In this document: one piece after another, positions 1 to 64,000 of the stretch
Position numbering within the stretch: the first letter of the stretch is position 1
Layout: each line of letters opens with the position of its first letter
Assembly: GCA_963724825.1 (NCBI GenBank)
Contig: CAVRWT010000020.1
Location: 45,327 to 109,326, forward strand
Source of the DNA: an uncultured Acidobacteriota bacterium
GTDB taxonomy: Bacteria > Actinomycetota > Acidimicrobiia > Spongiisociales > ZC4RG35
Reading direction: 5' to 3'
Length of the DNA: 64,000 bases
Notes under the pieces: model-generated
The model's database searches: none
Told to the model about the DNA's origin: nothing
The model's input: the letters and a program-made list of their open reading frames with translations, nothing else
Translations under genes and position numbers: made by a program

Positions 1-404
1 GCTTGTTGGTCCGTTCCAGAGCAGTGAGGAGGTCGACGGGTCCGTCGGGCGGGTTTTCGAGGTCGACCGGCCAGCTTTCCGGGACTTCACGGGCTTCGTC
101 GAAGTTGGTGGTGACCAGGTGCATCACCTCGTGCAAGGCCGATGCGAGCGCCACCTCGTCCGGGCGTGACCGGCGCATTGCGGGTGTAGGCGGCCTGGAA
201 GATCCGGGGGTCACACACCACCTCGTCGTCAGAAGCAGCCGCCTCCGACCCGAGCCGGACCCGAAGGTTGGGGTTCTTGGCGAGGGTCCTGGCAAACCTG
301 GTGACCGCGGGCGCGACCTTCTGATACCGGCTCACAACTGCCTCGATCGCCCGTTCTTCGGGGTCGATCAGGTCGGAAAGGAAGGTCTGGTCGCGTCCAC
401 GCAT
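1..404 (-). pseudogene. putative HExxH metallopeptidase-like protein, 5' part (runs off window), apparent 1-nt frameshift
   Basis: ORF 87..404 reads MRGRDQTFLSDLIDPEER...FQAAYTRNAPVTP and then degenerates. Shifting frame at the GGG run 162-164 (+ strand) gives PDEVALASALHEVMHLVTTNFDEAREVPESWPVDL..., with an HEVMH motif, continuing past position 1. Confidence 0.5.
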
Positions 405-458
405 AGCGGGTCATTGTCTCATGGGTGTCAAACCAGGCCCGACGGCGGGCTACGGCCT

Positions 459-1733
459 ATGGCTCAATACACTCCCGGCGTGCATTACGACCTGACCACA
501 CTTCCCAATGGCATCCGCGTCATCACCGAGCCGATGCCTTCGCTGCGATCGATCGCCCTCGGTTGCTGGATCGACACCGGGACCCGAGATGAGCTTCCGA
601 ACGAGCACGGGGCATCGCATTTCCTCGAGCACCTCCTCTTCAAGGGCTCGGAAACCCTCTCCGCCCGCCAGGTTTCCGAGATCTTCGACTCGATCGGGGC
701 CGAGTCGAACGCCTTCACCTCCAAGGAGAACACTTGTTACTGGACCCGCTTGCTCGACCAGGACCTTGGCACCGGGTTCGACGTCCTCTCCGAGATGATT
801 CAGAAGCCGGCCTTCCGCCAAAACGAGATCGATGCTGAGCGCCAGGTGGTGATCGAAGAGATCAACATGAACGAGGACGACCCCGACGATGTTGCCTTCG
901 AGAATTTCAGCATTGCCATGTTCTCCGGCCATCCCCTGGAGGCCCCGGTGCTGGGTACCAGGGATTCGATCCGGGGGATGTCCCGGGATGACATCAACGG
1001 CTACTGGAAGCGTCGCTACGGGGCAGGGTCGATGGTCGTCGCGGCAGCCGGCTCCCTGGACCACGAGGCAGTCGTCGAGATGGTTGCCTCGCGATTTGGT
1101 GATTGGTCGGGCGAATCAGTCGACCACGAGTTCGCCACGAACACGCCGGTGTCGAGTGTGTCGATCACCCGTCGCGACACCGAACAGGCTCACGTTGTCC
1201 TCGGGGGCATGGGTCTGACCCGATCCGATGACAGACGGTGGGCCTTCGAAGTGATGAATCACGTCGTCGGCTCAGGCATGTCCTCCCGTCTGTTTCGGGA
1301 GGTGCGTGAGGAGCGCGGCCTCGCCTATGCGGTGTACGGCTTCCGCCTGGCCTACGCCGACGCCGGCGCTTGGGGGGTCTACGTGGGGACCACCCCGAGC
1401 CAGACTGACACCGCCCTCAACGTGATCCGGGACGAGCTGTCAAAGGTCGTCGCCGACGGGATCACCGAAGAAGAGTTGGAGAGGGCTCGGGGGTCGATGC
1501 GTGGCGGGCTCGCCCTTTCTCTGGAGGACCCCAACAGCCGCATGGTCCGCCTCGGACGCGACGAGCTCTCAGGTATGCCGCATCTTTCGGTGGACGAGAG
1601 GCTCGCCAGGCTGGAGGCGGTCACTCTCGAGGACGTTCAGGCGATCGCGACCGATCTCTTCACGGGGGAGAGGGTCGTTGGTGCGGTCGGCCCGTTCGAG
1701 GAAACGGACCTCGAACCGTATCTCGTGGCTTAG
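459..1733 (+). CDS. M16 family zinc peptidase (PepR-like)
   Basis: ATG at 459 is in frame with ORF 3..1733. HFLEH (HxxEH) zinc motif near the N-terminus. About 424 aa, typical pitrilysin-family layout. Confidence 0.85.
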   Translation: MAQYTPGVHYDLTTLPNGIRVITEPMPSLRSIALGCWIDTGTRDELPNEHGASHFLEHLLFKGSETLSARQVSEIFDSIGAESNAFTSKENTCYWTRLLDQDLGTGFDVLSEMIQKPAFRQNEIDAERQVVIEEINMNEDDPDDVAFENFSIAMFSGHPLEAPVLGTRDSIRGMSRDDINGYWKRRYGAGSMVVAAAGSLDHEAVVEMVASRFGDWSGESVDHEFATNTPVSSVSITRRDTEQAHVVLGGMGLTRSDDRRWAFEVMNHVVGSGMSSRLFREVREERGLAYAVYGFRLAYADAGAWGVYVGTTPSQTDTALNVIRDELSKVVADGITEEELERARGSMRGGLALSLEDPNSRMVRLGRDELSGMPHLSVDERLARLEAVTLEDVQAIATDLFTGERVVGAVGPFEETDLEPYLVA

Positions 1734-2078
1734 CGGTCGATCTGAAACTCGAGAGACATCGGCTTCTCGCCGAAGTCGATCACGCCGGCCGACCCGTCTG
1801 CGGGTCGTTCCATCATCAGAGCGCCGCCCAATTCGGTGTCTCCGGTCTTGGTCGGCCAGCCCTGGACCACGTAGCTGGTGACGTTTCCCGACAATGAAGT
1901 CCACAGGACGTTCTGGTTGCCCTGGAGGATCTGGATGAGGTTCTCCGCCCCTTTGGTGGGGACGAGGTCGGCTCCGGGGCGGGACGCCTGGAACATCGCG
2001 GTAGTGCTCAGAGCGAGCGCAACTGACGAGACCGGCCAGGGCCAAAGAGGTGGTGCGGACGACGGGAGTGTTTGGCAT
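1730..2078 (-). CDS. small secreted hypothetical protein (start and body in different frames, possible frameshift)
   Basis: ATG at 2078 preceded by GAGGGG encodes MPNTPVVRTTSLALAGLVS (signal-peptide-like). The body VALALSTTAMFQASRPGADL...EFQIDR is in the +1 frame (ORF 1730..2089). Confidence 0.35.
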
Positions 2079-2110
2079 CGACCCCTCACGGTAGGTGCCA
2101 GGGGGTGTTT

Positions 2111-2485
2111 CTAAACGGTCAATTCGACGAACTGCGAAAGGACTAGTCCGAAGACGACGAAGCAGAGCAAGACGACCAGGGCCGGGCCCAGGGGGCGCCG
2201 GTCATGATTTCCCGACCACCGGGCCACTCCAAAACCAAGCAGCACCCACAGGGTGACGTCGAGCGGCCAGGCCACCACGACGGTGTCGGTGAAGAACCCG
2301 ATCACCGCCGACACCGGCCCACCGGCATAGAGAAGAGCAAGCCCCGCGGTCTCACAGGCCCCTGAGCATGCGTCCCGGTTGATCAGGGTGAGACCGATGG
2401 CGAACATCACGATCCCGAATCCCAATAGGAAGACAGTGGCTATCGCGGTGTCACGGCACCCGGGGGCTTCATCTGTGGAAGGCAT
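2111..2485 (-). CDS. hypothetical integral membrane protein
   Basis: 124-aa ORF with about 4 hydrophobic helices; no recognisable family. Confidence 0.55.
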   Translation of the reverse strand: MPSTDEAPGCRDTAIATVFLLGFGIVMFAIGLTLINRDACSGACETAGLALLYAGGPVSAVIGFFTDTVVVAWPLDVTLWVLLGFGVARWSGNHDRRPLGPALVVLLCFVVFGLVLSQFVELTV

Positions 2486-2561
2486 GGGGGCGGCGATGGT
2501 ATGCCGACGTCAGGGGTTGCCAATTCGATAACTTGGCGCATCGCAACGACGGAGGGTTGGT

Positions 2562-3017
2562 TTGGAGCTGCGTGACTTCCTTTTGGTGCTTCACATCGCC
2601 GGAGCCGGCACCTGGCTGGGAGCCAACATCGTGCAGGCTGTGGTGCCCCCGATGGCGATCAAGCAGGGAACGAGTGCCGCGTCGGGCTGGTATCGGATCG
2701 CGGGACGGCTGTCGACCACCCTCTACATGCCTGCCGCCATTCTCATCCTGGTGACGGGGATCGTGATGGTGATGCAAAGCGACGTTTACAGCTTTGGGAG
2801 CCTGTTCGTCACGATCGGTTTCATCACGATCGTGATCGGGGCCCTGTTCGGGAAGTTCGTCTTCGATCCGGTGTCCAAGCGGGCAGCCGATGCGATCGAT
2901 GCCGGGGACGAGCCGGGGGTCAAGGCGGCTACCGGGCGTCTCGCCACCTTCGGGGTCATCGACACCCTTTTGGTCCTGGTGACCATCACCGTGATGGTCC
3001 TCAGGCTCACCCTCTGA
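2562..3017 (+). CDS. hypothetical integral membrane protein
   Basis: 151-aa ORF (TTG start) with 4 predicted TM helices. Confidence 0.55.
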   Translation: MELRDFLLVLHIAGAGTWLGANIVQAVVPPMAIKQGTSAASGWYRIAGRLSTTLYMPAAILILVTGIVMVMQSDVYSFGSLFVTIGFITIVIGALFGKFVFDPVSKRAADAIDAGDEPGVKAATGRLATFGVIDTLLVLVTITVMVLRLTL

Positions 3018-3020
3018 TCG

Positions 3021-4652
3021 TCATTCGGCCTGACCGGTCCTGACGTCAGGCGCCCCCATACGGGCGGCATCCGCGGTTTGATCGTCGGGCTGGCGCTGTG
3101 AGTCGAGCTCGGCCTGGACTCGTGCCAGGTAGTGCTCGATTTCTCGGTCGGTGCTCGCCCGGTCCCAGCCGAGAAGCCCGCCCATGATCTCCGCGGCGAG
3201 CGGTGCTGCGACGGCACCTCGGTCCCGGGTCTCGATCGAGATCCGGGTGCGCCGGGTGAGGACGTCATCGAGGTGCAACGCTCCTTCATTGGTGACGGCG
3301 TGGGCAATTTCCGCTCGCAGGTACGGAGCCCCGTCGATGAGGGGGCGGCCCAGATCGGGATCGGCGTCGATCGCCTCCAGGACATCGACCGTCGACGAGC
3401 CGTGGCGCCGGAGCAGGTGCTCTGCGACTTCCACATCCACGCCCAGCGAGGCACGCCGATCCCAGAGCTCCTGATACCCCTCCGCCCCGACCAATGGGAC
3501 GGTCTCGGTCCGGGACGGGGGGAGGGCGCCGGCAGCGGCGTCGACCGCGTCCCTCGCCATCACCCGGTAGGTGGTGTATTTGCCCCCGGCGACCGTTATC
3601 AATCCGGTGTCGGACACGATCACGGCGTGCTCGCGGCTCAGCTTGCTGGTCTCGTCCGACTCCCCAACCAACAGCGGCCTGAGCCCGGCGTACACCCCAA
3701 CCACGTCCTCGGGCCCGATTGGCGTGGCGAGGGCGGTGTTCACCCAGTGCAGCAGATATTGGATGTCGTCGAGGCAGGCGGCGGGATGGGCCCGGCGCAG
3801 CGACCACGGCGTGTCCGTGGTCCCGATCAGCCAGTGCCTGCCCCAGGGAATGACGAACAGGACGCTGACCTCAGTGCGCAGGATCATCCCGGTGCTGGAG
3901 TTGATCCGATCGCGGGGAACGACCAGGTGGACCCCTTTGGAGGCGCGCACGTCCTGGCCGCGGTCTCCCGCCATCGCCTGGATGTCATCGCTCCAGACTC
4001 CTCCGGCGGCGATCACCTTCCTGGCGTGGATTTCGAAGTCAGTGCCGGATTCGAGGTCGCGTGCCTGGATTCCGGCTACCGAGCCGTTTTCGATCAGCAG
4101 CCCGGTGGCGCGGGTACTCGGGGCGAGGGCGGCCCCATATGACTTGGCGGTGCGGGCCAGGGTCATCGTGTGGCGGGCGTCGTCGACCATCACGTCCCAA
4201 TAGAGCACTCCGCCCTTGAGCGAGGATTCGGCCAGGGCGGGCGCCATTTCCAGGGCGCTCCGTTGACTCAGGTGCCGGTGCTGGGGAAGCGGGTTGTTGG
4301 CCCGCGCCGCCAGCCGGTCGTAGAGGAAGACACCCGCACCGACGTAGAGCCGCTCCCAGAACAAATGCTGCAACGGATAGAGGAAGGAGACCGGGGTGCA
4401 GAGGTGGGGGCAAAGCCGGTTCAACATCAGGTTGCGCTCCGACAGCGCCTCCTTGACCAGGGTGAAGTTGCGATGCTCCAAATAGCGGAGACCACCGTGG
4501 AACAGCTTGCTCGAGCGACTCGAGGTCCCCGAGGCGTAGTCCCGCTGTTCGATCAATGCCACCGACATCCCGCGGGTGGCGGCGTCCAGAGCGATCCCAC
4601 TGCCGGTCACCCCGCCACCGATCACTGCGACGTCGAAAGTCTCAGACCTCAT
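3021..4652 (-). CDS. glpD: FAD-dependent glycerol-3-phosphate dehydrogenase
   Basis: N-terminal DVAVIGGGVTGSGIALDAATRG dinucleotide fold followed by SSRSSKLFHGGLRYLE. ATG at 4652 (M47 of the long ORF). About 543 aa. Confidence 0.9.
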   Translation of the reverse strand: MRSETFDVAVIGGGVTGSGIALDAATRGMSVALIEQRDYASGTSSRSSKLFHGGLRYLEHRNFTLVKEALSERNLMLNRLCPHLCTPVSFLYPLQHLFWERLYVGAGVFLYDRLAARANNPLPQHRHLSQRSALEMAPALAESSLKGGVLYWDVMVDDARHTMTLARTAKSYGAALAPSTRATGLLIENGSVAGIQARDLESGTDFEIHARKVIAAGGVWSDDIQAMAGDRGQDVRASKGVHLVVPRDRINSSTGMILRTEVSVLFVIPWGRHWLIGTTDTPWSLRRAHPAACLDDIQYLLHWVNTALATPIGPEDVVGVYAGLRPLLVGESDETSKLSREHAVIVSDTGLITVAGGKYTTYRVMARDAVDAAAGALPPSRTETVPLVGAEGYQELWDRRASLGVDVEVAEHLLRRHGSSTVDVLEAIDADPDLGRPLIDGAPYLRAEIAHAVTNEGALHLDDVLTRRTRISIETRDRGAVAAPLAAEIMGGLLGWDRASTDREIEHYLARVQAELDSQRQPDDQTADAARMGAPDVRTGQAE

Positions 4653-4773
4653 TCGGCCCAGATCGAGCGACCGTTGGCGCCAGTTGAGTTGGGAGGAGGG
4701 CCTCGGTTGGGTCACGACCAACCCAGGTTTAGCCCGCTGACATCGGTAGCGGAGCGCACCGTACGATGCCCCC

Positions 4774-5679
4774 ATGCCAGAGACACTCAAAGTTGGGGTC
4801 CAACTCCCTGAAGTCGAGCGGGAGGCGGGATGGATCGAGATCCGGGACGTGGCTCGAACCGCCGAGGCCGTGGGCTTCGACTCGGTCTGGTTCGGCGACC
4901 ATCTCCTCTACCGGGACGACACCTTCGGGGTGCGGGGGCCGTTGGAGACGTGGGCCATACTGGCGGCCCTGGGCGAGGCCACGGAGAGGGTGAGCCTTGG
5001 CCCGCTGGTCGCCTGTACCTCGTTTCACGCCCCGGCGATGCTGGCCAAGAAGGCGGCCACGGTGGACGAGATCTCCGGCGGGCGGTTGATCCTTGGCCTC
5101 GGGGCGGGGTGGAACCAAACCGAGTACGACGGCTTTGGCTTTCCCTTCGATCACCGCATCGACCGGTTCGAAGAGGCTTTCACCATCATTCGCACCCTGC
5201 TCGGCGAGGGGCACATCGATTTCGAGGGGACCTACTACACGGTTCGCGGCGCCGAACTCGCACCCAAGGCGAGACCGGGGATCCCGTTGCTGGTCGGGTC
5301 CAACGGGCCCCGGATGCTGGCGATCACCCTGCCCTACGTGTCGATGTGGAACTCGTGGCATGCCTCGTTTGGCAATGAGTTGAGCGGGCTGGCGCCTCTG
5401 CTGGAACAGATCGACCATGCGGCTGCGGGCGCCGGGCGTGATCCCGGGGAGGTCGAGAAGACCGTCAGCGTCTATATCCAGCTTCCGGGCGGCACCGGGC
5501 GGATAACCGGACGCGGGGTCCTCCAAGACGACATCGCTCACACCGGAAGCCGGGAGGATCTGGCCCAGCTGTTGAGGGGTTACGCCGCTCTCGGGATCGG
5601 CCATGTCCAGCTGGTGCTCGACCCGATCGACTCGGCCAGCGTCGAGGAAATGGGCGAGGTGCTCCGCCTGATCGATTGA
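4774..5679 (+). CDS. LLM-class (luciferase-like) F420-dependent oxidoreductase
   Basis: Motifs AEAVGFDSVWFGDHL and GRLILGLGAGWNQTEY are typical of the luciferase-like monooxygenase family. Confidence 0.85.
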   Translation: MPETLKVGVQLPEVEREAGWIEIRDVARTAEAVGFDSVWFGDHLLYRDDTFGVRGPLETWAILAALGEATERVSLGPLVACTSFHAPAMLAKKAATVDEISGGRLILGLGAGWNQTEYDGFGFPFDHRIDRFEEAFTIIRTLLGEGHIDFEGTYYTVRGAELAPKARPGIPLLVGSNGPRMLAITLPYVSMWNSWHASFGNELSGLAPLLEQIDHAAAGAGRDPGEVEKTVSVYIQLPGGTGRITGRGVLQDDIAHTGSREDLAQLLRGYAALGIGHVQLVLDPIDSASVEEMGEVLRLID

Positions 5680-5702
5680 TTAGTGTCGAGCGCGGAGGTG
5701 CC

Positions 5703-6332
5703 ATGAAGCTGACAACGGCCAGTTTTCGCAACGGTGGCCCGATTCCCGATCGGTATGCACTCGCGACTCCCCATCCCGACACCCACGTCACTTTCTCCGA
5801 GAACGTCAATCCCGAGTTGAGCTGGGACGAGGTACCGGAGGGGACGAGATCCTTCGCCCTCATCTGCCACGACCCTGATTGCCCTTCCCGCGGCGACGAC
5901 GTCAATCAGGAAGGGCGGGAGGTTCCGGCGGATCTACCCAGGGTCGACTTCTTCCATTGGGTAACCGTGGAGCTGCCCCCGGAGCTGCGCTCGATTGGCG
6001 AGGGTCAGTTCTGTGTCGGAGTCATGCCCCACGGCAAGAACGTCGCCTTCGGCCCGGGCGGGTGCAGGCAGGGTCTCAACGACTACACGGGCTGGTTCGC
6101 TGGTGATCCCGAAATGAAGGGGGACTACCTCGGATACGACGGGCCGGCTCCGCCCTGGAACGACTCGATCCCGCACCACTACGTATTCACCCTGTATGCC
6201 CTCGACATCGATGAGGTGGCGGTGACTGGTGAGTTCACCGGTCAAGAAGTCCGTGATGCGATCGCCGGTCACGTTCTTGCCGAGGCCTCCGTCACCGGGA
6301 CCTACACCCAGAACCCGCGCCTCCGCGGCTAG
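5703..6332 (+). CDS. YbhB/YbcL (PEBP/Raf-kinase-inhibitor-like) family protein
   Basis: NPELSW, DPD.P, FHW and HHYVFTLYALD motifs of bacterial PEBP proteins. ATG at 5703. Confidence 0.8.
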   Translation: MKLTTASFRNGGPIPDRYALATPHPDTHVTFSENVNPELSWDEVPEGTRSFALICHDPDCPSRGDDVNQEGREVPADLPRVDFFHWVTVELPPELRSIGEGQFCVGVMPHGKNVAFGPGGCRQGLNDYTGWFAGDPEMKGDYLGYDGPAPPWNDSIPHHYVFTLYALDIDEVAVTGEFTGQEVRDAIAGHVLAEASVTGTYTQNPRLRG

Positions 6333-7168
6333 CCGTGGCTGGCCAAGGCGGGTGCTCTCCGGGTGAGCGATCTGATCGTCAGAACGATGAAGAAGAGCAC
6401 GATCGGAACCACGGAGATCGTGGCCGAGCCCGAGGTGTCGGCGTAGTAGCTGACGATCAGGCCTAGCGCCACCGACAGGATGCCGATGGCCGCAGCGGTC
6501 ATCATCATCGCCGGCACCCTCTTGACGAGGAGAGCTGCCGTCGCCGCGGGCCCGACCAGAAGCCCGAACACCAAGAGAGTCCCCACGGTCTGAAACGACC
6601 CGACGATCGACAGCGTCGTCAGCCCGAGCAGTGCCAGATGCGCCAGCCGCGGGTTGAGGCCGAGCAGCTTCGCCTTGTGCTCGTTGAAGGACAGGACCAG
6701 GAAGTTTCGGTAGAGCAAGGTCGAGACCAACAGCACGACCCCGGCCACGACGCCGAGGACGATCAAGTCGTCACCTGTGACTCCAAGGGCGTCCCCAAAC
6801 AGGATCCCGGTCAGACTGCCGGTGTACGAGTCGCTGCGCGAGATGAGGATCACGCCGAGCCCGAGCATCCCCACGAAGAGGAGGCCGATGCCGGTGTCCT
6901 CGGAGAAGCTGGTCTGGCGATGCACCAGGTTGATGCCGGCGATCATCACCGTCGCCGCAACGGCCGCTCCCAAGAGGACGTTGAAGTCGAGCAGGATGGC
7001 GAGGGCGATTCCAGGGATCACACCATGAACCAGGGCATCGCCGAGGAAGGTCATCCCTCGGATCACCACCCAAGTCCCGACCACGGCCAGGGCGAGGGCA
7101 GCAAGCGAGCCCCCGATCAGTGCTCGCTGCTGGAAGGCGAGCGCGAAGGGCTCGGTCAGCCAGTCCAT
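6329..7168 (-). CDS. metal (Zn/Mn) ABC transporter permease
   Basis: ZnuB/TroD-like multi-TM protein (LGDALVHGVIPGIA). Adjacent to a cluster-9 binding protein and a Fur-family regulator. Confidence 0.85.
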   Translation of the reverse strand: MDWLTEPFALAFQQRALIGGSLAALALAVVGTWVVIRGMTFLGDALVHGVIPGIALAILLDFNVLLGAAVAATVMIAGINLVHRQTSFSEDTGIGLLFVGMLGLGVILISRSDSYTGSLTGILFGDALGVTGDDLIVLGVVAGVVLLVSTLLYRNFLVLSFNEHKAKLLGLNPRLAHLALLGLTTLSIVGSFQTVGTLLVFGLLVGPAATAALLVKRVPAMMMTAAAIGILSVALGLIVSYYADTSGSATISVVPIVLFFIVLTIRSLTRRAPALASHG

Positions 7169-7196
7169 GGCCAGGCGCAAGGTAGTGGGATGTGGG

Positions 7197-8105
7197 TCAA
7201 CTCAGGGCCTCCGCGATCCGCTCTGCGTCGAGGCGGAGCATGTCGATCAGGGTTTCTGCGCCGGAGCCGGGTGGGCCGAGGGAGTCGGTGTAGAGCTCGA
7301 CCACCTCAACGTCGGTTCCCATCTCAGCGGCAATCGCGTCGGCGAGCACCGTTGGCGAGATGGTCTCAGCGAAGATCACCCGGACATCTTGATCCTCCAT
7401 CACCTGAACCAGATTCGCCAGTTCTGCCGAGCTCGGCTCGGCGAGAGTGGAGCCACCGGGAATGACTACCCCGACGATCTCGAACCCGTATCGATCGGCG
7501 AAGTAGCCGAGGGAGTCATGATTCGTCACCAGCTTGCGATCGTCATCGGGTATCCCGTCGAGCATGCCTTCGATCTCACTGGCCAGATCCCGCAGTTCGT
7601 TGGCGTAGTCAGACGCCCGACCCGACCAATCGACGTCAGGTTCGAGATCGGTCAGGGCGTCGGCGATCACCTCGGCGCCGGTGGCGGCACGAATCGGGTC
7701 GTTCCAGAAGTGAGGATCGTCTCTGAGCTGATCGGGTCCACCTTCGGCGAATGGGATCGGATCGATCAGCGGTCCCACCTCGAGGACATCGACGCCGTCG
7801 GCCTTGGCACCATCGAGGACGTCGCTGAGCCCCTCCTCGAGGCCAAGCCCGTTGGCGATCACGAGGTCGGCGTTGTTGATCAGGGCAACCTGCTGCGACG
7901 AGGGCTGGAAGTCATGGGGATCGGCGCCCGGTGGCATCAAGGTCTCCACGTTGGCTTGCTCACCGACGATCGCCGAAGCCATGTCTCCGAGGATGGTCGT
8001 GGTCGCCACTACCAGGGGAGCTTGGGAATCGGGGTCGGCGGCGGGTGTGCACCCGACCGCGATCAGGCAAAGCAGGACCAGGAAGGCTCGTAGCGGCAGC
8101 TTCAT
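7197..8105 (-). CDS. metal ABC transporter substrate-binding lipoprotein (TroA/ZnuA family)
   Basis: MKLPLRAFLVLLCLIAVGC lipobox, and a GADPHDFQPS metal-site motif. ATG at 8105. Confidence 0.85.
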   Translation of the reverse strand: MKLPLRAFLVLLCLIAVGCTPAADPDSQAPLVVATTTILGDMASAIVGEQANVETLMPPGADPHDFQPSSQQVALINNADLVIANGLGLEEGLSDVLDGAKADGVDVLEVGPLIDPIPFAEGGPDQLRDDPHFWNDPIRAATGAEVIADALTDLEPDVDWSGRASDYANELRDLASEIEGMLDGIPDDDRKLVTNHDSLGYFADRYGFEIVGVVIPGGSTLAEPSSAELANLVQVMEDQDVRVIFAETISPTVLADAIAAEMGTDVEVVELYTDSLGPPGSGAETLIDMLRLDAERIAEALS

Positions 8106-8127
8106 GACCCGGTCTCCTAACCGAAAC

Positions 8128-8142
8128 TGAGAATCATTATCA
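8128..8142. promoter_or_regulatory. Fur-family (Zur-type) operator palindrome
   Basis: TGAGAATCATTATCA is an AT-rich 7-1-7 inverted repeat in the 70-nt divergent spacer between the binding-protein gene and the Fur-family regulator gene. Confidence 0.55.
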
Positions 8143-8175
8143 AGATAACAGAGGTTATGATTGGGTTCCAATCCG

Positions 8176-8613
8176 ATGACCAGCACCATCGACCACGACA
8201 TCGAGGCCCGTCTCGGGGCAGCCGGCGTCCGTTACACACGGGCTCGCCGTGCGGTCGTCGATGCCCTGGCGCGAGCCGATGGGCCGAGATCGGCTTCCGA
8301 GCTTCACGACGACATGGATCGCGACGTGCCGTTGTCTTCGCTGTATCGGAGCCTCAGCGTTCTCGACGAGGCAGGGGTCCTCGAGCCCCACAACAGCCTC
8401 AAAGGCCTGACCCGCTATGAGCTCGCCGAGTGGCTGTCCGGGCACCACCATCACCTCGTCTGCATGAGCTGTGGAACTGTCGAGGACATCGAGTTGTCGA
8501 AGGAGATCGAGTCCCGTCTCGAACAGTTGGTCGGGACCGTGACCAATGAGCTCTCCTTCTCTGCCAGCGGGCACACCCTCGAAGTCCATGGGCGCTGTTC
8601 GCGGTGCGCGTGA
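8176..8613 (+). CDS. zur: Fur family transcriptional regulator, probably zinc uptake regulator
   Basis: Winged-helix N-terminus, HHHHLVCMSCG and C-terminal CSRC metal sites. Divergent to the metal importer. The Zur assignment rests on context. Confidence 0.75.
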   Translation: MTSTIDHDIEARLGAAGVRYTRARRAVVDALARADGPRSASELHDDMDRDVPLSSLYRSLSVLDEAGVLEPHNSLKGLTRYELAEWLSGHHHHLVCMSCGTVEDIELSKEIESRLEQLVGTVTNELSFSASGHTLEVHGRCSRCA

Positions 8614-9401
8614 AGCCAGCTGTCACTGCCACCGATCTGGTCCTCGCCTACGGGCCGAAGATCGCCCTCGACAATTCGGACTTTCAGATCCCGACAGGTG
8701 GGATCACCGCGCTCATCGGCCCCAACGGCTCGGGGAAGTCGACGCTGTTGAACGCGATAGCTGGGCTGATCGAGCCGGTCTCGGGCTCAATCGAGGTGTT
8801 GGACGGCCGGGACCGCGCCCGTTCGATTGCGTATGTCCTGCAGACCACCAAGGTCAACGATGTGTTGCCCATAACGGTTCGCGAGGTCGTCACCATGGGC
8901 CGCTACTCGACGGCGAGTGGGAGGCGCCGGCTTCGGCGTGAAGACATGTCGGCGGTGGATGAGGCCATGGGTCGGATGGGAATCATCGACTTGGAGGACA
9001 AGCACCTGGGCGATCTGTCTGGAGGCCAGCGACAGCGGGTGTTCGTGGCCCAGGGGTTGGCGCAAGAGCACGACATGTTGCTCCTCGACGAGCCCCTCAC
9101 CGGGCTCGATCTCACCTCGGCCCAGGCGATCGATGACGTCATTCACGACGAGACCAAGCGTGGTTGCACGATCATCATGACCACCCACGACCTGGCAGAA
9201 GCCCAGGTTGCCAACCACGTGCTCTTGCTGTCGGGCAGGGTGACGGCTTGGGGTGCCCCTGATGATGTGCTGAGCGTGGAGAACCTAACCGCGGCCTACG
9301 GTCCGAACCTGCTTCACGTCGAAGACACGAAGATGTTCATCGACGACCCGGCACACCGGCCGGTGCCCGGCCGGCACGTGCATCGGGATCGAACGGGCTA
9401 G
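8604..9401 (+). CDS. metal ABC transporter ATP-binding protein
   Basis: Walker [10 protein letters not shown], signature LSGGQRQR, Walker B LLLDEP. GTG start overlaps the regulator's stop. Confidence 0.85.
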
Positions 9402-9658
9402 TTCCGACGGGGGCGCTCTTCGCGGGGGCGGGCTTCGTTCACTTTCAGAGCGCGGCCGTTGTAGTCCTGCCCGTCGAGCTCTGAGATGGCTTTGGCGCCT
9501 TCGTCGTTGGGCATTTCCACGAACCCGAAGCCACGTGAGCGGCCGGTTTCCCGGTCGTTGATGATGGCTGCAGACTCAACGGTCCCATACTCACCGAAGA
9601 GGTTCTCGAGGTCCTGTGCCGTTGCGTTGAACGGCAGGTTTCCCACGTAGATGTTCAT
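9398..9658 (-). CDS. RNA-binding protein with a single RRM domain
   Basis: RNP2 IYVGNL and RNP1 RGFGFVEM motifs, with an Arg-rich tail. 86 aa. Confidence 0.85.
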
Positions 9659-9805
9659 TGTGACTGGTCCTTGTCTCTGTGGCCCTTGTGGGCTTTACGT
9701 CGCAATGTCCGGTACGACCCTTGTCCTCAGCCCAGTCATTCGAACGGGGAAGTCAGAACGAGTCGCCGCCGAGGCAGCAACAGCGCCGGGAGGATAACAG
9801 AGCAA

Positions 9806-10315
9806 TCAGATTTCTGTCACTGTGATCGAGTTGATGATTGCGTCGTTTGTCGGACGGTCGCGACGGTCGGTTTCAGTGCCCGCGATCGAGTCGACCACCT
9901 CGATGCCCGAGGTCACCTTTCCGAAGATCGTGTAGGAATGGGGGAGTCCAACATCCCTGTGGCATATGAAGAATTGGGAGCCGTTGGTGTTCGGCCCGGC
10001 GTTGGCCATGGCAACCGTGCCCCGTGCGTAATTGCCCTCACCATCCAACTCGTCGCGGAACTTGTAGCCGGGCCCGCCACTGCCGGTTCCGGTCGGGTCT
10101 CCGCCCTGGATCATGAAGTCCTCTATCACCCGATGGAAGACGATCCCGTCGTAATAGCCCTCCCGGCTGAGGAAGACGAAGTTGTTGACGGCGATGGGCG
10201 AGCGCACCGCGTCGAACTCGATTTCGATCACGCCGTGATTGGTGTCGACCGTTGCCGAATAGGTCTTGTCGAGGTCGATCAGGAGGTCGGGAGGGCCTGA
10301 GTACTGGTTGGCCAT
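9806..10315 (-). CDS. cyclophilin-type peptidyl-prolyl cis-trans isomerase
   Basis: FHRVIEDFMIQGGDPTGTGSGGPGY and SQFFI motifs. ATG at 10315 (M98 of the long ORF). Confidence 0.9.
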   Translation of the reverse strand: MANQYSGPPDLLIDLDKTYSATVDTNHGVIEIEFDAVRSPIAVNNFVFLSREGYYDGIVFHRVIEDFMIQGGDPTGTGSGGPGYKFRDELDGEGNYARGTVAMANAGPNTNGSQFFICHRDVGLPHSYTIFGKVTSGIEVVDSIAGTETDRRDRPTNDAIINSITVTEI

Positions 10316-10355
10316 GATGCTCTGCTTTCTGGTGGGGTAATCGGATGCGACCTGA

Positions 10356-10937
10356 TCAGCTGACGAAGTAGGCAGGGGTGTTGCCGCTCCGCCATTTGAT
10401 CGAGCACCCCATCGATGGTCTCTGGATCTCGCTAACCGGCTCGCCGGAGAGCAATGCCTGCGCTGCCGCGCGAAGGTCGCCCCCGGTGACCGGGATCTCG
10501 TTGGCCGGCCGGGCGCTGTCGAACTGGCCTCTGTAGACGAGGCGCCGGTCGCGGTCGAAGAGGAAGAAGTCGGGGGTGCACATTGCGGTGTAGGCCGCCG
10601 CGGCACTCTGCGCTTCGTCGAACAGGTACGGGAAGGTGTAACCCTGGATCTCGGCCTCGACTTTCATGGCCTCAGGCGAGTCCTCGGGATGCGAAGCCGG
10701 GTCGTTTGAGTTGATGGCGACTATCGCCAGCCCGCTGTCCTCGTAGTCGCGGCCGAAGCGCGCCAACTCGGAGCGCACGTGCTTGACATAGGGACAGTGA
10801 TTGCAGATGAACATCACCAGCAGGGCCGGTGAGTCAGAGAAGTCATCCAGTGACACGGTCCTGCCGGACACGGTGTCCAGAAGGGAGAAGTCGGGCGCCT
10901 CTGTGCCCAGGGCGAGCATGGTCGAAGTAACAGCCAT
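10356..10937 (-). CDS. thioredoxin-fold thiol-disulfide oxidoreductase (AhpC/TSA-like)
   Basis: CNHCPY (CxxC) motif in a thioredoxin-like fold. 193 aa. Confidence 0.8.
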   Translation of the reverse strand: MAVTSTMLALGTEAPDFSLLDTVSGRTVSLDDFSDSPALLVMFICNHCPYVKHVRSELARFGRDYEDSGLAIVAINSNDPASHPEDSPEAMKVEAEIQGYTFPYLFDEAQSAAAAYTAMCTPDFFLFDRDRRLVYRGQFDSARPANEIPVTGGDLRAAAQALLSGEPVSEIQRPSMGCSIKWRSGNTPAYFVS

Positions 10938-10975
10938 CGATTGAAGGTCCTTCCGTGAGATCGGGTTCTCGAAGT

Positions 10976-12460
10976 CTAAGGCTGGTTGAACCGTGCGATC
11001 ACATCGCCGAAGGCCTCGATGCTGCCGGTCTCCGCCACGTCGGGAAGGCCGACGATGGAATGGGTGGCACCTGCATCGTGATACGCCTCGAACAGCCCCA
11101 CCAGGTCGTCCACCGTCCCCGCGTTGTTCCGGTTCGAGTAGGCCTCAGCCGACTGGTCGCGACTACGAGCGCGGTCGACCCTTTCCGCGAGCTCTCGACG
11201 GTCACGGCCGACCATCGCCGATGTGAGGTGGGTGACTTCGATCTCGGCGGGGTCGCGTCCACTCTCGGAACAGTGGTGGGCAAGGATCTCCACCTTGCGG
11301 GCAACGGTCTCAGGCTTCCCGAAAAGGTTGCAGGCGTCGGCGTATCGGGCGACCAAGGCCAGCGTCTTCCGCTCGCCAGACCCTCCGATCGTGATCGGGA
11401 TGTGCTCCTGTATCGGGCGGGGGTAGCAAACGAGCTCCGACGCCGAGAAGATGCGCCCTTCGAAAGAGGGCGAGCCCTTGCCCCAGAGCAACGGGAGCAT
11501 CTCGAGCGTGTCCTCGAGCAGGGCATAGCGCTCGCTCACCGGGGGGAAGACCCATCCGTATCCGGCGTGCTCTTCCTCATTCCAGCCGATGCCCAAACCG
11601 CAGTTGGCCCGGCCCGACGAGAGGACATCGAGGGTGGCGATCATCTTCCCGACCAGCGCCGGGTTCCGGTAGGTGATGCCTGTCACCAGGGTCCCCAGGC
11701 GGATCCGGCTGGTCACTCCCGCGATGTATCCGAGCGCGGTGTAGGCCTCGGGGATGTCCTCCCAAGGGCGCCCTACCGCCGGGATCTGGCGGAAGTGATC
11801 CATGAGCCAGAGGTCACGGAATCCGGCGAGCTCGGCCCGACGGGCGATGTCGGCGAGGCTCTCTGCCATAGCTGCCGGTCCACCGTCCCAGGCAAACCGG
11901 GACACGGACAGCCCGAAGCTGTGCGGCGCAGTAGGCCCGGTCGCCTGTGGCTCGAGCGCCGCACTCACAAACGCGGGTGGGACCACAGCGACCGGCTGCT
12001 GGTGGTGGATCCCGTCGAAACCTTCACCCTCCAGCGCCGGGACGAGCGATCGGAACCGGCTGATCTGCTTTTGGATCACCGACTTCGGGATCGGTTTCGA
12101 ACGCAGATCGTTTCTGCGCTCGCATTCCTCACCTGCGGTGTCGAAGACAACGCCGTGGACCGGGATCCCGGCCGAGTGGGCCAGGTCGATCCAACCAGCA
12201 CGGCGCTTGTCGTCGAATCCCAGGGTGTCGATCACCGTCGTCAACCGGCGGCCTATCCGCTCGGCGACGATCCGCTCCAGGATTTCGAATGCTGCCGTGC
12301 TGGCACGCTGATCGTCCTCACCGGTCCCGACCATCGCCCGCAGCTGGTCCGAGGAGACGATCTCGCCGGACCGAAAGTGCTCGTTTGCCCATGTCGTCTT
12401 GCCGGAACCGGACGGTCCGATGAGGACGATGAGGCTCGGGGCGGGGAGACGCAGCTCCAT
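10976..12460 (-). CDS. fusion protein: N-terminal P-loop kinase (AAA_33/polynucleotide-kinase-like) plus C-terminal LLM-class F420-type oxidoreductase
   Basis: N-terminus LIVLIGPSGSGKTTWA ... VIDTLG. C-terminus from about residue 190 has FRDLWLMDHF, GLGIGWNEEEH and GGSGERKTL, the luciferase-like motifs. A single uninterrupted 494-aa ORF. Confidence 0.8.
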   Translation of the reverse strand: MELRLPAPSLIVLIGPSGSGKTTWANEHFRSGEIVSSDQLRAMVGTGEDDQRASTAAFEILERIVAERIGRRLTTVIDTLGFDDKRRAGWIDLAHSAGIPVHGVVFDTAGEECERRNDLRSKPIPKSVIQKQISRFRSLVPALEGEGFDGIHHQQPVAVVPPAFVSAALEPQATGPTAPHSFGLSVSRFAWDGGPAAMAESLADIARRAELAGFRDLWLMDHFRQIPAVGRPWEDIPEAYTALGYIAGVTSRIRLGTLVTGITYRNPALVGKMIATLDVLSSGRANCGLGIGWNEEEHAGYGWVFPPVSERYALLEDTLEMLPLLWGKGSPSFEGRIFSASELVCYPRPIQEHIPITIGGSGERKTLALVARYADACNLFGKPETVARKVEILAHHCSESGRDPAEIEVTHLTSAMVGRDRRELAERVDRARSRDQSAEAYSNRNNAGTVDDLVGLFEAYHDAGATHSIVGLPDVAETGSIEAFGDVIARFNQP

Positions 12461-12494
12461 TGGGCTGTTCTAGTCGGGCGATCGGTAACCTGAC

Positions 12495-13391
12495 GTGGTG
12501 ACTCCCTCGCCAGCGGCCCCTTTCGGCCATGTCGCCACCGCCATGATCACTCCATTCACCGATTCCGGTGTGATCGATCACGAGAAGGCGTGGCGTCTGG
12601 CCCGTTACCTCGCCGAGCACGGGTCACAGGCGCTGGTGGTCACCGGCACGACCGGTGAGTCACCGACTCTCAGCGCCAACGAGAAGGTCGCCCTCTACAA
12701 GACCGTGGTCGACGCGGTCAAGGAGAAGAACACGTTCGTCATCGCAGGAACCGGCAGCTACAACACTGCGGAGTCAGTCGAGTTGACCGGGAAAGCCGGT
12801 GAGCTCGGTTGCCACGGCGTGCTGGCGGTGACCCCGTACTACAACAAACCCGGGCAATCCGGCCTGATCGCCCACTTCAGCGCGATGGCCGACGTCGGGG
12901 TGCCGGTGATGCTCTACAACATCCCCGGTCGCACCGGGCGCCTGATCGAGGTCGAGACTCTCGCCCGGCTCAGCGAGCACGACAACATCGTTGCCGTCAA
13001 GGACGCCGTGGAGAACATCGATTTCACCAGTCAGACGATCAATCGCGTCCCCGGGCTGCCGGTGTACTCGGGCCAGGACTCGCACACCTGGCCGATGATG
13101 GCCGTCGGGGCTGTCGGGGTGGTCTCGGTGATCTCACACCTGGCAGGCCCGACCGTGGCCGCCATGGTGAAGGCCGCGATAGCCGGCGACGTTGCCGAGG
13201 CTCGTCGTTTGCATCACGAGCTTCTGCCTCTTTGCGAAGCCTGCTTCCTCGAGACCAATCCCACGCCGGTCAAGGGCGCCATGAACCGACTCTGGGAACC
13301 GGTCGGAGATGTCAGGCTTCCCTTGGTGGCCGCCTCCGAGGAGACCTTGATCGCAGTGGAGAAGGCGGTGGGGGCCATCCAGGGGCTATGA
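12495..13391 (+). CDS. dapA: 4-hydroxy-tetrahydrodipicolinate synthase
   Basis: TAMITPF, GTTGES and TPYYNKP motifs. GTG start. Confidence 0.9.
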   Translation: MVTPSPAAPFGHVATAMITPFTDSGVIDHEKAWRLARYLAEHGSQALVVTGTTGESPTLSANEKVALYKTVVDAVKEKNTFVIAGTGSYNTAESVELTGKAGELGCHGVLAVTPYYNKPGQSGLIAHFSAMADVGVPVMLYNIPGRTGRLIEVETLARLSEHDNIVAVKDAVENIDFTSQTINRVPGLPVYSGQDSHTWPMMAVGAVGVVSVISHLAGPTVAAMVKAAIAGDVAEARRLHHELLPLCEACFLETNPTPVKGAMNRLWEPVGDVRLPLVAASEETLIAVEKAVGAIQGL

Positions 13392-15022
13392 GTGTCTCCG
13401 TAACATTTCTGGGGGGTCTGGGGGAGATCGGGCGCAACTGCGCCGCAGTCGAGATCGGGGGCAAGATCGCCCTCATCGACTGCGGGCTGATGTTCCCCGA
13501 GGAGGACATGCTCGGTGTCGACCTCGTCTTCCCCGATTGGTCGTGGTTGGTGGAGCGGATTGCCGATGTGGAATGCGTCATCGTCACCCATGGCCATGAG
13601 GACCATGTCGGGGCCCTTGCCTACTTCTTGAAGGTGATCAACGTCCCGGTCTACGGGACCCGACTCAGCATGGAACTGGCCCGAGGCCGGATCGAGGAAC
13701 TAGGGGTCGAAGCCGACCTTCGCGTGGTCGAGGTGAAGAAGTGGATCGACCACGGCCCGTTCAAATTCCAGCTGATCCCGGTGAGCCACTCGGTGCCCGA
13801 GGCTGCCGCGGTGGCCCTGGACACGCCTGAAGGGGTGATTGTCCATTCCGGCGACTTCAAGCTCGATCCGACTCCGATCGATCAGATTCCGACCGACCTT
13901 CCCGCCTTCGCCTCGCTTGGCCGGCGCGGGGTGCGCCTCCTGCTGGCCGACTCGACCAACGCCGAGAAACCCGGCTTCGAGCCCTCGGAGAGCTCGGTGG
14001 GCCGACCGATCGCGGACATCGTCCGGGATGCGCCCGGCCGTGTGATTGCGGCCTGCTTCTCCTCCCACATCCATCGGGTGCAGCAAATCACCGATGCCGG
14101 GATCGCCGCCGGCCGCAAGGTCGCCTTCTTCGGCCGGTCGATGCATCGCAACACGACGGTGGCCACCGAGCTCGGCCTCCTCGCCGTGCCAGAGAAATCC
14201 CTGGTCGACATCGGAGAGTTGGGCCAGCTCCCCCCGAGCCAGCAAATGCTTATCACCACCGGCAGCCAGGGTGAGCCGTTCGCCGCGCTTTCGCTCATGT
14301 CGCAGGGCCGGCATCGGTTCGTCGAGCTCGGGCCCGACGACACGGTGCTCATCTCAGCCAAGCCGATACCGGGCAACGAGACCGCCGTCTCCAAGGTGAT
14401 CTCGAATCTGACCCGGCGTGGCGCCACCGTGGTCCATGGGCAGAACGCCAACGTCCATGTCTCGGGTCATGCCAACAGCGAGGAGCTGCTCACCTTCCTC
14501 AACCTGTTACGGCCCCGGGCCTTCGTGCCCGTCCACGGCGAATACCGCCACCTCCATGCCCACGCCGAGCTGGCACGTCGGATGGGGGTCCCCGCGGTCG
14601 ACGTCCTCGAAGATGGCGACAGGGTCATCCTTCAAGGCAAGAAGACCATGGTCGAGCGTCGGGCGGTCCCTGCCGGCTACGTCTACCTCGACGGCTTCTC
14701 CGTTGGAGATGTCCAGTCGGCCGTGCTCCGTGACCGCTCCCACCTCGCCGACGAGGGTGTGGTCGTGGTGACGGTCGGCATCGACCACGACACCGGGGAG
14801 ATCCTCTACGGGCCGGACCTCGACAGTCACGGGGTGATGGATGACCCGACAACTGTCCTGGCGAAGGCGGCAGACGCGGTCCGGGAGGCAATTCGGGAGC
14901 ACGCCACCGGGCGAAGCGACATCGGTGAGTTGCAGAAGACCGTCCGCTCGGCGGCGGGTCGAGTGATCAAGGCTGAGATCGCTCGCAAGCCGGTGATCGT
15001 GCCGGTTGTGTTCGAGTTGTAG
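13388..15022 (+). CDS. rnj: ribonuclease J
   Basis: The metallo-beta-lactamase HGHEDHVGAL motif and the beta-CASP layout. ATG at 13388 overlaps the dapA stop (ATGA). Confidence 0.9.
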   Translation: MSVSVTFLGGLGEIGRNCAAVEIGGKIALIDCGLMFPEEDMLGVDLVFPDWSWLVERIADVECVIVTHGHEDHVGALAYFLKVINVPVYGTRLSMELARGRIEELGVEADLRVVEVKKWIDHGPFKFQLIPVSHSVPEAAAVALDTPEGVIVHSGDFKLDPTPIDQIPTDLPAFASLGRRGVRLLLADSTNAEKPGFEPSESSVGRPIADIVRDAPGRVIAACFSSHIHRVQQITDAGIAAGRKVAFFGRSMHRNTTVATELGLLAVPEKSLVDIGELGQLPPSQQMLITTGSQGEPFAALSLMSQGRHRFVELGPDDTVLISAKPIPGNETAVSKVISNLTRRGATVVHGQNANVHVSGHANSEELLTFLNLLRPRAFVPVHGEYRHLHAHAELARRMGVPAVDVLEDGDRVILQGKKTMVERRAVPAGYVYLDGFSVGDVQSAVLRDRSHLADEGVVVVTVGIDHDTGEILYGPDLDSHGVMDDPTTVLAKAADAVREAIREHATGRSDIGELQKTVRSAAGRVIKAEIARKPVIVPVVFEL

Positions 15023-15025
15023 AGA

Positions 15026-15901
15026 TCACCAGCCCACGCAGGGCGGGTACTTCTCCTGAGCCTGCGCCTGAGTGATCGGAAAGTCGACCGTCACCAGCAC
15101 GGGGTCGCTGAACGTCGATCCGTCGTACTCGTAAAACCGCCCATCGCCGCTGCCGAAGTCCGGATGCTCGCCTATCCCAATGGTGTCGCCGATAAGTCCC
15201 AGCTGGAACATGGAGACACCGTCGGCTCCACATGAGAACCAATCGATGTGGGAGGCACCTCCACCCATCCAAATGTCGGGCACTGTCCCGTCCGAGAGCG
15301 AGACCGGAGTCAATGCGCAGTCCCTGAGCACGATGAGCCCGTAGACCGGTCCCACCCCGCCTGCGCCGATGTCGGCCACGATGAGGCGATCGCCCGACAT
15401 CTTCACGATCCCGACGGGGCCACTACCAAATCCGTCGCCATTGTCGATTGTGTCGGTTCGCAGGGTCGTTCCCCAGTCGGTGGAAAGGGTCACGTGGAGA
15501 AAGATCCCGCCCTCGCTGGAATAGCCGGTGACGGTGTCCTTGTATCCATCACCGTCGACATCTCCGGACAGGCGAGTCAGCTCAGCCGCGCCCGTCGGGA
15601 TCTCGGAAGATGGCTCGTCATCGCAGGCGTGAGACGGTGGGGGCTTGGTGGTGGTCGTAGTTGGTGGTGTCGTGGTCGTTGTCGACGCCTCTGTGGTCGT
15701 AGTCGGCGCGATGGTCGTCGTGGTTGCGAGCGTCGTTGTCGTAGTTGGGGCTCGAGTGGTGCTCGTCGATGTTGCCGGAATGGTGGTCGAGGTGGTTCCC
15801 GTCAGCTCGGGCCCGGCTCCACAAGCCATGACCATCGCGGCGAGCAGCGTCACGATCACGGCATTGGTTCGGCGGGTCGAGAGACGGCAATCCATGAACA
15901 T
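15026..15901 (-). CDS. lipoprotein with Thr/Pro-rich linker and FG-GAP/VCBS-like DxDGDG motif
   Basis: LLAAMVMAC lipobox, about 70 aa of T/P-rich low complexity, then DVDGDGYKD and Gly/Asp-rich beta-type sequence. Confidence 0.65.
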   Translation of the reverse strand: MFMDCRLSTRRTNAVIVTLLAAMVMACGAGPELTGTTSTTIPATSTSTTRAPTTTTTLATTTTIAPTTTTEASTTTTTPPTTTTTKPPPSHACDDEPSSEIPTGAAELTRLSGDVDGDGYKDTVTGYSSEGGIFLHVTLSTDWGTTLRTDTIDNGDGFGSGPVGIVKMSGDRLIVADIGAGGVGPVYGLIVLRDCALTPVSLSDGTVPDIWMGGGASHIDWFSCGADGVSMFQLGLIGDTIGIGEHPDFGSGDGRFYEYDGSTFSDPVLVTVDFPITQAQAQEKYPPCVGW

Positions 15902-15930
15902 CCAGAGTCCGGATGTATTCTTTCAGATAC

Positions 15931-18213
15931 ATGCCAGGTAGGACACCCACCCGAAAGGGCTCCACCGGGCGGAGACGGGTGTCACAACCGAAAAAAACCA
16001 AGCCGCAAAAGGGAACGTTTCGTCAAAAGCTGGTGACGTCACGTGACTACGTGCGGAACACGCTGGGCCGCCAGACCGACGATGTCTGGGGTCTGGCCCT
16101 CATCGTCATTGCCATCCTCGTAGTTCTGGCGTTCCTCAGGAAGGCCGGACCGGTAGGCGAGGGCATCGAGACCGGGTCGATCTTCCTCTTCGGAGTGTGG
16201 CGTTTTGCCGTACCGCTGGCCCTGGTCGGAGTCGGTGTGGCCCTGATCATCGGAAAGCCCCGTGAGGGAGCCCGTCGCCTGGTGGCTGGGAGCATCGCCG
16301 CCTTCATCGGCTCGCTCGCCCTGTTCCACCTTCTCACCGGGGCAATAGCCCTGATGCCGAACGTCGAGTTGGTCAAAGAGCGTGGGGGCGCTGTCGGTGC
16401 CTTGCTTGCATTCCCCCTTCGACGGGTCCTCGGGCAGTGGGGCGCCTTCGTGGTCCTGGTCTCCATCATGGCGATGGGCGTCCTGGTCGCCACCCACACC
16501 AGTGTCCGGGAGCTGTTCCTCGGTGTCGGCGAAGCCTTCAAGTCGGCACGCCGCCTTGCCGCCACCACTGCTGTGGGTGGCCACACGGCCGGTTCCTCAC
16601 ATGTTTCCAAAGCTCCGGTAGTCGATGCCACGCCCTCACGCGGCAAACACGAGCGGCCGAAGCGGTCCCGACCGAAACCGGAGAAACCCGTCGAGAAGCC
16701 AATGGCTTCTCCGATGAAGCCCGCCCCGGCGACAGTGGTCGACCTGACCTCCACCGGTTACAAGCTGCCGCCCCTGCGACTCCTCGATGCCGGCACCGGA
16801 GGCGAAGTCAACCGACGGTCGCTCGAGGACACCGCTCACCAGTTGGAAGAAACCCTGATCCAACACGGGGTGGATGCGACGTTGACCAAGATCGTCCCCG
16901 GGCCAACCGTTACCCGCTACGAGATCGAACTGGCTCCTGGGGTCAAGGTGAACCGGGTGTCTAGCCTTTCTCACGACATTGCCTACGCCCTGGCCACCCC
17001 GGACGTTCGGATCCTGGTCCCGATCCCCGGCAAGTCGGCCATCGGCGTCGAGGTGCCCAACAACAAACGCCGCCTGGTCTCGCTTGGCGACATTCTCTCC
17101 AGTCCCGAAGCCGCCATCCCTGCCCATCCGTTGACGGTGGGCCTCGGGATGGACATCTCGGGCGACTCGAAGATGCTCAACCTCTCCGAGCTGCCCCACG
17201 TGCTGATCGCAGGGGCCACCGGCGCCGGCAAGTCGTCGTGCATCAACTCGATCGTCACCTCGCTGCTGATGCGGACCCACCCCGATGATGTGCGTCTGAT
17301 CATGGTCGACCCCAAGCGGGTCGAGCTCGGCCAGTACAACGGGGTGCCCCATCTCCTGACGCGGGTGATCACCAATCCCAAGAAGGCCAACGACGCCCTG
17401 AAGTGGGCAGTTGCCGAGATGGACCGTCGCTACGACCTGCTCGCCGACGCCAAGGTCCGTGACATCGAGGGTTACCGGGAGAAGTGGGAAGCCGGCGGGC
17501 TCGATCCAGACGGGTTCGACCGGTTCCCGTACATCGTCGTTCTGATCGACGAGCTCAATGACTTGATGATGGTTGCCGGACGCGAGGTCGAGGAGTCGAT
17601 AGTTCGCATCGCCCAGATGGCCCGTGCCGTCGGGATCCATCTCGTCATCGCCACCCAACGGCCATCGGTGGATGTGATCACAGGTGTCATCAAGGCCAAT
17701 GTCCCCAGCCGCCTCGCCTTCAGCGTGGCATCGCAGACCGACAGCCGGGTCATCCTCGACGGCTCGGGTGCGGAGAAGCTGGTGGGGATGGGCGACATGC
17801 TCGTGGTGACCGCCAAGGAGCCGCGGGCCCAGCGCATCCAGGGTGCCTGGGTGCGTGAGAGCGAGATCCAGGCGGTCGTCGATTGGGTGCGACAGCAGAA
17901 GGAAGCCGTCTATCAAGACCAGGAAGTGCTCGAGGTGGTTGCGGCGGCGGCCGCAGCCCAGGCCGAGGACGAGGATGACGAAGATGCCGCCCTGGCCCGT
18001 GAGGCCATGGAAATGGTGGTCCGCAGCCAGCTCGGATCGACATCGATGCTGCAACGCAAGATGCGGATCGGGTTCGCCCGGGCCGGCAGGGTGATGGACA
18101 TGCTCGAGCGCAAAGGCGTGGTCGGGCCCTCACAGGGGAGCAAGGCACGGGAGGTCCTGATGACTGTCGAGGAATTGGAAGACGCCCTCGCCCACGAGGC
18201 GGTCGAGGTCTGA
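15931..18213 (+). CDS. ftsK: DNA translocase FtsK
   Basis: N-terminal TM helices, a basic linker, Walker A GATGAGKS, and a C-terminal gamma winged helix (MLQRKMRIGFARAGRVMDMLE). The start could be 15913 or 15931. Confidence 0.9.
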   Translation: MPGRTPTRKGSTGRRRVSQPKKTKPQKGTFRQKLVTSRDYVRNTLGRQTDDVWGLALIVIAILVVLAFLRKAGPVGEGIETGSIFLFGVWRFAVPLALVGVGVALIIGKPREGARRLVAGSIAAFIGSLALFHLLTGAIALMPNVELVKERGGAVGALLAFPLRRVLGQWGAFVVLVSIMAMGVLVATHTSVRELFLGVGEAFKSARRLAATTAVGGHTAGSSHVSKAPVVDATPSRGKHERPKRSRPKPEKPVEKPMASPMKPAPATVVDLTSTGYKLPPLRLLDAGTGGEVNRRSLEDTAHQLEETLIQHGVDATLTKIVPGPTVTRYEIELAPGVKVNRVSSLSHDIAYALATPDVRILVPIPGKSAIGVEVPNNKRRLVSLGDILSSPEAAIPAHPLTVGLGMDISGDSKMLNLSELPHVLIAGATGAGKSSCINSIVTSLLMRTHPDDVRLIMVDPKRVELGQYNGVPHLLTRVITNPKKANDALKWAVAEMDRRYDLLADAKVRDIEGYREKWEAGGLDPDGFDRFPYIVVLIDELNDLMMVAGREVEESIVRIAQMARAVGIHLVIATQRPSVDVITGVIKANVPSRLAFSVASQTDSRVILDGSGAEKLVGMGDMLVVTAKEPRAQRIQGAWVRESEIQAVVDWVRQQKEAVYQDQEVLEVVAAAAAAQAEDEDDEDAALAREAMEMVVRSQLGSTSMLQRKMRIGFARAGRVMDMLERKGVVGPSQGSKAREVLMTVEELEDALAHEAVEV

Positions 18214-18277
18214 CCGACCTCGTGGTGTGAAGGGCGGATCTGGGAGCCTGTGGTAGGTTTGGCCCCAGGTCCCTGAT

Positions 18278-19062
18278 ATGAACCTGGTTTTCACTCTTGG
18301 TCTCGTAGTCGCTGTGGCAGCAGCCGCCCGCTCCACCTGGTCACCTTGCGGGCTGTCGATGCTCTCGACCATCACCCCCATAACCGAACAAGCCCGGGGG
18401 CGCAGGTATTGGGCCACTGTTCCCTGGTACGTCCTGGGTGCGGTCGCGGGGGCGCGACGCTCGGGCTTCTCGCCGCGGTTCTTGCTCTGCCAGTCCGGGC
18501 CCTCGACCTTTCGACTTCCGCCGCGTTGGCCATCGTGGCCGTGCTGGCGATCGTCAGCATCCTCTCCGACCTGAGGGTGGGGGGTTTCCAACTTCCCCGC
18601 CATGGGCGCCAGGTCGACCGGCTCTGGCTCGATCACTACCGGTCCTGGGTCTACGGGACTGGATTCGGATGGCAGATCGGGGTGGGGTTGGCGACCTATA
18701 TCGTCACTTCGGCGGTTTACCTCGCGGTCGCGATCGCGGCCCTGACCGGGTCGCCTGTCGAAGCGTTTTGGACCGGGCTGATCTTCGGGACGGTGCGCGG
18801 TTTGGCGATCTTCCTCGGCGTTGGAGCCACCACGCTCGAGGCTCTGCGGTCGCTGCATCGGAGGATCCACACGCTCGAGCCGGCATCCCGGGTTGCGATG
18901 TTCGCGACTCAGGCCGCGGTTGCGGTGATCGCAATCGGCAATGTTTGGCGCTGGACGGGGGCTGTTGGGGCGGGAGTGCTGTTGGTCGGCGTTGCCATCT
19001 ACAGCTTCCGCAAGGGCACGGCCCGGCCCACCGTTCCCGGCCAGAGCCCCGTCGTAATCTGA
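18278..19062 (+). pseudogene. DsbD_2/CcdA-like membrane protein, frame broken in a G5 run
   Basis: Frame 2 reads MNLVFTLGLVVAVAAAARSTWSPCGLSMLSTITP...WYVLGAVAG. The protein continues seamlessly in frame 1 as GATLGLLAAVLALPV... to 19062. The junction is at GGGGG 18448-18452. Confidence 0.6.
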
Positions 19063-19120
19063 CCGCCGGGCTTCAGCTCCTCTGTCCTATCAGACCCATG
19101 CCATCTAGGCTCGCCGCCGA

Positions 19121-20140
19121 ATGTTCAGTCTGATCAACCCTGACGGGACGGTCCGCGATCGCCTTCCGGTGACCCTCGAGGAGATGCGCGCCCTCTATGC
19201 AGACATGGTCGAGGCACGCACCTACGACACGAAGTGCATGGCGATGCAGCGTCAGGGCCGTCTGGCCACCTACGCACCGTTTGAAGGCCAGGAGGCGGCG
19301 CAGATCGGGGCCGCTGCCGCCATCCGCTCCGACGATTGGGTGGCGGGGACCTATCGGGATGCCGCTCTCATGTGGCGGGCGGGCTATCCGTGGGAGCTGC
19401 TGATCGCGGGTCGAACCGGTGACGAGCGAGGTGGCAAGCCGCCGGAAGGGGTCAACATCCTGCCTCCGTCGATCACGGTGGGTGGTCACATGATCCACGC
19501 CGTGGGCTTGGCCTGGGCGGAGCGCCTGCAAGGGTCGGATCGGATCGCACTCACCTCGTTCGGTGACGGTGCCACTTCCGAAGGCGACTTTCACGAGGCG
19601 ATGAACTTTGCCGCGGTCTTCAAGACACCGACCGTTTTCTTCTGCCAGAACAACCAGTTTGCAATCTCCTACCCCAGGTCGGAGCAGACCAAGGCCACCT
19701 CGATCGCGGCGAAGGCCGATGGGTACGGGATGCCCGGGGTGGAGGTCGACGGCAACGATGTCGCCGCGGTCCTGGTCGCGGTGCGTGAGGCGGCCGAGTC
19801 GGCACGCAATGGTGACGGGCCCGCGCTCATCGAAGCGGTCACCTACCGCCTCGGGCCGCACACCACCTCGGACGACCCCGGCCGTTATCGGGACGAGGCC
19901 GAAGCCGACCAATGGCGTGAGCGCGACCCGCTGATCCGGATCCGGATCCTTCTCGACAAGGCCGGTGGCTGGACCCAGGAATGGCAGGACGAATTGGAAA
20001 CCCGTGCTTCGGCTGCCATCGAGGCGGCGGTCGAAAACGCGGAGGCGTTGCCCTTGCCCACCGTCGACGAGATGTTCGAGCGCATGTTCGCCGAGCCCAC
20101 CGGATCGCTGCGCCAGCAGCAGGACGAGGCCGGCTCATGA
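19121..20140 (+). CDS. 2-oxoacid (pyruvate/branched-chain) dehydrogenase E1 alpha subunit
   Basis: TPP-binding motif SFGDGATSEGDFHEAMNFA...FFCQNNQFAIS. Confidence 0.9.
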   Translation: MFSLINPDGTVRDRLPVTLEEMRALYADMVEARTYDTKCMAMQRQGRLATYAPFEGQEAAQIGAAAAIRSDDWVAGTYRDAALMWRAGYPWELLIAGRTGDERGGKPPEGVNILPPSITVGGHMIHAVGLAWAERLQGSDRIALTSFGDGATSEGDFHEAMNFAAVFKTPTVFFCQNNQFAISYPRSEQTKATSIAAKADGYGMPGVEVDGNDVAAVLVAVREAAESARNGDGPALIEAVTYRLGPHTTSDDPGRYRDEAEADQWRERDPLIRIRILLDKAGGWTQEWQDELETRASAAIEAAVENAEALPLPTVDEMFERMFAEPTGSLRQQQDEAGS

Positions 20141-21114
20141 GCGTGATGAATTTGGCGCAGTCGTTGAACAGCGCACTGGACACCGCTCTCGAGTCCGACG
20201 ATCGGGTCGTCCTGCTCGGAGAGGACATCGGACGCACCGGAGGCGTGTTCCGGATCACTGACGGGCTGCAAGAGAAGTACGGGGAGAATCGGGTCTTCGA
20301 CACCCCGGTTGCCGAATCCGGGATCGTGGGGGCGGCGTTCGGGATGGCCATCGCCGGCCTGCGCCCGGTCGCCGAGATCCAGTTCCTCGGATTCTCCTAT
20401 CCGGCCTACGACCAGGTGATCAACCATGTGGCCCGGATCCGAAATCGCTCCGCCCATCGGTTCACTGCGCCTCTCGTCATCCGGATTCCCTTCGGTGGGG
20501 GAATCGGCGCCGCCGAGCATCATTCGGAGTCCACCGAGGCCATCTACACCCACATCCCCGGGCTCAAGGTGGTGGTCCCCTCGACTCCGCATGACGCCAA
20601 GGGCCTGTTGCTGGCGGCAATCGAGGACCCGGACCCGGTGATCTTCCTGGAGCCGATTCGCCTCTATCGAGCGGTAAAGGACGAGATCCCCGACATCTAC
20701 TACACATCTGAGATCGGGCCGGCCCGCGTCGAGCGTGAGGGCAAGGACATCACCCTCATCTCCTGGGGGGCGATGATGAAGGAGACCCGGGCCGCGGCGA
20801 CCGCTCTCGGTGAGCATGGGGTGTCCGTAGAGGTCCTCGACCTCCGCACCTTGTCACCGCTCGACACTTCCACCATCGTGTCGTCGGCCGAGAAGACCGG
20901 CCGGGTCGTGGTGATCCACGAGGCGCCAAGAACCGGTGGGCTCGGTGGCGAGATCGCCGCGATCATCCAGGAGCAGGCTTTCTATTCGCTTCTGGCGCCG
21001 GTGCGCAGGGTCACCGGGTGGGACACCGTCTTTCCCTTGAAGCGCTCGGAGGGCCATTACCTTCCGAATATGGACAGGATCGTTCAGGCGGCCGAACAGA
21101 CCTTGGAGGATTAG
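20137..21114 (+). CDS. 2-oxoacid dehydrogenase E1 beta subunit
   Basis: VVLLGEDIGRTGGVFRIT and FDTPVAESGIVG motifs. ATG at 20137 overlaps the E1 alpha stop (ATGA). Confidence 0.9.
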   Translation: MSVMNLAQSLNSALDTALESDDRVVLLGEDIGRTGGVFRITDGLQEKYGENRVFDTPVAESGIVGAAFGMAIAGLRPVAEIQFLGFSYPAYDQVINHVARIRNRSAHRFTAPLVIRIPFGGGIGAAEHHSESTEAIYTHIPGLKVVVPSTPHDAKGLLLAAIEDPDPVIFLEPIRLYRAVKDEIPDIYYTSEIGPARVEREGKDITLISWGAMMKETRAAATALGEHGVSVEVLDLRTLSPLDTSTIVSSAEKTGRVVVIHEAPRTGGLGGEIAAIIQEQAFYSLLAPVRRVTGWDTVFPLKRSEGHYLPNMDRIVQAAEQTLED

Positions 21115-22564
21115 TGGCGAAGGAATTCAGGCTTCCCGACATCGGGGAAGGGCTAACCGAAGCGGAGATCGTCCGCTGGCTGGTGGCTGAGGGGGAGCGG
21201 GTGGAAGCCGACCAACCGGTTGTCGAGGTGGAGACCGACAAGGCGGTGGTCGAGATCCCCTCGCCGTATGCCGGGATCGTGCTCCAGCATGGTGGCGCGG
21301 AAGGGGAGACCATCGCGGTGGGCTCGGTTCTGGTCGTGATCAGCGAGCCAGGAGAGAGCTCGGCGCCGGCCGACATCCTGGCCCCCGTCGAACAGCCGCC
21401 CGTCGTATCGGCCGCCCCCATTGTGGGAACCCTCAGCGAAGACGCCGAGGATCTCAGTGCACCTCCAGCAGACACTCCGGAGACCGATCCGGTGAAGGCT
21501 CTTCCCATCGTGCGCAAGATGGCTCGGGACCTGGGTGTCGATTTGTCCGAGATCGCCGGCTCGGGGCCGGGGGGCAGGATCACCCGTGAGGACGTGACCG
21601 CCGCGGCGGGCCCCGGTGGCGAGTCGAACCCGAGCCGGAGCCTCGAAGCCCGAGCCAATCCACCGGAGCCCGAGCCGGAACCTGAGCCGGAGCCCGAACC
21701 CGAGCCTGTTTCCTCCCCCAGGAGCGAAGCGAGCCTGTCTCCTCCCCCAGGAGCGAAGCGACGTTGGGGGAGGTGGATCGGCCGCAGGCCGAGACGGAGG
21801 GGGCCGTTTCTCCCCCCAGTGAGCGAAGCGAGCGTTGGGGGGAGTACCCCGAAGGGGGGAGGGGGGCTACTCCGACGTCAACCGAGGACGTCCGTCGTCC
21901 CCTGTCCCGTCTCCGCAAGACGATCGCGGCCAACATGTCCCGGAGTTGGGCGGAGATCCCCCACGTCACCACCTTCGACGACATCGACGCCACCCGGCTC
22001 CTCGAGATCCGGTCGGCGTTGAGCGCCCGTCACGACGTGAAGGTCCCCCTCGAGGCGCTGGTGGTCAAGGCGGTGATTCCCGCCCTCGAAGCCTTCCCCG
22101 AGTTCAACTCCACACTGGATGGCGAAGACCTGATCCTCCATGGCTCGCACCACGTCGGGATCGCGGTCGACACCCCCGATGGCTTGCTGGTGGCAGTGAT
22201 TCGGGATGCCGGGTCGAGAGGTGTGCTCGAGCTCGCATCTGAGGTGCGACGACTCGGCGAGGGTGCCAAGGCGAGATCGCTCTCACCGGATGAGCTGACC
22301 GGGCAGACCTTCACCGTTTCCAACATCGGCGCCCTGGGCGGCGGGCACGGCACACCGATCGTGCCGCCCGGCACCACCGCCATACTCTCGGTGGGGAGGG
22401 CTCAGGAGAAGGCAATCGTCATCGATGGGGAGCTGGCGATTGCCCCGGTGATGCCTCTGTCGCTGTCATACGATCATCGTGTCATCGATGGTGGATTGGG
22501 AAGGAGATTCATGGCAATGCTGCGTGAGAACCTCGAAGAGCCGGCGCTCTTCCTGGCAGGTTGA
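21114..22564 (+). pseudogene. dihydrolipoamide acyltransferase E2, reading frame interrupted inside a repeat cluster in the linker
   Basis: The lipoyl domain (VETDKAVVEIPSP) and the PSBD (ALPIVRKMARDLGVDLSEIAGSGPGGRITREDV) are in frame 0. The catalytic domain (RLRKTIAANM...SYDHRVIDG) is in frame 2. The switch lies between 21705 and 21870. Confidence 0.8.
21705..21867 (+). repeat. cluster of GC-rich hairpin repeat units: two 29-nt tandem half units, one hairpin-1 unit, one full 61-nt unit
   Basis: 21705-21733 and 21734-21762 are 27/29 identical (CCTGTyTCCTCCCCCAGGAGCGAAGCGAs). 21807-21867 matches the 34399-34457 unit. Confidence 0.8.
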
Positions 22565-22567
22565 GTC

Positions 22568-23137
22568 ATGGCATACGTCGAGGTAACGCCCTATGACGAG
22601 GCAACGGGTGTCGCCAAAGAGGAGTACGACGCCGCGATCGGGCGCGCCGGGCGCATCTGGAACATCGTTTCGGTCCAGAGTCAGCTGCCGGCGGTCCTCC
22701 GAGAGTCGATGCGCCTCTATCGGGAGGTCATGTTCGGCCCATCGCCCTTGAGCCGGGCTCAGCGAGAGTTGCTGGCGGCGGTGACTTCCAGCGCCAATTC
22801 CACTCGTTACTGCACCATCGCCCACTGGCACGACTATCGGGATGAGGTCGAAGATCAGCTGCTGGTGGACCAGATCATGGAGGACTGGAAGTCGGCCGAC
22901 ATGGACGAGGCAGACCGGGCGTTGGTCGCATTTGCCGAGAAGCTCACCTGGGCCAACTCCACGGTGGGACCGGCCGAGATCGAGACCCTGCGCTCGCATG
23001 GATTCGACGATGTCGCCATCTCCAGCGCCGTGCAGGTGGTCGCCTACTTCAACTACATCAACCGGGTGGCGGACGGGTTGGGTGTCGACCTCGAGGACTG
23101 GATCGCCACCGATGGACGGGAAGCAGCCGTTGGCTGA
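22568..23137 (+). CDS. carboxymuconolactone decarboxylase (AhpD-like) family / peroxidase-related protein
   Basis: Two CMD-like halves, SANSTRYCTIAHWH and AVQVVAYFNYINRVADGLGV, typical of the peroxidase-related CMD family. Confidence 0.7.
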   Translation: MAYVEVTPYDEATGVAKEEYDAAIGRAGRIWNIVSVQSQLPAVLRESMRLYREVMFGPSPLSRAQRELLAAVTSSANSTRYCTIAHWHDYRDEVEDQLLVDQIMEDWKSADMDEADRALVAFAEKLTWANSTVGPAEIETLRSHGFDDVAISSAVQVVAYFNYINRVADGLGVDLEDWIATDGREAAVG

Positions 23138-24608
23138 CGAAGCCAAGGTGGAGGGCTCGGCGGAGAAGGCGCCGGTTCCGGAGGTCGAGGAGAAGTCGGT
23201 CTCCAAGCAGTACCGGGGGACGTTCGGCGGGCGTGAGGTGGCCTACACCGCAACCGCCGCCACCATCGGGGTCGGCACCGCCGACGACCGACGGGCCGCT
23301 TTCTTCTCGGTGTCCTACATCGAAGACGGCGCGGATCCCGCGGTGCGCCCGATCGTGTTCGCCTTCAACGGCGGGCCGGGATCGTCGACGGTGTGGCTCC
23401 ATCTCGGGCTCTTCGGTCCCAAGCGGGTGGAGCTAGATGAAGATGGCTTCTCGGTCCGGGTCCCGGGTCGACTGATCGAGAACGAATACTCGATCCTCGA
23501 CGTGGCCGACGTGGTCCTCGTCGACGCCATCGGAACCGGGTTCAGCACGGCGGAGCCCAAGGAGAAGGAGAAGGACTACCACCATTTCGCCCGGGACATC
23601 GAGGCGTTCACCGAGTTCATCGTCGCCTATCTCAACCGCAACGGGCGGTGGGCCTCGCCCAAGTACCTGGCGGGGGAGAGCTATGGCACCACCCGGGGGG
23701 CGGCCATCGCCAAGGAGCTGTTCAGCACCCAGGGTGTGGAGCTGAATGGGATCATCCTCATCTCGGTGGCGCTGAGCTTTCAGACGATTGCCTCCGAGGA
23801 GGGCACCCGGGTTTTCCATCCCGGGAACGAGCTTCCCTTCCCCCTCCACCTCCCCACCTATGCCGCGACCGCGTGGTACCACGGCCGACTCTCCGAAGGC
23901 CATCAGAATCAGCCACTCCGCGAGTTTCTCGACGAAGTGGAGGAGTTTGCCCTGGGCCGCTATTGGACGGCCCTTGCCCACGGGGACCAACTCGACTCGA
24001 AGGAGCGGGCTGAAGTTCTCGCCAAGCTCAGCGAGTACACCGGGTTGTCCGAGACCTACCTCGAGCGCTACGACCTGCGGATCCACATCAATCGCTTCTG
24101 CAAGGAGTTGTTGCGGGATCGGCGCCGAACCGTGGGGCGTCTCGACTCCCGCTACACGGGGATCGACCGCTTCGCCGACGGGGACAACCTCGAAAACGAC
24201 CCGAGTGGTGACCAGATGATGGGCTTGTTCACCTCGACCCTCAATCACTACCTGCGATCAGAGCTCGGCTACGACAATGACTCCTTCTACAAGTCGCTGT
24301 CGATGAAGGTCCACGAGGCCTGGGACTACGAGGACTTCAAGGGCCACTACGTCAACACCGCGGACCAGTTGCGGGAGGTGATGGTCCGCTCCCCGAAGAC
24401 GCTGGTCTTCGTCGCCAACGGCTACTACGACCTGGCCACCCCCCACTTCGCAACCGAGTACACGTTCAACCACATGGGGCTCGACGAGTCGGTGCGCAAG
24501 AACGTCCGGATGGAGTACTACGACGCCGGTCACATGATGTATGTGCACAAGCCTTCGCTGGAGCGTCTTGCTAGCGATCTCCGCGAGTTCGTCAACGACA
24601 CCCGTTAG
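23112..24608 (+). CDS. S10-like serine carboxypeptidase family protein
   Basis: FNGGPGSSTVWLHLG and the catalytic-serine context GESYGT, with a C-terminal YDAGHMMY. ATG at 23112. Confidence 0.75.
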   Translation: MDGKQPLADEAKVEGSAEKAPVPEVEEKSVSKQYRGTFGGREVAYTATAATIGVGTADDRRAAFFSVSYIEDGADPAVRPIVFAFNGGPGSSTVWLHLGLFGPKRVELDEDGFSVRVPGRLIENEYSILDVADVVLVDAIGTGFSTAEPKEKEKDYHHFARDIEAFTEFIVAYLNRNGRWASPKYLAGESYGTTRGAAIAKELFSTQGVELNGIILISVALSFQTIASEEGTRVFHPGNELPFPLHLPTYAATAWYHGRLSEGHQNQPLREFLDEVEEFALGRYWTALAHGDQLDSKERAEVLAKLSEYTGLSETYLERYDLRIHINRFCKELLRDRRRTVGRLDSRYTGIDRFADGDNLENDPSGDQMMGLFTSTLNHYLRSELGYDNDSFYKSLSMKVHEAWDYEDFKGHYVNTADQLREVMVRSPKTLVFVANGYYDLATPHFATEYTFNHMGLDESVRKNVRMEYYDAGHMMYVHKPSLERLASDLREFVNDTR

Positions 24609-24627
24609 GGGTCAGTCGGTCGCGGAA

Positions 24628-26085
24628 TCAATCGTCAGAGTGGGCCTCGACCAGGTCGAGCACCTCGGGCATGTCCAACTCCGGATAGGGATCGGGGGCG
24701 AGAAGCCCGAGGATCCGGTGCTGGGAGCGGGCGGAGACGATCACCTTGTTCGACCACTTCTCGCTGAGCTCGACCGAGGGCATCCGGCAACACGAAGGGT
24801 CGGGGCAGGTCGAAGTCTCGCGGTTGGTCGTCTCCCGCCCCCGGAACCAGTGGGCATCGGCAAACCTGACGCCGAGGGTCACCGCCAGAGATGGATCCCG
24901 CCCCGCCTCGACGTGGGTGGTGCAGAAGTAGGTCCCCTCTGGGGTGTCGGTGTACTGGTGATGGGTGCCGAAGCGCTCGTGTGACTCGAAGGTCACCCGA
25001 GTGCCCCACCGGCGGCAGAGACGCTGGGTCTCGATCCCGCCGTAGTCGTCTCGCGGCACGGGGACTCCGTCGTTGGAGTACCCCTTGATCACGCTCCCCA
25101 TCTGATCATTGACGATGAGATGGGTGGGGAAGCCCAGATGGCGGGTGGCGAGATTTGCCATTCTCCAAGCGGCCATCTCGTAGGAGACATAGAAGAGCTC
25201 TTTGACGTCTTCGACATCGAGGTCGTGACGCTCCTTGGCCTCGATCAGCCGGGAGACCACCGCTCCTTCGGGAGCCAGCACCGCGGCCGCGAAGTAGGCG
25301 GTCTCGACGCGCTGGCGGAGAAAGGTGTCGAGATCGGGGTCGGTCTCGTGCCCGAGCAGGAACCCGGCCAGGGTCTGGAGCACTGCCTTGCGAGCCTGGC
25401 GGGTGCGCAGCTCGTCTCGCTGCGCGATGTAGACGCGTCGATGGTCGAGGTCGATGACCGATCGCGCAAAGACCGGCATGTCGTCGATCGAGTGGATCTC
25501 GAATCCCGCGCGCTTGGCCAGATCCAGGAGATTGCGCGACGAAAACGGGCCCTCGCCCGAGTAACCGCTGGTCTCCAAGGCCTCACCGGCGACTTGTTCC
25601 ACTCCCTCGAGATATCCGTCTTCCTCGGTCAGCCATCGCTGAACCTCGCCATTGGCGCGGCGGACGTCTTCAGATCCAGCGGTGCCCAACCCGGAGCGTT
25701 GACGAAGGGCTTCGTGGAGACCCACCAGATGGGTCAGTGTCTCGGTGTCCATCCTCGAGCTGGGTCGCACAGGTGGAAGGTCGAGGGCATCGAAGAGGGC
25801 CGACTCCTGGGACTTGAGGAGGGCGATCTCGAGTGCATCGCGGTGGTTGGGGGGCGTCGGGTCGAGAAGATCGGCAACATCGACTTCGAGGGCGGTCGCC
25901 AGATCGAGTACCAGATTGACCCGCGGTTGCTTCTTGCCGTTTTCGAGCAGGGAGAGGTACGGCGCCGGCTTGCCGACTGCCGCCCCCAACTGGTCGAGGG
26001 TCATCCCTCGCAGCTTCCTGTGATGGCGAAGCCGTCGTCCCAGGACCAGGGGGTCGAGTGGCTGGGTATCGCTCATGTTGTCCAA
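24628..26085 (-). CDS. XRE-family HTH regulator with ImmA/IrrE-like and ScfR C-terminal domains (RamB/PrpR-like)
   Basis: N-terminal HTH LGRRLRHHRKLRGMTLDQLGAAVG...YLSLLENG and a long Cys-containing C-terminal domain. Divergent to aceB-aceA, as for RamB in Corynebacterium and Mycobacterium. Confidence 0.75.
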   Translation of the reverse strand: MDNMSDTQPLDPLVLGRRLRHHRKLRGMTLDQLGAAVGKPAPYLSLLENGKKQPRVNLVLDLATALEVDVADLLDPTPPNHRDALEIALLKSQESALFDALDLPPVRPSSRMDTETLTHLVGLHEALRQRSGLGTAGSEDVRRANGEVQRWLTEEDGYLEGVEQVAGEALETSGYSGEGPFSSRNLLDLAKRAGFEIHSIDDMPVFARSVIDLDHRRVYIAQRDELRTRQARKAVLQTLAGFLLGHETDPDLDTFLRQRVETAYFAAAVLAPEGAVVSRLIEAKERHDLDVEDVKELFYVSYEMAAWRMANLATRHLGFPTHLIVNDQMGSVIKGYSNDGVPVPRDDYGGIETQRLCRRWGTRVTFESHERFGTHHQYTDTPEGTYFCTTHVEAGRDPSLAVTLGVRFADAHWFRGRETTNRETSTCPDPSCCRMPSVELSEKWSNKVIVSARSQHRILGLLAPDPYPELDMPEVLDLVEAHSDD

Positions 26086-26158
26086 CTCCGAAAGATCGAC
26101 AGTTCTTATGCCTGACTAAGGTTCAATTCTAGTCCCAAACGAAAGACACTCCACTCTT

Positions 26159-27715
26159 ATGACGGAAACCACTAAGGAACGGCTGGAGCAGATGCTGCTG
26201 ACCACCGACGCCGTCGACTTCCTCAACGACTTGGAACGGGCGTTCCGCGGGCGGCGGGCCCAGATCCTCGATGCCCGCGCCGGCGTCCAGGAGGGGCTCG
26301 ATCGGGGGCTCCGCCCCCACTTCCTCGACTCGACGAGGGCCATCCGGGAGTCGGACTGGGTGATTGCCCCGGTCCCGAGCGAGCTTCAGGATCGCCGTGT
26401 CGAGATCACCGGGCCGGTTGACGCCCGGATGATGATCAACGCCCTCAACTCCGGTGCCCGGGTGTTCATGGCCGACTTCGAAGACGCCACCACGCCCACC
26501 TGGCTCAATCTTCTCGAGGGTCAGGCCAACCTCGTCGACGCCTACCGCCGGACACTGCACCATGAGACCGAGGAGAAGGCGTATGCCCTCACCGACCAGG
26601 TCGCCGTCCTCTTCGTGCGCCCCCGGGGATGGCACCTCGCTGAGAAGCACTTCCTGGTCGACGGACGGGCCATGTCGGCTTCGCTCTTCGACTTCGGCCT
26701 CTATCTGTTCCATGGGGGGCGGGCTGCCATCGAGGCCGGAACCGGCCCCTATCTGTATCTGCCCAAGCTGGAGTCCCATATGGAGGCCCGGCTCTGGAAC
26801 GATGTGCTCGTCTGGGCCCAGGAGCGTCTGGACATCCCTCAGGGCACCATCCGGGTCACGGTTCTGATCGAAACCATCCTCGCCGCATTCGAGATGGACG
26901 AGATCCTCTATGAGCTGCGAGAACACATCACCGGGCTCAACGCCGGGCGCTGGGATTACATCTTCTCGATGATCAAGAAGTTCCGGGACGACCCGACATT
27001 CGTCCTTCCCGATCGCTCCCAGGTCACGATGACCGTGCCCTTCATGCATGCCTACACCGAGTTGATGATCAAGACCTGTCATCGCCGGGGAGCGCACGCT
27101 ATTGGCGGCATGGCCGCCTTCATCCCCAATCGCAGGGACTCGGAGGTGACGGAGACAGCCATCGCCAGAGTGACCGCCGACAAGGCCCGCGAAGCGGCTG
27201 CCGGTTGTGACGGCACCTGGGTCGCCCATCCCGACCTGGTCCCGGTGGCGATGCAGGAGTTCGACTCCGTGCTCGAGGAACGCCCCAACCAGGTGGATCG
27301 GCTCCGCGACGACGTCACCGTCTCCGCCGCCGACCTGCTCGACCTGGACTTTCCGGGCGGCGTCACGGACGAAGGGGTGCGGGCCAACGTCTCGGTCGGC
27401 ATCCGCTATCTGGCCTCCTGGCTCGCCGGCACTGGTGCGGCCGGCATCGACAACCTGATGGAGGACGTGGCCACCGCCGAGATCTCACGCTCCCAGGTCT
27501 GGCAGTGGATCAGACACCGGGTTCACACCGACGGGGGGACTCCGGTAACCGGGGCCCTGGTGCAGTCGATCGCCGATGAGGTGGAAACCCTCCTCCAGAG
27601 CGAGGGCCGATTCGCAGACACCGCACGTTTGGCCCGTCAGATATTCGAAGAGGTAGCGGCAGGGGAGGAATTCGTCGAGTTCCTGACCCTCCCCGCATAC
27701 GAGCACATCGATTAG
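26159..27715 (+). CDS. aceB: malate synthase A
   Basis: 518 aa. [31 protein letters not shown] and [10 protein letters not shown] motifs of type A malate synthase. Confidence 0.9.
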
Positions 27716-27723
27716 GAGAGCAC

Positions 27724-29028
27724 ATGACCACCTACACCAATGAGGCCAATCGCCTTGCCGACGATTGGAGGAACAATCCACGCTGGGACGGGATACTCCG
27801 GGACTACACCGCCGAGGAGGTGGTGAGGTTGAGGGGGAGCATTCGCGAGCAGCACACACTCGCCCATCGGATGTCGCAGCATCTATGGGACCTGCTCACG
27901 ACCGAGGATTACGTGAGCGCCCTGGGGGCAATCAGCGGCGGCCAGGCGACTCAGATGGTGAAGGCGGGCCTCAAGGCGATCTATCTCTCCGGCTGGCAGG
28001 TGGCCGGTGACGGGAACCTCGCCGGCGAGGTCTACCCGGACCAATCGCTATACCCGGCCAACTCCGCACCCGCATTGGTGAAGCGGATCAACAACGCCTT
28101 GCGGCGCGCCGACCAGATCCATTGGTCGGAGGGTGACGACGAGATCGACTGGTTCGTGCCGATCGTGGCCGATGGTGAAGCCGGATTTGGCGGGCCGCTG
28201 AACGTCTTCGAGTTGACCAAGAGCTTCATCGAGGCGGGTGCCGCTGGAGTCCACTTCGAAGACCAGCTGGCATCAGAGAAGAAGTGCGGGCACATGGGGG
28301 GCAAGGTGCTGGTGCCGACCAGTCAGCACATCCGGACTCTGCAGGCCGCACGGCTTGCGGCCGACGTCCTCGACGTGCCGATCGTCATCGTGGCCCGGAC
28401 CGACGCCAACTCGGCGACCCTCATCACCTCAGACATCGACGAGCGGGACAGGCGGTTCCTGACTGGGGAGCGGACACCGGAGGGCTTCTACCGGGTCGAG
28501 GACGGTCTGGATTCGGCGATCGCCCGCGGCCTCGCCTACGCCCCATACTCCGACCTCATCTGGTGTGAGACCGCCCACCCCGACCTGGAGGAGGCGCGGA
28601 CCTTCGCGGACGCGATCCATGATGAGTTCCCCGGGAAGATGCTGGCCTACAACTGCTCGCCGTCTTTCAACTGGGCGAGTCATCTCGATGAAGGCACGAT
28701 CGCCAGATTCCAGAAGGAACTGGGGACGATGGGTTATCGCTATCAGTTCATCACCCTCGCCGGGTTCCACGCCCTCAACGCCTCGATGTTCGAGCTGGCT
28801 CGGGGGTACGAGGAGACCGGGATGACCGCCTATGTCGACCTCCAGAACCGGGAGTTCGAGATGGAGGAGGACGGATATACGGCGACCAAGCACCAACGCG
28901 AGGTCGGCGCCGGCTACTTCGACCTCGTCACCCAGGCGGTGGCCGGTGGCAGGGCCTCGACGATGGCGATGGCGGGCTCAACCGAAGAGGAGCAGTTCCA
29001 GGTCAGTCACCAGATCGCGGCCGGGTAA
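27724..29028 (+). CDS. aceA: isocitrate lyase
   Basis: KKCGHMGGK catalytic loop and SGWQVAGD motif. 434 aa. Confidence 0.95.
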
Positions 29029-29384
29029 TGATCCCGGATCTTGCGATCCTTGGTCACCAGACCTGCCCCAACGAGTGAGGCGTGGCCGACGAGGAGCCGG
29101 TCGAAGGGGTCTCGGGTCCAGGTCGCACCGACGGCGTTGGCCACCACCCGCGCCAGCGGTTGATCGTCGACCTCGAAGCCGGCGCCGGCCGTCAGCGCCT
29201 GAATGACGAAGGCAGCTTCGCCGGAGAGGCGCTCCGCTTCGACGAGATAGGCAACCTCGAGCAACGTGATTGGCGAGAGGGCGACCGTGCTCGCATCTTC
29301 GATTGCACTCAGAGCGCTTTCCGAGAGCCGCGAGATCTCCCCGGCTGCGATCCACACCGCCACATGGGTGTCGAGCAGGATCAT
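29007..29384 (-). CDS. vapC: PIN-domain toxin (VapC family)
   Basis: MILLDTHV...[11 protein letters not shown]...[11 protein letters not shown]...LVTKDRKI conserved acidic PIN residues. The 3' end overlaps the aceA 3' end by 22 nt. Confidence 0.8.
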
Positions 29385-29545
29385 GGCTCCCAAAGACCTG
29401 ACCAATCGATATCGACCAAATCCTCCGGATCACCGATGATCAGTTCCGGGCGGGCCGGCAGATTCTGTAGACGCGCCAGACGATCGGGGCTCTCATCGAC
29501 GGCAACGATCCGGAGCAGAACTACCTGGTCAAGCCAATCGACCAC
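29381..29545 (-). CDS. possible short or truncated antitoxin
   Basis: GTG at 29545; 54 aa ending ...[23 protein letters not shown]. Its stop overlaps the vapC ATG (ATGA). It has no obvious DNA-binding N-terminus, and it is antisense to the remnant permease reading frame. Confidence 0.35.
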   Translation of the reverse strand: MVDWLDQVVLLRIVAVDESPDRLARLQNLPARPELIIGDPEDLVDIDWSGLWEP

Positions 29546-30040
29546 CAGTTGGCGATGCTGTCGTTCGGGGGCGGGCAGACCGTCCTCAACGTGCTGATCG
29601 TCACCCTGCCCACCGCGCTGCTGCTCACCTTCGTTTTCGGGGTCTCGATCCCGGTCGGGATCGGCCTGCTCTTCTTTCCGTTGAGCCTCTTCTTCGCCTT
29701 CTTGATCAGCTTCTGCTTCGACTATGCGATCGGGCTCAGCGGCTTCTACACCGAGTCGATTTGGGGTCTGGTGACGGTCAAGGAGACCCTGATCCTGGCG
29801 CTGTCGGGGGCCTTGATCCCGATCCAGTTCTTCCCTGAAGGCATCCAGAACGCTCTGCTCTGGCTGCCGTTCTCGTCGATCTATCACACCCCGCTGATGA
29901 TGATCACCCACCCCGATGAGGATCCCGCGATGCTCCTCGGACGTCTCGGCCTCCAGGTGCTCTGGGTCGGGTTCTTCTTCGTCGTCACCCGGCTCTTTTA
30001 CAACCGCGCCATCAAGGTGCTGCGGATCGCGGGAGGCTGA
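29471..30040 (+). pseudogene. ABC-2 family (PF06182-like) permease, 5'-truncated
   Basis: The frame is open only from 29471. It encodes the C-terminal ~190 aa (DG..YLVKPID ... multi-TM) of a ~260-aa family. There is no N-terminal part and no ATPase gene upstream. Confidence 0.55.
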
Positions 30041-30042
30041 GG

Positions 30043-30840
30043 ATGCGATCGCTCCGCGAGTACGCCCGCCTCTACTTCCTGATCGAGACTCAGTACATCA
30101 AGGCCCGGATGCACTACCGCGCCGACTTCATCATCAGCTCGATCGGGATGTTCTTCTCGAGCCTGGTGACGCTGGGTGTGTTCTGGGTGCTGTTCGGGTC
30201 GATCACCGATCTCGCCGGTTGGTCGCTCGAGGAGATGGTGTTCATCTACGCCTTCTACATGGTCGCCATCTCACCGATGCAGATCCTCTTCGACCACGTC
30301 TGGCAACTCCGGTTCCAGATCCAGGACGGGAGCTTCGTGAAGTACTACTTCCGGCCGCTCAACATGATGTTCTATTACATGTCGGAGATGTTCGACATCA
30401 AAGGCATCGTGCAGTTGGTGGTGGGCATCGGCCTGCTCTTCTACGCCTCGGGGCAGATCGGGATCGAATGGACACTCGGCAACATCGGTCTGCTGTTCGC
30501 CGCGTTAGTGGGCGCCTCACTGGTCCAGATCGCCCTGGTGGTCACTGCCGCTTGCACCGCCTTCTGGCTCATCGACTCCTGGCCAGTGCTCAGCCTGTCA
30601 TGGAGGGTTCGAGAGGTCGCCCCCTATCCGATGACCATCTTCACCGGGTTCTTCCGTTTCCTGTTCACCTTTGTGATCCCGATCGGATTTGTGGCCTTCT
30701 ATCCGTCCCAGATGTTCCTCCGCCCGGGCACCGCTCCGACCTTTGTCTACGTGGCGCCCCTGATCGGGCTGCTTCTGTTTGTCCTCATGTATCGGGTGTG
30801 GACCCGGGGCGTGAACTCCTACTCCGGCACCGGGTCCTGA
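30043..30840 (+). CDS. ABC-2 family (PF06182-like) transporter permease
   Basis: 265 aa, 6 TM. YRADFIISS and QDGSFVKYYFRPLN motifs. Paralogue of the upstream remnant. Confidence 0.75.
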   Translation: MRSLREYARLYFLIETQYIKARMHYRADFIISSIGMFFSSLVTLGVFWVLFGSITDLAGWSLEEMVFIYAFYMVAISPMQILFDHVWQLRFQIQDGSFVKYYFRPLNMMFYYMSEMFDIKGIVQLVVGIGLLFYASGQIGIEWTLGNIGLLFAALVGASLVQIALVVTAACTAFWLIDSWPVLSLSWRVREVAPYPMTIFTGFFRFLFTFVIPIGFVAFYPSQMFLRPGTAPTFVYVAPLIGLLLFVLMYRVWTRGVNSYSGTGS

Positions 30841-30858
30841 TCGGAGTAGGTTCGCCCA

Positions 30859-31658
30859 ATGACGACCGAAGGCCCATCACCGACTGAGGGCCAACCGCCT
30901 ACCGGAGACAGCCCCGAGCCCGCCCCACCCCAGCCCGAGCCGTCGTCACCGCCACCCACGGTTCCCACTCCTCCGACCCCACCGACTCCGCCCACTCCTC
31001 CGGTCCTCGGTGAGCCGATCAACACCGGTATGAGCGGGTGTGCCAAGGCAGCCATCATCGGCGGCGTGATCGTGGTGGTTCTTGGAGTCGCTGGTCGCCA
31101 TCGCCATCTTCGTCTTCGTCCGCAGAGTGGCGGACAATGTCGAGGAGGCCGTCGGGGAATCCCCTTGCGCGTACATCAGCAGCGAGGAGGCCTCGGAGAT
31201 CCTCGGTTCGCAGGTTGACGCCTGGTCCGGGGACAGCGTCCTCGGTCAGATCCTGGGTGTGATCCAGGACACCCGGTTGCTCAGCGACTCCCCGTCCTGT
31301 TTCCTCAGCAGTGAGGATTCGTCCGTCCAGATGTGGATCTCGGTGTACGACGGTGGTGACGCGGCAGATGTGTTCGCCGCCTGGGCCGCCGTCGCCGACG
31401 GGCAGGTGGTCTCCCAAAGCAGCGATGAGTCGGGCACTCTCACGGTGGAGACCGACGCCTTCCGTGGTGAGGATGTTCCCGGTCTCGGTGAAGAGGCCTT
31501 TTGCGTCGACGTCGGATTCACTGCATCTGGTGGGGTGTTCGCCCGATCCGATGACCGAATCGTCTACGTCACCACCCTGCCCATCAGGGGAGGACGACGT
31601 CCTCTCCGATGACGTGTGCCAGCGTGCGGTCCCGGTTGCTGCTGCCCTGCTCGGGTAG
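30859..31658 (+). pseudogene. Pro-rich N-terminus / single-TM / Cys-containing ectodomain protein split over three frames
   Basis: Frame 1 gives MTTEGPS...(PTPP)n...CAKAAIIGGVIVVVLGVAG. It continues in frame 2 as LVAIAIFVFVRRVADNV...IVYVTTLPI. It possibly continues in frame 0 as EDDVLSDDVCQRAVPVAAALLG. Confidence 0.5.
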
Positions 31659-31722
31659 GCAGCCGCCTAGCGCCGGGTAATCTGGAGTACCGGAATCGGC
31701 CGTCGATTCCATGGAGGCACCC

Positions 31723-32778
31723 ATGAACATCGTCCACGTCGTGGGCACCGGAACCATCGGAGAGCCCCTGATCGGCTTGCTTGCCGACAACAAGGAGCAC
31801 TTCGGCATCGACGAAGTCACCTTTCACAAGCGGACCCCATTGCTCACTGAGCGGGCCAAGGTCAATGACCTCACCGGCCGCGGCGCCGTCCTCTCGGTTG
31901 ACGACGACCGACGATCGGCATTCGAGGAGTTGGGCCACGCACCCAAGTACGAGGCGCGCGAGGCCATCGAGCGGGCCACGGTGGTCATCGACTGCACCCC
32001 GGTAGGCAACGAGATGAAGGACGAGTTCTACAACCACGCCGAGGGCCCGATCGGGTTCATGGCTCAGGGCTCCGAGTTCGGATTCGGGAAGATGTACGCC
32101 AGGGGGATCAACGATCAGGCGTTGGTGCGAGGTGAGGACAAGTTCCTCCAGATCGTCTCCTGCAACACCCACAACATCGCGGTGCTGATCAGGTCGTTGG
32201 CGATCGAAGCCGACGGAACCAGTCATCTCGAGGACGGCCGCTTTCTGTGCATGAGGCGGGCCAACGACATAAGCCAGGACGATGGGTTCGTGGCCAGCCC
32301 CACAGTGGAGCCGCACAAGGATGAGCGGTTCGGGACCCACCACGCTCGGGACGCCCATCGCCTCTTCGAGACCCTCGGCTACGACCTCAACCTCTATTCG
32401 TCGGCGGTGAAGCTGAACACCCAGTACATGCACTCGATTCAGTTCTCCCTGGAGCTCGACGAGGAGATCACCGTTGAGCAGGCGAAGGAGCGCTTGATGG
32501 CCAACACCCGGGTGGCGGTCACCAACAAGACCTCGGCCAATCAGGTGTTCTCCTTCGGACGGGACCACGGCTACTACGGCAGGATCATGAGCCAGACAGT
32601 GGTCGCGCTGGACACTCTGGCCGTGCGCAACGGGAACGAGGTCGTCGGGTTCTCCTTCACCCCTCAGGACGGGAACCCCTTGCTTTCCACGGTGGCGGCC
32701 ATGCTCTGGTATCTGGACCCCGAATCCCTCGATCGTCGCATCGACATCCTGCGGCGCTATCTATTCCGCGAGATCTGA
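31723..32778 (+). CDS. type II (archaeal-type) glyceraldehyde-3-phosphate dehydrogenase family protein
   Basis: GTGTIG Rossmann start, VIDCTP, the active-site block IVSCNTH (archaeal VSCNTT), MRRAND and THH. The second ATG (31723) is preceded by GGAGG. Confidence 0.7.
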   Translation: MNIVHVVGTGTIGEPLIGLLADNKEHFGIDEVTFHKRTPLLTERAKVNDLTGRGAVLSVDDDRRSAFEELGHAPKYEAREAIERATVVIDCTPVGNEMKDEFYNHAEGPIGFMAQGSEFGFGKMYARGINDQALVRGEDKFLQIVSCNTHNIAVLIRSLAIEADGTSHLEDGRFLCMRRANDISQDDGFVASPTVEPHKDERFGTHHARDAHRLFETLGYDLNLYSSAVKLNTQYMHSIQFSLELDEEITVEQAKERLMANTRVAVTNKTSANQVFSFGRDHGYYGRIMSQTVVALDTLAVRNGNEVVGFSFTPQDGNPLLSTVAAMLWYLDPESLDRRIDILRRYLFREI

Positions 32779-33032
32779 TGGACTCGAAGGCCCAGGCCTT
32801 CGTCGAAGAGGCGATCCGAGCGGTGGCTCGCACCGATGTGGCCGGGGCCCGGACCTCTATCGCTCAGGCGTACGACACCGACCACACCCTGGGGGCAGTT
32901 GCCGACGCCATCTACCTCGCCTGCTGGCAGATCGAGGAGGACGGTCGAGTCACCACCTCGACCTGGAACACCCTGGCCGACGCCGTCGGTTCTGGGCACC
33001 TGCTGGCCGTGGTCGAAGAGTCACGATCCTGA
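32778..33032 (+). CDS. hypothetical small protein
   Basis: 84-aa ORF whose start overlaps the stop of the upstream gene (TGATG). No family recognised. Confidence 0.45.
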   Translation: MDSKAQAFVEEAIRAVARTDVAGARTSIAQAYDTDHTLGAVADAIYLACWQIEEDGRVTTSTWNTLADAVGSGHLLAVVEESRS

Positions 33033-33051
33033 CTCGCTTTAAGGTGACACG

Positions 33052-34359
33052 ATGCCCGGTCCCAATGTTTGGTTGAGCACGCTCGGGTGTGCCAAGAACC
33101 AGGTCGACTCGGAGAAGCTGATCGCCATGCTTTCCGAGGCCGGTTACGGCTGGGCGGACAGCCCCGAAGAGGCCGATGTCGTGATGGTCAACACCTGCGC
33201 CTTCATCGAAGAGGCCCGGGCCGAGTCGGTCGATGTGATCCTCGACATGGAGGCCAGGAAGCGACCCGGTGCCCGATCGGTGGTGATCGGTTGCATGGCG
33301 CAGCGGTTCGGGTCTGAGGTCGAGTCGGCCTTGCCCGAAGTGGATGCGGTCCTCGGCATCGATCGCTACGGCGAATTGGTTGGCGTCCTCGACGGGCTCA
33401 CCGGCTGGCATCCGGTCGAGATGCGTCGGCGCCCGATCATGGACATCCTCCACGCCACCGGTCGGCCGGTATCCGGCCTTCCCTATGCCTACCTGAAGGT
33501 CGCCGAGGGCTGCGACAAGCCGTGCACCTTCTGCGCCATCCCTTCGATCCGGGGCAAGCAGCGATCGCGGCGACCGGTCGAGATCCGGGAGGAGTTGGCG
33601 CTCCTGGTGGCCGGCGGCGTTTCCGAAGTGGTCCTGGTGGCCCAGGACCTCGCCGCCTACGGGCGGGACATCGAGGCACCAGGCGGCCTGCCCGACCTTC
33701 TCGCCTTTGTCTCCGATGTGGAGGGGTTGCGTCGGATTCGGCTCCTCTACCTCCACCCTCGGGAGATCAGGGAACGGCTCCTAATGGAAGTCACCGAGAA
33801 CGAGAAGGTGGCTCCTTACTTCGACCTCTCACTCCAGCATGTCGCGGGCCCGCTCCTGCGCCGAATGAAGCGGCCCGGGAACTACGAGAAGCATCTCGCG
33901 CTCATCGAGCGAATCCGCGAGCTCGACCCAGAGTCAGCGTTGCGCTCCTCGTTCATCGTCGGGTTCCCCGGTGAGAGTGATGAGGACGTCGAGTTGCTCG
34001 CCGACTTCCTGGATGAGGCGATGTTGGACTGGGCCGGGTTCTTCCCGTATTCGGCAGAGCCGGGAACCCCGGCGGCGGAGATGGAGGACCAGGTGCCGCG
34101 GGAGCAGACCATGGATCGCCTGCGCTATCTCTCCCGGATCCAGGATGAGATGACCGAGTCCCGGAATTCGGAATGGTTGGGCCGCACCGATCTGGTGTTG
34201 GTCGACCAGGTGGAAGACGGGGTGCCGGTGGGGAGGTCACACCGTCAGGCGCCGGAGATCGACGGGGTGATTCGCCTCGATCGGGGAGAGGTCGGGGAGT
34301 GGGTGAAGGCCGAGTACGTGGGTGTCTTCGGTCCCGACATGGAGGCGGTGGTGTTGTGA
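33052..34359 (+). CDS. rimO: ribosomal protein S12 methylthiotransferase
   Basis: MTTase N-domain LGCAKNQVDSE, radical-SAM CDKPCTFCAIP, and a TRAM C-terminus. Confidence 0.9.
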   Translation: MPGPNVWLSTLGCAKNQVDSEKLIAMLSEAGYGWADSPEEADVVMVNTCAFIEEARAESVDVILDMEARKRPGARSVVIGCMAQRFGSEVESALPEVDAVLGIDRYGELVGVLDGLTGWHPVEMRRRPIMDILHATGRPVSGLPYAYLKVAEGCDKPCTFCAIPSIRGKQRSRRPVEIREELALLVAGGVSEVVLVAQDLAAYGRDIEAPGGLPDLLAFVSDVEGLRRIRLLYLHPREIRERLLMEVTENEKVAPYFDLSLQHVAGPLLRRMKRPGNYEKHLALIERIRELDPESALRSSFIVGFPGESDEDVELLADFLDEAMLDWAGFFPYSAEPGTPAAEMEDQVPREQTMDRLRYLSRIQDEMTESRNSEWLGRTDLVLVDQVEDGVPVGRSHRQAPEIDGVIRLDRGEVGEWVKAEYVGVFGPDMEAVVL

Positions 34360-34398
34360 TCGTCCGCGGCGCGGCGGAGCCCCGGCCGACCGGCGTCA

Positions 34399-34457
34399 TT
34401 TCTCCCCCCAGGAGCGAAGCGACGTTGGGGGGAGTACCCCGAAGGGGGGAGGGGGGC
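34399..34457 (+). repeat. full copy of the GC-rich double-hairpin repeat (intergenic, rimO-cinA)
   Basis: TTTCTCCCCCCAGGAGCGAAGCGACGTTGGGGGGAGTACCCCGAAGGGGGGAGGGGGGC. Hairpin 1 pairs 34402-34410 with 34426-34434. Hairpin 2 is CCCC-GAA-GGGG at 34437-34447. Confidence 0.8.
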
Positions 34458-34492
34458 ACCCCGGACGCGATCAGTCGGCGAGCAGAATCACC

Positions 34493-35728
34493 GTGATCGT
34501 TGAGGTCATCGCCGTGGGGACCGAGCTCCTGCTCGGTCAGATCGTCAACTCCAACACTTCCTTCATGGGCGCCGCTCTCGCCGAGCGTGGTTTCGACGCC
34601 CACTACCAACAGACCGTCGGCGACAACATCGATCGCGTCGCAGCCACGATCAGGCTGGCCCTGAGTCGAGCTGACGCGGTGATCATCACCGGTGGGATCG
34701 GGCCCACCCAGGACGACCTCACCCGGGAAGCCGTGTGCGCCGCCACCGGTCTGGAGATGGTCTACAGCGAGGGCTACGCCAAAGAGCTCGAGGAGTGGTG
34801 GTCGCGGCGGGGGAGGGAGATGCCGCCGAGCAACCTTCGCCAGGCTTATCACCCCGCCGGCGCCGAGCTGCTGCCCAATCCCCGGGGGACTGCCCCGGGT
34901 CTGGCGTTGGAGCATCAGGGAAAGTGGATCTTCTGCGTTCCCGGGGTGCCCGCAGAGATGGAGCACCTGGTGATGGCGGAAGTGTTGCCCCGGCTGATGG
35001 ACCAGTCGGACGATCAACAGGTGATCGTGAGCCGGGTGATCAGAACCTGGGGCCGCCCCGAGTCAGAAGTCGCAGAGATGCTCGACGATCTCTACACCGG
35101 CTCGATCAACCCTTCGCTTGCCTTTCTCGCCTCGGCTTCCGAGATCAAGGTGCGGATAACCGCCAAGGCCGACGATGCCGCCGAGGCCGAGTCCCTGATC
35201 GAGCCGATGGAGAAGGAGGTCCGGTCGCGTCTCGGCGACAGCGTTTTCGGGACCGACGATGACACCATCGAGAGGATCTTGCTTCGGCTGCTCACCGACC
35301 TCCGCTACTCCATCGGGACCGCCGAGTCGATGACCGGCGGCATGGTCGCTGCCCGTCTCACCGACCTTCCCGGGTCATCGGCCGTGATGAAAGGCGGCCT
35401 GGTCGCCTACGACCCCGAGCTGAAGCAGCGTCTCCTCGGTGTGAGTGACGTGCACGAAGTGGTGAATGTGGAGACGGCGGTGGCAATGGCGGTCGGCGCT
35501 CGCAGCTTGCTCGGCGTCGATGTGGCCGTGGCGGTGACCGGCTCCGCCGGCCCCGATCCCCTCGAGAAGCCGGCAGGCACGGTGGTCGTCGCGGTGGCCA
35601 CACCCGATGATGTCCGGGGTCGGGAGATCCGCTTCACCGGCGATCGGGAGCGAGTTCGGACGTACGGGACCACCGCCGCTCTTCAACTGACGCGACTCGC
35701 GCTGATCGGTCAGTGGTGGGCTCCGTAG
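34493..35728 (+). CDS. cinA: competence/damage-inducible protein CinA (MoCF-binding plus PncC amidase domains)
   Basis: GTG at 34493. VIAVGTELLLGQIVNSN and GGIGPTQDDLT. The C-terminus has TAESMTGG. Confidence 0.85.
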   Translation: MIVEVIAVGTELLLGQIVNSNTSFMGAALAERGFDAHYQQTVGDNIDRVAATIRLALSRADAVIITGGIGPTQDDLTREAVCAATGLEMVYSEGYAKELEEWWSRRGREMPPSNLRQAYHPAGAELLPNPRGTAPGLALEHQGKWIFCVPGVPAEMEHLVMAEVLPRLMDQSDDQQVIVSRVIRTWGRPESEVAEMLDDLYTGSINPSLAFLASASEIKVRITAKADDAAEAESLIEPMEKEVRSRLGDSVFGTDDDTIERILLRLLTDLRYSIGTAESMTGGMVAARLTDLPGSSAVMKGGLVAYDPELKQRLLGVSDVHEVVNVETAVAMAVGARSLLGVDVAVAVTGSAGPDPLEKPAGTVVVAVATPDDVRGREIRFTGDRERVRTYGTTAALQLTRLALIGQWWAP

Positions 35729-36264
35729 GCAGGGTTTTCGCCGCCGTCCCGTTGCCGGCGGAGGTTCGACTCGCTCTCGACGACAAACTCCGATTCCACG
35801 CCTTGCCGGGGAAGGTGGCGCCGCCGGAGAACTGGCATCTCACCCTTCGCTTCCTGGGAAGTGTCGACGAGGTGACCTACGAGCGCTTCATCTCCCAACT
35901 CGACCCTGCCGAGATGGGCAGCAGGTTTCGGATGGCCCTGGGCCCGATGGGCGCCTTCCCCAATTCCAAGCGGGCGACGGTCCTCTGGATCGGGGTCTCA
36001 CAGGGTGAGGGGGAGTTGGGCGGACTGGCGTCCGTGTGCGAGGAGGCAGCGCAAGCTGCGGGTCTCCCGGCCGAGGAGCGGCCGTTTCGACCTCATCTCA
36101 CGCTGAGCCGGATCCGTCCCCAGGCCGATGTGGGGAGCTTGATCGAGTCGTTTGGTGACGCCGGGATCGGGTGGCGGTGTGAGACGATGATCGTCTACCG
36201 ATCCCTGTTGGGCTCGGGGGGCGCCAGCTACGAGCCCCTTGAAATCTTCGAATTGAAAAGGTAA
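35713..36264 (+). CDS. thpR: RNA 2',3'-cyclic phosphodiesterase (2H family)
   Basis: Two HxT motifs (WHLTLRF, PHLTLSR). 183 aa. Confidence 0.8.
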   Translation: MVGSVGRVFAAVPLPAEVRLALDDKLRFHALPGKVAPPENWHLTLRFLGSVDEVTYERFISQLDPAEMGSRFRMALGPMGAFPNSKRATVLWIGVSQGEGELGGLASVCEEAAQAAGLPAEERPFRPHLTLSRIRPQADVGSLIESFGDAGIGWRCETMIVYRSLLGSGGASYEPLEIFELKR

Positions 36265-36274
36265 TTACCACCTG

Positions 36275-36288
36275 CGAACACATGTTCG
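36275..36288. promoter_or_regulatory. LexA (SOS) box upstream of recA
   Basis: CGAACacatGTTCG matches the actinobacterial TCGAAC-N4-GTTCGA consensus. Confidence 0.7.
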
Positions 36289-36316
36289 GTCTAGTATCCG
36301 GCCGAGCCAGAACTTC

Positions 36317-36339
36317 TTGTCGGTGGCAGGAGATACGTT
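36317..36339 (+). promoter_or_regulatory. RecA-NDp-type (PafBC-dependent) promoter motif
   Basis: TTGTCGGTG-N8-TACGTT matches the tTGTCRgtg-N8-TAnnnT motif. It ends 33 nt upstream of the recA GTG. Confidence 0.55.
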
Positions 36340-36371
36340 GACCGTCATAGGACTTCGAGGAAGGAACCGAA

Positions 36372-37451
36372 GTGGGAAGTGAACGTGACAAGGCCCTGGA
36401 CATGGCGCTCAGCCAGATCGAGCGGCAGTTTGGCAAGGGCGCCATCATGAAGATGGGAGAGGCGGCCAACGTAAAGGTGGATGTCATCTCCACCGGTGCG
36501 CTCTCCCTGGATCTCGCATTGGGGATCGGTGGTGTGCCCCGGGGCCGCATCGTCGAGCTCTATGGGCCGGAAAGCTCGGGCAAGACCAGTCTCGCCCTCC
36601 ACATCGTGGCCGAGGCACAGCGCAACGGTGGCATCGCCGCCTTCATCGACGCCGAGCACGCCCTCGACCCGGTTTACGCCAAGGCGATCGGCGTGGATGT
36701 CGACGAGCTTCTGATTTCGCAGCCCGACACGGGGGAGCAGGCGCTCGAGATCGCCGACATGCTGATCCGCTCCGGCGCCCTCGATGTCCTGGTGATCGAC
36801 TCTGTCGCCGCCCTGGTGCCCCGCGCCGAGATCGAAGGGGAGATGGGTGACTCCCATGTCGGGCTCCAGGCGAGATTGATGTCGCAGGCCATGCGCAAAC
36901 TGGCCGGGAACCTGCACAAGTCGAAGACCACTGCCGTTTTCATCAACCAGTTACGGGAGAAAATAGGTGTGATGTTCGGAAGCCCTGAAACGACGCCGGG
37001 TGGTCGGGCGCTCAAGTTCTACGCATCGGTCCGTCTCGATATCCGACGGGTGGAGACCATCAAGGACGGTGCGGACAGTGTCGGGAACCGGGTAAAGGTC
37101 AAGGTGGCCAAGAACAAGATGGCCCCACCGTTCCGTCTCGCCGAGTTCGACATCATGTTCGGCCATGGGATATCCCGTGAGGGCAGCCTTCTCGATGTGG
37201 CCGTCGATCACGGGGTGGTTCGCAAGAGTGGCGCCTGGTTCACCTTCGACGACGACCAGTTGGGGCAAGGTCGGGAGAACTCCAAGCGCTTCCTGAGGGA
37301 AAATCCGGAAGTGGCGATGCAACTCCAGGCCAAGGTCTACGAGCTGGTCGGGCTCGGTGAGAAGTCTGGGGAATCTGAGGGAGCGGAAGAAGTGGAGGAC
37401 GTCGCACCCTCGGAGACGGTCCCCGAGGACGCATCGTCCCTCGAGGAGTAG
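36372..37451 (+). CDS. recA: recombinase A
   Basis: [12 protein letters not shown] Walker A and strong RecA-wide similarity. GTG start preceded by GAGGAAGGA. Confidence 0.95.
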
Positions 37452-37594
37452 ACATTTTTATTCGCGACTTCGGTGTGTAGCATCCGGTCTCAGCACACGA
37501 AATTTGAACTGCAAACCGGAGAGAGAAACGTGATCAGGAGGAGCGATCGAGTCGACGGGTGATTTCACTCGCTTTCGTCGCTAGCTCCGTTCGT

Positions 37595-37620
37595 GTGCCG
37601 AGTCCGTGAGGGCTCGGCAC
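37595..37620 (+). other. perfect 8-bp stem hairpin in the recA-rny spacer
   Basis: GTGCCGAG-tccgtgaggg-CTCGGCAC, 29 nt upstream of the rny ATG. No T-run, so it is more likely a 5'-UTR structure than a terminator. Confidence 0.35.
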
Positions 37621-37648
37621 GTCTGTTTCCATCCCCGGGGGAAGGACC

Positions 37649-39193
37649 ATGATGGACAACCCCCTGGCGATCGGGCTGAGCGTCCTTGCGCTCGTCATAG
37701 GTCTCGGTTTTGGGTACCTGCTGGCTCGTCTCGCCGTGACCCGGCGCCGGGAACGCGACGGGGTATCCGCCGAAGACCTGACGACGTCGGCGCGTCTGGA
37801 TGCCCAGCGGATCCTGGCCAAGGCCGAGGAGGAAGGCAGAGCCAAGGCCGAGACCTACCGGGAGCGTGAAGAGGCCAATCTCGAGCATCGTCGCTTGGAA
37901 GCGTCCAATCTCGAGTCCAGGCTGGCGCAACGCGAGGAGACCCTCGACCAGCGCGCCTCCAATCTGGCGCAACGGGAGAAGATGCTCATCGACCGCGAGG
38001 AGGAGCTCAACGAGTCCCGGGGCCAGGTGGAGCACCTCAAAGAGGAGGCCAGGTTCCGTCTCGAACAGGTCTCCGGAATCGACGTCAGCGCCGCCAAGAC
38101 CGAGATGCTGGCTCAGGTCGAAGACGAGGCACGTCGGGAGGCGATGATCGTTGTCCGTGACCTGGAGATCAAGGCTCGGGAGGAAGCAGACCGCCGGGCG
38201 AGGAGGATCCTCGCCACCGCCATCCAAAGGCTCGCGTCCGAAGTCGTCACCGAGACCACAGTGTCCGTGATCGCCCTTCCTTCCGATGACATGAAGGGGC
38301 GGATCATCGGGCGTGAAGGTCGCAACATCCGACATCTCGAATCGGTCACCGGCACCAACCTGATCGTGGACGACACCCCCGAAGCGGTGTCGGTCTCTTC
38401 GTTTGACCCGGTTCGACGCGAAGTCGCCCGGATCACCCTCGAGAAGCTGGTGGCCGACGGCCGCATCCACCCTGCCTCGATCGAGGAGGCCTACGAGAAG
38501 GCCCGCGCCGAGGTCGAGCAGAGCATCCGGGACGCCGGGGAGTGGGCTCTCGTCGAGGCCGGGGTGTCGAGGATGCATTCGGAGCTGGTGACACTGATGG
38601 GTCGCCTCAAGTACCGGACCTCTTACGGCCAGAACGTGCTCAACCATCTGGTGGAGACGGCGCACATCGCCTCGATGCTCGCCTCCGAGCTCGGGATCGA
38701 CCCGGCGCCGGTGAAGCGCGCCGCCCTCCTCCATGACATCGGCAAGGCGGTCACCCACGAAGTCGAGGGCTCCCATGCCTTGATCGGCGCCGAGATCGCC
38801 CGTCGCTTCGATGAGGACCCGGCGGTGGTTCACGGGATCGAGGCCCATCACAACGAGGTGGAGCCGCGAACGATCCTGGCTGTGATCGTGCAGGCTGCCG
38901 ACGCGGTGTCCGCGGCCCGACCCGGTGCCCGCCGGGAGACCCTGGAGGGCTATGTGAAGCGTCTGGAGCGTCTGGAGACCCTGGCTTTGGAGTTTCCGGG
39001 CGTCGACCACGTGTTTGCGCTTCAGGCCGGCCGTGAGGTGAGGGTGGTGGTAGATCCCGGTGAGGTCGGCGACCTCGAGGCCCGGGAGCTTTCGCGCCGG
39101 ATCGCCCGTAAGCTGGAGGAGGACCTCCAGTATCCAGGTCAGATCCAAGTGACCGTGATTCGGGAGTTCCGGGCCACCGATTTCGCTCGCTGA
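37649..39193 (+). CDS. rny: ribonuclease Y
   Basis: N-terminal TM, a coiled-coil, a KH domain (IGREGRNIRHLE) and an HD domain (LHDIGKA). Confidence 0.9.
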   Translation: MMDNPLAIGLSVLALVIGLGFGYLLARLAVTRRRERDGVSAEDLTTSARLDAQRILAKAEEEGRAKAETYREREEANLEHRRLEASNLESRLAQREETLDQRASNLAQREKMLIDREEELNESRGQVEHLKEEARFRLEQVSGIDVSAAKTEMLAQVEDEARREAMIVVRDLEIKAREEADRRARRILATAIQRLASEVVTETTVSVIALPSDDMKGRIIGREGRNIRHLESVTGTNLIVDDTPEAVSVSSFDPVRREVARITLEKLVADGRIHPASIEEAYEKARAEVEQSIRDAGEWALVEAGVSRMHSELVTLMGRLKYRTSYGQNVLNHLVETAHIASMLASELGIDPAPVKRAALLHDIGKAVTHEVEGSHALIGAEIARRFDEDPAVVHGIEAHHNEVEPRTILAVIVQAADAVSAARPGARRETLEGYVKRLERLETLALEFPGVDHVFALQAGREVRVVVDPGEVGDLEARELSRRIARKLEEDLQYPGQIQVTVIREFRATDFAR

Positions 39194-39202
39194 GGCTTCT
39201 AC

Positions 39203-40591
39203 ATGACCCAAAGCGTTCTGCTTCCCAGTCCGACCCTGCGTGAGCCGGTGCGGCGACAGCCGACCCGGCTCGGTAAGCGCTATTTCATCCGCACCTTCGG
39301 GTGTCAGATGAATGAGCACGACTCAGAGCGCATTGCCGGTCTGTTCGAGGCGGATGGGATGTCAGCCACCGACGGCTTTGAGAGCGCCGACGTCGTCTAC
39401 ATCAACACCTGCACGATCCGGGAGAACGCCGACAACCGGATGTACGGCAACCTCGGGCAGATGAAGGCGATCAAGGACATCAACCCCGACATGCTGTTGG
39501 TGGTCGGAGGATGCGCCGCGCAAAAGGAACGCCAGCTGGTTCGGGAGCGGGCGCCATGGGTGGATGTGGTCATGGGCACTCACAACCTCGATCGAGTGCT
39601 GGATCTGATCGACCACGCCGAACAGTGGGGCCCGATCACCGAGGTGGTCGACGAGCTCCAGGCCATGCCCTCGTCACTCCCCGTGAAGCGAGAGCTGGAG
39701 CACTCGGCATGGGTGACCATCCAGGTCGGGTGCAACAACACCTGCACCTTCTGCATCGTCCCCTCGGTCCGTGGCGTCGAGGTCTCGCGTCGGCCCGGCG
39801 ACATCGTGCGGGAAGTCGAGCGTCTCGCCTCCGAGGGCGTGGTCGAAGTGACGCTGCTGGGGCAGAACGTCGACACCTACGGCCGGGACCTGGCCCTGGA
39901 TGGCCATCGGCGGCCCATTTTCGGCGAGCTCCTGCGACGGGTCGGCGCGGTTGATGGCATCCGAAGGGTTCGCTTCACCAGTCCTCACCCCAACGACTTC
40001 CGCGAGGAGGTGGCCCTCGCCATGGCCGAGACCGAGGAGGTCTGCGAGCACCTCCATTTCCCACTCCAATCGGGCTCTGACCGGGTTCTGGCGGCGATGC
40101 ACCGCGGTTACACCCGGCGCAAATATCTCGACCGTCTGGCGATGGCCCGCGACACCATCCCCGGGCTCGCGGTCTCCACCGACATCATCGTGGGCTTTCC
40201 CGGGGAGACAGACGAAGACTTTGACCTCACACTCGAGGTCATCGAAGAGGCTGACTTCGACTCTGCGTTCATGTTCATCTTCTCGCCCCGCCCCGGCACC
40301 AGGGCCGCCGAGATGGCGTCCGATTTCGTGCCCGATGAGGTGATCAAGGAGCGTTTCGCCCGGCTCGTCGAAATCCAGGACCGGATCTCCCACCGGCGCA
40401 ATCGGGAGATGGTCGGGCGGAGGGTCGAGGTGCTCAGTGAGGGCCCGTCGAAGCGGGACGAGAACGTGGCCACCACCCGAACTCGCACCAGCAAGTTGGT
40501 CCATGTCGATGGCGGGCATCCGTCCGGATCATTCTTCGATGTCGAAGTCGTGGCTTCGAGAGCACATCACCTGGTGGGGAGAGCGGTCTGA
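39203..40591 (+). CDS. miaB: tRNA-2-methylthio-N6-dimethylallyladenosine synthase
   Basis: FGCQMNEHDSE, radical-SAM CNNTCTFCIVP, and a TRAM domain. Confidence 0.9.
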   Translation: MTQSVLLPSPTLREPVRRQPTRLGKRYFIRTFGCQMNEHDSERIAGLFEADGMSATDGFESADVVYINTCTIRENADNRMYGNLGQMKAIKDINPDMLLVVGGCAAQKERQLVRERAPWVDVVMGTHNLDRVLDLIDHAEQWGPITEVVDELQAMPSSLPVKRELEHSAWVTIQVGCNNTCTFCIVPSVRGVEVSRRPGDIVREVERLASEGVVEVTLLGQNVDTYGRDLALDGHRRPIFGELLRRVGAVDGIRRVRFTSPHPNDFREEVALAMAETEEVCEHLHFPLQSGSDRVLAAMHRGYTRRKYLDRLAMARDTIPGLAVSTDIIVGFPGETDEDFDLTLEVIEEADFDSAFMFIFSPRPGTRAAEMASDFVPDEVIKERFARLVEIQDRISHRRNREMVGRRVEVLSEGPSKRDENVATTRTRTSKLVHVDGGHPSGSFFDVEVVASRAHHLVGRAV

Positions 40592-41481
40592 ACCGGGTCC
40601 TGGCGCTGCTGGGCCCAACTGCAGCCGGCAAGAGCGACCTCGCCGTCCTGCTTGCCCAGCGCCTTGGCGCCGAGATCGTCTCGGTCGACTCGATGCAGGT
40701 CTATCGGGGAATGGACATCGGCACCGCCAAGCCGAACCTCCTGGAGAGGGAAGGCGTTCCCCACCACATGATCGACATCGCCGACCCTGCCACCGAGTTC
40801 TCGGTCGCCGAATTCAGGCGCATCGGCCGTCAGGTGATGGAGGCTTCTGACCTCCCGGTGTTGATCACCGGGGGCTCCGGCCTCCATTTTCGAGCCCTGG
40901 TCGATCCGATGAGCTTCGCTCCCACCGATCCCGACCTGAGGATCGAATTGGAGGGGCAGCCCTTGGAGGATCTGGTCTCCGAACTGAGAGACACCGATCC
41001 CGAAGTCGATCTGCACGTCGATCTCGCCAACCGGCGGCGGGTGATTCGGGCGGTCGAGATCCTGCGGCTCAGCGGCGAATCACCAAGCGAGCGGGCGTCG
41101 AGTGCCGAAGCCGAGGATGTTCGCCGGTATGTGCCCGAGATCGAGTTCACCGCCGTCGGCATCGACCCGGGGGACACCCTCGAGACACGGGTCGAGACGA
41201 GGCTGAAAGCGATGCGGGGCGGAGGCCTGGTCGAAGAGGTGGCCGGGCTTCGCAATCATCTGGGGAGGACCGCACGCAACGCCGTGGGATATCGGGAAAT
41301 CCTCGACGCCCTCGATGGGTTGTCCACCATTGATGAGGCATTCGAGAAGGCCGCCCGCAGCACCAGGCAGCTGGCTCGAAGGCAGAGGACATGGTTTCAG
41401 CGTGATCCTCGGATCCGTTGGATACCCTGGTTGGATGACCTTGCGAGTCGCGTGGATCGCGCCCTGGAGGCCCTGAGTTGA
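40588..41481 (+). CDS. miaA: tRNA dimethylallyltransferase (start assigned to a non-canonical CTG)
   Basis: The P-loop LLGPTAAGKS at 40606-40635 lies upstream of the first ATG/GTG/TTG (40693). The frame has no canonical start back to the preceding stop. CTG at 40588 overlaps the miaB TGA. Confidence 0.75.
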   Translation: MNRVLALLGPTAAGKSDLAVLLAQRLGAEIVSVDSMQVYRGMDIGTAKPNLLEREGVPHHMIDIADPATEFSVAEFRRIGRQVMEASDLPVLITGGSGLHFRALVDPMSFAPTDPDLRIELEGQPLEDLVSELRDTDPEVDLHVDLANRRRVIRAVEILRLSGESPSERASSAEAEDVRRYVPEIEFTAVGIDPGDTLETRVETRLKAMRGGGLVEEVAGLRNHLGRTARNAVGYREILDALDGLSTIDEAFEKAARSTRQLARRQRTWFQRDPRIRWIPWLDDLASRVDRALEALS

Positions 41482-42227
41482 GCGGTATCGAATTCACCAA
41501 GATGCAGGGGCTGGGCAACGACTTCGTTGTCATCGAAGGCCCGGCCCGGCTCACCGTCGAAGAAGTGACTGCACTATGCGACCGGCGGCGAGGGATCGGC
41601 GCCGATGGTGTCCTCGTGGTCTCCCAGGGCTCTCCCATCGTCATGGACTACTGGAACGCCGACGGAAGCGCCGCGGAGATGTGTGGCAACGGGTTGCGCT
41701 GCGTCGGGCGTTACGCCCACGACCGGGGTTGGGTTACGACCGATGAGTTCGGGGTCGACACCCCTGTTGGTTTGCGCCGGGTCCGGATCGTCGGGGATCT
41801 ATTGCAGGCCGAGATGGGACCTCCTCTGCTCGAGGGCGAGGAAACGGTCGATGGCCACACCTATCACCTGGTCGACATCGGCAATCCCCATGCGGTTCGG
41901 TTTGTCGATGATCCGACCGAGATCGATGTCCGAACCGTCGGTCCGGTAGTCGCTCAGCAGGCCGGGTTCGACGCAGGCTGCAACGTCGAGTTCATCTCGG
42001 TCGCTGACGACGTGGTCACGATGCGGGTTTGGGAGCGCGGGGTGGGGGAGACCCTCGCCTGTGGGACCGGGATGGCTGCCGCCGCGGCGGTCGCCCTCAA
42101 GGGTGCCGATGGCACGGTGAGCGTCGAAGTCCCCGGCGGGACCGGCTCAGTCGAGATCAGCGACGGGATCGCCTGGCTCACCGGCCCTGCCGAATACTCG
42201 TTCCGGGGAGTCTGGGATCAGGGATAG
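41478..42227 (+). CDS. dapF: diaminopimelate epimerase
   Basis: GLGNDFVV, MCGNG and ACGTG catalytic-Cys motifs. TTG start overlaps the miaA stop. Confidence 0.9.
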   Translation: MSGIEFTKMQGLGNDFVVIEGPARLTVEEVTALCDRRRGIGADGVLVVSQGSPIVMDYWNADGSAAEMCGNGLRCVGRYAHDRGWVTTDEFGVDTPVGLRRVRIVGDLLQAEMGPPLLEGEETVDGHTYHLVDIGNPHAVRFVDDPTEIDVRTVGPVVAQQAGFDAGCNVEFISVADDVVTMRVWERGVGETLACGTGMAAAAAVALKGADGTVSVEVPGGTGSVEISDGIAWLTGPAEYSFRGVWDQG

Positions 42228-42838
42228 CGCCGGAGGACGCTGACCACTTTCCCGATCACCTCGACACCTTCGGTGAACACCATCGGCTCGTAGGCCGGGT
42301 TCTCCGATTCGAGGATCACCTTGCCGTCCTTGCGGCGAAGCCGCTTCACGCTTGCCTCCTCGCCGTCGATGAGGGCGGCCACGATCTCTCCGTCTCGAGC
42401 GTCCTTCTGGCTGCGGATCGCCACGAGGTCACCGGGGAAGATGCCCGCTCCGATCATCGAGTCACCCTTGACTTCGAGCAGGAACACCGGATCGTTGCCG
42501 ACGAGGTCGACCGGGAGGGGGATGACCTCCTCGACATGCTCGGCGGCGAGGATCGGGGTGCCGGCCGCGATCCGTCCCAGAACCGGCACGTCGCGCATCC
42601 GGGCGGAGGCCCGGCTCACGGACGAGGCCTGATCGTCGACGACGACGATGGCACGCGGCTTGGTCGGGTCACGCTTCAGGGCGCCCGCCTCCACAAGGGC
42701 CGAGAGATGGGAATGGACCGTCGACGGTGAGGAGAGCCCTACGGCTTCACCGATCTCCCGGACCGATGGCGGGTACCCGCGCTCGGTGACCGTCTGCCTT
42801 ATGTAATCGAGAACCTGTTGCTGTCGCTCGCTGAGCAC
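42218..42838 (-). CDS. lexA: LexA repressor
   Basis: N-terminal wHTH (GYPPSVREIGEAVGLSSPSTVHSHL), an AG cleavage site, and the S24 peptidase GDSM...K. Confidence 0.9.
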   Translation of the reverse strand: MLSERQQQVLDYIRQTVTERGYPPSVREIGEAVGLSSPSTVHSHLSALVEAGALKRDPTKPRAIVVVDDQASSVSRASARMRDVPVLGRIAAGTPILAAEHVEEVIPLPVDLVGNDPVFLLEVKGDSMIGAGIFPGDLVAIRSQKDARDGEIVAALIDGEEASVKRLRRKDGKVILESENPAYEPMVFTEGVEVIGKVVSVLRRYP

Positions 42839-42849
42839 CTGACTCCTCC

Positions 42850-42960
42850 TCGAACTGATGTTCTGGGGAGGCTAACCGAACACCGGTTCGAAACCAAACA
42901 CCTGTTCGATTCCTCTTGACATCGAACGTCCGTTCGATAGAGTGGCGAACGCATGTTCGA
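42850..42960. promoter_or_regulatory. array of five SOS (LexA) boxes in the lexA / LysM-gene divergent spacer
   Basis: 42850-64 TCGAACtgatGTTCT; 42877-91 CGAACaccgGTTCGA; 42895-909 CAAACacctGTTCGA; 42922-37 TCGAACgtccGTTCGA (perfect); 42946-60 CGAACgcatGTTCGA. Confidence 0.7.
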
Positions 42961-43011
42961 TACGAACTGCATCCAGCAAAGAGCCCATCGACCGATCAGG
43001 AGGGAGACCAA

Positions 43012-43290
43012 ATGCAGAAAGCAACACTTCAGCTGTCCGTCCGGCTGACCTTGCTACTAGCCGCAGTCTGCATGGTCTTCCTCATGATCGGGGGCTCTGC
43101 TGACGCCGAAGCCCCGACATCGGTCACCGAATATGTGGTGACGTCGGGTGACACCCTCTGGGGCATCGCCGCCGACCGGGTCGAGCCCGGTGGTGACGTT
43201 CGCCGTCTGGTTTCGGACATCATCGAGCTCAGCGGGGTCGAGAACGGGATGATCATGCCCGGCCAGATCCTGCTCCTTCCCCAAGGCTGA
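43012..43290 (+). CDS. membrane-anchored LysM-domain protein (ChiZ-like position)
   Basis: ATG at 43012 after AGGAGGGAGA. One TM helix and a LysM motif YVVTSGDTLWGIA...GQILLLP. It sits between lexA and nrdR, as Rv2719c does in M. tuberculosis. Confidence 0.7.
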   Translation: MQKATLQLSVRLTLLLAAVCMVFLMIGGSADAEAPTSVTEYVVTSGDTLWGIAADRVEPGGDVRRLVSDIIELSGVENGMIMPGQILLLPQG

Positions 43291-43317
43291 GCGATTTCGC
43301 TGGTTTACCCTGGGGCG

Positions 43318-43767
43318 ATGCTTTGCCCCACCTGTGGCGCACCCGACACCAGGGTCATCGACAGTCGACCGGCCGAAGGCGGTCAGTCGATCCGTCGTCG
43401 TCGGTCGTGTGAGACCTGTGACGGCAGGTTCACCACCTATGAGCGCCTCGAGCCCCAGCTGATGGTCCGAAAGCGGAATGGTCGTTTGGAAGCCTTCTCG
43501 TCGGCAAAGCTCGCCGCCGGGATCTCGGCAGCATTCGCCGATCGCCCGGTCTCCGGTTCCGCCATCGAATCGATTGCTGAGGACGTGGAGCATTCGCTAC
43601 GCCACGAGGGTTCCCCGATCACCTCTGAGGACATCGGCCACGAGGTCCTCGCTCGGCTCAGGGCGGTGGATGAAGTCGCCTATCTCCGTTTCGCCTCGGT
43701 GTACAAGGATTTTCAGGACGCCGCCGACTTCGAGAAGGAAGTCGCCGCCCTGGAATCATCCGAGTAG
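43318..43767 (+). CDS. nrdR: transcriptional repressor NrdR
   Basis: Zinc ribbon MLCPTCGAPDTRVIDSR...CETC and an ATP-cone. Confidence 0.95.
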   Translation: MLCPTCGAPDTRVIDSRPAEGGQSIRRRRSCETCDGRFTTYERLEPQLMVRKRNGRLEAFSSAKLAAGISAAFADRPVSGSAIESIAEDVEHSLRHEGSPITSEDIGHEVLARLRAVDEVAYLRFASVYKDFQDAADFEKEVAALESSE

Positions 43768-44768
43768 CTGGTCGAGCAGTCCCCGGGTTTCCTCCAACTC
43801 GGAGTCGACCTGTCCGGCGAGAGCGCTCATCGTGGTCATCATCAACCCTCGGATCGAGGCGAGATCTGACTCGAGGGATTGAAGAGCTGTCTCGGCGCCG
43901 GCCCGGTCGTCGTTGCGGATCGCGTCGAGGTAAGCCCCCTGGCGGGATTCGAGATCGGCGCCGAACTCGTCGAGGGCGAAGGTGACTGTTGCCGCCACTC
44001 CCTCCGGCAGGGCCGCTCGGACGTTGTCGAACTCCGATCGCCATTTCGAGAACTCGAGGGTTGCGGTGGCCATGTCGGTCAGCGTCGGATCGGTTTCCAA
44101 GGCCGGCGCAACCAGCATCGGTTCCAGCGCTCCCCGGTAGGCAAGCCCGTCACGCAGCTGCCGCACGATCTCGAACGACAGCGAGGCGGCATCGCCGGCA
44201 AGTGCCTCGGTGTCAGCCTCGGGATCGGGAAGGGCTGCCGAGGCGTCGAAGAGCCCCCGTGCCGCATGGTCGAGGTCGAAGAGATCGGTTGCTGTCAGGT
44301 TCACCGAGCTCGCCGGGGCGTCGAGCTGGGCGGCGATCGGGGCGATGCCATCCAGACTCGCCGAAAGCTCGGTCGCCTGGTCTTGCACCGCGGCCACCGA
44401 TGCCGCCGCAGCCCCGCTCGAACGCTGATAGAGCCAGAAAGCAGTTCCACCGGCGGCAGACGGCGACGAGCAAGACCAGCATCACCCTGCTCCACCGGAA
44501 GCGGCGGGCTTTGAGATGCCGGTCGGTCGGGCGATATCGGCTTCCAGTCGACCAGTGAAGGGGCATCCAGTTCGGTGGAATCCCAGAGGTCCTGGACCAG
44601 GTGGCCGGTCGGGGCAGTGGGCCGGGTGGTAATGGTCGTGGTGGTCGACAGGTGGCTCGGCGCGGCATAGACGACGGTCGTCTCGCTCGGCGCGTCGGAG
44701 AACCCGAGCGACTCCATCGAAGGGAAACGCGCAAACCGGCCGTGCCTTGTGGGTGAGGTGGCGGTCAT
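43756..44768 (-). pseudogene. hypothetical membrane-anchored protein fragmented over three frames
   Basis: The N-terminal part (MTATSPTRHG...LVDWKPISPDRPA) is in one frame. HLKARRFRWSRVMLVLLVAV is in the next frame. AAGGTAFWLYQRSS...AAVQDQATELSAS...LLG is in the third. The junctions are near 44515-44525 and 44455-44462. Confidence 0.45.
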
Positions 44769-44807
44769 CGAGGACTCTCGCTTACAGTCGTCAAGTCATC
44801 TCGCCCG

Positions 44808-45251
44808 ATGCCCCGTGACACCATGCAGGTTAACTTCGTACGTCTCGACCCGGAACTGGAAATTCCCACAAGGTCACATATCGGCGACGCCGCCATAGAC
44901 CTTCACTCCAGAATTGCCTTCAGCCTCGAGCCCGGGGAGCGGGCTGCGGTGCCCACCGGGATCGCCGTCGCCATCCCTGAGGGGTTCGCCGGTCTGGTAC
45001 TCCCTCGAAGTGGGCACGCGTTGCGGGCCGGCATCGGTGTCGTCAACGGGCCCGGTCTCATCGACTCCGGTTACCGGGGCGAGGTGACCGTCCTCCTCAT
45101 CAACCACGGGGACGAAAGAGTCGACTTCGCTCGCGGAGACCGGGTGGCGCAACTGGCCGTGGTCCCGATCCCCGAGGTGGAATGGACAGAGGTCGAAGAC
45201 CTCGACGTGACAACGCGCGGCGCCGGCGGATTCGGCTCGACCGGGGTCTGA
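44808..45251 (+). CDS. dut: dUTP diphosphatase
   Basis: GDAAIDL, PRSG, GLIDSGYRGE and RGAGGFGSTG motifs. Confidence 0.9.
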   Translation: MPRDTMQVNFVRLDPELEIPTRSHIGDAAIDLHSRIAFSLEPGERAAVPTGIAVAIPEGFAGLVLPRSGHALRAGIGVVNGPGLIDSGYRGEVTVLLINHGDERVDFARGDRVAQLAVVPIPEVEWTEVEDLDVTTRGAGGFGSTGV

Positions 45252-45301
45252 GGCAACCATTTGGTTGACATTTGGCCCGGGCTACAATGCCGCCTCCGCT
45301 C

Positions 45302-45375
45302 GCGGAAGTAGCTCAGTTGGCTAGAGCGCAACCTTGCCAAGGTTGAGGTCGCGGGTTCGAATCCCGTCTTCCGCT
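45302..45375 (+). tRNA. tRNA-Gly (anticodon GCC)
   Basis: Hand-folded cloverleaf: acceptor GCGGAAG/CTTCCGC, anticodon loop TTGCCAA, T-loop TTCGAAT. 74 nt, no encoded CCA. Confidence 0.95.
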
Positions 45376-45409
45376 CTGACGACGGACCCAGGTCGAGTCG
45401 TCCGGTACC

Positions 45410-45480
45410 GGCGACGTGGCCGAGTGGTTAGGCGCGGGTCTGCAAAACCCGTCACACCGGTTCGATTCCGGTCGTCGCCT
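45410..45480 (+). tRNA. tRNA-Cys (anticodon GCA)
   Basis: Acceptor GGCGACG/CGTCGCC, anticodon loop CTGCAAA, T-loop TTCGATT. 71 nt. Confidence 0.95.
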
Positions 45481-45495
45481 CTAATTGAGGAACAC

Positions 45496-45570
45496 GGGCC
45501 CTTAGCTCAGCCTGGCTAGAGCGCTTGCTCGACACGCAAGAGGTCACTGGTTCAAGTCCAGTAGGGCCCA
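45496..45570 (+). tRNA. tRNA-Val (anticodon GAC)
   Basis: Acceptor GGGCCCT/AGGGCCC, anticodon stem-loop CTTGC-TCGACAC-GCAAG, T-loop TTCAAGT. 75 nt. Confidence 0.95.
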
Positions 45571-45659
45571 CAATTGAGAAACCCCCGCTACTTCGGGGGT
45601 CTCGTCGATTCTCGTGGGGTACGACCGTTTCGGCTCTGTACGGATCGTGGCTATTATAC

Positions 45660-45675
45660 TTCACTAATTGGTGAA
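45660..45675. promoter_or_regulatory. candidate ArsR-type operator
   Basis: TTCAC-taattg-GTGAA inverted repeat in an AT-rich stretch ending 5 nt before the ArsR-family ATG. Confidence 0.35.
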
Positions 45676-45680
45676 CTATT

Positions 45681-46043
45681 ATGCGTGAGATCCGACCTAG
45701 CCCTGATCTGGACAACGTCTTTGAGGCTCTTGCAAACCGGCATCGGCGTGAAATCATCCACATGCTGAGCTTGCGGCCCTCCTCGATCAGCCATCTGGCT
45801 TCTATGCGAGGGCTCTCTCTTCCCGCAATGCACAAGCACTTGGCGGTCCTGGAGAACGCCGAGATGGTGCTTCGCAAAAAGGTAGGTCGCACCAACTTCC
45901 TTGCGCTCAACCGCGAGCCTCTCGGCCGACTTCAGGAATGGGTGAACCAGTTTCATCCCTACTGGGGGAGCGATCAGGAGACATTGGAAAACTACGCCCA
46001 GCATCTGGGCAACGAGCAATCACAAGACGAGGAGCAGGCATGA
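45681..46043 (+). CDS. ArsR/SmtB family transcriptional regulator
   Basis: FEALANRHRREIIHML...SISHLA...LSLPAMHKHLAVLENAEMV winged-HTH pattern. Confidence 0.85.
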   Translation: MREIRPSPDLDNVFEALANRHRREIIHMLSLRPSSISHLASMRGLSLPAMHKHLAVLENAEMVLRKKVGRTNFLALNREPLGRLQEWVNQFHPYWGSDQETLENYAQHLGNEQSQDEEQA

Positions 46044-46330
46044 AGAAATTCCTATTCGTCTACCACGGAGCGTGGGTGTACACCCAGGAAGTGAAGGAGG
46101 GCTGGACCAACTGGTTTGCATTGATCGGTGACAGCATCATCGACGGCGGTAGTCCTCTCGGGCCCGGACGAGAAGTGACGCCAACGGGAACCAAGGAAAC
46201 GTCACCAGACATCTCGCCTGCCACGGGCTACACCCTGGTCAAAGCGGACAGCATGGAAGAAGCAGTTGGCCTTCTCGAGGAATGTCCCATCATCGACAGT
46301 GTCATGGTCTACGAAGCCATGTCGATGTAG
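46040..46330 (+). CDS. YciI/YCII-related small protein
   Basis: MKKFLFVYHG...W..W...IGDSIIDGGSPLG...EEAVGLLEECP pattern. The ATG overlaps the ArsR stop (ATGA). Confidence 0.55.
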   Translation: MKKFLFVYHGAWVYTQEVKEGWTNWFALIGDSIIDGGSPLGPGREVTPTGTKETSPDISPATGYTLVKADSMEEAVGLLEECPIIDSVMVYEAMSM

Positions 46331-46614
46331 CGATCCCCTCAGATGTCGATCTGATTCAACCCCGTCGGACTTGGCCGAACAGAACCTTGCAGCGTCAAAC
46401 CGACTCCAAGAGATCCCTCGTTGATTCGCACGCCGCACCTACTAGGACTGCAGGGTTGCCATTCAGGGTGCCAAATGCCCTGGAAAAACGTCCTCTGTGA
46501 GAGACCCAGGTCGATCTGGAGTCCTCGGCTCATAACCGACATAGCTCTAGCTAGCGGCACCTTCCATCTTCACGCGTAGGGACTCTCAAATCGCCCAGGT
46601 CAACTCCGTATTCA

Positions 46615-46672
46615 TCGACACGCAAGAGGTCACTGGTTCAAGTCCAGTAGCGCCCAAAAGAGAGAAACCCCC
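46615..46672 (+). repeat. copy of the 3' part of tRNA-Val(GAC) plus flank (att-like)
   Basis: TCGACACGCAAGAGGTCACTGGTTCAAGTCCAGTAGcGCCCAaAAgaGAGAAACCCCC versus 45529-45586, with 4 mismatches. Confidence 0.85.
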
Positions 46673-46966
46673 AGGTCAGCCCCGAAATGGCAACGCCCGA
46701 AGCTGAACTCGGGTCGGGGCGAGACGTTCCGGGTGGGCGCTCGCTGAAGGAGTTTTCGCACGTCGTTGTGGACGATGATCGTGGCTATCGTGATGCCCTC
46801 CCCGGCGACCGTGGTCGTCTTGGGCGCTCACGTACCGCCTCACGGAGGCTTCCTCAGACGTCGCTCCCACCGAGACGGCCTGATCGGGTGGTGCAAGGAG
46901 ACAGCTCAAGGCCAAGCGCCACCACGGACAATTGAAGGCGACTTGGAGACCGGAGCATCCCGAGCA

Positions 46967-48520
46967 CTAAGACCCCGGGATCTTCACCAGTAGTAGTTGG
47001 CCGTTCTCCCTTTTGATCAGCACTCCGTTGACCGTGTTCTGCATCTGGTTCGATCCATGAGCCTGAACATCGACCACCCACCATCCCGAGCCGAAGAACC
47101 CCGAGGCGTCCACGATCCCGCTCGACTCGCCAACCGGGTCGGCCACCGCGGCGACCACTCTCCAGTCCTCGCTTCCGAAGCGGTACTGCCAGATCTTGGC
47201 GTTGCCGATGTCCTCTTGGACCATCAGGCTCTTCTTGCTGGTGTCGAGATTGTCGGGAGCGCGGAAAGGAACGAAGGCATCGCCCGCCGGATTGTCTCCT
47301 TGCGCCAGGACCGAGAACGCCTTGACCCGAAGCGGGTTGCGCGAGTCGAACACGAATCTGAAGATCCGCCCGTTGTCGGCTTGCCCCACGGTCCCCGACG
47401 GTCCGCGAACCATCCGACCGGTGGCTGGGTTGGGCACGACTCTGGTCGAGCCGGTGTCGGCAATGTAGACGATCGTCGGGTGTTTCTTGTCGGTTGCGAT
47501 GTCCTCGAGACGGATGAACTGGAACACGTTGTTGGCGTTGGACCATTCCTCGAGGGCGGCTTGGGGAGCGACGCCTGTGGTCCCTTTCGCTATCTCTTCG
47601 GGGACCTCGATGAACTCACCCTTCCAGGTCATTCCGGGCTGGATGTCGAGGTAGTCGTTGGCTCCGTTGAAGGCATCGGTCGGATTCACCGGTCCGGTCT
47701 GTGTCGAGGTCACTCGGAAGGCGTAGAGCTTGCCTTCGTCGGCCAGGACTGCATCGCCGCTCCTCGCCCGGTACAGATAGAGCTGGGAGGTCGGTGGCAA
47801 GAAGGTGTCGTCGGTCGTCAACATCGCCACCCCCCGCCAGTGGCCGTTGACGGCCACGGTGTTCTCGTGGTTGAGCCGGCCCATGCCGGGGATGTGTGTC
47901 GATTCGCCGGTACGTGTGTCGTAGGCGACGACATAGCCGGCCTGACGATTGGGGTCGAGCGACGGGTCGGGCCCAAAGTCGGCACCTGCCGGGACCGGAA
48001 GGATGTCGTTGGACTCCTCGCCAGTGAAGAAGGTGGGGTGTCTGAACCCGTCATTCGTGGTCGCCATGAACGCCGAGCAGAACCGGATGAAACCCTGTTC
48101 CGGCCCGAGGACCGTTTCGGCCTTCTGCACCGCGCCGAGGTTCGAGGACGAGGTGGAGAGCGTCAGCTTCGAGATCGACGAGTCCTGATGGTCCGCCGCG
48201 CCGCTGAAAGGAACAGTGCTTTGCTCATGCCCGACGTAGACGTCGACCGTCTTCCGGTCACGACCCTGGGTGAGCCCGATGCCATCGGGAAGGCCTTCGA
48301 AAACGAATGACCCCAGCGCCTCACCACTATTGATGATCGGGATGACGCGCCCGTTCGAGATAGATGGGTCGAGCACGATCAAAGGGGGGGCCGAGGTGAG
48401 GTATCCACCACCCCCCGATGCAACGGCGGCCGTTGGGAACATGACGGCGACCAGGGCGAGGGTGGAAAGAAGTGCGACCGTTCGAGATATGCGGGTTCGC
48501 GGCTCAACGAGACTGGACAT
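46967..48520 (-). CDS. secreted PhoX/DUF839-like beta-propeller protein
   Basis: Signal peptide MSSLVEPRTRISRTVALLSTLALVAVMFPTAAVAS, then GMGRLNHEN and IADTG motifs reminiscent of PhoX-type phosphatases. ATG at 48520. Confidence 0.65.
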   Translation of the reverse strand: MSSLVEPRTRISRTVALLSTLALVAVMFPTAAVASGGGGYLTSAPPLIVLDPSISNGRVIPIINSGEALGSFVFEGLPDGIGLTQGRDRKTVDVYVGHEQSTVPFSGAADHQDSSISKLTLSTSSSNLGAVQKAETVLGPEQGFIRFCSAFMATTNDGFRHPTFFTGEESNDILPVPAGADFGPDPSLDPNRQAGYVVAYDTRTGESTHIPGMGRLNHENTVAVNGHWRGVAMLTTDDTFLPPTSQLYLYRARSGDAVLADEGKLYAFRVTSTQTGPVNPTDAFNGANDYLDIQPGMTWKGEFIEVPEEIAKGTTGVAPQAALEEWSNANNVFQFIRLEDIATDKKHPTIVYIADTGSTRVVPNPATGRMVRGPSGTVGQADNGRIFRFVFDSRNPLRVKAFSVLAQGDNPAGDAFVPFRAPDNLDTSKKSLMVQEDIGNAKIWQYRFGSEDWRVVAAVADPVGESSGIVDASGFFGSGWWVVDVQAHGSNQMQNTVNGVLIKRENGQLLLVKIPGS

Positions 48521-48688
48521 GTGGCTCCTCGGGATGCGGTCCACGGAGCATACGCCATGACCACGGTCCGCGTCCGAGGCGCGCGACAACAGATAGCGGT
48601 GGTGGCAAGATCGAGGGATCGGGGTGGGTCACCGAGATTCTTCGTCGACTGCGCCAAGTTGCTCGAGGAGAACTACGACCCGAATTGT

Positions 48689-48726
48689 GGTTCAAGTCCA
48701 GTAGGGCCCACAAGTGAGAAACCCCC
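48689..48726 (+). repeat. direct repeat of the tRNA-Val(GAC) 3' end plus flank (attR-like)
   Basis: GGTTCAAGTCCAGTAGGGCCCACAAgTGAGAAACCCCC versus 45549-45586, with 1 mismatch. Confidence 0.85.
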
Positions 48727-48749
48727 CGGAAAAAGGGGGGTTTCTTTTG
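48718..48749 (+). terminator. rho-independent terminator-like hairpin
   Basis: GAAACCCCCC-ggaaaaa-GGGGGGTTTC followed by TTTTGT. Probably the original tRNA-Val terminator, displaced by the islet. Confidence 0.7.
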
Positions 48750-48826
48750 TGATGAACGTGGCTTCGTGTGATCTCAGTTGTGCCATTATTGGTGTCGTTG
48801 GACGGAAGTATTTAGGAGAGATTCGC

Positions 48827-49222
48827 ATGGCCATGTCCCAAGAACACAAGGATGCCCTTGCCCGCGGACGCAAGGAGTCGAGGGCTATCAAGGCATATCT
48901 GAAAACCATTGAGTCCCGCAAACCGGGCAGACCCGTAACCAAGGACAGCCTCAATTCAAGGCTCGCCACGGTCAACAACAAGCTCGAGACAACAGATGAT
49001 CCCTTGAAGCGGTTGGATCTCCTCCAGTCGAGGCTGGATATAGAGGAAGCGTTGGAGTCGGTGGAGGAAGTAGCGAATCTCGACGAGATTGAGGGTGATT
49101 TCGTGGCAAACGCCTCGGCATACTCGCAGCGAAAGGGGATCAGCTACACGGCGTGGCGCCGATTCGGAGTACCGGCTGTGGTCCTGAAGAAGGCCGGGAT
49201 TCCCGAAACCAGGCGCCGCTAG
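48827..49222 (+). CDS. conserved hypothetical protein (charged, helical)
   Basis: ATG at 48827 preceded by AGGAG. 131 aa. The C-terminal GISYTAWRRFGVPAVVLKKAGI segment resembles an actinobacterial family I cannot name. Confidence 0.55.
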   Translation: MAMSQEHKDALARGRKESRAIKAYLKTIESRKPGRPVTKDSLNSRLATVNNKLETTDDPLKRLDLLQSRLDIEEALESVEEVANLDEIEGDFVANASAYSQRKGISYTAWRRFGVPAVVLKKAGIPETRRR

Positions 49223-49572
49223 TCCCAGCCCAAATCGGCGAGTCGTTGGTCGTCGATTCCGATGTGATGGGCGATTTCGTGGAGGACGGTTCTGCGGATT
49301 TCGGCCTCGAGCTCTTCGTCATCGAGCCCCATTTCGAGGTGGGGAGCACGAAAGATGATGATCCGGTCGGGCAGAGCGCCGGAGTAATCGGCGGCCCGTT
49401 CGGGCAGGGAAACTCCTTCGTAAAGCCCGAGAACGTCGCCTTGGTCGTCATCGGGCCTGTCCTCGACGACGACATGGAGATTGTCGATCTGCTCCACCAC
49501 CCACGGGGGCAGGCTTTCCAGAGTCTGGTCGACGACATCCTCGAATTGGCGACGGTTCACCTCGGGATTCAA
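49219..49572 (-). CDS. zincin-like metallopeptidase family protein (DUF1025-like)
   Basis: HEIAHHIG (HExxH) near the C-terminus and an acidic N-terminus. 117 aa. Confidence 0.7.
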   Translation of the reverse strand: MNPEVNRRQFEDVVDQTLESLPPWVVEQIDNLHVVVEDRPDDDQGDVLGLYEGVSLPERAADYSGALPDRIIIFRAPHLEMGLDDEELEAEIRRTVLHEIAHHIGIDDQRLADLGWD

Positions 49573-49623
49573 TCACGGAGTCGCAGGATCGGAAGCGACC
49601 GGTATCCTGACCGCTCCCCATAC

Positions 49624-49698
49624 GGGCGATTAGCTCAGTCCGGCTAGAGCGCTCGCCTCACACGCGAGAGGTCACTGGTTCAAGTCCAGTATCGCCCA
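49624..49698 (+). tRNA. tRNA-Val (anticodon CAC)
   Basis: Acceptor GGGCGAT/ATCGCCC, anticodon stem-loop CTCGC-CTCACAC-GCGAG, T-arm identical to tRNA-Val(GAC). 75 nt. Confidence 0.95.
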
Positions 49699-49717
49699 CC
49701 ATCGGAGGTGATCGCCT

Positions 49718-50225
49718 TCACCCGATCCATTCCTGCCAGCGGAGCGGCAAGGGCTTGTCGAGCGATCGCAGGTAGACGCTCACCTTGCCATAGAAGATCA
49801 ACAGCGCCTCGCGGTAGACGTCCAACTGCACGGCGGGTAGCGGGTTGAAGGCATCGATCTCGAAGTCATCGCGGACGATCCGACGGTTGGCAATGTCGTC
49901 GTCCGAGAGGGCGGCGATCGCCTCGTCCAGGTCTCGGTCGAGTGCGAGGTACCACGCAGTCAACGCCTCGACGCTGGTTTCGACGGTCGGATCAGGGTGG
50001 CGGTAGGAGAAGTCCTGGCGAAATGTCTTTAGCGACTCGATGTAGGAATGCTCGATCTCTCCGATCTCACGGCAGAGAGCACCAAGAGTCGCCGTCGTTC
50101 CGCCCAGCTGGGCTCTGAGGTCATCGTCGGTGAGGATCTCGGTGAGGATCGTCCTCAGTGACTGGTACTCCTCGAAGTAGGTCGCAGGAAGGTGTTCACG
50201 GACCAGCGAGTTCACAGTGCGACCG
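49718..50225 (-). CDS. DinB-like helical-bundle family protein (weak call)
   Basis: Four-helix pattern with a C-terminal LIFYGKVSVYLRSLDKPLP resembling DinB_2 proteins. Start uncertain (GTG at 50225 suggested). Confidence 0.4.
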
Positions 50226-50243
50226 ACGCTAGTTGGAGTGGTC

Positions 50244-50630
50244 TCAACCAGCCTCGGGCTCTCGACCCATAGCGATCGAGCCAACCAGAACGGCTGCTCC
50301 CAGGACAGCCCCAACAACAGCCAGCCAGCTCGGTAGGCCGAATAGGAACCATCCGAGCCAGCCGATCAGGTAGATCGACAGCGCCTCCACCCATTGCATG
50401 ACGGCGGTCAGATTCTCATTGCCTGCGGCTCTGCTCGGCAGATAGACCAGAGCCGAAAAGGCGCCCACAACCATCAAGAGCAAAGCCAGGCCGATGAGGA
50501 AGATGTTGACCACATCGGGCTCCGAACTGCGGGCATCGGCGGTCCCAAAAGCGAGGACTGTCATGGCGACGACGAGAATCAGTGCGGAAATCACTGGATG
50601 CGTTCGAAGCAATGCACCGACTGAGTTCAT
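50244..50630 (-). CDS. hypothetical integral membrane protein
   Basis: 128 aa with 4 hydrophobic helices. Confidence 0.55.
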   Translation of the reverse strand: MNSVGALLRTHPVISALILVVAMTVLAFGTADARSSEPDVVNIFLIGLALLLMVVGAFSALVYLPSRAAGNENLTAVMQWVEALSIYLIGWLGWFLFGLPSWLAVVGAVLGAAVLVGSIAMGREPEAG

Positions 50631-50649
50631 CGATCCATTGTTCCAGGCA

Positions 50650-51967
50650 TCAGGTCACCGTGACCGACACGTCGCGGAAGTCCTCGTACATGCCGGTTTC
50701 GACGATGTGCTTCAGACGGATCATCGCTGTATGTACATCGACGAACCTGGTGTAGAGAGGGGAGAGCCCGAAACGGAGGGTGTCCGGAGCCCGGAAGTCG
50801 GGGATGACGGCGGCACCATCGATCAGCGCCCTGGTGATCGGCCACGCTTCGGGATGGGAAAGGGCGACATGGGAACCACGCCGGTCACGGATCAGTTGGC
50901 GAGGCGAGAGTGAACCCCAGTGGCTCGAGATGGGTTTCCCAGAGTGAGATCAGAAACTCGGTTAGTGCCGCCGACTTCGACCTGATCCGATCCATCCCCG
51001 CCTCGGCCACGTCCCGGACTCCGGCCTCGATCGCAGTCAGCGACAGGATCGGCATGGTGCCGGTGTGAAATCGTCGAATTCCCTCGACCGGGTCGAAGTC
51101 GAGATCCATCGCAAACGGGTCGGAATGTGCCCACCAAGCGGTGATCGGGTTCTCGAGGACGTTCTGAAGGTCCGACCGCACATAGAGAAAGGCCGGCGCT
51201 CCCGGCCCACCGTTGAGGTACTTGTAGGTGCACCCGACTGCCAGGTCTGCACCGATCGCCCCGAGGTCGATGGGAACCGCGCCGACCGAATGGCTCAAGT
51301 CCCAGAGCATCAACGCCCCTGCGTCGTGGGCGAGCGCGGTCATCGCAGCCAAGTCGTAGGTGTATCCCGACTTGAACGATGTGGAGGAAAGGGAGACCAG
51401 CGCCGTGTCATCGTCGATGGCGTTGGCGAGACCATCGACCGGACCGTTGATCCCGTCGGACTCGACGACAACCAGGCGGTACTCATCGCCCAACAATCTG
51501 GCTATCCCGGAGAGGACATAGACGTCGCTGGGGAAGTTGAGATCGTCGGTGACGATGGTGTGTCTGCCGGGTCGAGCCCGGAGCGCCGCCGCGGCCAGTT
51601 TGAACATATTCACAGAGGTCGAGTCGGAGACGATCACCTCCCCGGCCGCGGCTCCGATCAGCGGGGCGATGAGATCTCCCAGCCTCAGCTGGAGGTCCCA
51701 CCAACCCTCGTTCCACGATCTGATTAGGCGGTCCCCCCACTCGGCCTCGACCGCGACGTCAATGGTTCCCCTGGCGGTCAAGGGCATCCGGCCCAGCGAG
51801 TTGCCATCGAGATAGATCAGGTCGGGCTCGGTGAAGACGAATCGATAGCGAAATTCGGCCAAGGAGTCTGCAGCGTCAGCTGCGAGAGCCTCCTCATATC
51901 CCATCTCGGACGGATAGGGGCCCAACTCCTCGAGTGTCCTCATCGGCGTCCTCCCGGTGCCGGCCAA
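50650..51967 (-). pseudogene. kynU: kynureninase with a 1-nt frameshift near the C-terminal domain
   Basis: ORF 50885..51967 carries the PLP-fold motifs (DGNSLG, CTYKYLNGGPGAP) and stops at ...LASPTDP*. The +1 frame continues DRRGSHVALSHPEAWPITRALIDGAAVIPDFRAPDTLRFGLSPLYTRFVDVH...VTVT* to 50650. Confidence 0.8.
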
Positions 51968-52005
51968 CGTCGGGCTGCGGCGGGATTCGAGCGTACCCTG
52001 GCTCG

Positions 52006-52936
52006 ATGCCCCCCGAAGTGACCCGAGACGACATCATCGCGGCCGCCGGGCGCATTGCTGGCCATGTTCGGCGGACGCCTGTCATCGAGTTGGGTCACGT
52101 GGATGGCGCCGACTTCTCACTGAGTCTCAAACTCGAGTCGTTGCAACGCACCGGCTCCTTCAAGCTCCGCGGAGCCTTTTCCGCCCTGACCGCCGCCGAC
52201 ATCCCGGAGTCAGGCGTGGTCGCGGCGTCGGGCGGGAACTTCGGCCTGGCTGTGGCGTGTGCCGCAGGCGACCTCGGGCACCCGGCGACGATCTTCGTGC
52301 CCGAGACGTCGCCTCCGGAGAAGATCGGGAGGATCGCGGCATACGGCGCCGATGTGCGCCAGGTCGAGGGTTTCTATCCCGAGGCCCTGGAGGCCGCCCA
52401 AGCGTGGGCTGCGGAGACCGGTGCCTTCCAGGCACACGCCTATGACCAGGCTGAAGTCGTCGCTGGGCAGGGGACTTGCGGGCGGGAGATCATCGAGGAC
52501 CTTCCCAATGCCGACACCGTGATAGTGGCGGTGGGCGGCGGCGGGCTCATCGCCGGCGTTGCGAGCTGGATTCGGGAGGACGCCCGGGTGGTGGCGGTAG
52601 AGCCCGAGCTTTGCCCGAGCCTCTACGAGGCACGCCGCGCCGGACAAGCCGGTCGAGGTGGGCATCGGTGGGATCGCGGCGTCCTCGTTGGGCACGTACC
52701 GGATCGGTGATCACTGTTGGGGCGCCAACCGATGGATCGACGACTCGGTCTTGGTCAGCGACCCCCAGATCGTCGAGGCCCAGAGATGGCTCTGGGAAAC
52801 GTGCCGGATGGTGGCCGAGCCCGGCGCTGCGGCCACGATTGCTGCCCTCAGATCCGGCACCTATCGCCCGGCTGGGGGCGAGCATGTGATCGCCATCATC
52901 TCCGGAGCCAACACCAGCCCGGCAACGGTCGGCTGA
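52006..52936 (+). pseudogene. PLP-dependent serine/threonine dehydratase-like enzyme with a 1-nt frameshift
   Basis: The N-terminal part (SFKLRGA PLP lysine, GGGGLIAG) reads to ...YEARRAG. The continuation KPVEVGIGGIAASSLG...SGANTS is in the +1 frame (ORF 52658..52936). The junction is at about 52641-52650. Confidence 0.75.
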
Positions 52937-53353
52937 TCAGGGGCGGGGGATTGCCTCCATCAGGCCGAAGACCTCTCCGCCGGGGCCCTCCACTTCGACC
53001 CAGCGGCCGACTCCCGGGAGCTCGATGATGTCGGTCAACAGCATCCCGCCGCTGATCTCGACCGCCTGGATGGCGGCATCGAGGTCCTCGACGTCGCAGG
53101 TGGTCATGGTCTTGGGGCCGTCCTCGCCCGCCCTCGCCACCGCACCGTTGATCCCCGGCCCGTCGCCGGTGTCGAGCAGCCAGTACTCCTGATCGCCCCA
53201 CTGCTGGGCTTGCCATCCGAAGGCCTTGATCAGAAAGTCGACGGTCGCCTGCGGATCGGCCGAATAGAACTCGAAATGTGTGGGGCGGACCGGCACCGGT
53301 GTTTCTCCTCCTGATTTATACGTAGAACGTAGAACGAAGCAGCCAGAACGCAA
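52937..53353 (-). CDS. VOC (glyoxalase/bleomycin-resistance) family protein
   Basis: HFEFYSADPQATVDFLIKAFGW...GGMLLTDIIELPGVGRWVEVEGPGGEVFGL pattern. Start uncertain. Confidence 0.65.
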   Translation of the reverse strand: MRSGCFVLRSTYKSGGETPVPVRPTHFEFYSADPQATVDFLIKAFGWQAQQWGDQEYWLLDTGDGPGINGAVARAGEDGPKTMTTCDVEDLDAAIQAVEISGGMLLTDIIELPGVGRWVEVEGPGGEVFGLMEAIPRP

Positions 53354-53357
53354 CCGA

Positions 53358-54335
53358 TTAGACGGAGACGGCCTTACGCACTCGCACTTTCTTCCCGAGG
53401 TGGTGGTCGAGCAACTCCCACACTTCGGGCCGGGCCAGGGTGCGTTTCATCGAGATCAGGGTGCGGGTGAAGGTGGCCACCGCCCGGGAGGCATCCATCG
53501 GGTTGGGGCGCAAAGCGTTCTGAACCGACGGAGCGGGGCTGAGGACAACCACGTCGCACTTGGGCCAGGCCTCTTTGATCAAGCGGGTCTCCACCGCCAG
53601 TGATCGTTGCCCGGCGCGGTCGAACATCTTCTCGTGGAATCGAGCCCGCTTCCTCTGGACGTCGGCAATGAGCGGAGCGAGCACGAGAACCAGGTCGAGG
53701 GGGCGCTTGGAACCGAGGACCAGGTCGGCGTGGGTGCCCGAGCTCACGCCACCGTCCACGTACAGCCGCCCGTCGATCTCGTAAGGGCGGAACAAGACGG
53801 GAATGGCGGAGGAGGCGGCCACGGCGTCGGCCATGCCCACTTCTGGCGCTGTGGCGGTGCCGAACGCGACCCGGGTGCGGCTCCTGACGTCGTAGGAGAC
53901 GATCGCCGTTGGCTTGTCCGGCCACCCGGCAGCCTTTTCCTCTCCGATGTGGGTCACCACCCAGCGGGCGAGGCCCTCAGCGTGATATGCGGCGGGGGAG
54001 GCCATGAAGAAGGTCAGTCCCGGGTTCTTGATGCCGGGCACGATCCCGTGACGAACCCATTTCCCAACCTGAACCCCGGGATCCCGGTTGTAGACATGAC
54101 TCCGGATGCGTCCCGCCACCGCATCGCGATCGTCATCGGGAAGGACCAGGGAGTCGAGCCCTAGAGCGTCGTTCCGGAGCAGGGCGGTGACGAACGAACC
54201 TCCCGAGGTGCCGACGACGACATCAGCGCTGTTCGGCTCCCAACCGGTGGCGAGACGGATCGTCATCAGCGCAGCCATCTCATAGGCGGCGCCAGTGATT
54301 CCTCCCCCTCCGAGGACCAGTCCTACCCTGTTCAC
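53358..54335 (-). CDS. patatin-like phospholipase
   Basis: GGGGITG oxyanion motif, GTSGG nucleophile elbow, and DGG catalytic Asp. Confidence 0.85.
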   Translation of the reverse strand: MNRVGLVLGGGGITGAAYEMAALMTIRLATGWEPNSADVVVGTSGGSFVTALLRNDALGLDSLVLPDDDRDAVAGRIRSHVYNRDPGVQVGKWVRHGIVPGIKNPGLTFFMASPAAYHAEGLARWVVTHIGEEKAAGWPDKPTAIVSYDVRSRTRVAFGTATAPEVGMADAVAASSAIPVLFRPYEIDGRLYVDGGVSSGTHADLVLGSKRPLDLVLVLAPLIADVQRKRARFHEKMFDRAGQRSLAVETRLIKEAWPKCDVVVLSPAPSVQNALRPNPMDASRAVATFTRTLISMKRTLARPEVWELLDHHLGKKVRVRKAVSV

Positions 54336-54382
54336 CGGATCACCATAGGACGTTCATCGTCCGTTTCAGTAGCGTTCCTTGA

Positions 54383-55285
54383 ATGACGCTGCGCCGGGTC
54401 GACACCGGGCCCGAGCTCATCGAAGCCGTATCGCTCGCCTCCCAATGGTCCGAATCCCTGCATCAACCATCGTTGAGCGGAGCAACCCGGCTCCAACTCG
54501 GTGAAGGCCGTGGAAGCGGATTCGTCTCGGACCAGCCTTCCGGATTCGCCACCCTCACCGCTTCGAAGCAGCCCGAGATAGCGATGGTCGAGATCGCCGT
54601 GCCGCACTCGGTTTCGGCTTCGGATTTCTGGGATCTGGTCGAACCGGTCGTGTTCTCGGCGGCAGGGGAGAGAGGGTTTCTGGCTCTGGAACTGCTGACC
54701 TGGGATGGGGAGCTTCAGAGTCGATTGCGGGAGCGGGGATGGACCGCGGTGAGATCGATCAAGCGAGGTTCTCGCGTCGAGAGTGCCCCCCTCCCCGCCT
54801 CCGGCGGTACTCCCCCCAACGTCGCTCCGCTCCTGGGGGGAGAAACATCGACGGTCGCTCCGCTCCTGGGGGGAGAAACCGACATCGACCAGTTGATCGA
54901 GGTCAACAACCTTGCCTTTGCCGACCATCCGGATGCCGGTGCCTGGGATCGCGCCGAGTTGGAGCAACTGTTCTCCGAGCCCTGGTTCGACCCGAAGGGG
55001 CTCCTCGTCGGCCGGATGGGTGAGACGATCATCGGGTTCTGCTGGACCAAGGTCCATCCCGACGGCGTGGGGGAGATCTACCTGCTTGCGGTGCGACCCG
55101 GGCACACCGGGCGCGGCTTGGGGCGGGAATTGGCCAGCGCCGGCGTCGACTACTTGAAGGGCGAACGCGCCTGCCAGGAGGTCATCATCTACTGGGATGC
55201 CTCCAATGACACGGCCAGCAACCTGTACCAATCGATCGGATTCAGCGTCGACCGTTTGGCTGAGGTCTTCCAGCACCGTTTGTGA
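54383..55285 (+). CDS. mshD: mycothiol synthase-like tandem GNAT acetyltransferase carrying an in-frame repeat insertion
   Basis: The C-terminal GNAT domain (VNNLAFADHP...PWFDPKGLL...GFCWTKVH...GEIYLLAVRPGHTGRGLG) is typical of MshD. The interdomain segment APLPASGGTPPNVAPLLGGETSTVAPLLGGET is encoded by the repeat. Confidence 0.7.
   Translation: MTLRRVDTGPELIEAVSLASQWSESLHQPSLSGATRLQLGEGRGSGFVSDQPSGFATLTASKQPEIAMVEIAVPHSVSASDFWDLVEPVVFSAAGERGFLALELLTWDGELQSRLRERGWTAVRSIKRGSRVESAPLPASGGTPPNVAPLLGGETSTVAPLLGGETDIDQLIEVNNLAFADHPDAGAWDRAELEQLFSEPWFDPKGLLVGRMGETIIGFCWTKVHPDGVGEIYLLAVRPGHTGRGLGRELASAGVDYLKGERACQEVIIYWDASNDTASNLYQSIGFSVDRLAEVFQHRL
54785..54879 (-). repeat. GC-rich double-hairpin repeat: one full copy plus a 33-nt-offset partial tandem copy, inside mshD
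   Basis: The reverse complement of 54785-54845 aligns with the 34399-34457 unit. 54854-54879 repeats 54821-54846 exactly. Confidence 0.8.
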
Positions 55286-55495
55286 TCAGCCGAAGGAGTT
55301 GCCGCACCCCGGGCAGCGGGCATCCTCCTCTTTGGTAGGCCCATAACACCATGGGCATGGCAGATCGTCGCCTCGCTCGTCCCGTGGCGTGACCACCAGT
55401 TGAGGATCGATCCTGTACTGATGGTTTCCGCGTATCCCCTTAGCCAAAGCGAACAGACCTGTTGTAGCGGTCGCTGCAACCAATGCTTCGAACAC
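55286..55495 (-). CDS. small protein with N-terminal hydrophobic helix and C-terminal zinc ribbon
   Basis: CPWC...CPGC pairs. 69 aa. Confidence 0.45.
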   Translation of the reverse strand: MFEALVAATATTGLFALAKGIRGNHQYRIDPQLVVTPRDERGDDLPCPWCYGPTKEEDARCPGCGNSFG

Positions 55496-55566
55496 CAGTC
55501 CGTCCTCCTTGCTCCAGCCAGGAGAGGCTAAGGCGGGCAGTGCTGAATTTCGCGGATTTCGCCGGG

Positions 55567-56397
55567 CTAGGTGCCGAGGACCGCTTCGGTGAGGTCATCC
55601 ACCAGATATTGGAGGCTGCCCAGCCGGCCCTCTCGGACCTCGGCGGCCTCGAGCATCATCATCGCCGCGTGATAGGCGACCCACGGCCGGTAGCGACTCT
55701 CGGGAAGCTCGGCGCCGTACCCAGAGCGGAAGGAGGCGGCGGCGTCCTCGCCGATGTTGCGCGCCAGTTGCCACACCGCCAAGGTCAGATCCCATTCGGA
55801 CGGGGCGAGCGTTGCCCACTCCCAGTCCACGATGGTGACCTTGCCCTCCTCGTCGATGACGAACTTCGACAGAACGGGCTTGGTGTGTGCGGGGACAGGG
55901 ACAGTGGCCAGCGGAGGCTCCAACTCGAGAGCTTTGTCCAAGACCACTTGCTCCATGCCGAAGCGCCTCCGATAACGCCCGAGACGCTCGATTGTCGAGC
56001 GGTAGTGGCTCAGCACGTAATCGGAGTCGATCCCGGCGGCAAGGTTGGTTATCTGGGCCCCGGAGGTGTGGATCCCGCGCAGGGCAGCGCCGGAAGCCTC
56101 CACCGCGTCGAGGTTCTTGGGGAGGTTGGCGAGGTTCCAGTGGCCTCCGTCAGTCGTCTTGAGCCAGGCCATGTCGCCCTCGAGCCCGTAATTGATGACA
56201 CGAGGGACGGAAGGAGCTGCGGCGAGCGCCTCGAGGGCGTGACGTTCCCGTCGCTCGCGCGAGGCGACCGGGTACACCTTGACGATCGTGCTCTGATTCT
56301 CGGTTTCGAGAATCCGGAAAACCTTGTTTGCGCCTGACGAAAGCTCTCGAACAGTCCCACTCGGGTTGAGACTCACAACTAACTCTCGTGCATCCAT
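55567..56397 (-). CDS. aminoglycoside-phosphotransferase-fold (APH/choline kinase family) kinase
   Basis: Brenner-like segment VTIVDWEWATLAPSEWDL and N-lobe IVKVY. ATG at 56397. Confidence 0.7.
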   Translation of the reverse strand: MDARELVVSLNPSGTVRELSSGANKVFRILETENQSTIVKVYPVASRERRERHALEALAAAPSVPRVINYGLEGDMAWLKTTDGGHWNLANLPKNLDAVEASGAALRGIHTSGAQITNLAAGIDSDYVLSHYRSTIERLGRYRRRFGMEQVVLDKALELEPPLATVPVPAHTKPVLSKFVIDEEGKVTIVDWEWATLAPSEWDLTLAVWQLARNIGEDAAASFRSGYGAELPESRYRPWVAYHAAMMMLEAAEVREGRLGSLQYLVDDLTEAVLGT

Positions 56398-56490
56398 ACC
56401 CTGATTTCCCCTCGTTGCGGGCAACACCGGCCAGACTGCTCTGGCTGGCAGTTAGCCTCTGGCGCGCTTCAGGCTAGCGAGATATAACCC

Positions 56491-58425
56491 GTGCCAATAG
56501 AGCTTCGTTACCCGGATGGGAAGGTCGTCGAACACGCCGACGGGTCCACCGCGCTCGATGTGGCGGAGTCGATCGGCCCTCGATTGGCCAAGGCGGCGGT
56601 CGCCGCGAAGATCAATGGGGACCTGGTCGATTTGTCCCGACCCATCGCCGAAAGCGGCGATTTCGCGGTAGTGACGCTCGATAGTCCGGAGGGCCTCGAC
56701 GTCCTCCGACACTCCTCGGCCCATGTCCTGGCGCAGGCGGTGCTCGGGCTTTTCGACGATTCGACCTTCGCCATCGGCCCCGCGATCGAAGACGGCTTCT
56801 ACTACGACTTCAAGGTCGATCGACCCTTCACCCCCGAAGACCTCGAGCAGATCGAGCAGCGCATGCGGGAGATCATCGCCGCCGATCAGCCATTCACCCG
56901 GGAAGGGGTTTCCAGGGATGAGGCACTCGAGATCTTCTCCCGACATCCGTTCAAGAAGGAGATCATCGAGGGGGTGGACCCCGGCGAGGGGGCGGCCGGA
57001 GAGCAGGTGACCCTCTATCGCAACCTCGATTTCGTCGACCTCTGCCGGGGCCCGCATCTGCCCTCGACCGGCAGAATCCCGGCGGTCAAGCTGTTGCGAA
57101 GCTCCGGGGCATATTGGCGGGGCGACGAGAACCGGGAGCAGTTGCAGCGCATCTATGGGACTTCGTGGCCCTCCAACGCCCAGTTGGAAGAGCACCTGAC
57201 CCGTCTCGAGGAAGCCGAGAAGCGGGACCACCGGAAACTCGGTCCCGAGCTCGACCTGTTCAGCTTCCCAGCCGAGCTCGGATCGGGCCTCAGCGTCTGG
57301 CACCCGAAGGGGGGCATGCTTCGCAAGACGATCGAAGACCACAGCCGCACCCTTCACGAGCGTTTCGGATTCGAGTTCGTGTTCACGCCTCATCTGGCCA
57401 AGGCCGACTTGTGGAAGACCTCGGGCCACCTCGACTACTACGACGAGAACATGTACCCGGGCATGGAGCTCGACAACGACCAGGAGTACCGGGTCAAGCC
57501 GATGAACTGCCCCGGCCATGTCCTCATCTACAAGAGCAAGGGCCGTTCCTACCGCGAGCTGCCGATCCGGCTCTCCGAGCTGGGAGGCGTCTACCGGTAT
57601 GAGAAGTCCGGGGTCGTCCACGGCCTGTTGCGGGCCCGGGGTTTCACCCAGGACGATTCCCACACCTTCTGCACCGCCGAGCAGCTGCCATCCGAGCTCG
57701 ACCGGCACCTCGACTTCGTCCTCACCTGGCTGCGCGACTTCGGATTCACCGAGTTCGAGGCCGATCTCAGCACCCAACCGGCGAAATCGGTTGGGGAGCA
57801 GTCACGTTGGGAGGTGAGTGAGAAGGCGCTCGCCGACTCCCTCGATCAAAAAGGGGTTCGCTACCGGATAGCCGAAGGAGAAGGGGCCTTCTACGGCCCG
57901 AAGATCGACGTCCACGTCAAGGATGCCATCGGGCGCCGCTGGCAGGTCTCGACGATCCAGCTCGACTTCACCCTCCCTGAGCGGTTCGGCCTCGAATACA
58001 CCGCATCGGGCAACGTCCAGGAGCGCCCCTACATGATCCACTGCGCCAAGGCGGGCTCCATCGAGCGCTTCGTCGGGGTGTTGGTCGAGCACTACGCCGG
58101 CGCCTTCCCGATGTGGCTGGCCCCGGTTCAGGTCTCGGTGATCCCGGTGGCCGACCGTCACCACGAATACGCAAACTCCGTCGCCGCGAAGCTGCGTGAC
58201 CCGGGGTTGCGGGTCGAGGTGGACGAGAGCGAGGAGACCGTGGGGGAGAAGATCCGCCGCGCCCTCAGCCAGAAGCACCCGGCCGTGGTCGTCGTGGGCG
58301 ATCAGGACGTCGAGAACTCGACTGTGGGGCTGCGCCTCTACGGCGAGGAGAGGGACACCAGAGACGTCCCCTTGATCGAGGCCACCAACCGTCTCGTCGA
58401 ACTGGCGAAGAGACCGGTGTCGTGA
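56491..58425 (+). CDS. thrS: threonine--tRNA ligase
   Basis: TGS domain, editing-domain HSSAHVLAQA, and class II motifs (FRYE-like YRYEKSG, GAFYGPK). GTG start. Confidence 0.95.
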   Translation: MPIELRYPDGKVVEHADGSTALDVAESIGPRLAKAAVAAKINGDLVDLSRPIAESGDFAVVTLDSPEGLDVLRHSSAHVLAQAVLGLFDDSTFAIGPAIEDGFYYDFKVDRPFTPEDLEQIEQRMREIIAADQPFTREGVSRDEALEIFSRHPFKKEIIEGVDPGEGAAGEQVTLYRNLDFVDLCRGPHLPSTGRIPAVKLLRSSGAYWRGDENREQLQRIYGTSWPSNAQLEEHLTRLEEAEKRDHRKLGPELDLFSFPAELGSGLSVWHPKGGMLRKTIEDHSRTLHERFGFEFVFTPHLAKADLWKTSGHLDYYDENMYPGMELDNDQEYRVKPMNCPGHVLIYKSKGRSYRELPIRLSELGGVYRYEKSGVVHGLLRARGFTQDDSHTFCTAEQLPSELDRHLDFVLTWLRDFGFTEFEADLSTQPAKSVGEQSRWEVSEKALADSLDQKGVRYRIAEGEGAFYGPKIDVHVKDAIGRRWQVSTIQLDFTLPERFGLEYTASGNVQERPYMIHCAKAGSIERFVGVLVEHYAGAFPMWLAPVQVSVIPVADRHHEYANSVAAKLRDPGLRVEVDESEETVGEKIRRALSQKHPAVVVVGDQDVENSTVGLRLYGEERDTRDVPLIEATNRLVELAKRPVS

Positions 58426-58913
58426 CCGAACCGGACTCAGCGCGGGTGGATCGCGAAGGGATTCACATCGAGCGGGATCTGGCGGACTCCATCTCGATCG
58501 AGGAGGAGCTCGACTCCAATGTGGTCGGGCCCTATCGCTTCCCCTCGCCGATGCGTCGCCGGATCGCAGGATGGGTCTTCGTGGTCGGAGCGGTGCTAAC
58601 TGTGATTCTTCTCGACGACGGATGGATCCCGGCCATCGGCTTCGTGGCCCTGGCGCTCTGGCAATTCGCCTCGGCATGGCCGCTCAACATCGATGAGCAT
58701 CGTGCCCTCTCCATCGCCGGCGCCGCGGTCGATTTCCCGGTGGGTCACGCTTCGGCAGCGGTCACCTTTCGCGGGTTCCGGTCGGTCCCGAGGTGGAGCG
58801 TGGTCCTCTATTCGGCGGTGGAGCCGCCGGACCAACGAGCCCTGGTCGTGGTCGACGCGGTGACCGGCGAGCTTGCCGAGGAGCCGTACGTGGAGGACGT
58901 TCCCGAGGTGTGA
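58422..58913 (+). CDS. hypothetical membrane protein
   Basis: 163 aa with two central TM helices. The start overlaps the thrS stop (GTGA). Confidence 0.5.
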   Translation: MTEPDSARVDREGIHIERDLADSISIEEELDSNVVGPYRFPSPMRRRIAGWVFVVGAVLTVILLDDGWIPAIGFVALALWQFASAWPLNIDEHRALSIAGAAVDFPVGHASAAVTFRGFRSVPRWSVVLYSAVEPPDQRALVVVDAVTGELAEEPYVEDVPEV

Positions 58914-58914
58914 C

Positions 58915-60198
58915 TCAGCGCTCGTCCACCGGGACGAAGTCCCTGGGGGCGGGCCCGATATACACCTGGCGCGGCCTGAAGATCTTGGTTTCCGAGTCCG
59001 ACATCAGCTCGCGCCATTGCGAGATCCACCCCGGAAGCCGGCCGAGGGCGAATAGGACGGTGAACATGTCCGTCGGGAAGCCCATGGCCCGGTAGAGGAT
59101 CCCCGAGTAGAAGTCCACGTTCGGATAGAGCTTGCGGCTGATGAAGTAGTCGTCGGAGAGGGCGACTTCCTCGAGCTGCATGGCGACGTCGAGCAGGGAA
59201 TCGTCCACGCCCAAGGCATCGAGGACCTCATCGGTCGCCTGCTTGATGATCCGGGCCCGGGGATCGAAGTTCTTGTAGACCCGATGCCCGAAGCCCATCA
59301 GACGGAACGGATCGTCCTTGTCCTTGGCCCGGTCGATCCACTTCGAGATCTCTCCGCCGTCCGCCACGATCATCTCGAGCATGGCGAGGACCGCCTCGTT
59401 GGCCCCTCCGTGAAGCGGCCCGGAGAGGGCATGGATTCCCGCCGAGACCGAGCTGAAGATGTTGGCCTGACCCGAGCCGACGAGCCGCACCGCCGACGAT
59501 GAGCAGTTCTGACCGTGGTCAGCGTGGAGGATCAGCAGCAGGTTGAGCGCCTTGGCCACCACCGGATCGGGCTCGTAGTCCTCGGCTGGCACCGAGAACA
59601 TCATTTTGAGGAAGTTCGACGCGTAGTCGAGCTCGTTGTCCGGATAGACGTAGGGCTGGTGGACCCGGTACTTGTAGCACCAGGCGATCATCGTCGGGGT
59701 CTTGGCGATGAGGCGTCGAGCGCTGATGTCAACCGACTCCTCGTCCATCGGGTCGAGGGCGTCGGGGTAATAGGTGGCAAGCGCCGAAGTTGCCGAGGCG
59801 AGGATCTGCATCGGGTGCGCCGAGTGGGGGAAGGCCTCGAACAGGTACTTCACGTCCTCGCGGAGCAGGGTGTGGCGGGTGATGCTCTCCTCGTACTCCT
59901 CCAGCTGGTCCTTGGTGGGGAGCTCTCCGTATTGGAGGAGGTAGACCACTTCGATGAAGGATGCCTGGGCCGCAAGCTGCTCGATGGGATACCCGCGGTA
60001 GCTGAGAACCCCTTCCTCGCCGCCGACGTAGCTGACCGATGAGGTGCTCTCGGCGGTGTTGGCGAAACCGCGGTCGATCGTGATCAGGCCCAGCCCGGAG
60101 CGGATCCCTGCGATCTCCATCCCGGTTTCGCTCACCGTGCCTGTCACGGTGGGAAGTGAGAGTTCCTTGTCTCCGTACCGGAGAACCGCATCCGCCAT
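58915..60198 (-). CDS. gltA: citrate synthase
   Basis: HADHGQNCSS and GFGHRVYK catalytic motifs. ATG at 60198 preceded by GGAAGGA. Confidence 0.95.
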   Translation of the reverse strand: MADAVLRYGDKELSLPTVTGTVSETGMEIAGIRSGLGLITIDRGFANTAESTSSVSYVGGEEGVLSYRGYPIEQLAAQASFIEVVYLLQYGELPTKDQLEEYEESITRHTLLREDVKYLFEAFPHSAHPMQILASATSALATYYPDALDPMDEESVDISARRLIAKTPTMIAWCYKYRVHQPYVYPDNELDYASNFLKMMFSVPAEDYEPDPVVAKALNLLLILHADHGQNCSSSAVRLVGSGQANIFSSVSAGIHALSGPLHGGANEAVLAMLEMIVADGGEISKWIDRAKDKDDPFRLMGFGHRVYKNFDPRARIIKQATDEVLDALGVDDSLLDVAMQLEEVALSDDYFISRKLYPNVDFYSGILYRAMGFPTDMFTVLFALGRLPGWISQWRELMSDSETKIFRPRQVYIGPAPRDFVPVDER

Positions 60199-60222
60199 TG
60201 TCAAGGTCCTTCCTGGGCTGGG

Positions 60223-62274
60223 TCAGTCGTCAGAGGGCCGGGCCGCCGCGATCACAGCTTGCGCCTCAGCATGAGGTACTTCTGCGTAATGATCGAATTC
60301 CATCTCGAAACTACCTCGTCCTGAGGTCAATGATCGCAGCTCGGCGGCGTACTGCTGGATCTCGGCCATCGGAACCTGGGCGACGACAGAGCGGAGATTT
60401 CCCTCTCCCTCCATCCCGAGGACCCGGCCCCGCTTGGAATTGACGTCTCCCATGACATCTCCCAGGTAGTCCTCGGGGACGCTGATCGTGACCTTCATCA
60501 CGGGTTCGAGGAGGATGGGGCCCAGGCTGGTGGCTGCAGCTTTGACTGCCTGGATGCCAGCCATCCGAAACGACATCTCGTCAGAGTCAACCGCGTGGAA
60601 CTTGCCGTCGAAGACTTCGGCTGAGATGTCGGTGACGGGGAAGCCGGCGAGGATGCCTCGGGTCAATGACTCCTGGATCCCTTTGTCGACCGCTGGGATG
60701 AACTGGCGGGGGATCGACCCCCCTTTGATCGAGTCGATGTACTGATAGCCCGAGCCACGGGGGAGTGGGGCGAACTTGACGAAGGCGACCCCGAACTGGC
60801 CGCGGCCACCGCTCTGCTTCTTGTGTTTGCCCTCGGCCTGGCCGGAGGTGGTGATGGTCTCGCGGTAGGGGATGATGGGGAGCGTCGACTTGACCTCGAC
60901 CCCGAACTTGCGGTGGATTCGGGCGAGGGTGACATCGAGATGGCTGTCACCCAAACCGGCGATGATCGTCTCACCGGTGTCCGGCCTTCGTTCGATTCTG
61001 ACCGTCGGATCCTCCTCCTCGATGCGATGCAGCGCCGTGGAGAGCTTTTCCTCGTCGTGGTGGGAGACCGGGGTGATCGCGAATTCGGCGACCGGCTTCG
61101 GGTAGACGACGGGGTCGATGACCGCGTTCACGCCGGGGGATCGAATCGTGTCCCCGACCTTGACGTTGTCCAGCTTGGCCACCGCCCCGATGCCGCCGGC
61201 GGGCAGGTCGGCGACGTCGGTGTGGTCCTTGCCCTGGAGCTTGAAGAGGTTGTGGAGCCTGATCTTCCCGCCACGCGCCAGCTCCAACTCCTGGTCGGCC
61301 TTCACGGTGCCTGAAAAGATGCGAAACATCGAGATCCGTCCGACGAAGGGGTCAGAGACGGTCTTGAAGACATAGGCCAGGACCGGGCCGTCGGTGGATG
61401 GGGCGAAGGTGTCGCCTGCGGAGAGCCGGGGAATCGGTCGCTCCAGGGGATGCGGCCCGTAGTCGACGATGAATTCGGCGACGAAGTCGACTCCGATCAT
61501 CCGCTCGGCGGACGTGACCAGGACCGGGTGAATAGTCCCCTCGAGGATTCCGTGATGGATCGTCTCGACGATCTTCTCGCGGGTGGGCTCGGTACCGTCG
61601 AGATAGGCCTCGAGCATCTCGTCGTCGGTCTCGACGACCGTTTCGACGAGAGCGGTGTGTGCCGCGTGGACCAGGGTCTCGACCTCGGCCGGGAGAGGGA
61701 TCTCCGCGCCGTTCTTGGCGTCCTTGGCATAGGTGTAGGCCCGTTCCGTGGCCACCCGGACCAGGCCACTGAGGCCATCCTCGGCACCGATCGGAACCTG
61801 GATCGGAGCGATCGCCTTCCCGAAGGATTCACGAAGCTGTTCGAGAGTCCGCTCGAAGGAGGAGCGATCGCGGTCGAGCTTGGTGACCACCACCGCCCGG
61901 GCGATGCCCTCCTCGGCCGCCACCTTCCACAGTTGCTCGGTTTGCACTTCGATGCCGTCCACCCCTGACACCACGAAGAGGGCGAGGTCTGCTGCCTTGA
62001 TCGCAGCCCGGGCATCTCCGGAGAAGTCGCCGGAGCCAGGAGTGTCGATCAGATTGATCGTGTGCCCTTGCCACTCGAGGCTGGCCACCGAAAGCCCGAG
62101 GGAGATCCCTCGCTCGATTTCCTCCGGCTCGTGGTCGAGGATCGTGGTTCCCTGTTCGACAGATCCGCGGCGGCTGGTCGCCCCGGCGACAAAGAGAAGG
62201 GTCTCGGCCAGGGTCGTCTTGCCGCTTCCCCCATGCCCAACCAGCGCCACATTGCGCACTTTCTCGGGTACCAC
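60223..62274 (-). CDS. elongation factor G paralogue (EF-G2-like GTPase)
   Basis: G1 GHGGSGKTT, G3 DTPG, G4 TKLD, and EF-G domains II-V. It is not in a str operon context. Confidence 0.8.
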   Translation of the reverse strand: MVPEKVRNVALVGHGGSGKTTLAETLLFVAGATSRRGSVEQGTTILDHEPEEIERGISLGLSVASLEWQGHTINLIDTPGSGDFSGDARAAIKAADLALFVVSGVDGIEVQTEQLWKVAAEEGIARAVVVTKLDRDRSSFERTLEQLRESFGKAIAPIQVPIGAEDGLSGLVRVATERAYTYAKDAKNGAEIPLPAEVETLVHAAHTALVETVVETDDEMLEAYLDGTEPTREKIVETIHHGILEGTIHPVLVTSAERMIGVDFVAEFIVDYGPHPLERPIPRLSAGDTFAPSTDGPVLAYVFKTVSDPFVGRISMFRIFSGTVKADQELELARGGKIRLHNLFKLQGKDHTDVADLPAGGIGAVAKLDNVKVGDTIRSPGVNAVIDPVVYPKPVAEFAITPVSHHDEEKLSTALHRIEEEDPTVRIERRPDTGETIIAGLGDSHLDVTLARIHRKFGVEVKSTLPIIPYRETITTSGQAEGKHKKQSGGRGQFGVAFVKFAPLPRGSGYQYIDSIKGGSIPRQFIPAVDKGIQESLTRGILAGFPVTDISAEVFDGKFHAVDSDEMSFRMAGIQAVKAAATSLGPILLEPVMKVTISVPEDYLGDVMGDVNSKRGRVLGMEGEGNLRSVVAQVPMAEIQQYAAELRSLTSGRGSFEMEFDHYAEVPHAEAQAVIAAARPSDD

Positions 62275-62357
62275 AGGACCTCCTCGTCAAGGGTGAAGCG
62301 TCGATCCTAACCCTGGTGTGGGGCAGGTTTCCCGGGTGCCTGCTACTTTGCTAGGTC

Positions 62358-62927
62358 GTGATCGACATGCGGGTTCGACCCCGCGTAACCCGGTTTTTGG
62401 AGCCAATCGGCAAAGCCCTCGCCTCGATCGGCGTCACCCCGACCGTCATTACCTTCCTCGGGCTAGGGGTGGTCGTCGTCGGCTCGGTGATGATCGCCTC
62501 TGGGCTGCCCCGTTCCGGCGCTGCCGTCGTGCTCGCCGGTGCGTTGCTCGACGGCCTCGATGGGTCGGTGGCGCGGGCATCCGGGCTGGTGTCCCCACGC
62601 GGGGCTTTCCTGGATTCGGCATTCGACCGGATGGGGGAGATCGCCGCCTTCGCCGGTCTCGGCTTCTACCGGGCTGGATTTCCGAGGGAGTTGCTGCTGA
62701 TCGTGCTTGCGATCGGCGGGGCGATGTTGGTCCCCTACATGCGGGCCCGGGCCGAAGCCGAGGGCTTTGACGGGAGGGGAGGCCTGATGGGGAGGGCCGA
62801 GCGGGTCCTGTTGTTCAGCCTTGGACTGATCTTCGGCCTTGTCGAGCCGATGCTGTGGGTGTTTGTCGTGTTGGTCTGGCTGACCGCCCTCGTCCGGTTC
62901 GTCAACACCTACCGTTCCTTCGAGTGA
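62358..62927 (+). CDS. pgsA1: CDP-alcohol phosphatidyltransferase, probable phosphatidylinositol-phosphate synthase
   Basis: DGLDGSVAR...G..LDS..DR motif. It is followed by acyltransferase and pimA-like genes, as in mycobacteria. Confidence 0.75.
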   Translation: MIDMRVRPRVTRFLEPIGKALASIGVTPTVITFLGLGVVVVGSVMIASGLPRSGAAVVLAGALLDGLDGSVARASGLVSPRGAFLDSAFDRMGEIAAFAGLGFYRAGFPRELLLIVLAIGGAMLVPYMRARAEAEGFDGRGGLMGRAERVLLFSLGLIFGLVEPMLWVFVVLVWLTALVRFVNTYRSFE

Positions 62928-63799
62928 AGGACTATCTCGGGTATCTGGCTCTTCGAGCCGGTGTCGGCCTGGTTGGCCTGCTCCCGGCCGGAGCGGCTCG
63001 CGGCTTGGGCCGCGCATTCGGCTGGTGTTGGCACCTATTCGCCGGCGGGCGCCGGCGAATGGCGGAGCGACACATGCGGCGTGTCCTCGGAGAGGGTGCG
63101 GACGTCGAGGCCGCCGCCAAGGCAGTCATGGTCTCCTACGGGCGATATTGGGCTGAGACTCTCTGGGTCCGACCCAGAAGGGTGCCTGAGATGAGGCGCC
63201 ACACCGAGGTCGAGGGCCTCGAATACTTGACCGAAGCCCGTGACGCCGGGAAGGGCATGATCTTCGCCCTTCCCCACATGGGCAACTGGGACGTGGCGGC
63301 GCCGGTTGCGGTCTACGAGAGGATCCCTGTGGTCGCCGTGGCTGAGCGGCTCGCCAATCAGCGAATCACCGATTGGTTCACCAGGATGAGGGCCGGTTTC
63401 GGGATCGAGATCGTCCTCGCAACGGGAAGCACCGAAGTGATGAGGAAACTCGAGGAAGCCCTCGCCAACAACAAGGGAGTAGCCCTGCTTGCTGACCGCG
63501 ATCTCAAGGGGCGGGGCGTCGAGGTCGAGTTCTTCGGTGAGGCCACCACGCTGCCGCCAGGTCCGGCCACGCTGGCACTTCGGAGCGGGGCCCCGATATT
63601 CCCCATTACCTCCTATTTCCGGCCCAAGGGCCATCGCCTGGAGATCACGTCTCCCGTCTCGATACCGGAGACCGGGTCCCGCACCGAGAAGATCGAAGCG
63701 ATCACACAGGAATTGGCCCACCGCATGGAGAAGATGATCTCCGACGACCCACAGCAGTGGCACCTGGTGGTTCCCAACTGGCCGTCTGACCGCAAGTGA
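62924..63799 (+). CDS. lysophospholipid (HtrB/LpxL-family) acyltransferase, PatA-like PIM acyltransferase
   Basis: LPHMGNWD (HX4D-type) motif. GTG at 62924 overlaps the upstream stop. Confidence 0.75.
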   Translation: MKDYLGYLALRAGVGLVGLLPAGAARGLGRAFGWCWHLFAGGRRRMAERHMRRVLGEGADVEAAAKAVMVSYGRYWAETLWVRPRRVPEMRRHTEVEGLEYLTEARDAGKGMIFALPHMGNWDVAAPVAVYERIPVVAVAERLANQRITDWFTRMRAGFGIEIVLATGSTEVMRKLEEALANNKGVALLADRDLKGRGVEVEFFGEATTLPPGPATLALRSGAPIFPITSYFRPKGHRLEITSPVSIPETGSRTEKIEAITQELAHRMEKMISDDPQQWHLVVPNWPSDRK

Positions 63800-64000
63800 G
63801 CCTGCGGGTCGGCCTGGTCAGCCCCTACGACCTCTCGGTTCCCGGGGGAGTCCAATCCCAGGTTCTGGGCCTGGCCGGCTACCTCGAAGGAGAAGGGGTT
63901 GACCCGGTGGTGATCGGGCCTGGTCTGCCTTCGGGAGTAGACGGTGTCGACTTGGGGCGAAGCGTTGCGGTCCCGGGCAACGGCTCCAAGGTCCCGATCG
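63796..64000 (+). CDS. pimA: GT4 glycosyltransferase, PimA-like (5' partial, continues beyond window)
   Basis: LRVGLVSPYDLSVPGGVQSQV N-terminus typical of PimA. GTG overlaps the upstream stop. The symbol rests on operon context. Confidence 0.65.
   Translation, partial: MSLRVGLVSPYDLSVPGGVQSQVLGLAGYLEGEGVDPVVIGPGLPSGVDGVDLGRSVAVPGNGSKVPI

Follow-up and report, generated by a model that had tools for sequence, protein, structure and literature searches.

An extra half-unit of a hairpin repeat appears to break the pyruvate dehydrogenase E2 gene of an Acidimicrobiia-like genome

We analysed a 64,000-nucleotide stretch of DNA deposited under the title of an uncultured Acidobacteriota bacterium (GCA_963724825.1 CAVRWT010000020.1:45327-109326; hereafter the window) and found that, as assembled, a gene of central metabolism is interrupted by a repeat. 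The gene is the E2 (dihydrolipoamide acetyltransferase) of a pyruvate dehydrogenase (PDH) operon in an Acidimicrobiia-like genome. Judged from the DNA, the lesion that breaks it is an extra 29-nt tandem unit, derived from a hairpin repeat that is dispersed through this and many related genomes. With a probability of about 0.6 we favour a real slippage duplication at the hairpin that gave rise to a recent null or variant E2 allele. Below we present the evidence for this reading together with the other accounts of the extra unit that have to be weighed against it.

Results

The E2 gene and its operon

The gene is the last member of a pyruvate-type E1alpha-E1beta-E2 operon in which both E1 genes are intact and E2 is spread over two open reading frames (ORFs):

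19121..20140, + strand: PDH E1 alpha, intact (Pfam E1_dh; NCBIfam PDH_E1_alph_x)
20137..21114, + strand: PDH E1 beta, intact (Pfam Transket_pyr and Transketolase_C)
21114..22022, + strand: E2 N-terminal ORF, with an (EP)n linker; from 21734 on it runs out of frame for about 96 codons until it stops
21120-21341, + strand: lipoyl domain, Biotin_lipoyl PF00364 (Pfam E=5e-20), in ORF 21114..22022
21492-21596, + strand: E3-binding domain, E3_binding PF02817 (Pfam E=1e-16), in ORF 21114..22022
21624..21706, + strand: Glu-Pro-rich native linker (EPEPEP...), TRF periods 6/18/20, aligning with the (EP)n linkers of orthologues
21764..22564, + strand: E2 C-terminal ORF, carrying the catalytic domain
21884-22555, + strand: catalytic domain, 2-oxoacid_dh PF00198 (Pfam E=1e-75), in ORF 21764..22564

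The E1alpha protein scores 435.6 bits against the NCBIfam equivalog PDH_E1_alph_x (cut-off 411.35), which assigns it to the pyruvate type. The order E1alpha-E1beta-E2 is kept in loci L002, L003 and L117, and the neighbours of the operon (FtsK, a membrane protein, a CMD-family protein, peptidase S10, an HTH regulator, malate synthase and isocitrate lyase) are syntenic in three related metagenomic contigs. A second E2 paralogue was not found within the 64-kb window. Elsewhere in the window a tRNA cluster (Gly-GCC, Cys-GCA and Val-GAC) lies at 45302-45571 and a separate tRNA-Val-CAC at 49624-49701, with nothing unusual about them.

The C-terminal ORF contains the active-site motif DHRVIDG, embedded in SYDHRVIDGG, in agreement with the DHRxxDG consensus. 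In its domain order, this motif, its operon and its 93% identity to the closest orthologue the gene resembles the canonical single-chain bacterial PDH E2 (lipoyl, PSBD, core). The canonical enzyme is unbroken, whereas here the chain is interrupted in the PSBD-core linker as assembled. Pfam assignments and an ORF scan show that the catalytic domain is read in a different frame from the lipoyl and E3-binding domains, as had been claimed in a first interpretation made from the DNA without database searches (hereafter the sequence-only reading). The E2 domains as assembled are therefore not on a single polypeptide, being divided between two ORFs in different frames. Frames 0 and 2 are both open across 21686-22022. 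The DNA just 5' of the (EP)n run, at 21616-21660, gives GESNPSRSLEARANPP in frame 0 and VEPEPEP in another frame, possibly the trace of two old frameshifts that compensate each other within the low-complexity linker.

The extra 29-nt unit

At 21701-21761 TRF detected an array of 2.1 copies with a period of 29 nt (96% matches, score 115). In the best register, 21704-21732 against 21733-21761, the two copies are identical at 28 of 29 positions; this holds for register starts from 21701 to 21704, and the sole base differing between the copies is T21710 versus C21739. We take the first copy as the extra one:

21704..21732, + strand: extra 29-nt unit, comprising a 3-nt flank, the 5' arm and the loop of the hairpin repeat; frame-breaking (29 mod 3 = 2)

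The sequence-only reading had set 21705-21733 against 21734-21762 as a tandem pair with 27 of 29 identities. The sequence does read as quoted there, but of the two mismatches counted only T21710/C21739 is a true difference. The unit is flanked by CGAG at 21701-21704 and by CGAC at 21759-21762, so that duplication of 21704-21732 gives the G at 21733 directly, and the second mismatch, G21733 versus C21762, arises from the register that had been chosen. With a single mismatch left, the case against an artefact is weaker than it had first been made.

Removal of either copy yields one continuous ORF of 473 aa, as had been proposed for the deletion of one copy, and both copies encode PVSSPRSEA, each in its own frame. 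The restored peptide PVSSPRSEATLGEVDRPQAETEGA agrees with that of the single-unit orthologues P0001, P0004, P0005 and P0016. The extra unit is missing from the DNA of locus L001. In the remainder of 21734-21867 the C/G runs have lengths equal to those of in-frame orthologous DNA (L001, L002 and L003), which leaves the extra unit as the linker's sole anomaly in length. The catalytic domain falls in the -1 frame because the 29-nt unit leaves the ribosome one base out of register.

A dispersed hairpin repeat

The extra unit had been placed inside a repeat cluster. Repeats are indeed present at the site, but they are not merely local, belonging to a hairpin family that is found genome-wide and clade-wide. 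The repeat is about 62-68 nt long and its 20-mer core has 5 matches in the window against 0.02 expected. Four full copies were found in the window:

21737..21804, + strand: full copy A, with an orthologous copy in L001 and L003; the catalytic frame reads VSSPRSEATLGEVDRPQAETEGA
21806..21867, + strand: full copy B, not at the same position in L001 or L003; the catalytic frame reads VSPPSERSERWGEYPEGGRGA
34398..34457, + strand: intergenic copy between rimO and cinA, 39 nt past the rimO stop codon
54785..54879, - strand: copy whose 5' half is duplicated in tandem, in frame, with a 33-nt period, between the halves of the MshD-like ORF 54383..55285, opposite strand

The order of elements is a C-rich arm (GTTTCCTCCCCC or GTTTCTCCCCCC), a conserved 16-nt loop (AGGAGCGAAGCGACGT), a G-rich arm complementary to the C-rich arm, a second hairpin and a tail, GGAGGGGG(G)C. 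The sequence of hairpin 2 varies and stays self-complementary (CCCC-GAA-GGGG, CCGCC-GGA-GGCGG, TCGGCC-GCA-GGCCGA and many others). In copy A, stem 1 is formed by CTCCTCCCCC/GGGGGAGG, hairpin 2 is TCGGCC-GCA-GGCCGA and the 3' end is GGAGGGGGC. The peptide type encoded by copy B is also present in orthologues P0002, P0003, P0027 and P0028. Stem 1 covaries, with CCT/AGG in 15 and CTC/GAG in 13 of 32 aligned copies. Single-strand DNA folding of 21695-21880 gave a structure not significantly stabler than shuffles (z = -1.6), so support for the structure rests on covariation.

In the MshD-like (mycothiol synthase-like) GNAT acetyltransferase ORF the copy at 54785-54879 lies antisense and in frame at residues 135-166, and its duplicated 5' half encodes VAPLLGGETST-VAPLLGGETDI. 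The copy at 34398-34457 may act as a terminator or an mRNA-stabilising hairpin, by analogy with what REPs do.

Among the matches listed, an exact 27-mer over the loop and both arms was found in species-representative genomes in more than 112 stretches, and the carriers among these matches are all MAGs titled Acidimicrobiia, Actinomycetota or 'uncultured Acidobacteriota'. The last of these titles is probably a placeholder, since locus L117, which is so titled, is syntenic with the window and has a PDH operon that is about 88% identical. A search of Rfam with the repeat returned nothing at the gathering threshold and, at E values up to 10, chance-level matches only, the best being whalefall-1 with 20 bits against a gathering score of 37. 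A literature search with a 13-mer of the loop found no description of the repeat, its sole return being an unrelated Legionella paper. This G/C-rich hairpin repeat of Acidimicrobiia-type genomes is apparently undescribed.

Orthologues keep E2 in one chain and translate the repeat

A search with the restored E2 protein returned 7,810 relatives, of which the best 120 were analysed; the named ones among them are Acidimicrobiia MAG proteins. Each of the 120 is a single chain of 413-473 aa that contains all three Pfam domains, so the orthologues do not naturally split at the linker. Orthologues with naturally separate lipoyl/PSBD and core polypeptides, which the sequence-only reading had named as a finding that would overturn it, were thus not encountered in this set. 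An alignment of the restored E2 with 19 orthologues showed that differences concentrate in the linker between the E3-binding domain and the core, and the closest orthologue, P0001 (93% identity), has exactly one unit at the site.

Repeat motifs are translated in frame in 13 of the best 120 orthologues (P0001-P0005, P0012, P0016, P0017, P0021, P0022, P0027, P0028 and P0052), and all 13 are intact. The linker peptides encoded by the repeat are PVSPPGSEATLGEVDRPQAETEGA in P0001, SPPSEQSERWGE.PEGGRGAT in P0002 and P0003, LPPANEVSVGGSAGEAGRG in P0012 and P0022, and SPQERSDVGGSAGEAGRG in P0027, and together show the one DNA element read in three frames or more. At the DNA level, L001, with about 90% nucleotide identity, shows a single 5' unit in its copy A and no copy B in the alignment. 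In L003 part of the arm of copy A is reiterated, which adds 12 nt in frame, and copy B stands elsewhere in the linker; L002 has copy B only. The linker position of copy B thus differs among L002, L003 and the window.

The window E2 carries no lineage-unique substitution at otherwise invariant columns and both of its halves look fully conserved, which indicates that the break, if real, is young or tolerated. Protein look-ups together with genome and metagenome DNA scans found no sequence from the same species among the matches listed, the closest DNA among these being 88-90% identical. In the metagenome DNA scan a 26-mer across the A/B junction had 0 matches, and a 33-mer of copy A had one match, in L116, an unrelated dispersed copy.

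Tandem reiteration of the 5' half-unit

Across the loci analysed, a fuzzy search matched the core 716 times and yielded 31 candidate arrays, of which about 27 are clear. In the clear arrays 2-5 tandem 5' half-units, with a period that ranges from 23 to 38 nt, precede a single complete element. Loci L032, L059, L051, L085 and L007 carry 3-5 half-units with periods of 28, 33, 32, 32 and 36 nt, the complete element coming last in each. Units are nearly identical within an array and periods differ between arrays, which points to local duplication, most simply, we infer, by slippage or template switching at the stable C/G hairpin. We know of no description of such minisatellite-like growth by half-units for REP-type repeats. 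Both MEGAHIT (k141_) and SPAdes (NODE_) contigs are found among the arrays, so half-unit reiteration is not tied to one sequencing technology. In the four coding-context arrays that were read the added lengths are 12 nt (L003), 30 and 30 nt (L117) and 33 nt (the MshD-like ORF), all divisible by three. The 29-nt unit of the window E2 is the exception to this frame-keeping.

The recurrence of half-unit arrays, Illumina-type assemblies included, favours real slippage over stutter. The alternative would be that the extra copy was created in assembly or polishing, by the mis-joining of a T and a C haplotype or by hairpin-stalled reads, and that the true E2 is a 473-aa protein with one unit. Such an origin would fit with the perfect ORF that is left when one copy is removed and that agrees with the orthologues, as well as with the lack of any visible relaxation of constraint on either E2 half; the T/C difference could then be a population polymorphism, and the contig has at least one other indel-type frame break (see below). 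Tandem half-unit arrays are, however, present in many independent assemblies made with different technologies, and one stands in frame at 54785-54879 in the window. An array of 58 nt is normally resolved by long reads, and stutter should give identical copies. We consider an artefactual copy unlikely.

Possible signs of technical error in the contig

In the conserved membrane-protein gene at 18278..19062, a translated comparison with 17 genes of L002 showed that the frame changes at the G-run 18448-18452. The run is one base short, the homologous runs being G6 in L003 and G7 in L117, and on its sequence it looks like a typical homopolymer indel. This frameshift, about 3 kb upstream of E2, indicates that the indel accuracy of the contig is imperfect. 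In L117 (ERZ25039492 contig_18078), a long-read MAG contig, E1alpha, E2 and the HTH regulator are all broken, and its E2 is broken where the first A-type copy of the same linker has lost 2 nt (GAGA to GA). That linker, at 3680-4100, contains one full B-type copy and two modules, each made of a 30-nt B-type half-unit and a full A-type copy. Microflora Danica (MFD) MAGs, including L117 and L002, are Nanopore-only and Medaka-polished (PMC12313526), and the window contig presumably stems from similar Nanopore data. Clustered at 90% with the window's E2 C-terminal product are one intact JGI protein and three more fragments, which stem from ENA or NCBI+ENA assemblies. A GC3 frame-plot of the window did not separate frameshifts from ordinary gene boundaries.

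These observations bear on a further possibility, in which the duplication is real and the gene is intact, the true unit being 30 nt long, for example with a C6 run or an extra base at the junction, perhaps through a compensating insertion, and one base having been lost in assembly. The protein would then be about 483 aa long, with PVSSP...E-PVSSPRSEATLGEV in its linker. A single added base anywhere in 21686-21884 restores the frame, and of the 141 G/C runs of at least 5 in the window, 8 fall in this zone. The L117 linker offers a model in its in-frame 30-nt half-units followed by a full unit, and both the one-base-short G-run at 18448-18452, which breaks another gene 3 kb upstream, and the Nanopore-only origin of the related MFD long-read MAGs (PMC12313526), if the window shares it, would make such a loss plausible. 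Against this, the extra unit contains a single run, C5 at 21715, and unit 1 has the same length as unit 2 and the canonical run lengths of the repeat family; most copies, those in Illumina assemblies included, pair GGGGGAGG with the arm CCTCCCCC, whose terminal run is five Cs. An intact gene would moreover require an extra coincidence beyond the duplication, and we hold it to be distinctly unlikely.

Could the two E2 fragments be functional?

The repeat itself supplies signals from which the core might be translated on its own:

21749..21766, + strand: Shine-Dalgarno-like AGGAG plus TTG start from the repeat, with AGGAG at 21749-21753 in the loop, 10 nt 5' of TTG 21764

The split could accordingly be real and tolerated, with the core made from TTG 21764 and the lipoyl/E3-binding fragment acting in trans, or with a low-level -1 slip rejoining the frames. 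TTG 21764 follows AGGAG after 10 nt, and the public gene call does start there (266 aa, P0151), as does that of L117 (P0154). The frame-0 part of the overlap contains two X_XXY_YYZ heptamers, C_CCC_CCA (21812) and G_GGG_GGA (21854), and both E2 halves look fully conserved. An actinobacterial precedent is provided by OdhA with AceF in Corynebacterium, which passages of two papers (PMC10415282, PMC7568260) present as a transferase core using the lipoyl domains of another polypeptide. The two-ORF architecture is, however, seen in no intact orthologue among the best 120. TTG 21764, which had been located inside a hairpin arm by the sequence-only reading, does lie in the 3' arm and is buried in the stem. 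The heptamers are the C6 and G6 runs that form the hairpin arms, with no structure 5-9 nt downstream, and an E3-binding domain detached from the core would, by the established architecture of E2, untether E1 and E3. A tolerated split is in our view very unlikely. A programmed -1 ribosomal frameshift site was considered as a candidate in its own right and is unlikely, as there is no downstream stimulator and the orthologues are single-frame.

One may also imagine a hypermutable linker, in which gain and loss of half-units toggles E2 between one chain, two chains and off, and AGGAG-N10-TTG re-initiates the core. We give this scenario only a very slim chance. If true, it would amount to a reversible repeat-driven switch in an enzyme of central metabolism, not a dead gene.

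Discussion

Our preferred reading remains a real slippage duplication at the hairpin, leading to a recent null or variant allele of E2. On this reading two copies of the dispersed hairpin repeat have colonised the flexible linker between the E3-binding and catalytic domains, where relatives simply translate repeat copies as added linker. The contig carries a tandem duplicate of the first copy's 5' arm and loop, with breakpoints in the short homology CGAG...CGAC; slippage during replication, or a template switch, at the stable C5/G5 hairpin is the likely mechanism. As assembled, the fragment with the lipoyl and E3-binding domains runs into a nonsense tail, and the core stands in an ORF of its own. 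The lesion itself is an ordinary slipped-strand frameshift. It is probably young, and may represent a null or variant allele that arose recently in the population sampled and not an old pseudogene. The extra unit is a canonical half-unit with the family's usual run lengths, which supports a real lesion. On the other side, a null allele of the only E2 of a PDH operon would be unexpected for a population consensus, and the T/C difference between the copies does not sit easily with a brand-new duplication, unless two alleles were joined in the event. The sequence-only reading of the lesion stands in its extra unit, and the single-chain orthologues agree with it; it is amended in its mismatch count, in the scope of the repeat family and by the possible signs of technical origin described above.

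For annotation, the E2 gene should be flagged as frameshifted at 21704-21732 and not called as two genes. More broadly, the repeat is routinely absorbed in frame into flexible protein linkers and expands by half-unit slippage. It also calls for caution with long-read MAGs, where real and technical frameshifts are hard to separate in repeats rich in C/G runs.

The lesion invites comparison with contingency-locus switching, with which it shares a change in tandem copy number, a unit that is not a multiple of three and a downstream frame that is thrown off. Classical contingency loci have units of 1-7 nt, are found in genes for surface or restriction functions and show within-strain variation, whereas the E2 site has a 29-nt unit, lies in a gene of central metabolism and is known from one assembled sequence.

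The repeat family has its nearest counterparts in two other systems. REP and REPIN elements, which are mobilised by RAYT transposases (PMC3116915, PMC3337134), are likewise short imperfect G/C-rich palindromes that occur in many copies and in inverted or tandem clusters often just outside genes, and in the present family many loci have head-to-head partners and the copy at 34398 is intergenic. REPs are extragenic by definition, however, and here several copies are intragenic and some are in direct orientation; the conserved 16-nt loop and the variable second hairpin are also untypical of REP anatomy.

The Rickettsia palindromic elements (RPEs; Ogata et al. 2000) are described, in a passage of PMC10969869, as in-frame inserts in protein-coding genes. 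Both RPEs and our repeat are dispersed palindromes that sit within genes, in frame, and are translated as an added peptide while the host protein is kept. The likeness is seen here in 13 of the best 120 E2 orthologues and in the MshD-like ORF: a multi-copy hairpin is inserted in frame in intact genes, at positions that differ between lineages. RPEs measure about 100-150 bp and are confined to Rickettsia, whereas this repeat is about 62-68 nt long, very G/C-rich and found in Acidimicrobiia-type MAGs; unlike RPEs it is read in at least three frames, lies on both strands and grows by tandem reiteration of its 5' half. By sequence, size and taxon (its carriers belong to another phylum) it does not belong to the RPE families, and the relation is one of analogy only. 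As such an analogue, the repeat provides an actinobacterial parallel to the RPEs of Rickettsia and a natural source of variation in linker length and of occasional gene breakage.

Follow-up and report, generated by a model that had tools for sequence, protein, structure and literature searches.

What is the 59-nucleotide unit that lies in the short spacer between rimO and cinA, and why does it recur elsewhere in the same stretch of DNA, even inside genes? The first-pass annotation of the window (the whole 64-kb stretch of DNA analysed here) had described a hairpin repeat family, and the unit was indeed found at 34399-34457, letter for letter as quoted there, with its recurrences at 21807-21867 (+) and 54785-54845 (-). 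A covariance model was trained on 27 copies from outside the window; run with filters off, it returned four full copies, here called A, B, C and D, and the next best match scored 14 bits. An nhmmer profile search of the window gave the same four full copies and two partial ones, and two sub-patterns of the element had 5 and 2 matches in the window versus 0 in 100 dinucleotide shuffles. The copies, with the surroundings of copy A, are as follows.

34399-34457, + strand: copy A, a full element in the 134-nt rimO-cinA spacer (covariance-model match 34397-34456, 79.3 bits).
34393-34468, + strand: outer complementary pentamers GCGTC (34393-34397) and GACGC (34464-34468) around copy A, read from the sequence.
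33052-34359, + strand: rimO, upstream neighbour of copy A (NCBIfam TIGR01125, 400 bits, above cut-off).
34493-35728, + strand: cinA, downstream neighbour of copy A (NCBIfam NF001813, 415 bits, above cut-off).
21736-21804, + strand: copy D, full and diverged, in the E2 inter-domain linker (covariance-model match 21736-21803, 64.5 bits; also from its fold).
21807-21867, + strand: copy B, full, directly 3' of D (covariance-model match 21805-21866, 70.1 bits).
54785-54845, - strand: copy C, full, within the MshD-like gene (covariance-model match 54787-54847, 73.6 bits).

The element is about 60 nt long with 70-75% G+C, and from 5' to 3' it consists of TTTC, hairpin 1, hairpin 2 and a GGAGGGGG run. 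Hairpin 1 has a C-run/G-run stem of 8-9 bp, an optional covarying pair, a tandem G.A and a GC-GNA-GC apex, and hairpin 2 has a free stem sequence and a GNA triloop that is usually closed by a T.G pair. Copy A shows this order as TTTC, hairpin 1 (CTCCCCCCA/TGGGGGGAG, with a GC-GAA-GC apex), hairpin 2 (CCCC-GAA-GGGG) and the G-run GGGGGGAGGGGGGC. In copy D, hairpin 1 is compensated (CCTCCCCCA/TGGGGGAGG), hairpin 2 is its own (GGCC-GCA-GGCC) and the 3' end reads GGAGGGGGC. Hairpin 1 of copy B has one additional base pair, a T.G beside the tandem G.A, and hairpin 2 of copy C is compensated (CCGCC-GGA-GGCGG). DNA folding gave hairpin 1 a stem of 9 bp and hairpin 2 one of 4-5 bp, in agreement with the hairpins claimed earlier; the fold z-scores were modest (only -1.7 to -3.0) because shuffled C/G runs fold too. 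The reported absence of stops in all six frames of A and C was borne out and holds likewise for D, and copy B has a TGA at 21820 in a frame that E2 does not use. Among the three supposed partial copies, 21734-21773 is in fact the start of the full but diverged copy D, and in the other two a few bases of flank are duplicated in tandem together with the left half of the element, as far as the loop apex. The gene names were upheld, RimO and CinA scoring above their NCBIfam cut-offs and the E2 catalytic domain and the MshD-like match below theirs. An orthologue of copy A, with the same flank and a compensated stem, occurs in MAG LejiaC_64_14 (locus L001), and copy A itself would be a neutral spacer copy.

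Copies D and B bear on a gene whose frame is broken.

21114-22564, + strand: gene for the E2 acyltransferase in an E1alpha/E1beta/E2 operon of PDH type; the sequence as it stands is interrupted.
21701-21729, + strand: additional 29-nt tandem unit, with its twin at 21730-21758 (1 mismatch; repeat search).

In this operon the PDH-type E1 alpha matched NCBIfam above cut-off, and E1 beta and the E2 catalytic domain below theirs. The first-pass annotation missed that E2 is not one open reading frame, as three-frame translation showed: the 29-nt duplication breaks the frame, so that the lipoyl and E3-binding parts are read in frame 0 (stop at 22022) and the catalytic domain in frame 2 (ORF 21764-22564). 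The additional unit joins 9 nt of native linker (CGAGCCTGT) to the left half of D, as far as the loop apex, and its deletion in silico yielded a single E2 ORF of 473 aa. We also considered an intron or excised segment and rejected it, as only removal of the 29 nt or of the whole 167-nt block restored the frame and no sign of splicing was seen. D and B together measure 138 nt, that is 46 codons. The nearest E2 orthologues, whose catalytic domains are 89-91% identical, do not have the element, and the empty sites that the first-pass annotation had suggested looking for thus exist. Other E2 orthologues carry one or two copies that differ in position, frame or orientation, and the insertions in the E2 linker of relatives are repeated and independent. 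Copies nested inside the element loop were seen among these orthologues, the D-type peptide VSSPRSEATLGEVDRPQAETEGA is also present in three of them (P0197, P0200 and P0212), and the empty E2 allele already has GGAGGGGGC at the junction. We propose that D and B would have lengthened the E2 linker by 46 residues and that a 29-nt slippage duplication would then have broken the frame.

Copy C lies between the two domains of an intact gene, which has undergone a similar duplication.

54383-55285, + strand: MshD-like two-domain GNAT gene, intact, with copy C between its two domains.
54854-54886, - strand: second 33-nt tandem unit (left half plus flank), with its twin at 54821-54853.

The name mshD can be kept in part: the product is MshD-like, but its NCBIfam score is below the equivalog cut-off, and an exact-match look-up of the protein found no record. 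Copy C translates in frame as APLPASGGTPPNVAPLLGGET, and the 33-nt unit is also in frame and adds 11 residues (STVAPLLGGET). MshD orthologues at 55-60% identity have a native segment where the gene of the window has the element, the element substituting a segment of about equal length, and 2 residues separate filled from empty alleles. The native allele and the element ends have CCTCCCCG...CCAGGGGGAAC in common. The alignment to the NCBIfam MshD profile starts at position 140 in the empty allele versus 159 in the protein of the window. Copy C would have overwritten the start of the second GNAT domain and then gained the in-frame 33-nt duplication. No target-site duplication was found in either of the two comparisons of filled with empty alleles (E2 and MshD), and the likeness of the empty sites to the ends of the element may be the footprint of a deletion or a chance effect of G+C-rich sequence.

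Many further genomic copies had been expected, and several per MAG were found. When one genome per species was scanned with a pattern, at least 110 stretches matched; the 80 loci listed came from about 40 assemblies, and the hosts were nearly all Acidimicrobiia MAGs, at least 40 of them at species level. The family had not been recognised from the letters, and it has no Rfam match and its sequence was not found in the literature: at gathering score, Rfam 15 matched only four tRNAs in the window, a search of two repeat-rich loci at E <= 10 returned nothing credible, and full-text searches found no description of an Acidimicrobiia repeat family of this kind or of a DUF559-repeat association. These results confirmed that the double hairpin of about 60 bases is a real, apparently undescribed repeat family across many Acidimicrobiia genomes. 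More than 90% of the copies are intergenic (about 98 of 108 clusters outside coding-like ORFs by a spanning-ORF test), and most of the roughly ten clusters inside such ORFs lie upstream of a Pfam domain; one genic copy is in the C-terminal tail of NrdJ at locus L086. The idea that the element sits inside reading frames is correct for E2 and MshD, but genic copies are rare and the family is mainly intergenic. Two or more copies were present at 43 of 113 loci, with neighbouring pairs in the orders -+ (16), +- (6), ++ (10) and -- (11). Head-to-head doublets join two subtypes, and identical intergenic places are occupied across species. No bias of orientation relative to the 3' or 5' end of the adjacent gene was detected (17 vs 12 and 16 vs 12), and no transposase-like family recurred among the 176 coding-like ORFs within 300 nt of copies at 110 loci.

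The fold is kept by compensating changes. Among 146 copies aligned with the covariance model, 96.3% of cells were paired and 12 of 18 pairs showed double-sided change (334 cells), in an alignment that is biased towards the structure of the model; 0 of 500 shuffles matched this, and slid structures gave 45-62%. The structure was specified by hand for the model, and MAFFT with RNAalifold on the raw copies recovered hairpin 1 only, hairpin 2 being misaligned. The optional additional pair was C-G in 20 copies, G-C in 13, T.G in 4 and T-A in 2, with 5 non-pairs. Hairpin 2 had 54 distinct arms and a GNA loop in 79 of 116 copies, and the apex of hairpin 1 was GNA without exception. Nested copies concentrate at this loop apex, and so do tandem duplications of the left half, which were counted 13 times across genomes and in every case stop at ...GCGA of the loop. 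The unit is not bounded by inverted copies of one sequence, and an alignment of 112 copies had no GTAG tag at either end. CGTC/GACG encloses some copies, A and C included (C carries CGTCGA/TCGACG, analogous to the pentamers around A), and enclosing pentamers are not family-wide. An intrinsic terminator was rejected, as neither hairpin is followed by a T-run on either strand.

To which known system is such an element closest? The first-pass annotation had pointed to the Rickettsia palindromic elements (RPEs). Both are palindromic, are read through in frame and add peptide to housekeeping proteins, and the in-frame copies with empty sites in orthologues agree with that comparison. However, RPEs are 100-150 bp, A+T-rich and genic for a large share, while the Acidimicrobiia element is 60 nt and predominantly intergenic; its copy in MshD replaces native sequence where RPEs add, and neither a sequence relationship to RPE families nor units of 100-150 bp nor a Rickettsiales host was found. 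MITEs differ by having terminal inverted repeats and target-site duplications, both absent here. IS200/IS605 elements and PATEs have in common with it subterminal hairpins, absence of target-site duplication, insertion beside a short motif and a single-strand DNA logic, but here there is no TnpA or TnpB nearby and a single 60-nt unit takes the place of two distinct ends. The REP/BIME/REPIN repeats of E. coli, Pseudomonas and Stenotrophomonas, with their RAYT (TnpA_REP) genes, are the closer analogue. Like them, the family is made up of imperfect palindromes, short and numerous in each genome, which are mostly extragenic and occasionally genic (PMC3733652), occur in alternating clusters with two subtypes head to head, persist vertically for long, make no target-site duplication and bracket a single resident nuclease gene with inverted copies. 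The differences are that REPs have one palindrome of 20-40 nt whereas this family has two hairpins and a G-run, that GTAG is absent, that the bracketed gene encodes a PD-(D/E)XK Vsr-like DUF559 protein in place of the Y1 HUH transposase, and that the sequence of hairpin 1 is conserved class-wide here and genus-wide in REPs. The CGTC-tagged REPs form a palindromic super-family that has no apparent dedicated transposase, lies partly within coding regions and is often dimeric (PMC3733652); CGTC...GACG does not extend over our family, and the comparison between the two is one of their descriptions.

The bracketed gene was first seen in two genomes, at loci L052 and L068, where a small DUF559 (Vsr-like) gene is flanked by inverted copies of the element. 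A tblastn search found no DUF559 gene in the 64-kb window, so the link comes from genomes other than this one. An element lay 2-170 nt from the gene in 21 of 48 loci of the close subfamily, and a form-independent hairpin scan had a match near the gene in 36 of 47 close loci, the remaining 11 often having a short flank. Hairpin density at close loci was 111 in 23.7 kb near the gene versus 8 in 71.6 kb far from it, and at distant DUF559 loci of other phyla 37 in 17.8 kb versus 3 in 82.7 kb, all these DUF559 counts being somewhat inflated by duplicate metagenome loci (L116/117, L162/163, L175/176, L180/181 and L186/187). The repeats at distant loci are of a related hairpin and G-run type and form inverted pairs around the gene. 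The protein matched Pfam PF04480 at 8.6e-28, its profile matched 3HRL at E = 3.3e-23, and its predicted structure (pLDDT 83.6) had 3HRL, 3R3P and 1CW0 as best fold matches, I-Bth0305I and Vsr among them. An E-V-D-D-x-S-H ... D-E core is conserved across 20 DUF559 sequences, and Vsr, I-Bth0305I and 3HRL have the same fold and E-x-D-(D/G)-x-x-H core. From these matches, the associated protein is predicted to be a PD-(D/E)XK nuclease of the Vsr/DUF559 clade. Vsr and I-Bth0305I nick or cleave DNA and in this way initiate short-patch repair or gene-conversion homing, and the known substrates of Vsr-type enzymes are T:G mismatches in duplex DNA, not hairpins. The DUF559 loci differ from Vsr and homing systems in that no cytosine methyltransferase is adjacent and no intron is present. 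A CCWGG/Dcm context was rejected as well, CCAGG occurring only in the commonest loop variant and not as a feature of the family. We know of no DUF559 protein that has been tied to dispersed repeats.

A comparable arrangement exists in E. coli, where the 3' end of ycjD lies inside a dispersed repeat (median 15 places per genome), which is probably BoxC; copies of this type overlap the 3' end of the gene and then follow it. The ycjD repeat is likewise a G+C-rich imperfect palindrome (CCCTCTCCC...GGGAGAGGG) with a G-rich tail (TTAGGGTGAGGG), dispersed and low in copy number. It differs in that only the C-run/G-run logic is common to both, with no GAGCGNAGCGA apex and no second hairpin. BoxC of E. 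coli has been described as 56 bp long, in about 32 copies and of unknown function (PMC2267715).

The bracketing by inverted copies suggests a second kind of REP-and-nuclease system. We judge it somewhat more likely than not that the family is a class-wide set of REP/BIME/REPIN-like repeats of about 60 nt in Acidimicrobiia with the DUF559 nuclease as dedicated partner, in the role that the RAYT has for REPs. The element would work in a folded, single-stranded DNA form (its T.G pairs tie the fold to one strand, yet copies face either way at random relative to genes), the nuclease would nick the element structure or look-alike sites, and repair or copy-choice from another copy would turn the nicked sites into new copies. 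Adjacency is no proof of nuclease action; the gene may be a passenger homing to clusters of repeats, or the hairpins may be its regulatory signals. A wider reading is more tentative: it is possible, and we would not rely on it, that small DUF559 nucleases are partners of a widespread super-family of C-run/G-run hairpins with a G-tail, as a RAYT-independent REP system in which nicking and short-patch or homing-like repair keep copies uniform and convert look-alikes, coding sequence included, and which spans Acidimicrobiia, the DUF559-flanking repeats of Proteobacteria and E. coli BoxC by ycjD.

Other explanations have to be weighed against a dedicated nuclease. The DUF559 gene may be a small cassette of selfish or homing type for which the repeats serve as insertion sites or as ends, the 60-nt copies spreading or persisting via recombination, slippage or host functions. 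At loci L116, L134 and L052 the gene is situated between direct repeats of the whole (-)(+) doublet, as if inserted, a homing endonuclease is among the best fold matches, and the gene-bearing contigs are mostly very short. We nevertheless find a passenger unlikely: one conserved pafA-pafB site is occupied by the gene in several species, which suggests vertical inheritance over recent mobility, and the bracket architecture is kept over 36-83% protein identity and across phyla. A search of a plasmid collection with a distant DUF559 protein gave mostly one copy per replicon and has little bearing on mobility.

It is distinctly unlikely that this is a canonical REP/REPIN family moved by a RAYT (Y1 HUH transposase) elsewhere in the genome, with the DUF559 adjacency incidental. 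The traits of such families are all present, namely imperfect palindromes, high copy number, extragenic location, alternating clusters, persistence at orthologous sites and homogeneity within genomes (PMC2817692, PMC3116915). Against this, the GTAG tag is lacking, the survey of ORFs near copies found no recurring transposase-like neighbour, and the trait that defines a RAYT, bracketing by inverted copies, belongs here to DUF559.

Still less probable is a cis-acting structured RNA (a terminator, an mRNA stabiliser or a protein-binding 3'UTR element) that is incidentally multi-copy. Covariation is strong, G.U pairs favour one strand, a copy is always present after the DUF559 stop codon, and E. 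coli REPs are mostly transcribed and affect mRNA decay (PMC12306157). However, the copy after DUF559 is oriented so that its RNA lacks the T.G-paired fold, orientation is unbiased at gene ends and either strand is used inside coding sequence, and neither hairpin has a U-tract behind it or an Rfam match at E <= 10. Least probable is a low-complexity linker or assembly artefact. The sequence around the frame-breaking 29-nt duplication in E2 is rich in repeats, and assemblers and polymerases are prone to errors there, but its units differ at one base and equivalent duplications exist at 11 other loci. For the family as a whole this reading is refuted by the unit itself, which turns up in a spacer between genes, is read in three different frames, lies on either strand and recurs in about 40 assemblies made independently by different projects.

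Few non-coding features are as common in bacterial genomes as REP-like repeats. The only class with a known mobilising enzyme, the RAYT, is that of the GTAG REPs, CGTC REPs and BoxC having no known partner (PMC3733652). If the pairing of a hairpin repeat with a Vsr-like nuclease from Acidimicrobiia to E. coli is true, it would provide a candidate enzyme for such orphan repeats and a function for the large DUF559 family, and it would be directly testable in E. coli K-12 (ycjD). For the Acidimicrobiia, the family accounts for odd Pro/Gly/Ser-rich inserts and frameshifts in genes and for contig breaks in MAGs, and the tendency of its left half to duplicate is a local source of frameshifts, as in the E2 gene of the window.

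Direct reading of the sequence confirmed the repeat unit in the rimO-cinA spacer (copy A), identical to the unit quoted by the first-pass annotation, and its recurrence in the E2 acyltransferase linker (copy B) and, reversed, in the mshD-like gene (copy C). Three further stretches had been regarded as partial copies. One of them (21734-21773) proved to cover the first part of D, a copy that is full and the fourth in the window, while the other two are tandem duplications. The relevant features of the window are:

E2 lipoyl and E3-binding domains, frame 0, in an ORF that runs on to a stop at 22022
21701-21729 and 21730-21758, 29-nt tandem units in E2, one mismatch
21736-21804, copy D, full element with its own hairpin 2 (GGCC-GCA-GGCC)
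21764-22564, ORF of the E2 catalytic domain, frame 2
21807-21867, copy B, same strand as copy A
34399-34457, copy A
54785-54845, copy C, strand opposite to copy A
54821-54853 and 54854-54886, 33-nt tandem units in mshD

In a pattern search of the window (G+C 63.9%), the left part of the element matched five times and the right part twice, with no match to either in 100 dinucleotide-preserving shuffles. A covariance model trained on 27 copies, all from other genomes, was searched over the whole window with filters off and recovered the four full copies with scores of 64-79 bits, against 14 bits for the best remaining match; an nhmmer profile found the same four and two partial copies. DNA folding gave every window copy a 9-bp hairpin 1 and a hairpin 2 of 4-5 bp, in agreement with the two-hairpin fold first proposed. 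The fold z-scores were modest (-1.7 to -3.0), since C-run/G-run sequence still folds when shuffled. Hairpin 1 of copy D is compensated, reading CCTCCCCCA/TGGGGGAGG versus CTCCCCCCA/TGGGGGGAG in copy A. Stop triplets are absent from both strands of copies A and C, as had been claimed, and of copy D; copy B has a TGA at 21820, in a frame unused by E2. As for the gene names, RimO and CinA were supported by NCBIfam, as was a PDH-type E1 alpha (all above cut-offs), whereas E1 beta, the E2 catalytic domain and the MshD-like product matched below theirs.

The prediction of many genomic copies from three loci was borne out. A degenerate hairpin-1 pattern, scanned over one genome per species, found at least 110 stretches; the 80 loci among the matches listed represent about 40 assemblies. 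Almost all of these are MAGs of Acidimicrobiia produced by unrelated projects, with several stretches in each. The consensus, derived by eye and alignment, was gTTTCCTCCCCCAG-GAGCGNAGCGAC-GTTGGGGGAGG-t-(hairpin 2)-GGAGGGGG. One copy from another genome (L001) carries the other compensated stem variant, and its flank is identical to that of copy A, indicating an orthologous site.

Pairing was analysed on 146 model-aligned copies, 136 of them distinct. Standard pairs filled 96.3% of cells and both-side changes occurred in 12 of the 18 pairs (334 cells); none of 500 column shuffles reached any of these measures, and sliding the 3' partners by 1-3 columns lowered pairing to 45-62%. Since this alignment was fitted to the covariance model, alignment-independent counts were added. 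The optional base flanking each side of GAGC-GNA-GCGA was C-G in 20 copies, G-C in 13, T.G in four and T-A in two, with five non-pairs, and the apical loop was GNA in every copy (GAA 66, GGA 37, GCA 17, GTA 2). Both tandem G.A pairs and C-G-closed GNA triloops are motifs of unusual stability, above all in DNA. In short-loop forms (L115, L122 and L123) the GNA triloop closes hairpin 1 directly. Hairpin 2 was seen in 116 of the 123 copies; its arms took 54 different sequences, and its loop was again GNA in 79 of the 116. Its closing pair was T.G in 89 copies, so that the fold is better on the written strand than on the complement.

The nhmmer profile gave 186 hits over the window and 113 loci (799 kb), and 43 loci held two or more copies, with a maximum of six. 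Adjacent copies were oriented -+ in 16 cases, +- in six, ++ in 10 and -- in 11, and two subtypes were often paired in head-to-head doublets. Solo copies showed no orientation preference relative to the 3' end (17 versus 12) or the 5' end (16 versus 12) of the neighbour gene. Neighbour genes were ordinary housekeeping genes, and no recurrent transposase-like family was found among them. Some spacers were occupied in more than one species, among them those beside gap and pafA and that between glnA and purA. A spanning-ORF test that used a GC3 signature assigned about 10 of the 108 clusters to coding-like ORFs. Most of these lay upstream of the Pfam domain and thus probably in leaders; the convincing coding cases were the two in the window and that in L086, where a class II ribonucleotide reductase has a copy in its C-terminal tail. 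The behaviour is therefore REP/BIME-like overall, and the likeness to Rickettsia palindromic elements first suggested holds only for occasional genic copies. Two regular arrays were also seen, one of five same-strand copies with a 108-nt period (L044, 4808-5372) and one of alternating-strand copies with a period of about 155-185 nt (L066, 337-740); both are higher-order tandem amplifications of element-plus-spacer units. At L132 (2316-2425) a copy is split in its hairpin-1 right arm by an unrelated perfect palindrome of about 55 nt (TCATGGTTCTTTACACCG...CGGTGTAAAGAATCATGA), a second small palindromic element inserted into the first.

Copies in the window had been placed inside ORFs. This is correct for the E2 linker and mshD as locations; however, E2 is not one ORF. 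Copies D and B add 138 nt in frame, and it is the 29-nt unit that shifts the frame and breaks the gene, since its removal restores a single E2 ORF of 473 aa. Among 120 orthologues, the closest (catalytic domain 89-91% identical) have a plain (EP)n linker ending EGATQPASTEDV without the element, and those 60-67% identical mostly have a linker of 34-35 residues, also without it. Other orthologues carry a single D-type copy, or two copies differing in position and frame; one has a reverse copy, and in two, one copy sits within the loop of a second (...SEAT|SLPPANEVSVGGSAGEAGRG|VLGEV...). The E2 copies are repeated independent insertions. Comparison of filled and empty E2 alleles at the DNA level showed no target-site duplication, and the empty junction already reads CCGGAGGGGGCTACC, the 3' motif of the element.

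In mshD, native sequence was overwritten rather than added to. The element-encoded peptide occurs in orthologues 71-79% identical and in one at 59%, while the other 55-60% orthologues carry a native segment, xPLPxxxxGxxVEVFQRERD, which can be aligned to the corresponding part of Streptomyces MshD. A length difference of only two residues separates filled from empty alleles. The native DNA is similar to both element ends (CCTCCCCG...CCAGGGGGAAC), and alignment to the NCBIfam MshD profile begins at position 140 in an element-free protein but not until 159 in the window protein. The Acidimicrobiia homologues titled mycothiol synthase (window 54383-55285 and P0002-P0017) all scored 122-129 bits, the equivalog cut-off being 163. 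For P0009, which lacks the element, as for the window protein, the C-terminal half alone aligns to the profile and the N-terminal GNAT domain has diverged strongly, which leaves MshD function uncertain for the window protein and its relatives.

The tandem units consist of a few native flank bases and the element's left half, as far as the hairpin-1 apex. Such units, ending ...GCGA in the loop, were found in 13 cases in different genomes, sometimes with three or more units, and both window duplications are of this type. Their common end makes the loop apex a recurrent breakpoint, which could arise where a polymerase stalls and slips at a mini-hairpin of very high stability, or through site-specific nicking.

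Other repeats in the window are of different kinds. At 15648-15796 a tandem repeat (21-nt period, six copies, 66-74% identical) falls within the ORF of a probable lipoprotein (15026-15901, minus strand), where it codes for the Thr-rich linker; it is ordinary low-complexity coding sequence. The 3' end of the tRNA-Val(GAC) gene, together with about 12 bases downstream, recurs beyond the gene in two truncated copies (90-97% identical), which look like leftover attachment sites of integrated elements; no integrase was found at 45496-49701, where the features are:

45496-45571, tRNA-Val(GAC)
45681-46043, ArsR-type regulator ORF, between the tRNA-Val genes
46634-46672 and 48688-48726, truncated tRNA-Val 3'-end copies
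46967-48589, minus strand, PhoX-like ORF, between the tRNA-Val genes
49624-49701, tRNA-Val(CAC)

In two MAGs of the first sample (L052 and L068), a gene for a DUF559 protein of about 123 residues lies tightly between element copies; the window itself has no DUF559 gene. We collected the close subfamily, aligned 20 members and fetched 80 loci from metagenomes. The element profile matched 21 of 48 loci whose DUF559 was about 47% or more identical, almost always 2-60 nt past the stop codon, 32-170 nt ahead of the start, or both, and none of 32 distant loci. With a hairpin-1 scanner independent of the loop module, 36 of 47 close loci had a match no more than 300 nt from the gene; the 23.7 kb of nearby sequence gave 111 hits and the 71.6 kb farther off gave 8. 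At distant loci the scanner gave 37 hits in 17.8 kb near and 3 in 82.7 kb far. There, inverted CCCTCCCCCC-loop-GGGGGAGGG followed by TTxGGGTGGGGGG brackets the gene, with the G-run towards it. In several Acidimicrobiia the gene sits between pafA and pafB, a constant position as expected of a resident gene. Contigs with the close subfamily were mostly 0.6-3 kb, as expected if flanking repeats break short-read assemblies, and the family is thus probably under-represented in MAGs. The protein family matches the solved DUF559 structure 3HRL (E = 3e-23), and its predicted structure (pLDDT 83.6) was closest to 3HRL, the Vsr-like homing endonuclease I-Bth0305I and Vsr.

A DUF559 gene of E. coli K-12, ycjD, likewise ends inside a hairpin repeat (L199/L200, NC_000913.3 1351040-1351760), with its stop codon in the loop, CACCCTCTCCC-TGAAAGA-GCGAGGGGG. 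Of 5426 E. coli genomes, 5399 contain the 55-nt stretch in which ycjD ends, with a median of 15 and a maximum of 28 places per genome, and more copies of this repeat fill the ycjD-fabI spacer. The ycjD-flanking repeats are presumably BoxC. BoxC size and copy number have been reported (PMC2267715). Our literature search found nothing linking DUF559 or ycjD to repeats. Vsr, DUF559 and the I-Bth0305I-type homing endonuclease have been classified in one clade (PMC3424549), and a Caulobacter DUF559 protein acts as a damaging Vsr-like nuclease (PMC12907096).

The element has a strand-specific, covarying two-hairpin fold and dispersed, mostly intergenic copies. It belongs to neither the RPEs nor the MITEs, nor to any Rfam family. 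Among known systems it comes closest to REP/BIME/REPIN with RAYT, which it resembles in palindrome, copy number, extragenic position, clusters and a bracketed nuclease gene. However, it lacks the GTAG tag and the bracketed enzyme is of a different fold. We regard it as very probably a REP/BIME-like family of selfish or neutral repeats, and give a functional tie to DUF559 an even chance. A strand-specific fold combined with an orientation that is random relative to genes suggests that the element may act as folded single-stranded DNA. The DUF559 nuclease might then nick the folded structure or look-alike sites, and repair or copy-choice from another copy would convert the nicked site. Spread by such conversion is a speculative and rather unlikely proposal; it would account for the lack of target duplication, for native MshD sequence having been replaced, and for sequences so uniform across the class.

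Twelve of the loci (L008, L010, L015, L030, L032, L040, L052, L055, L060, L062, L064 and L077) come from one project and are titled uncultured Acidobacteriota bacterium. These MAGs share the element with Acidimicrobiia MAGs, and L052 encodes pafA and pafBC-type pupylation genes, which casts doubt on the label. The label is probably wrong; if it were right, the element family would cross phyla.
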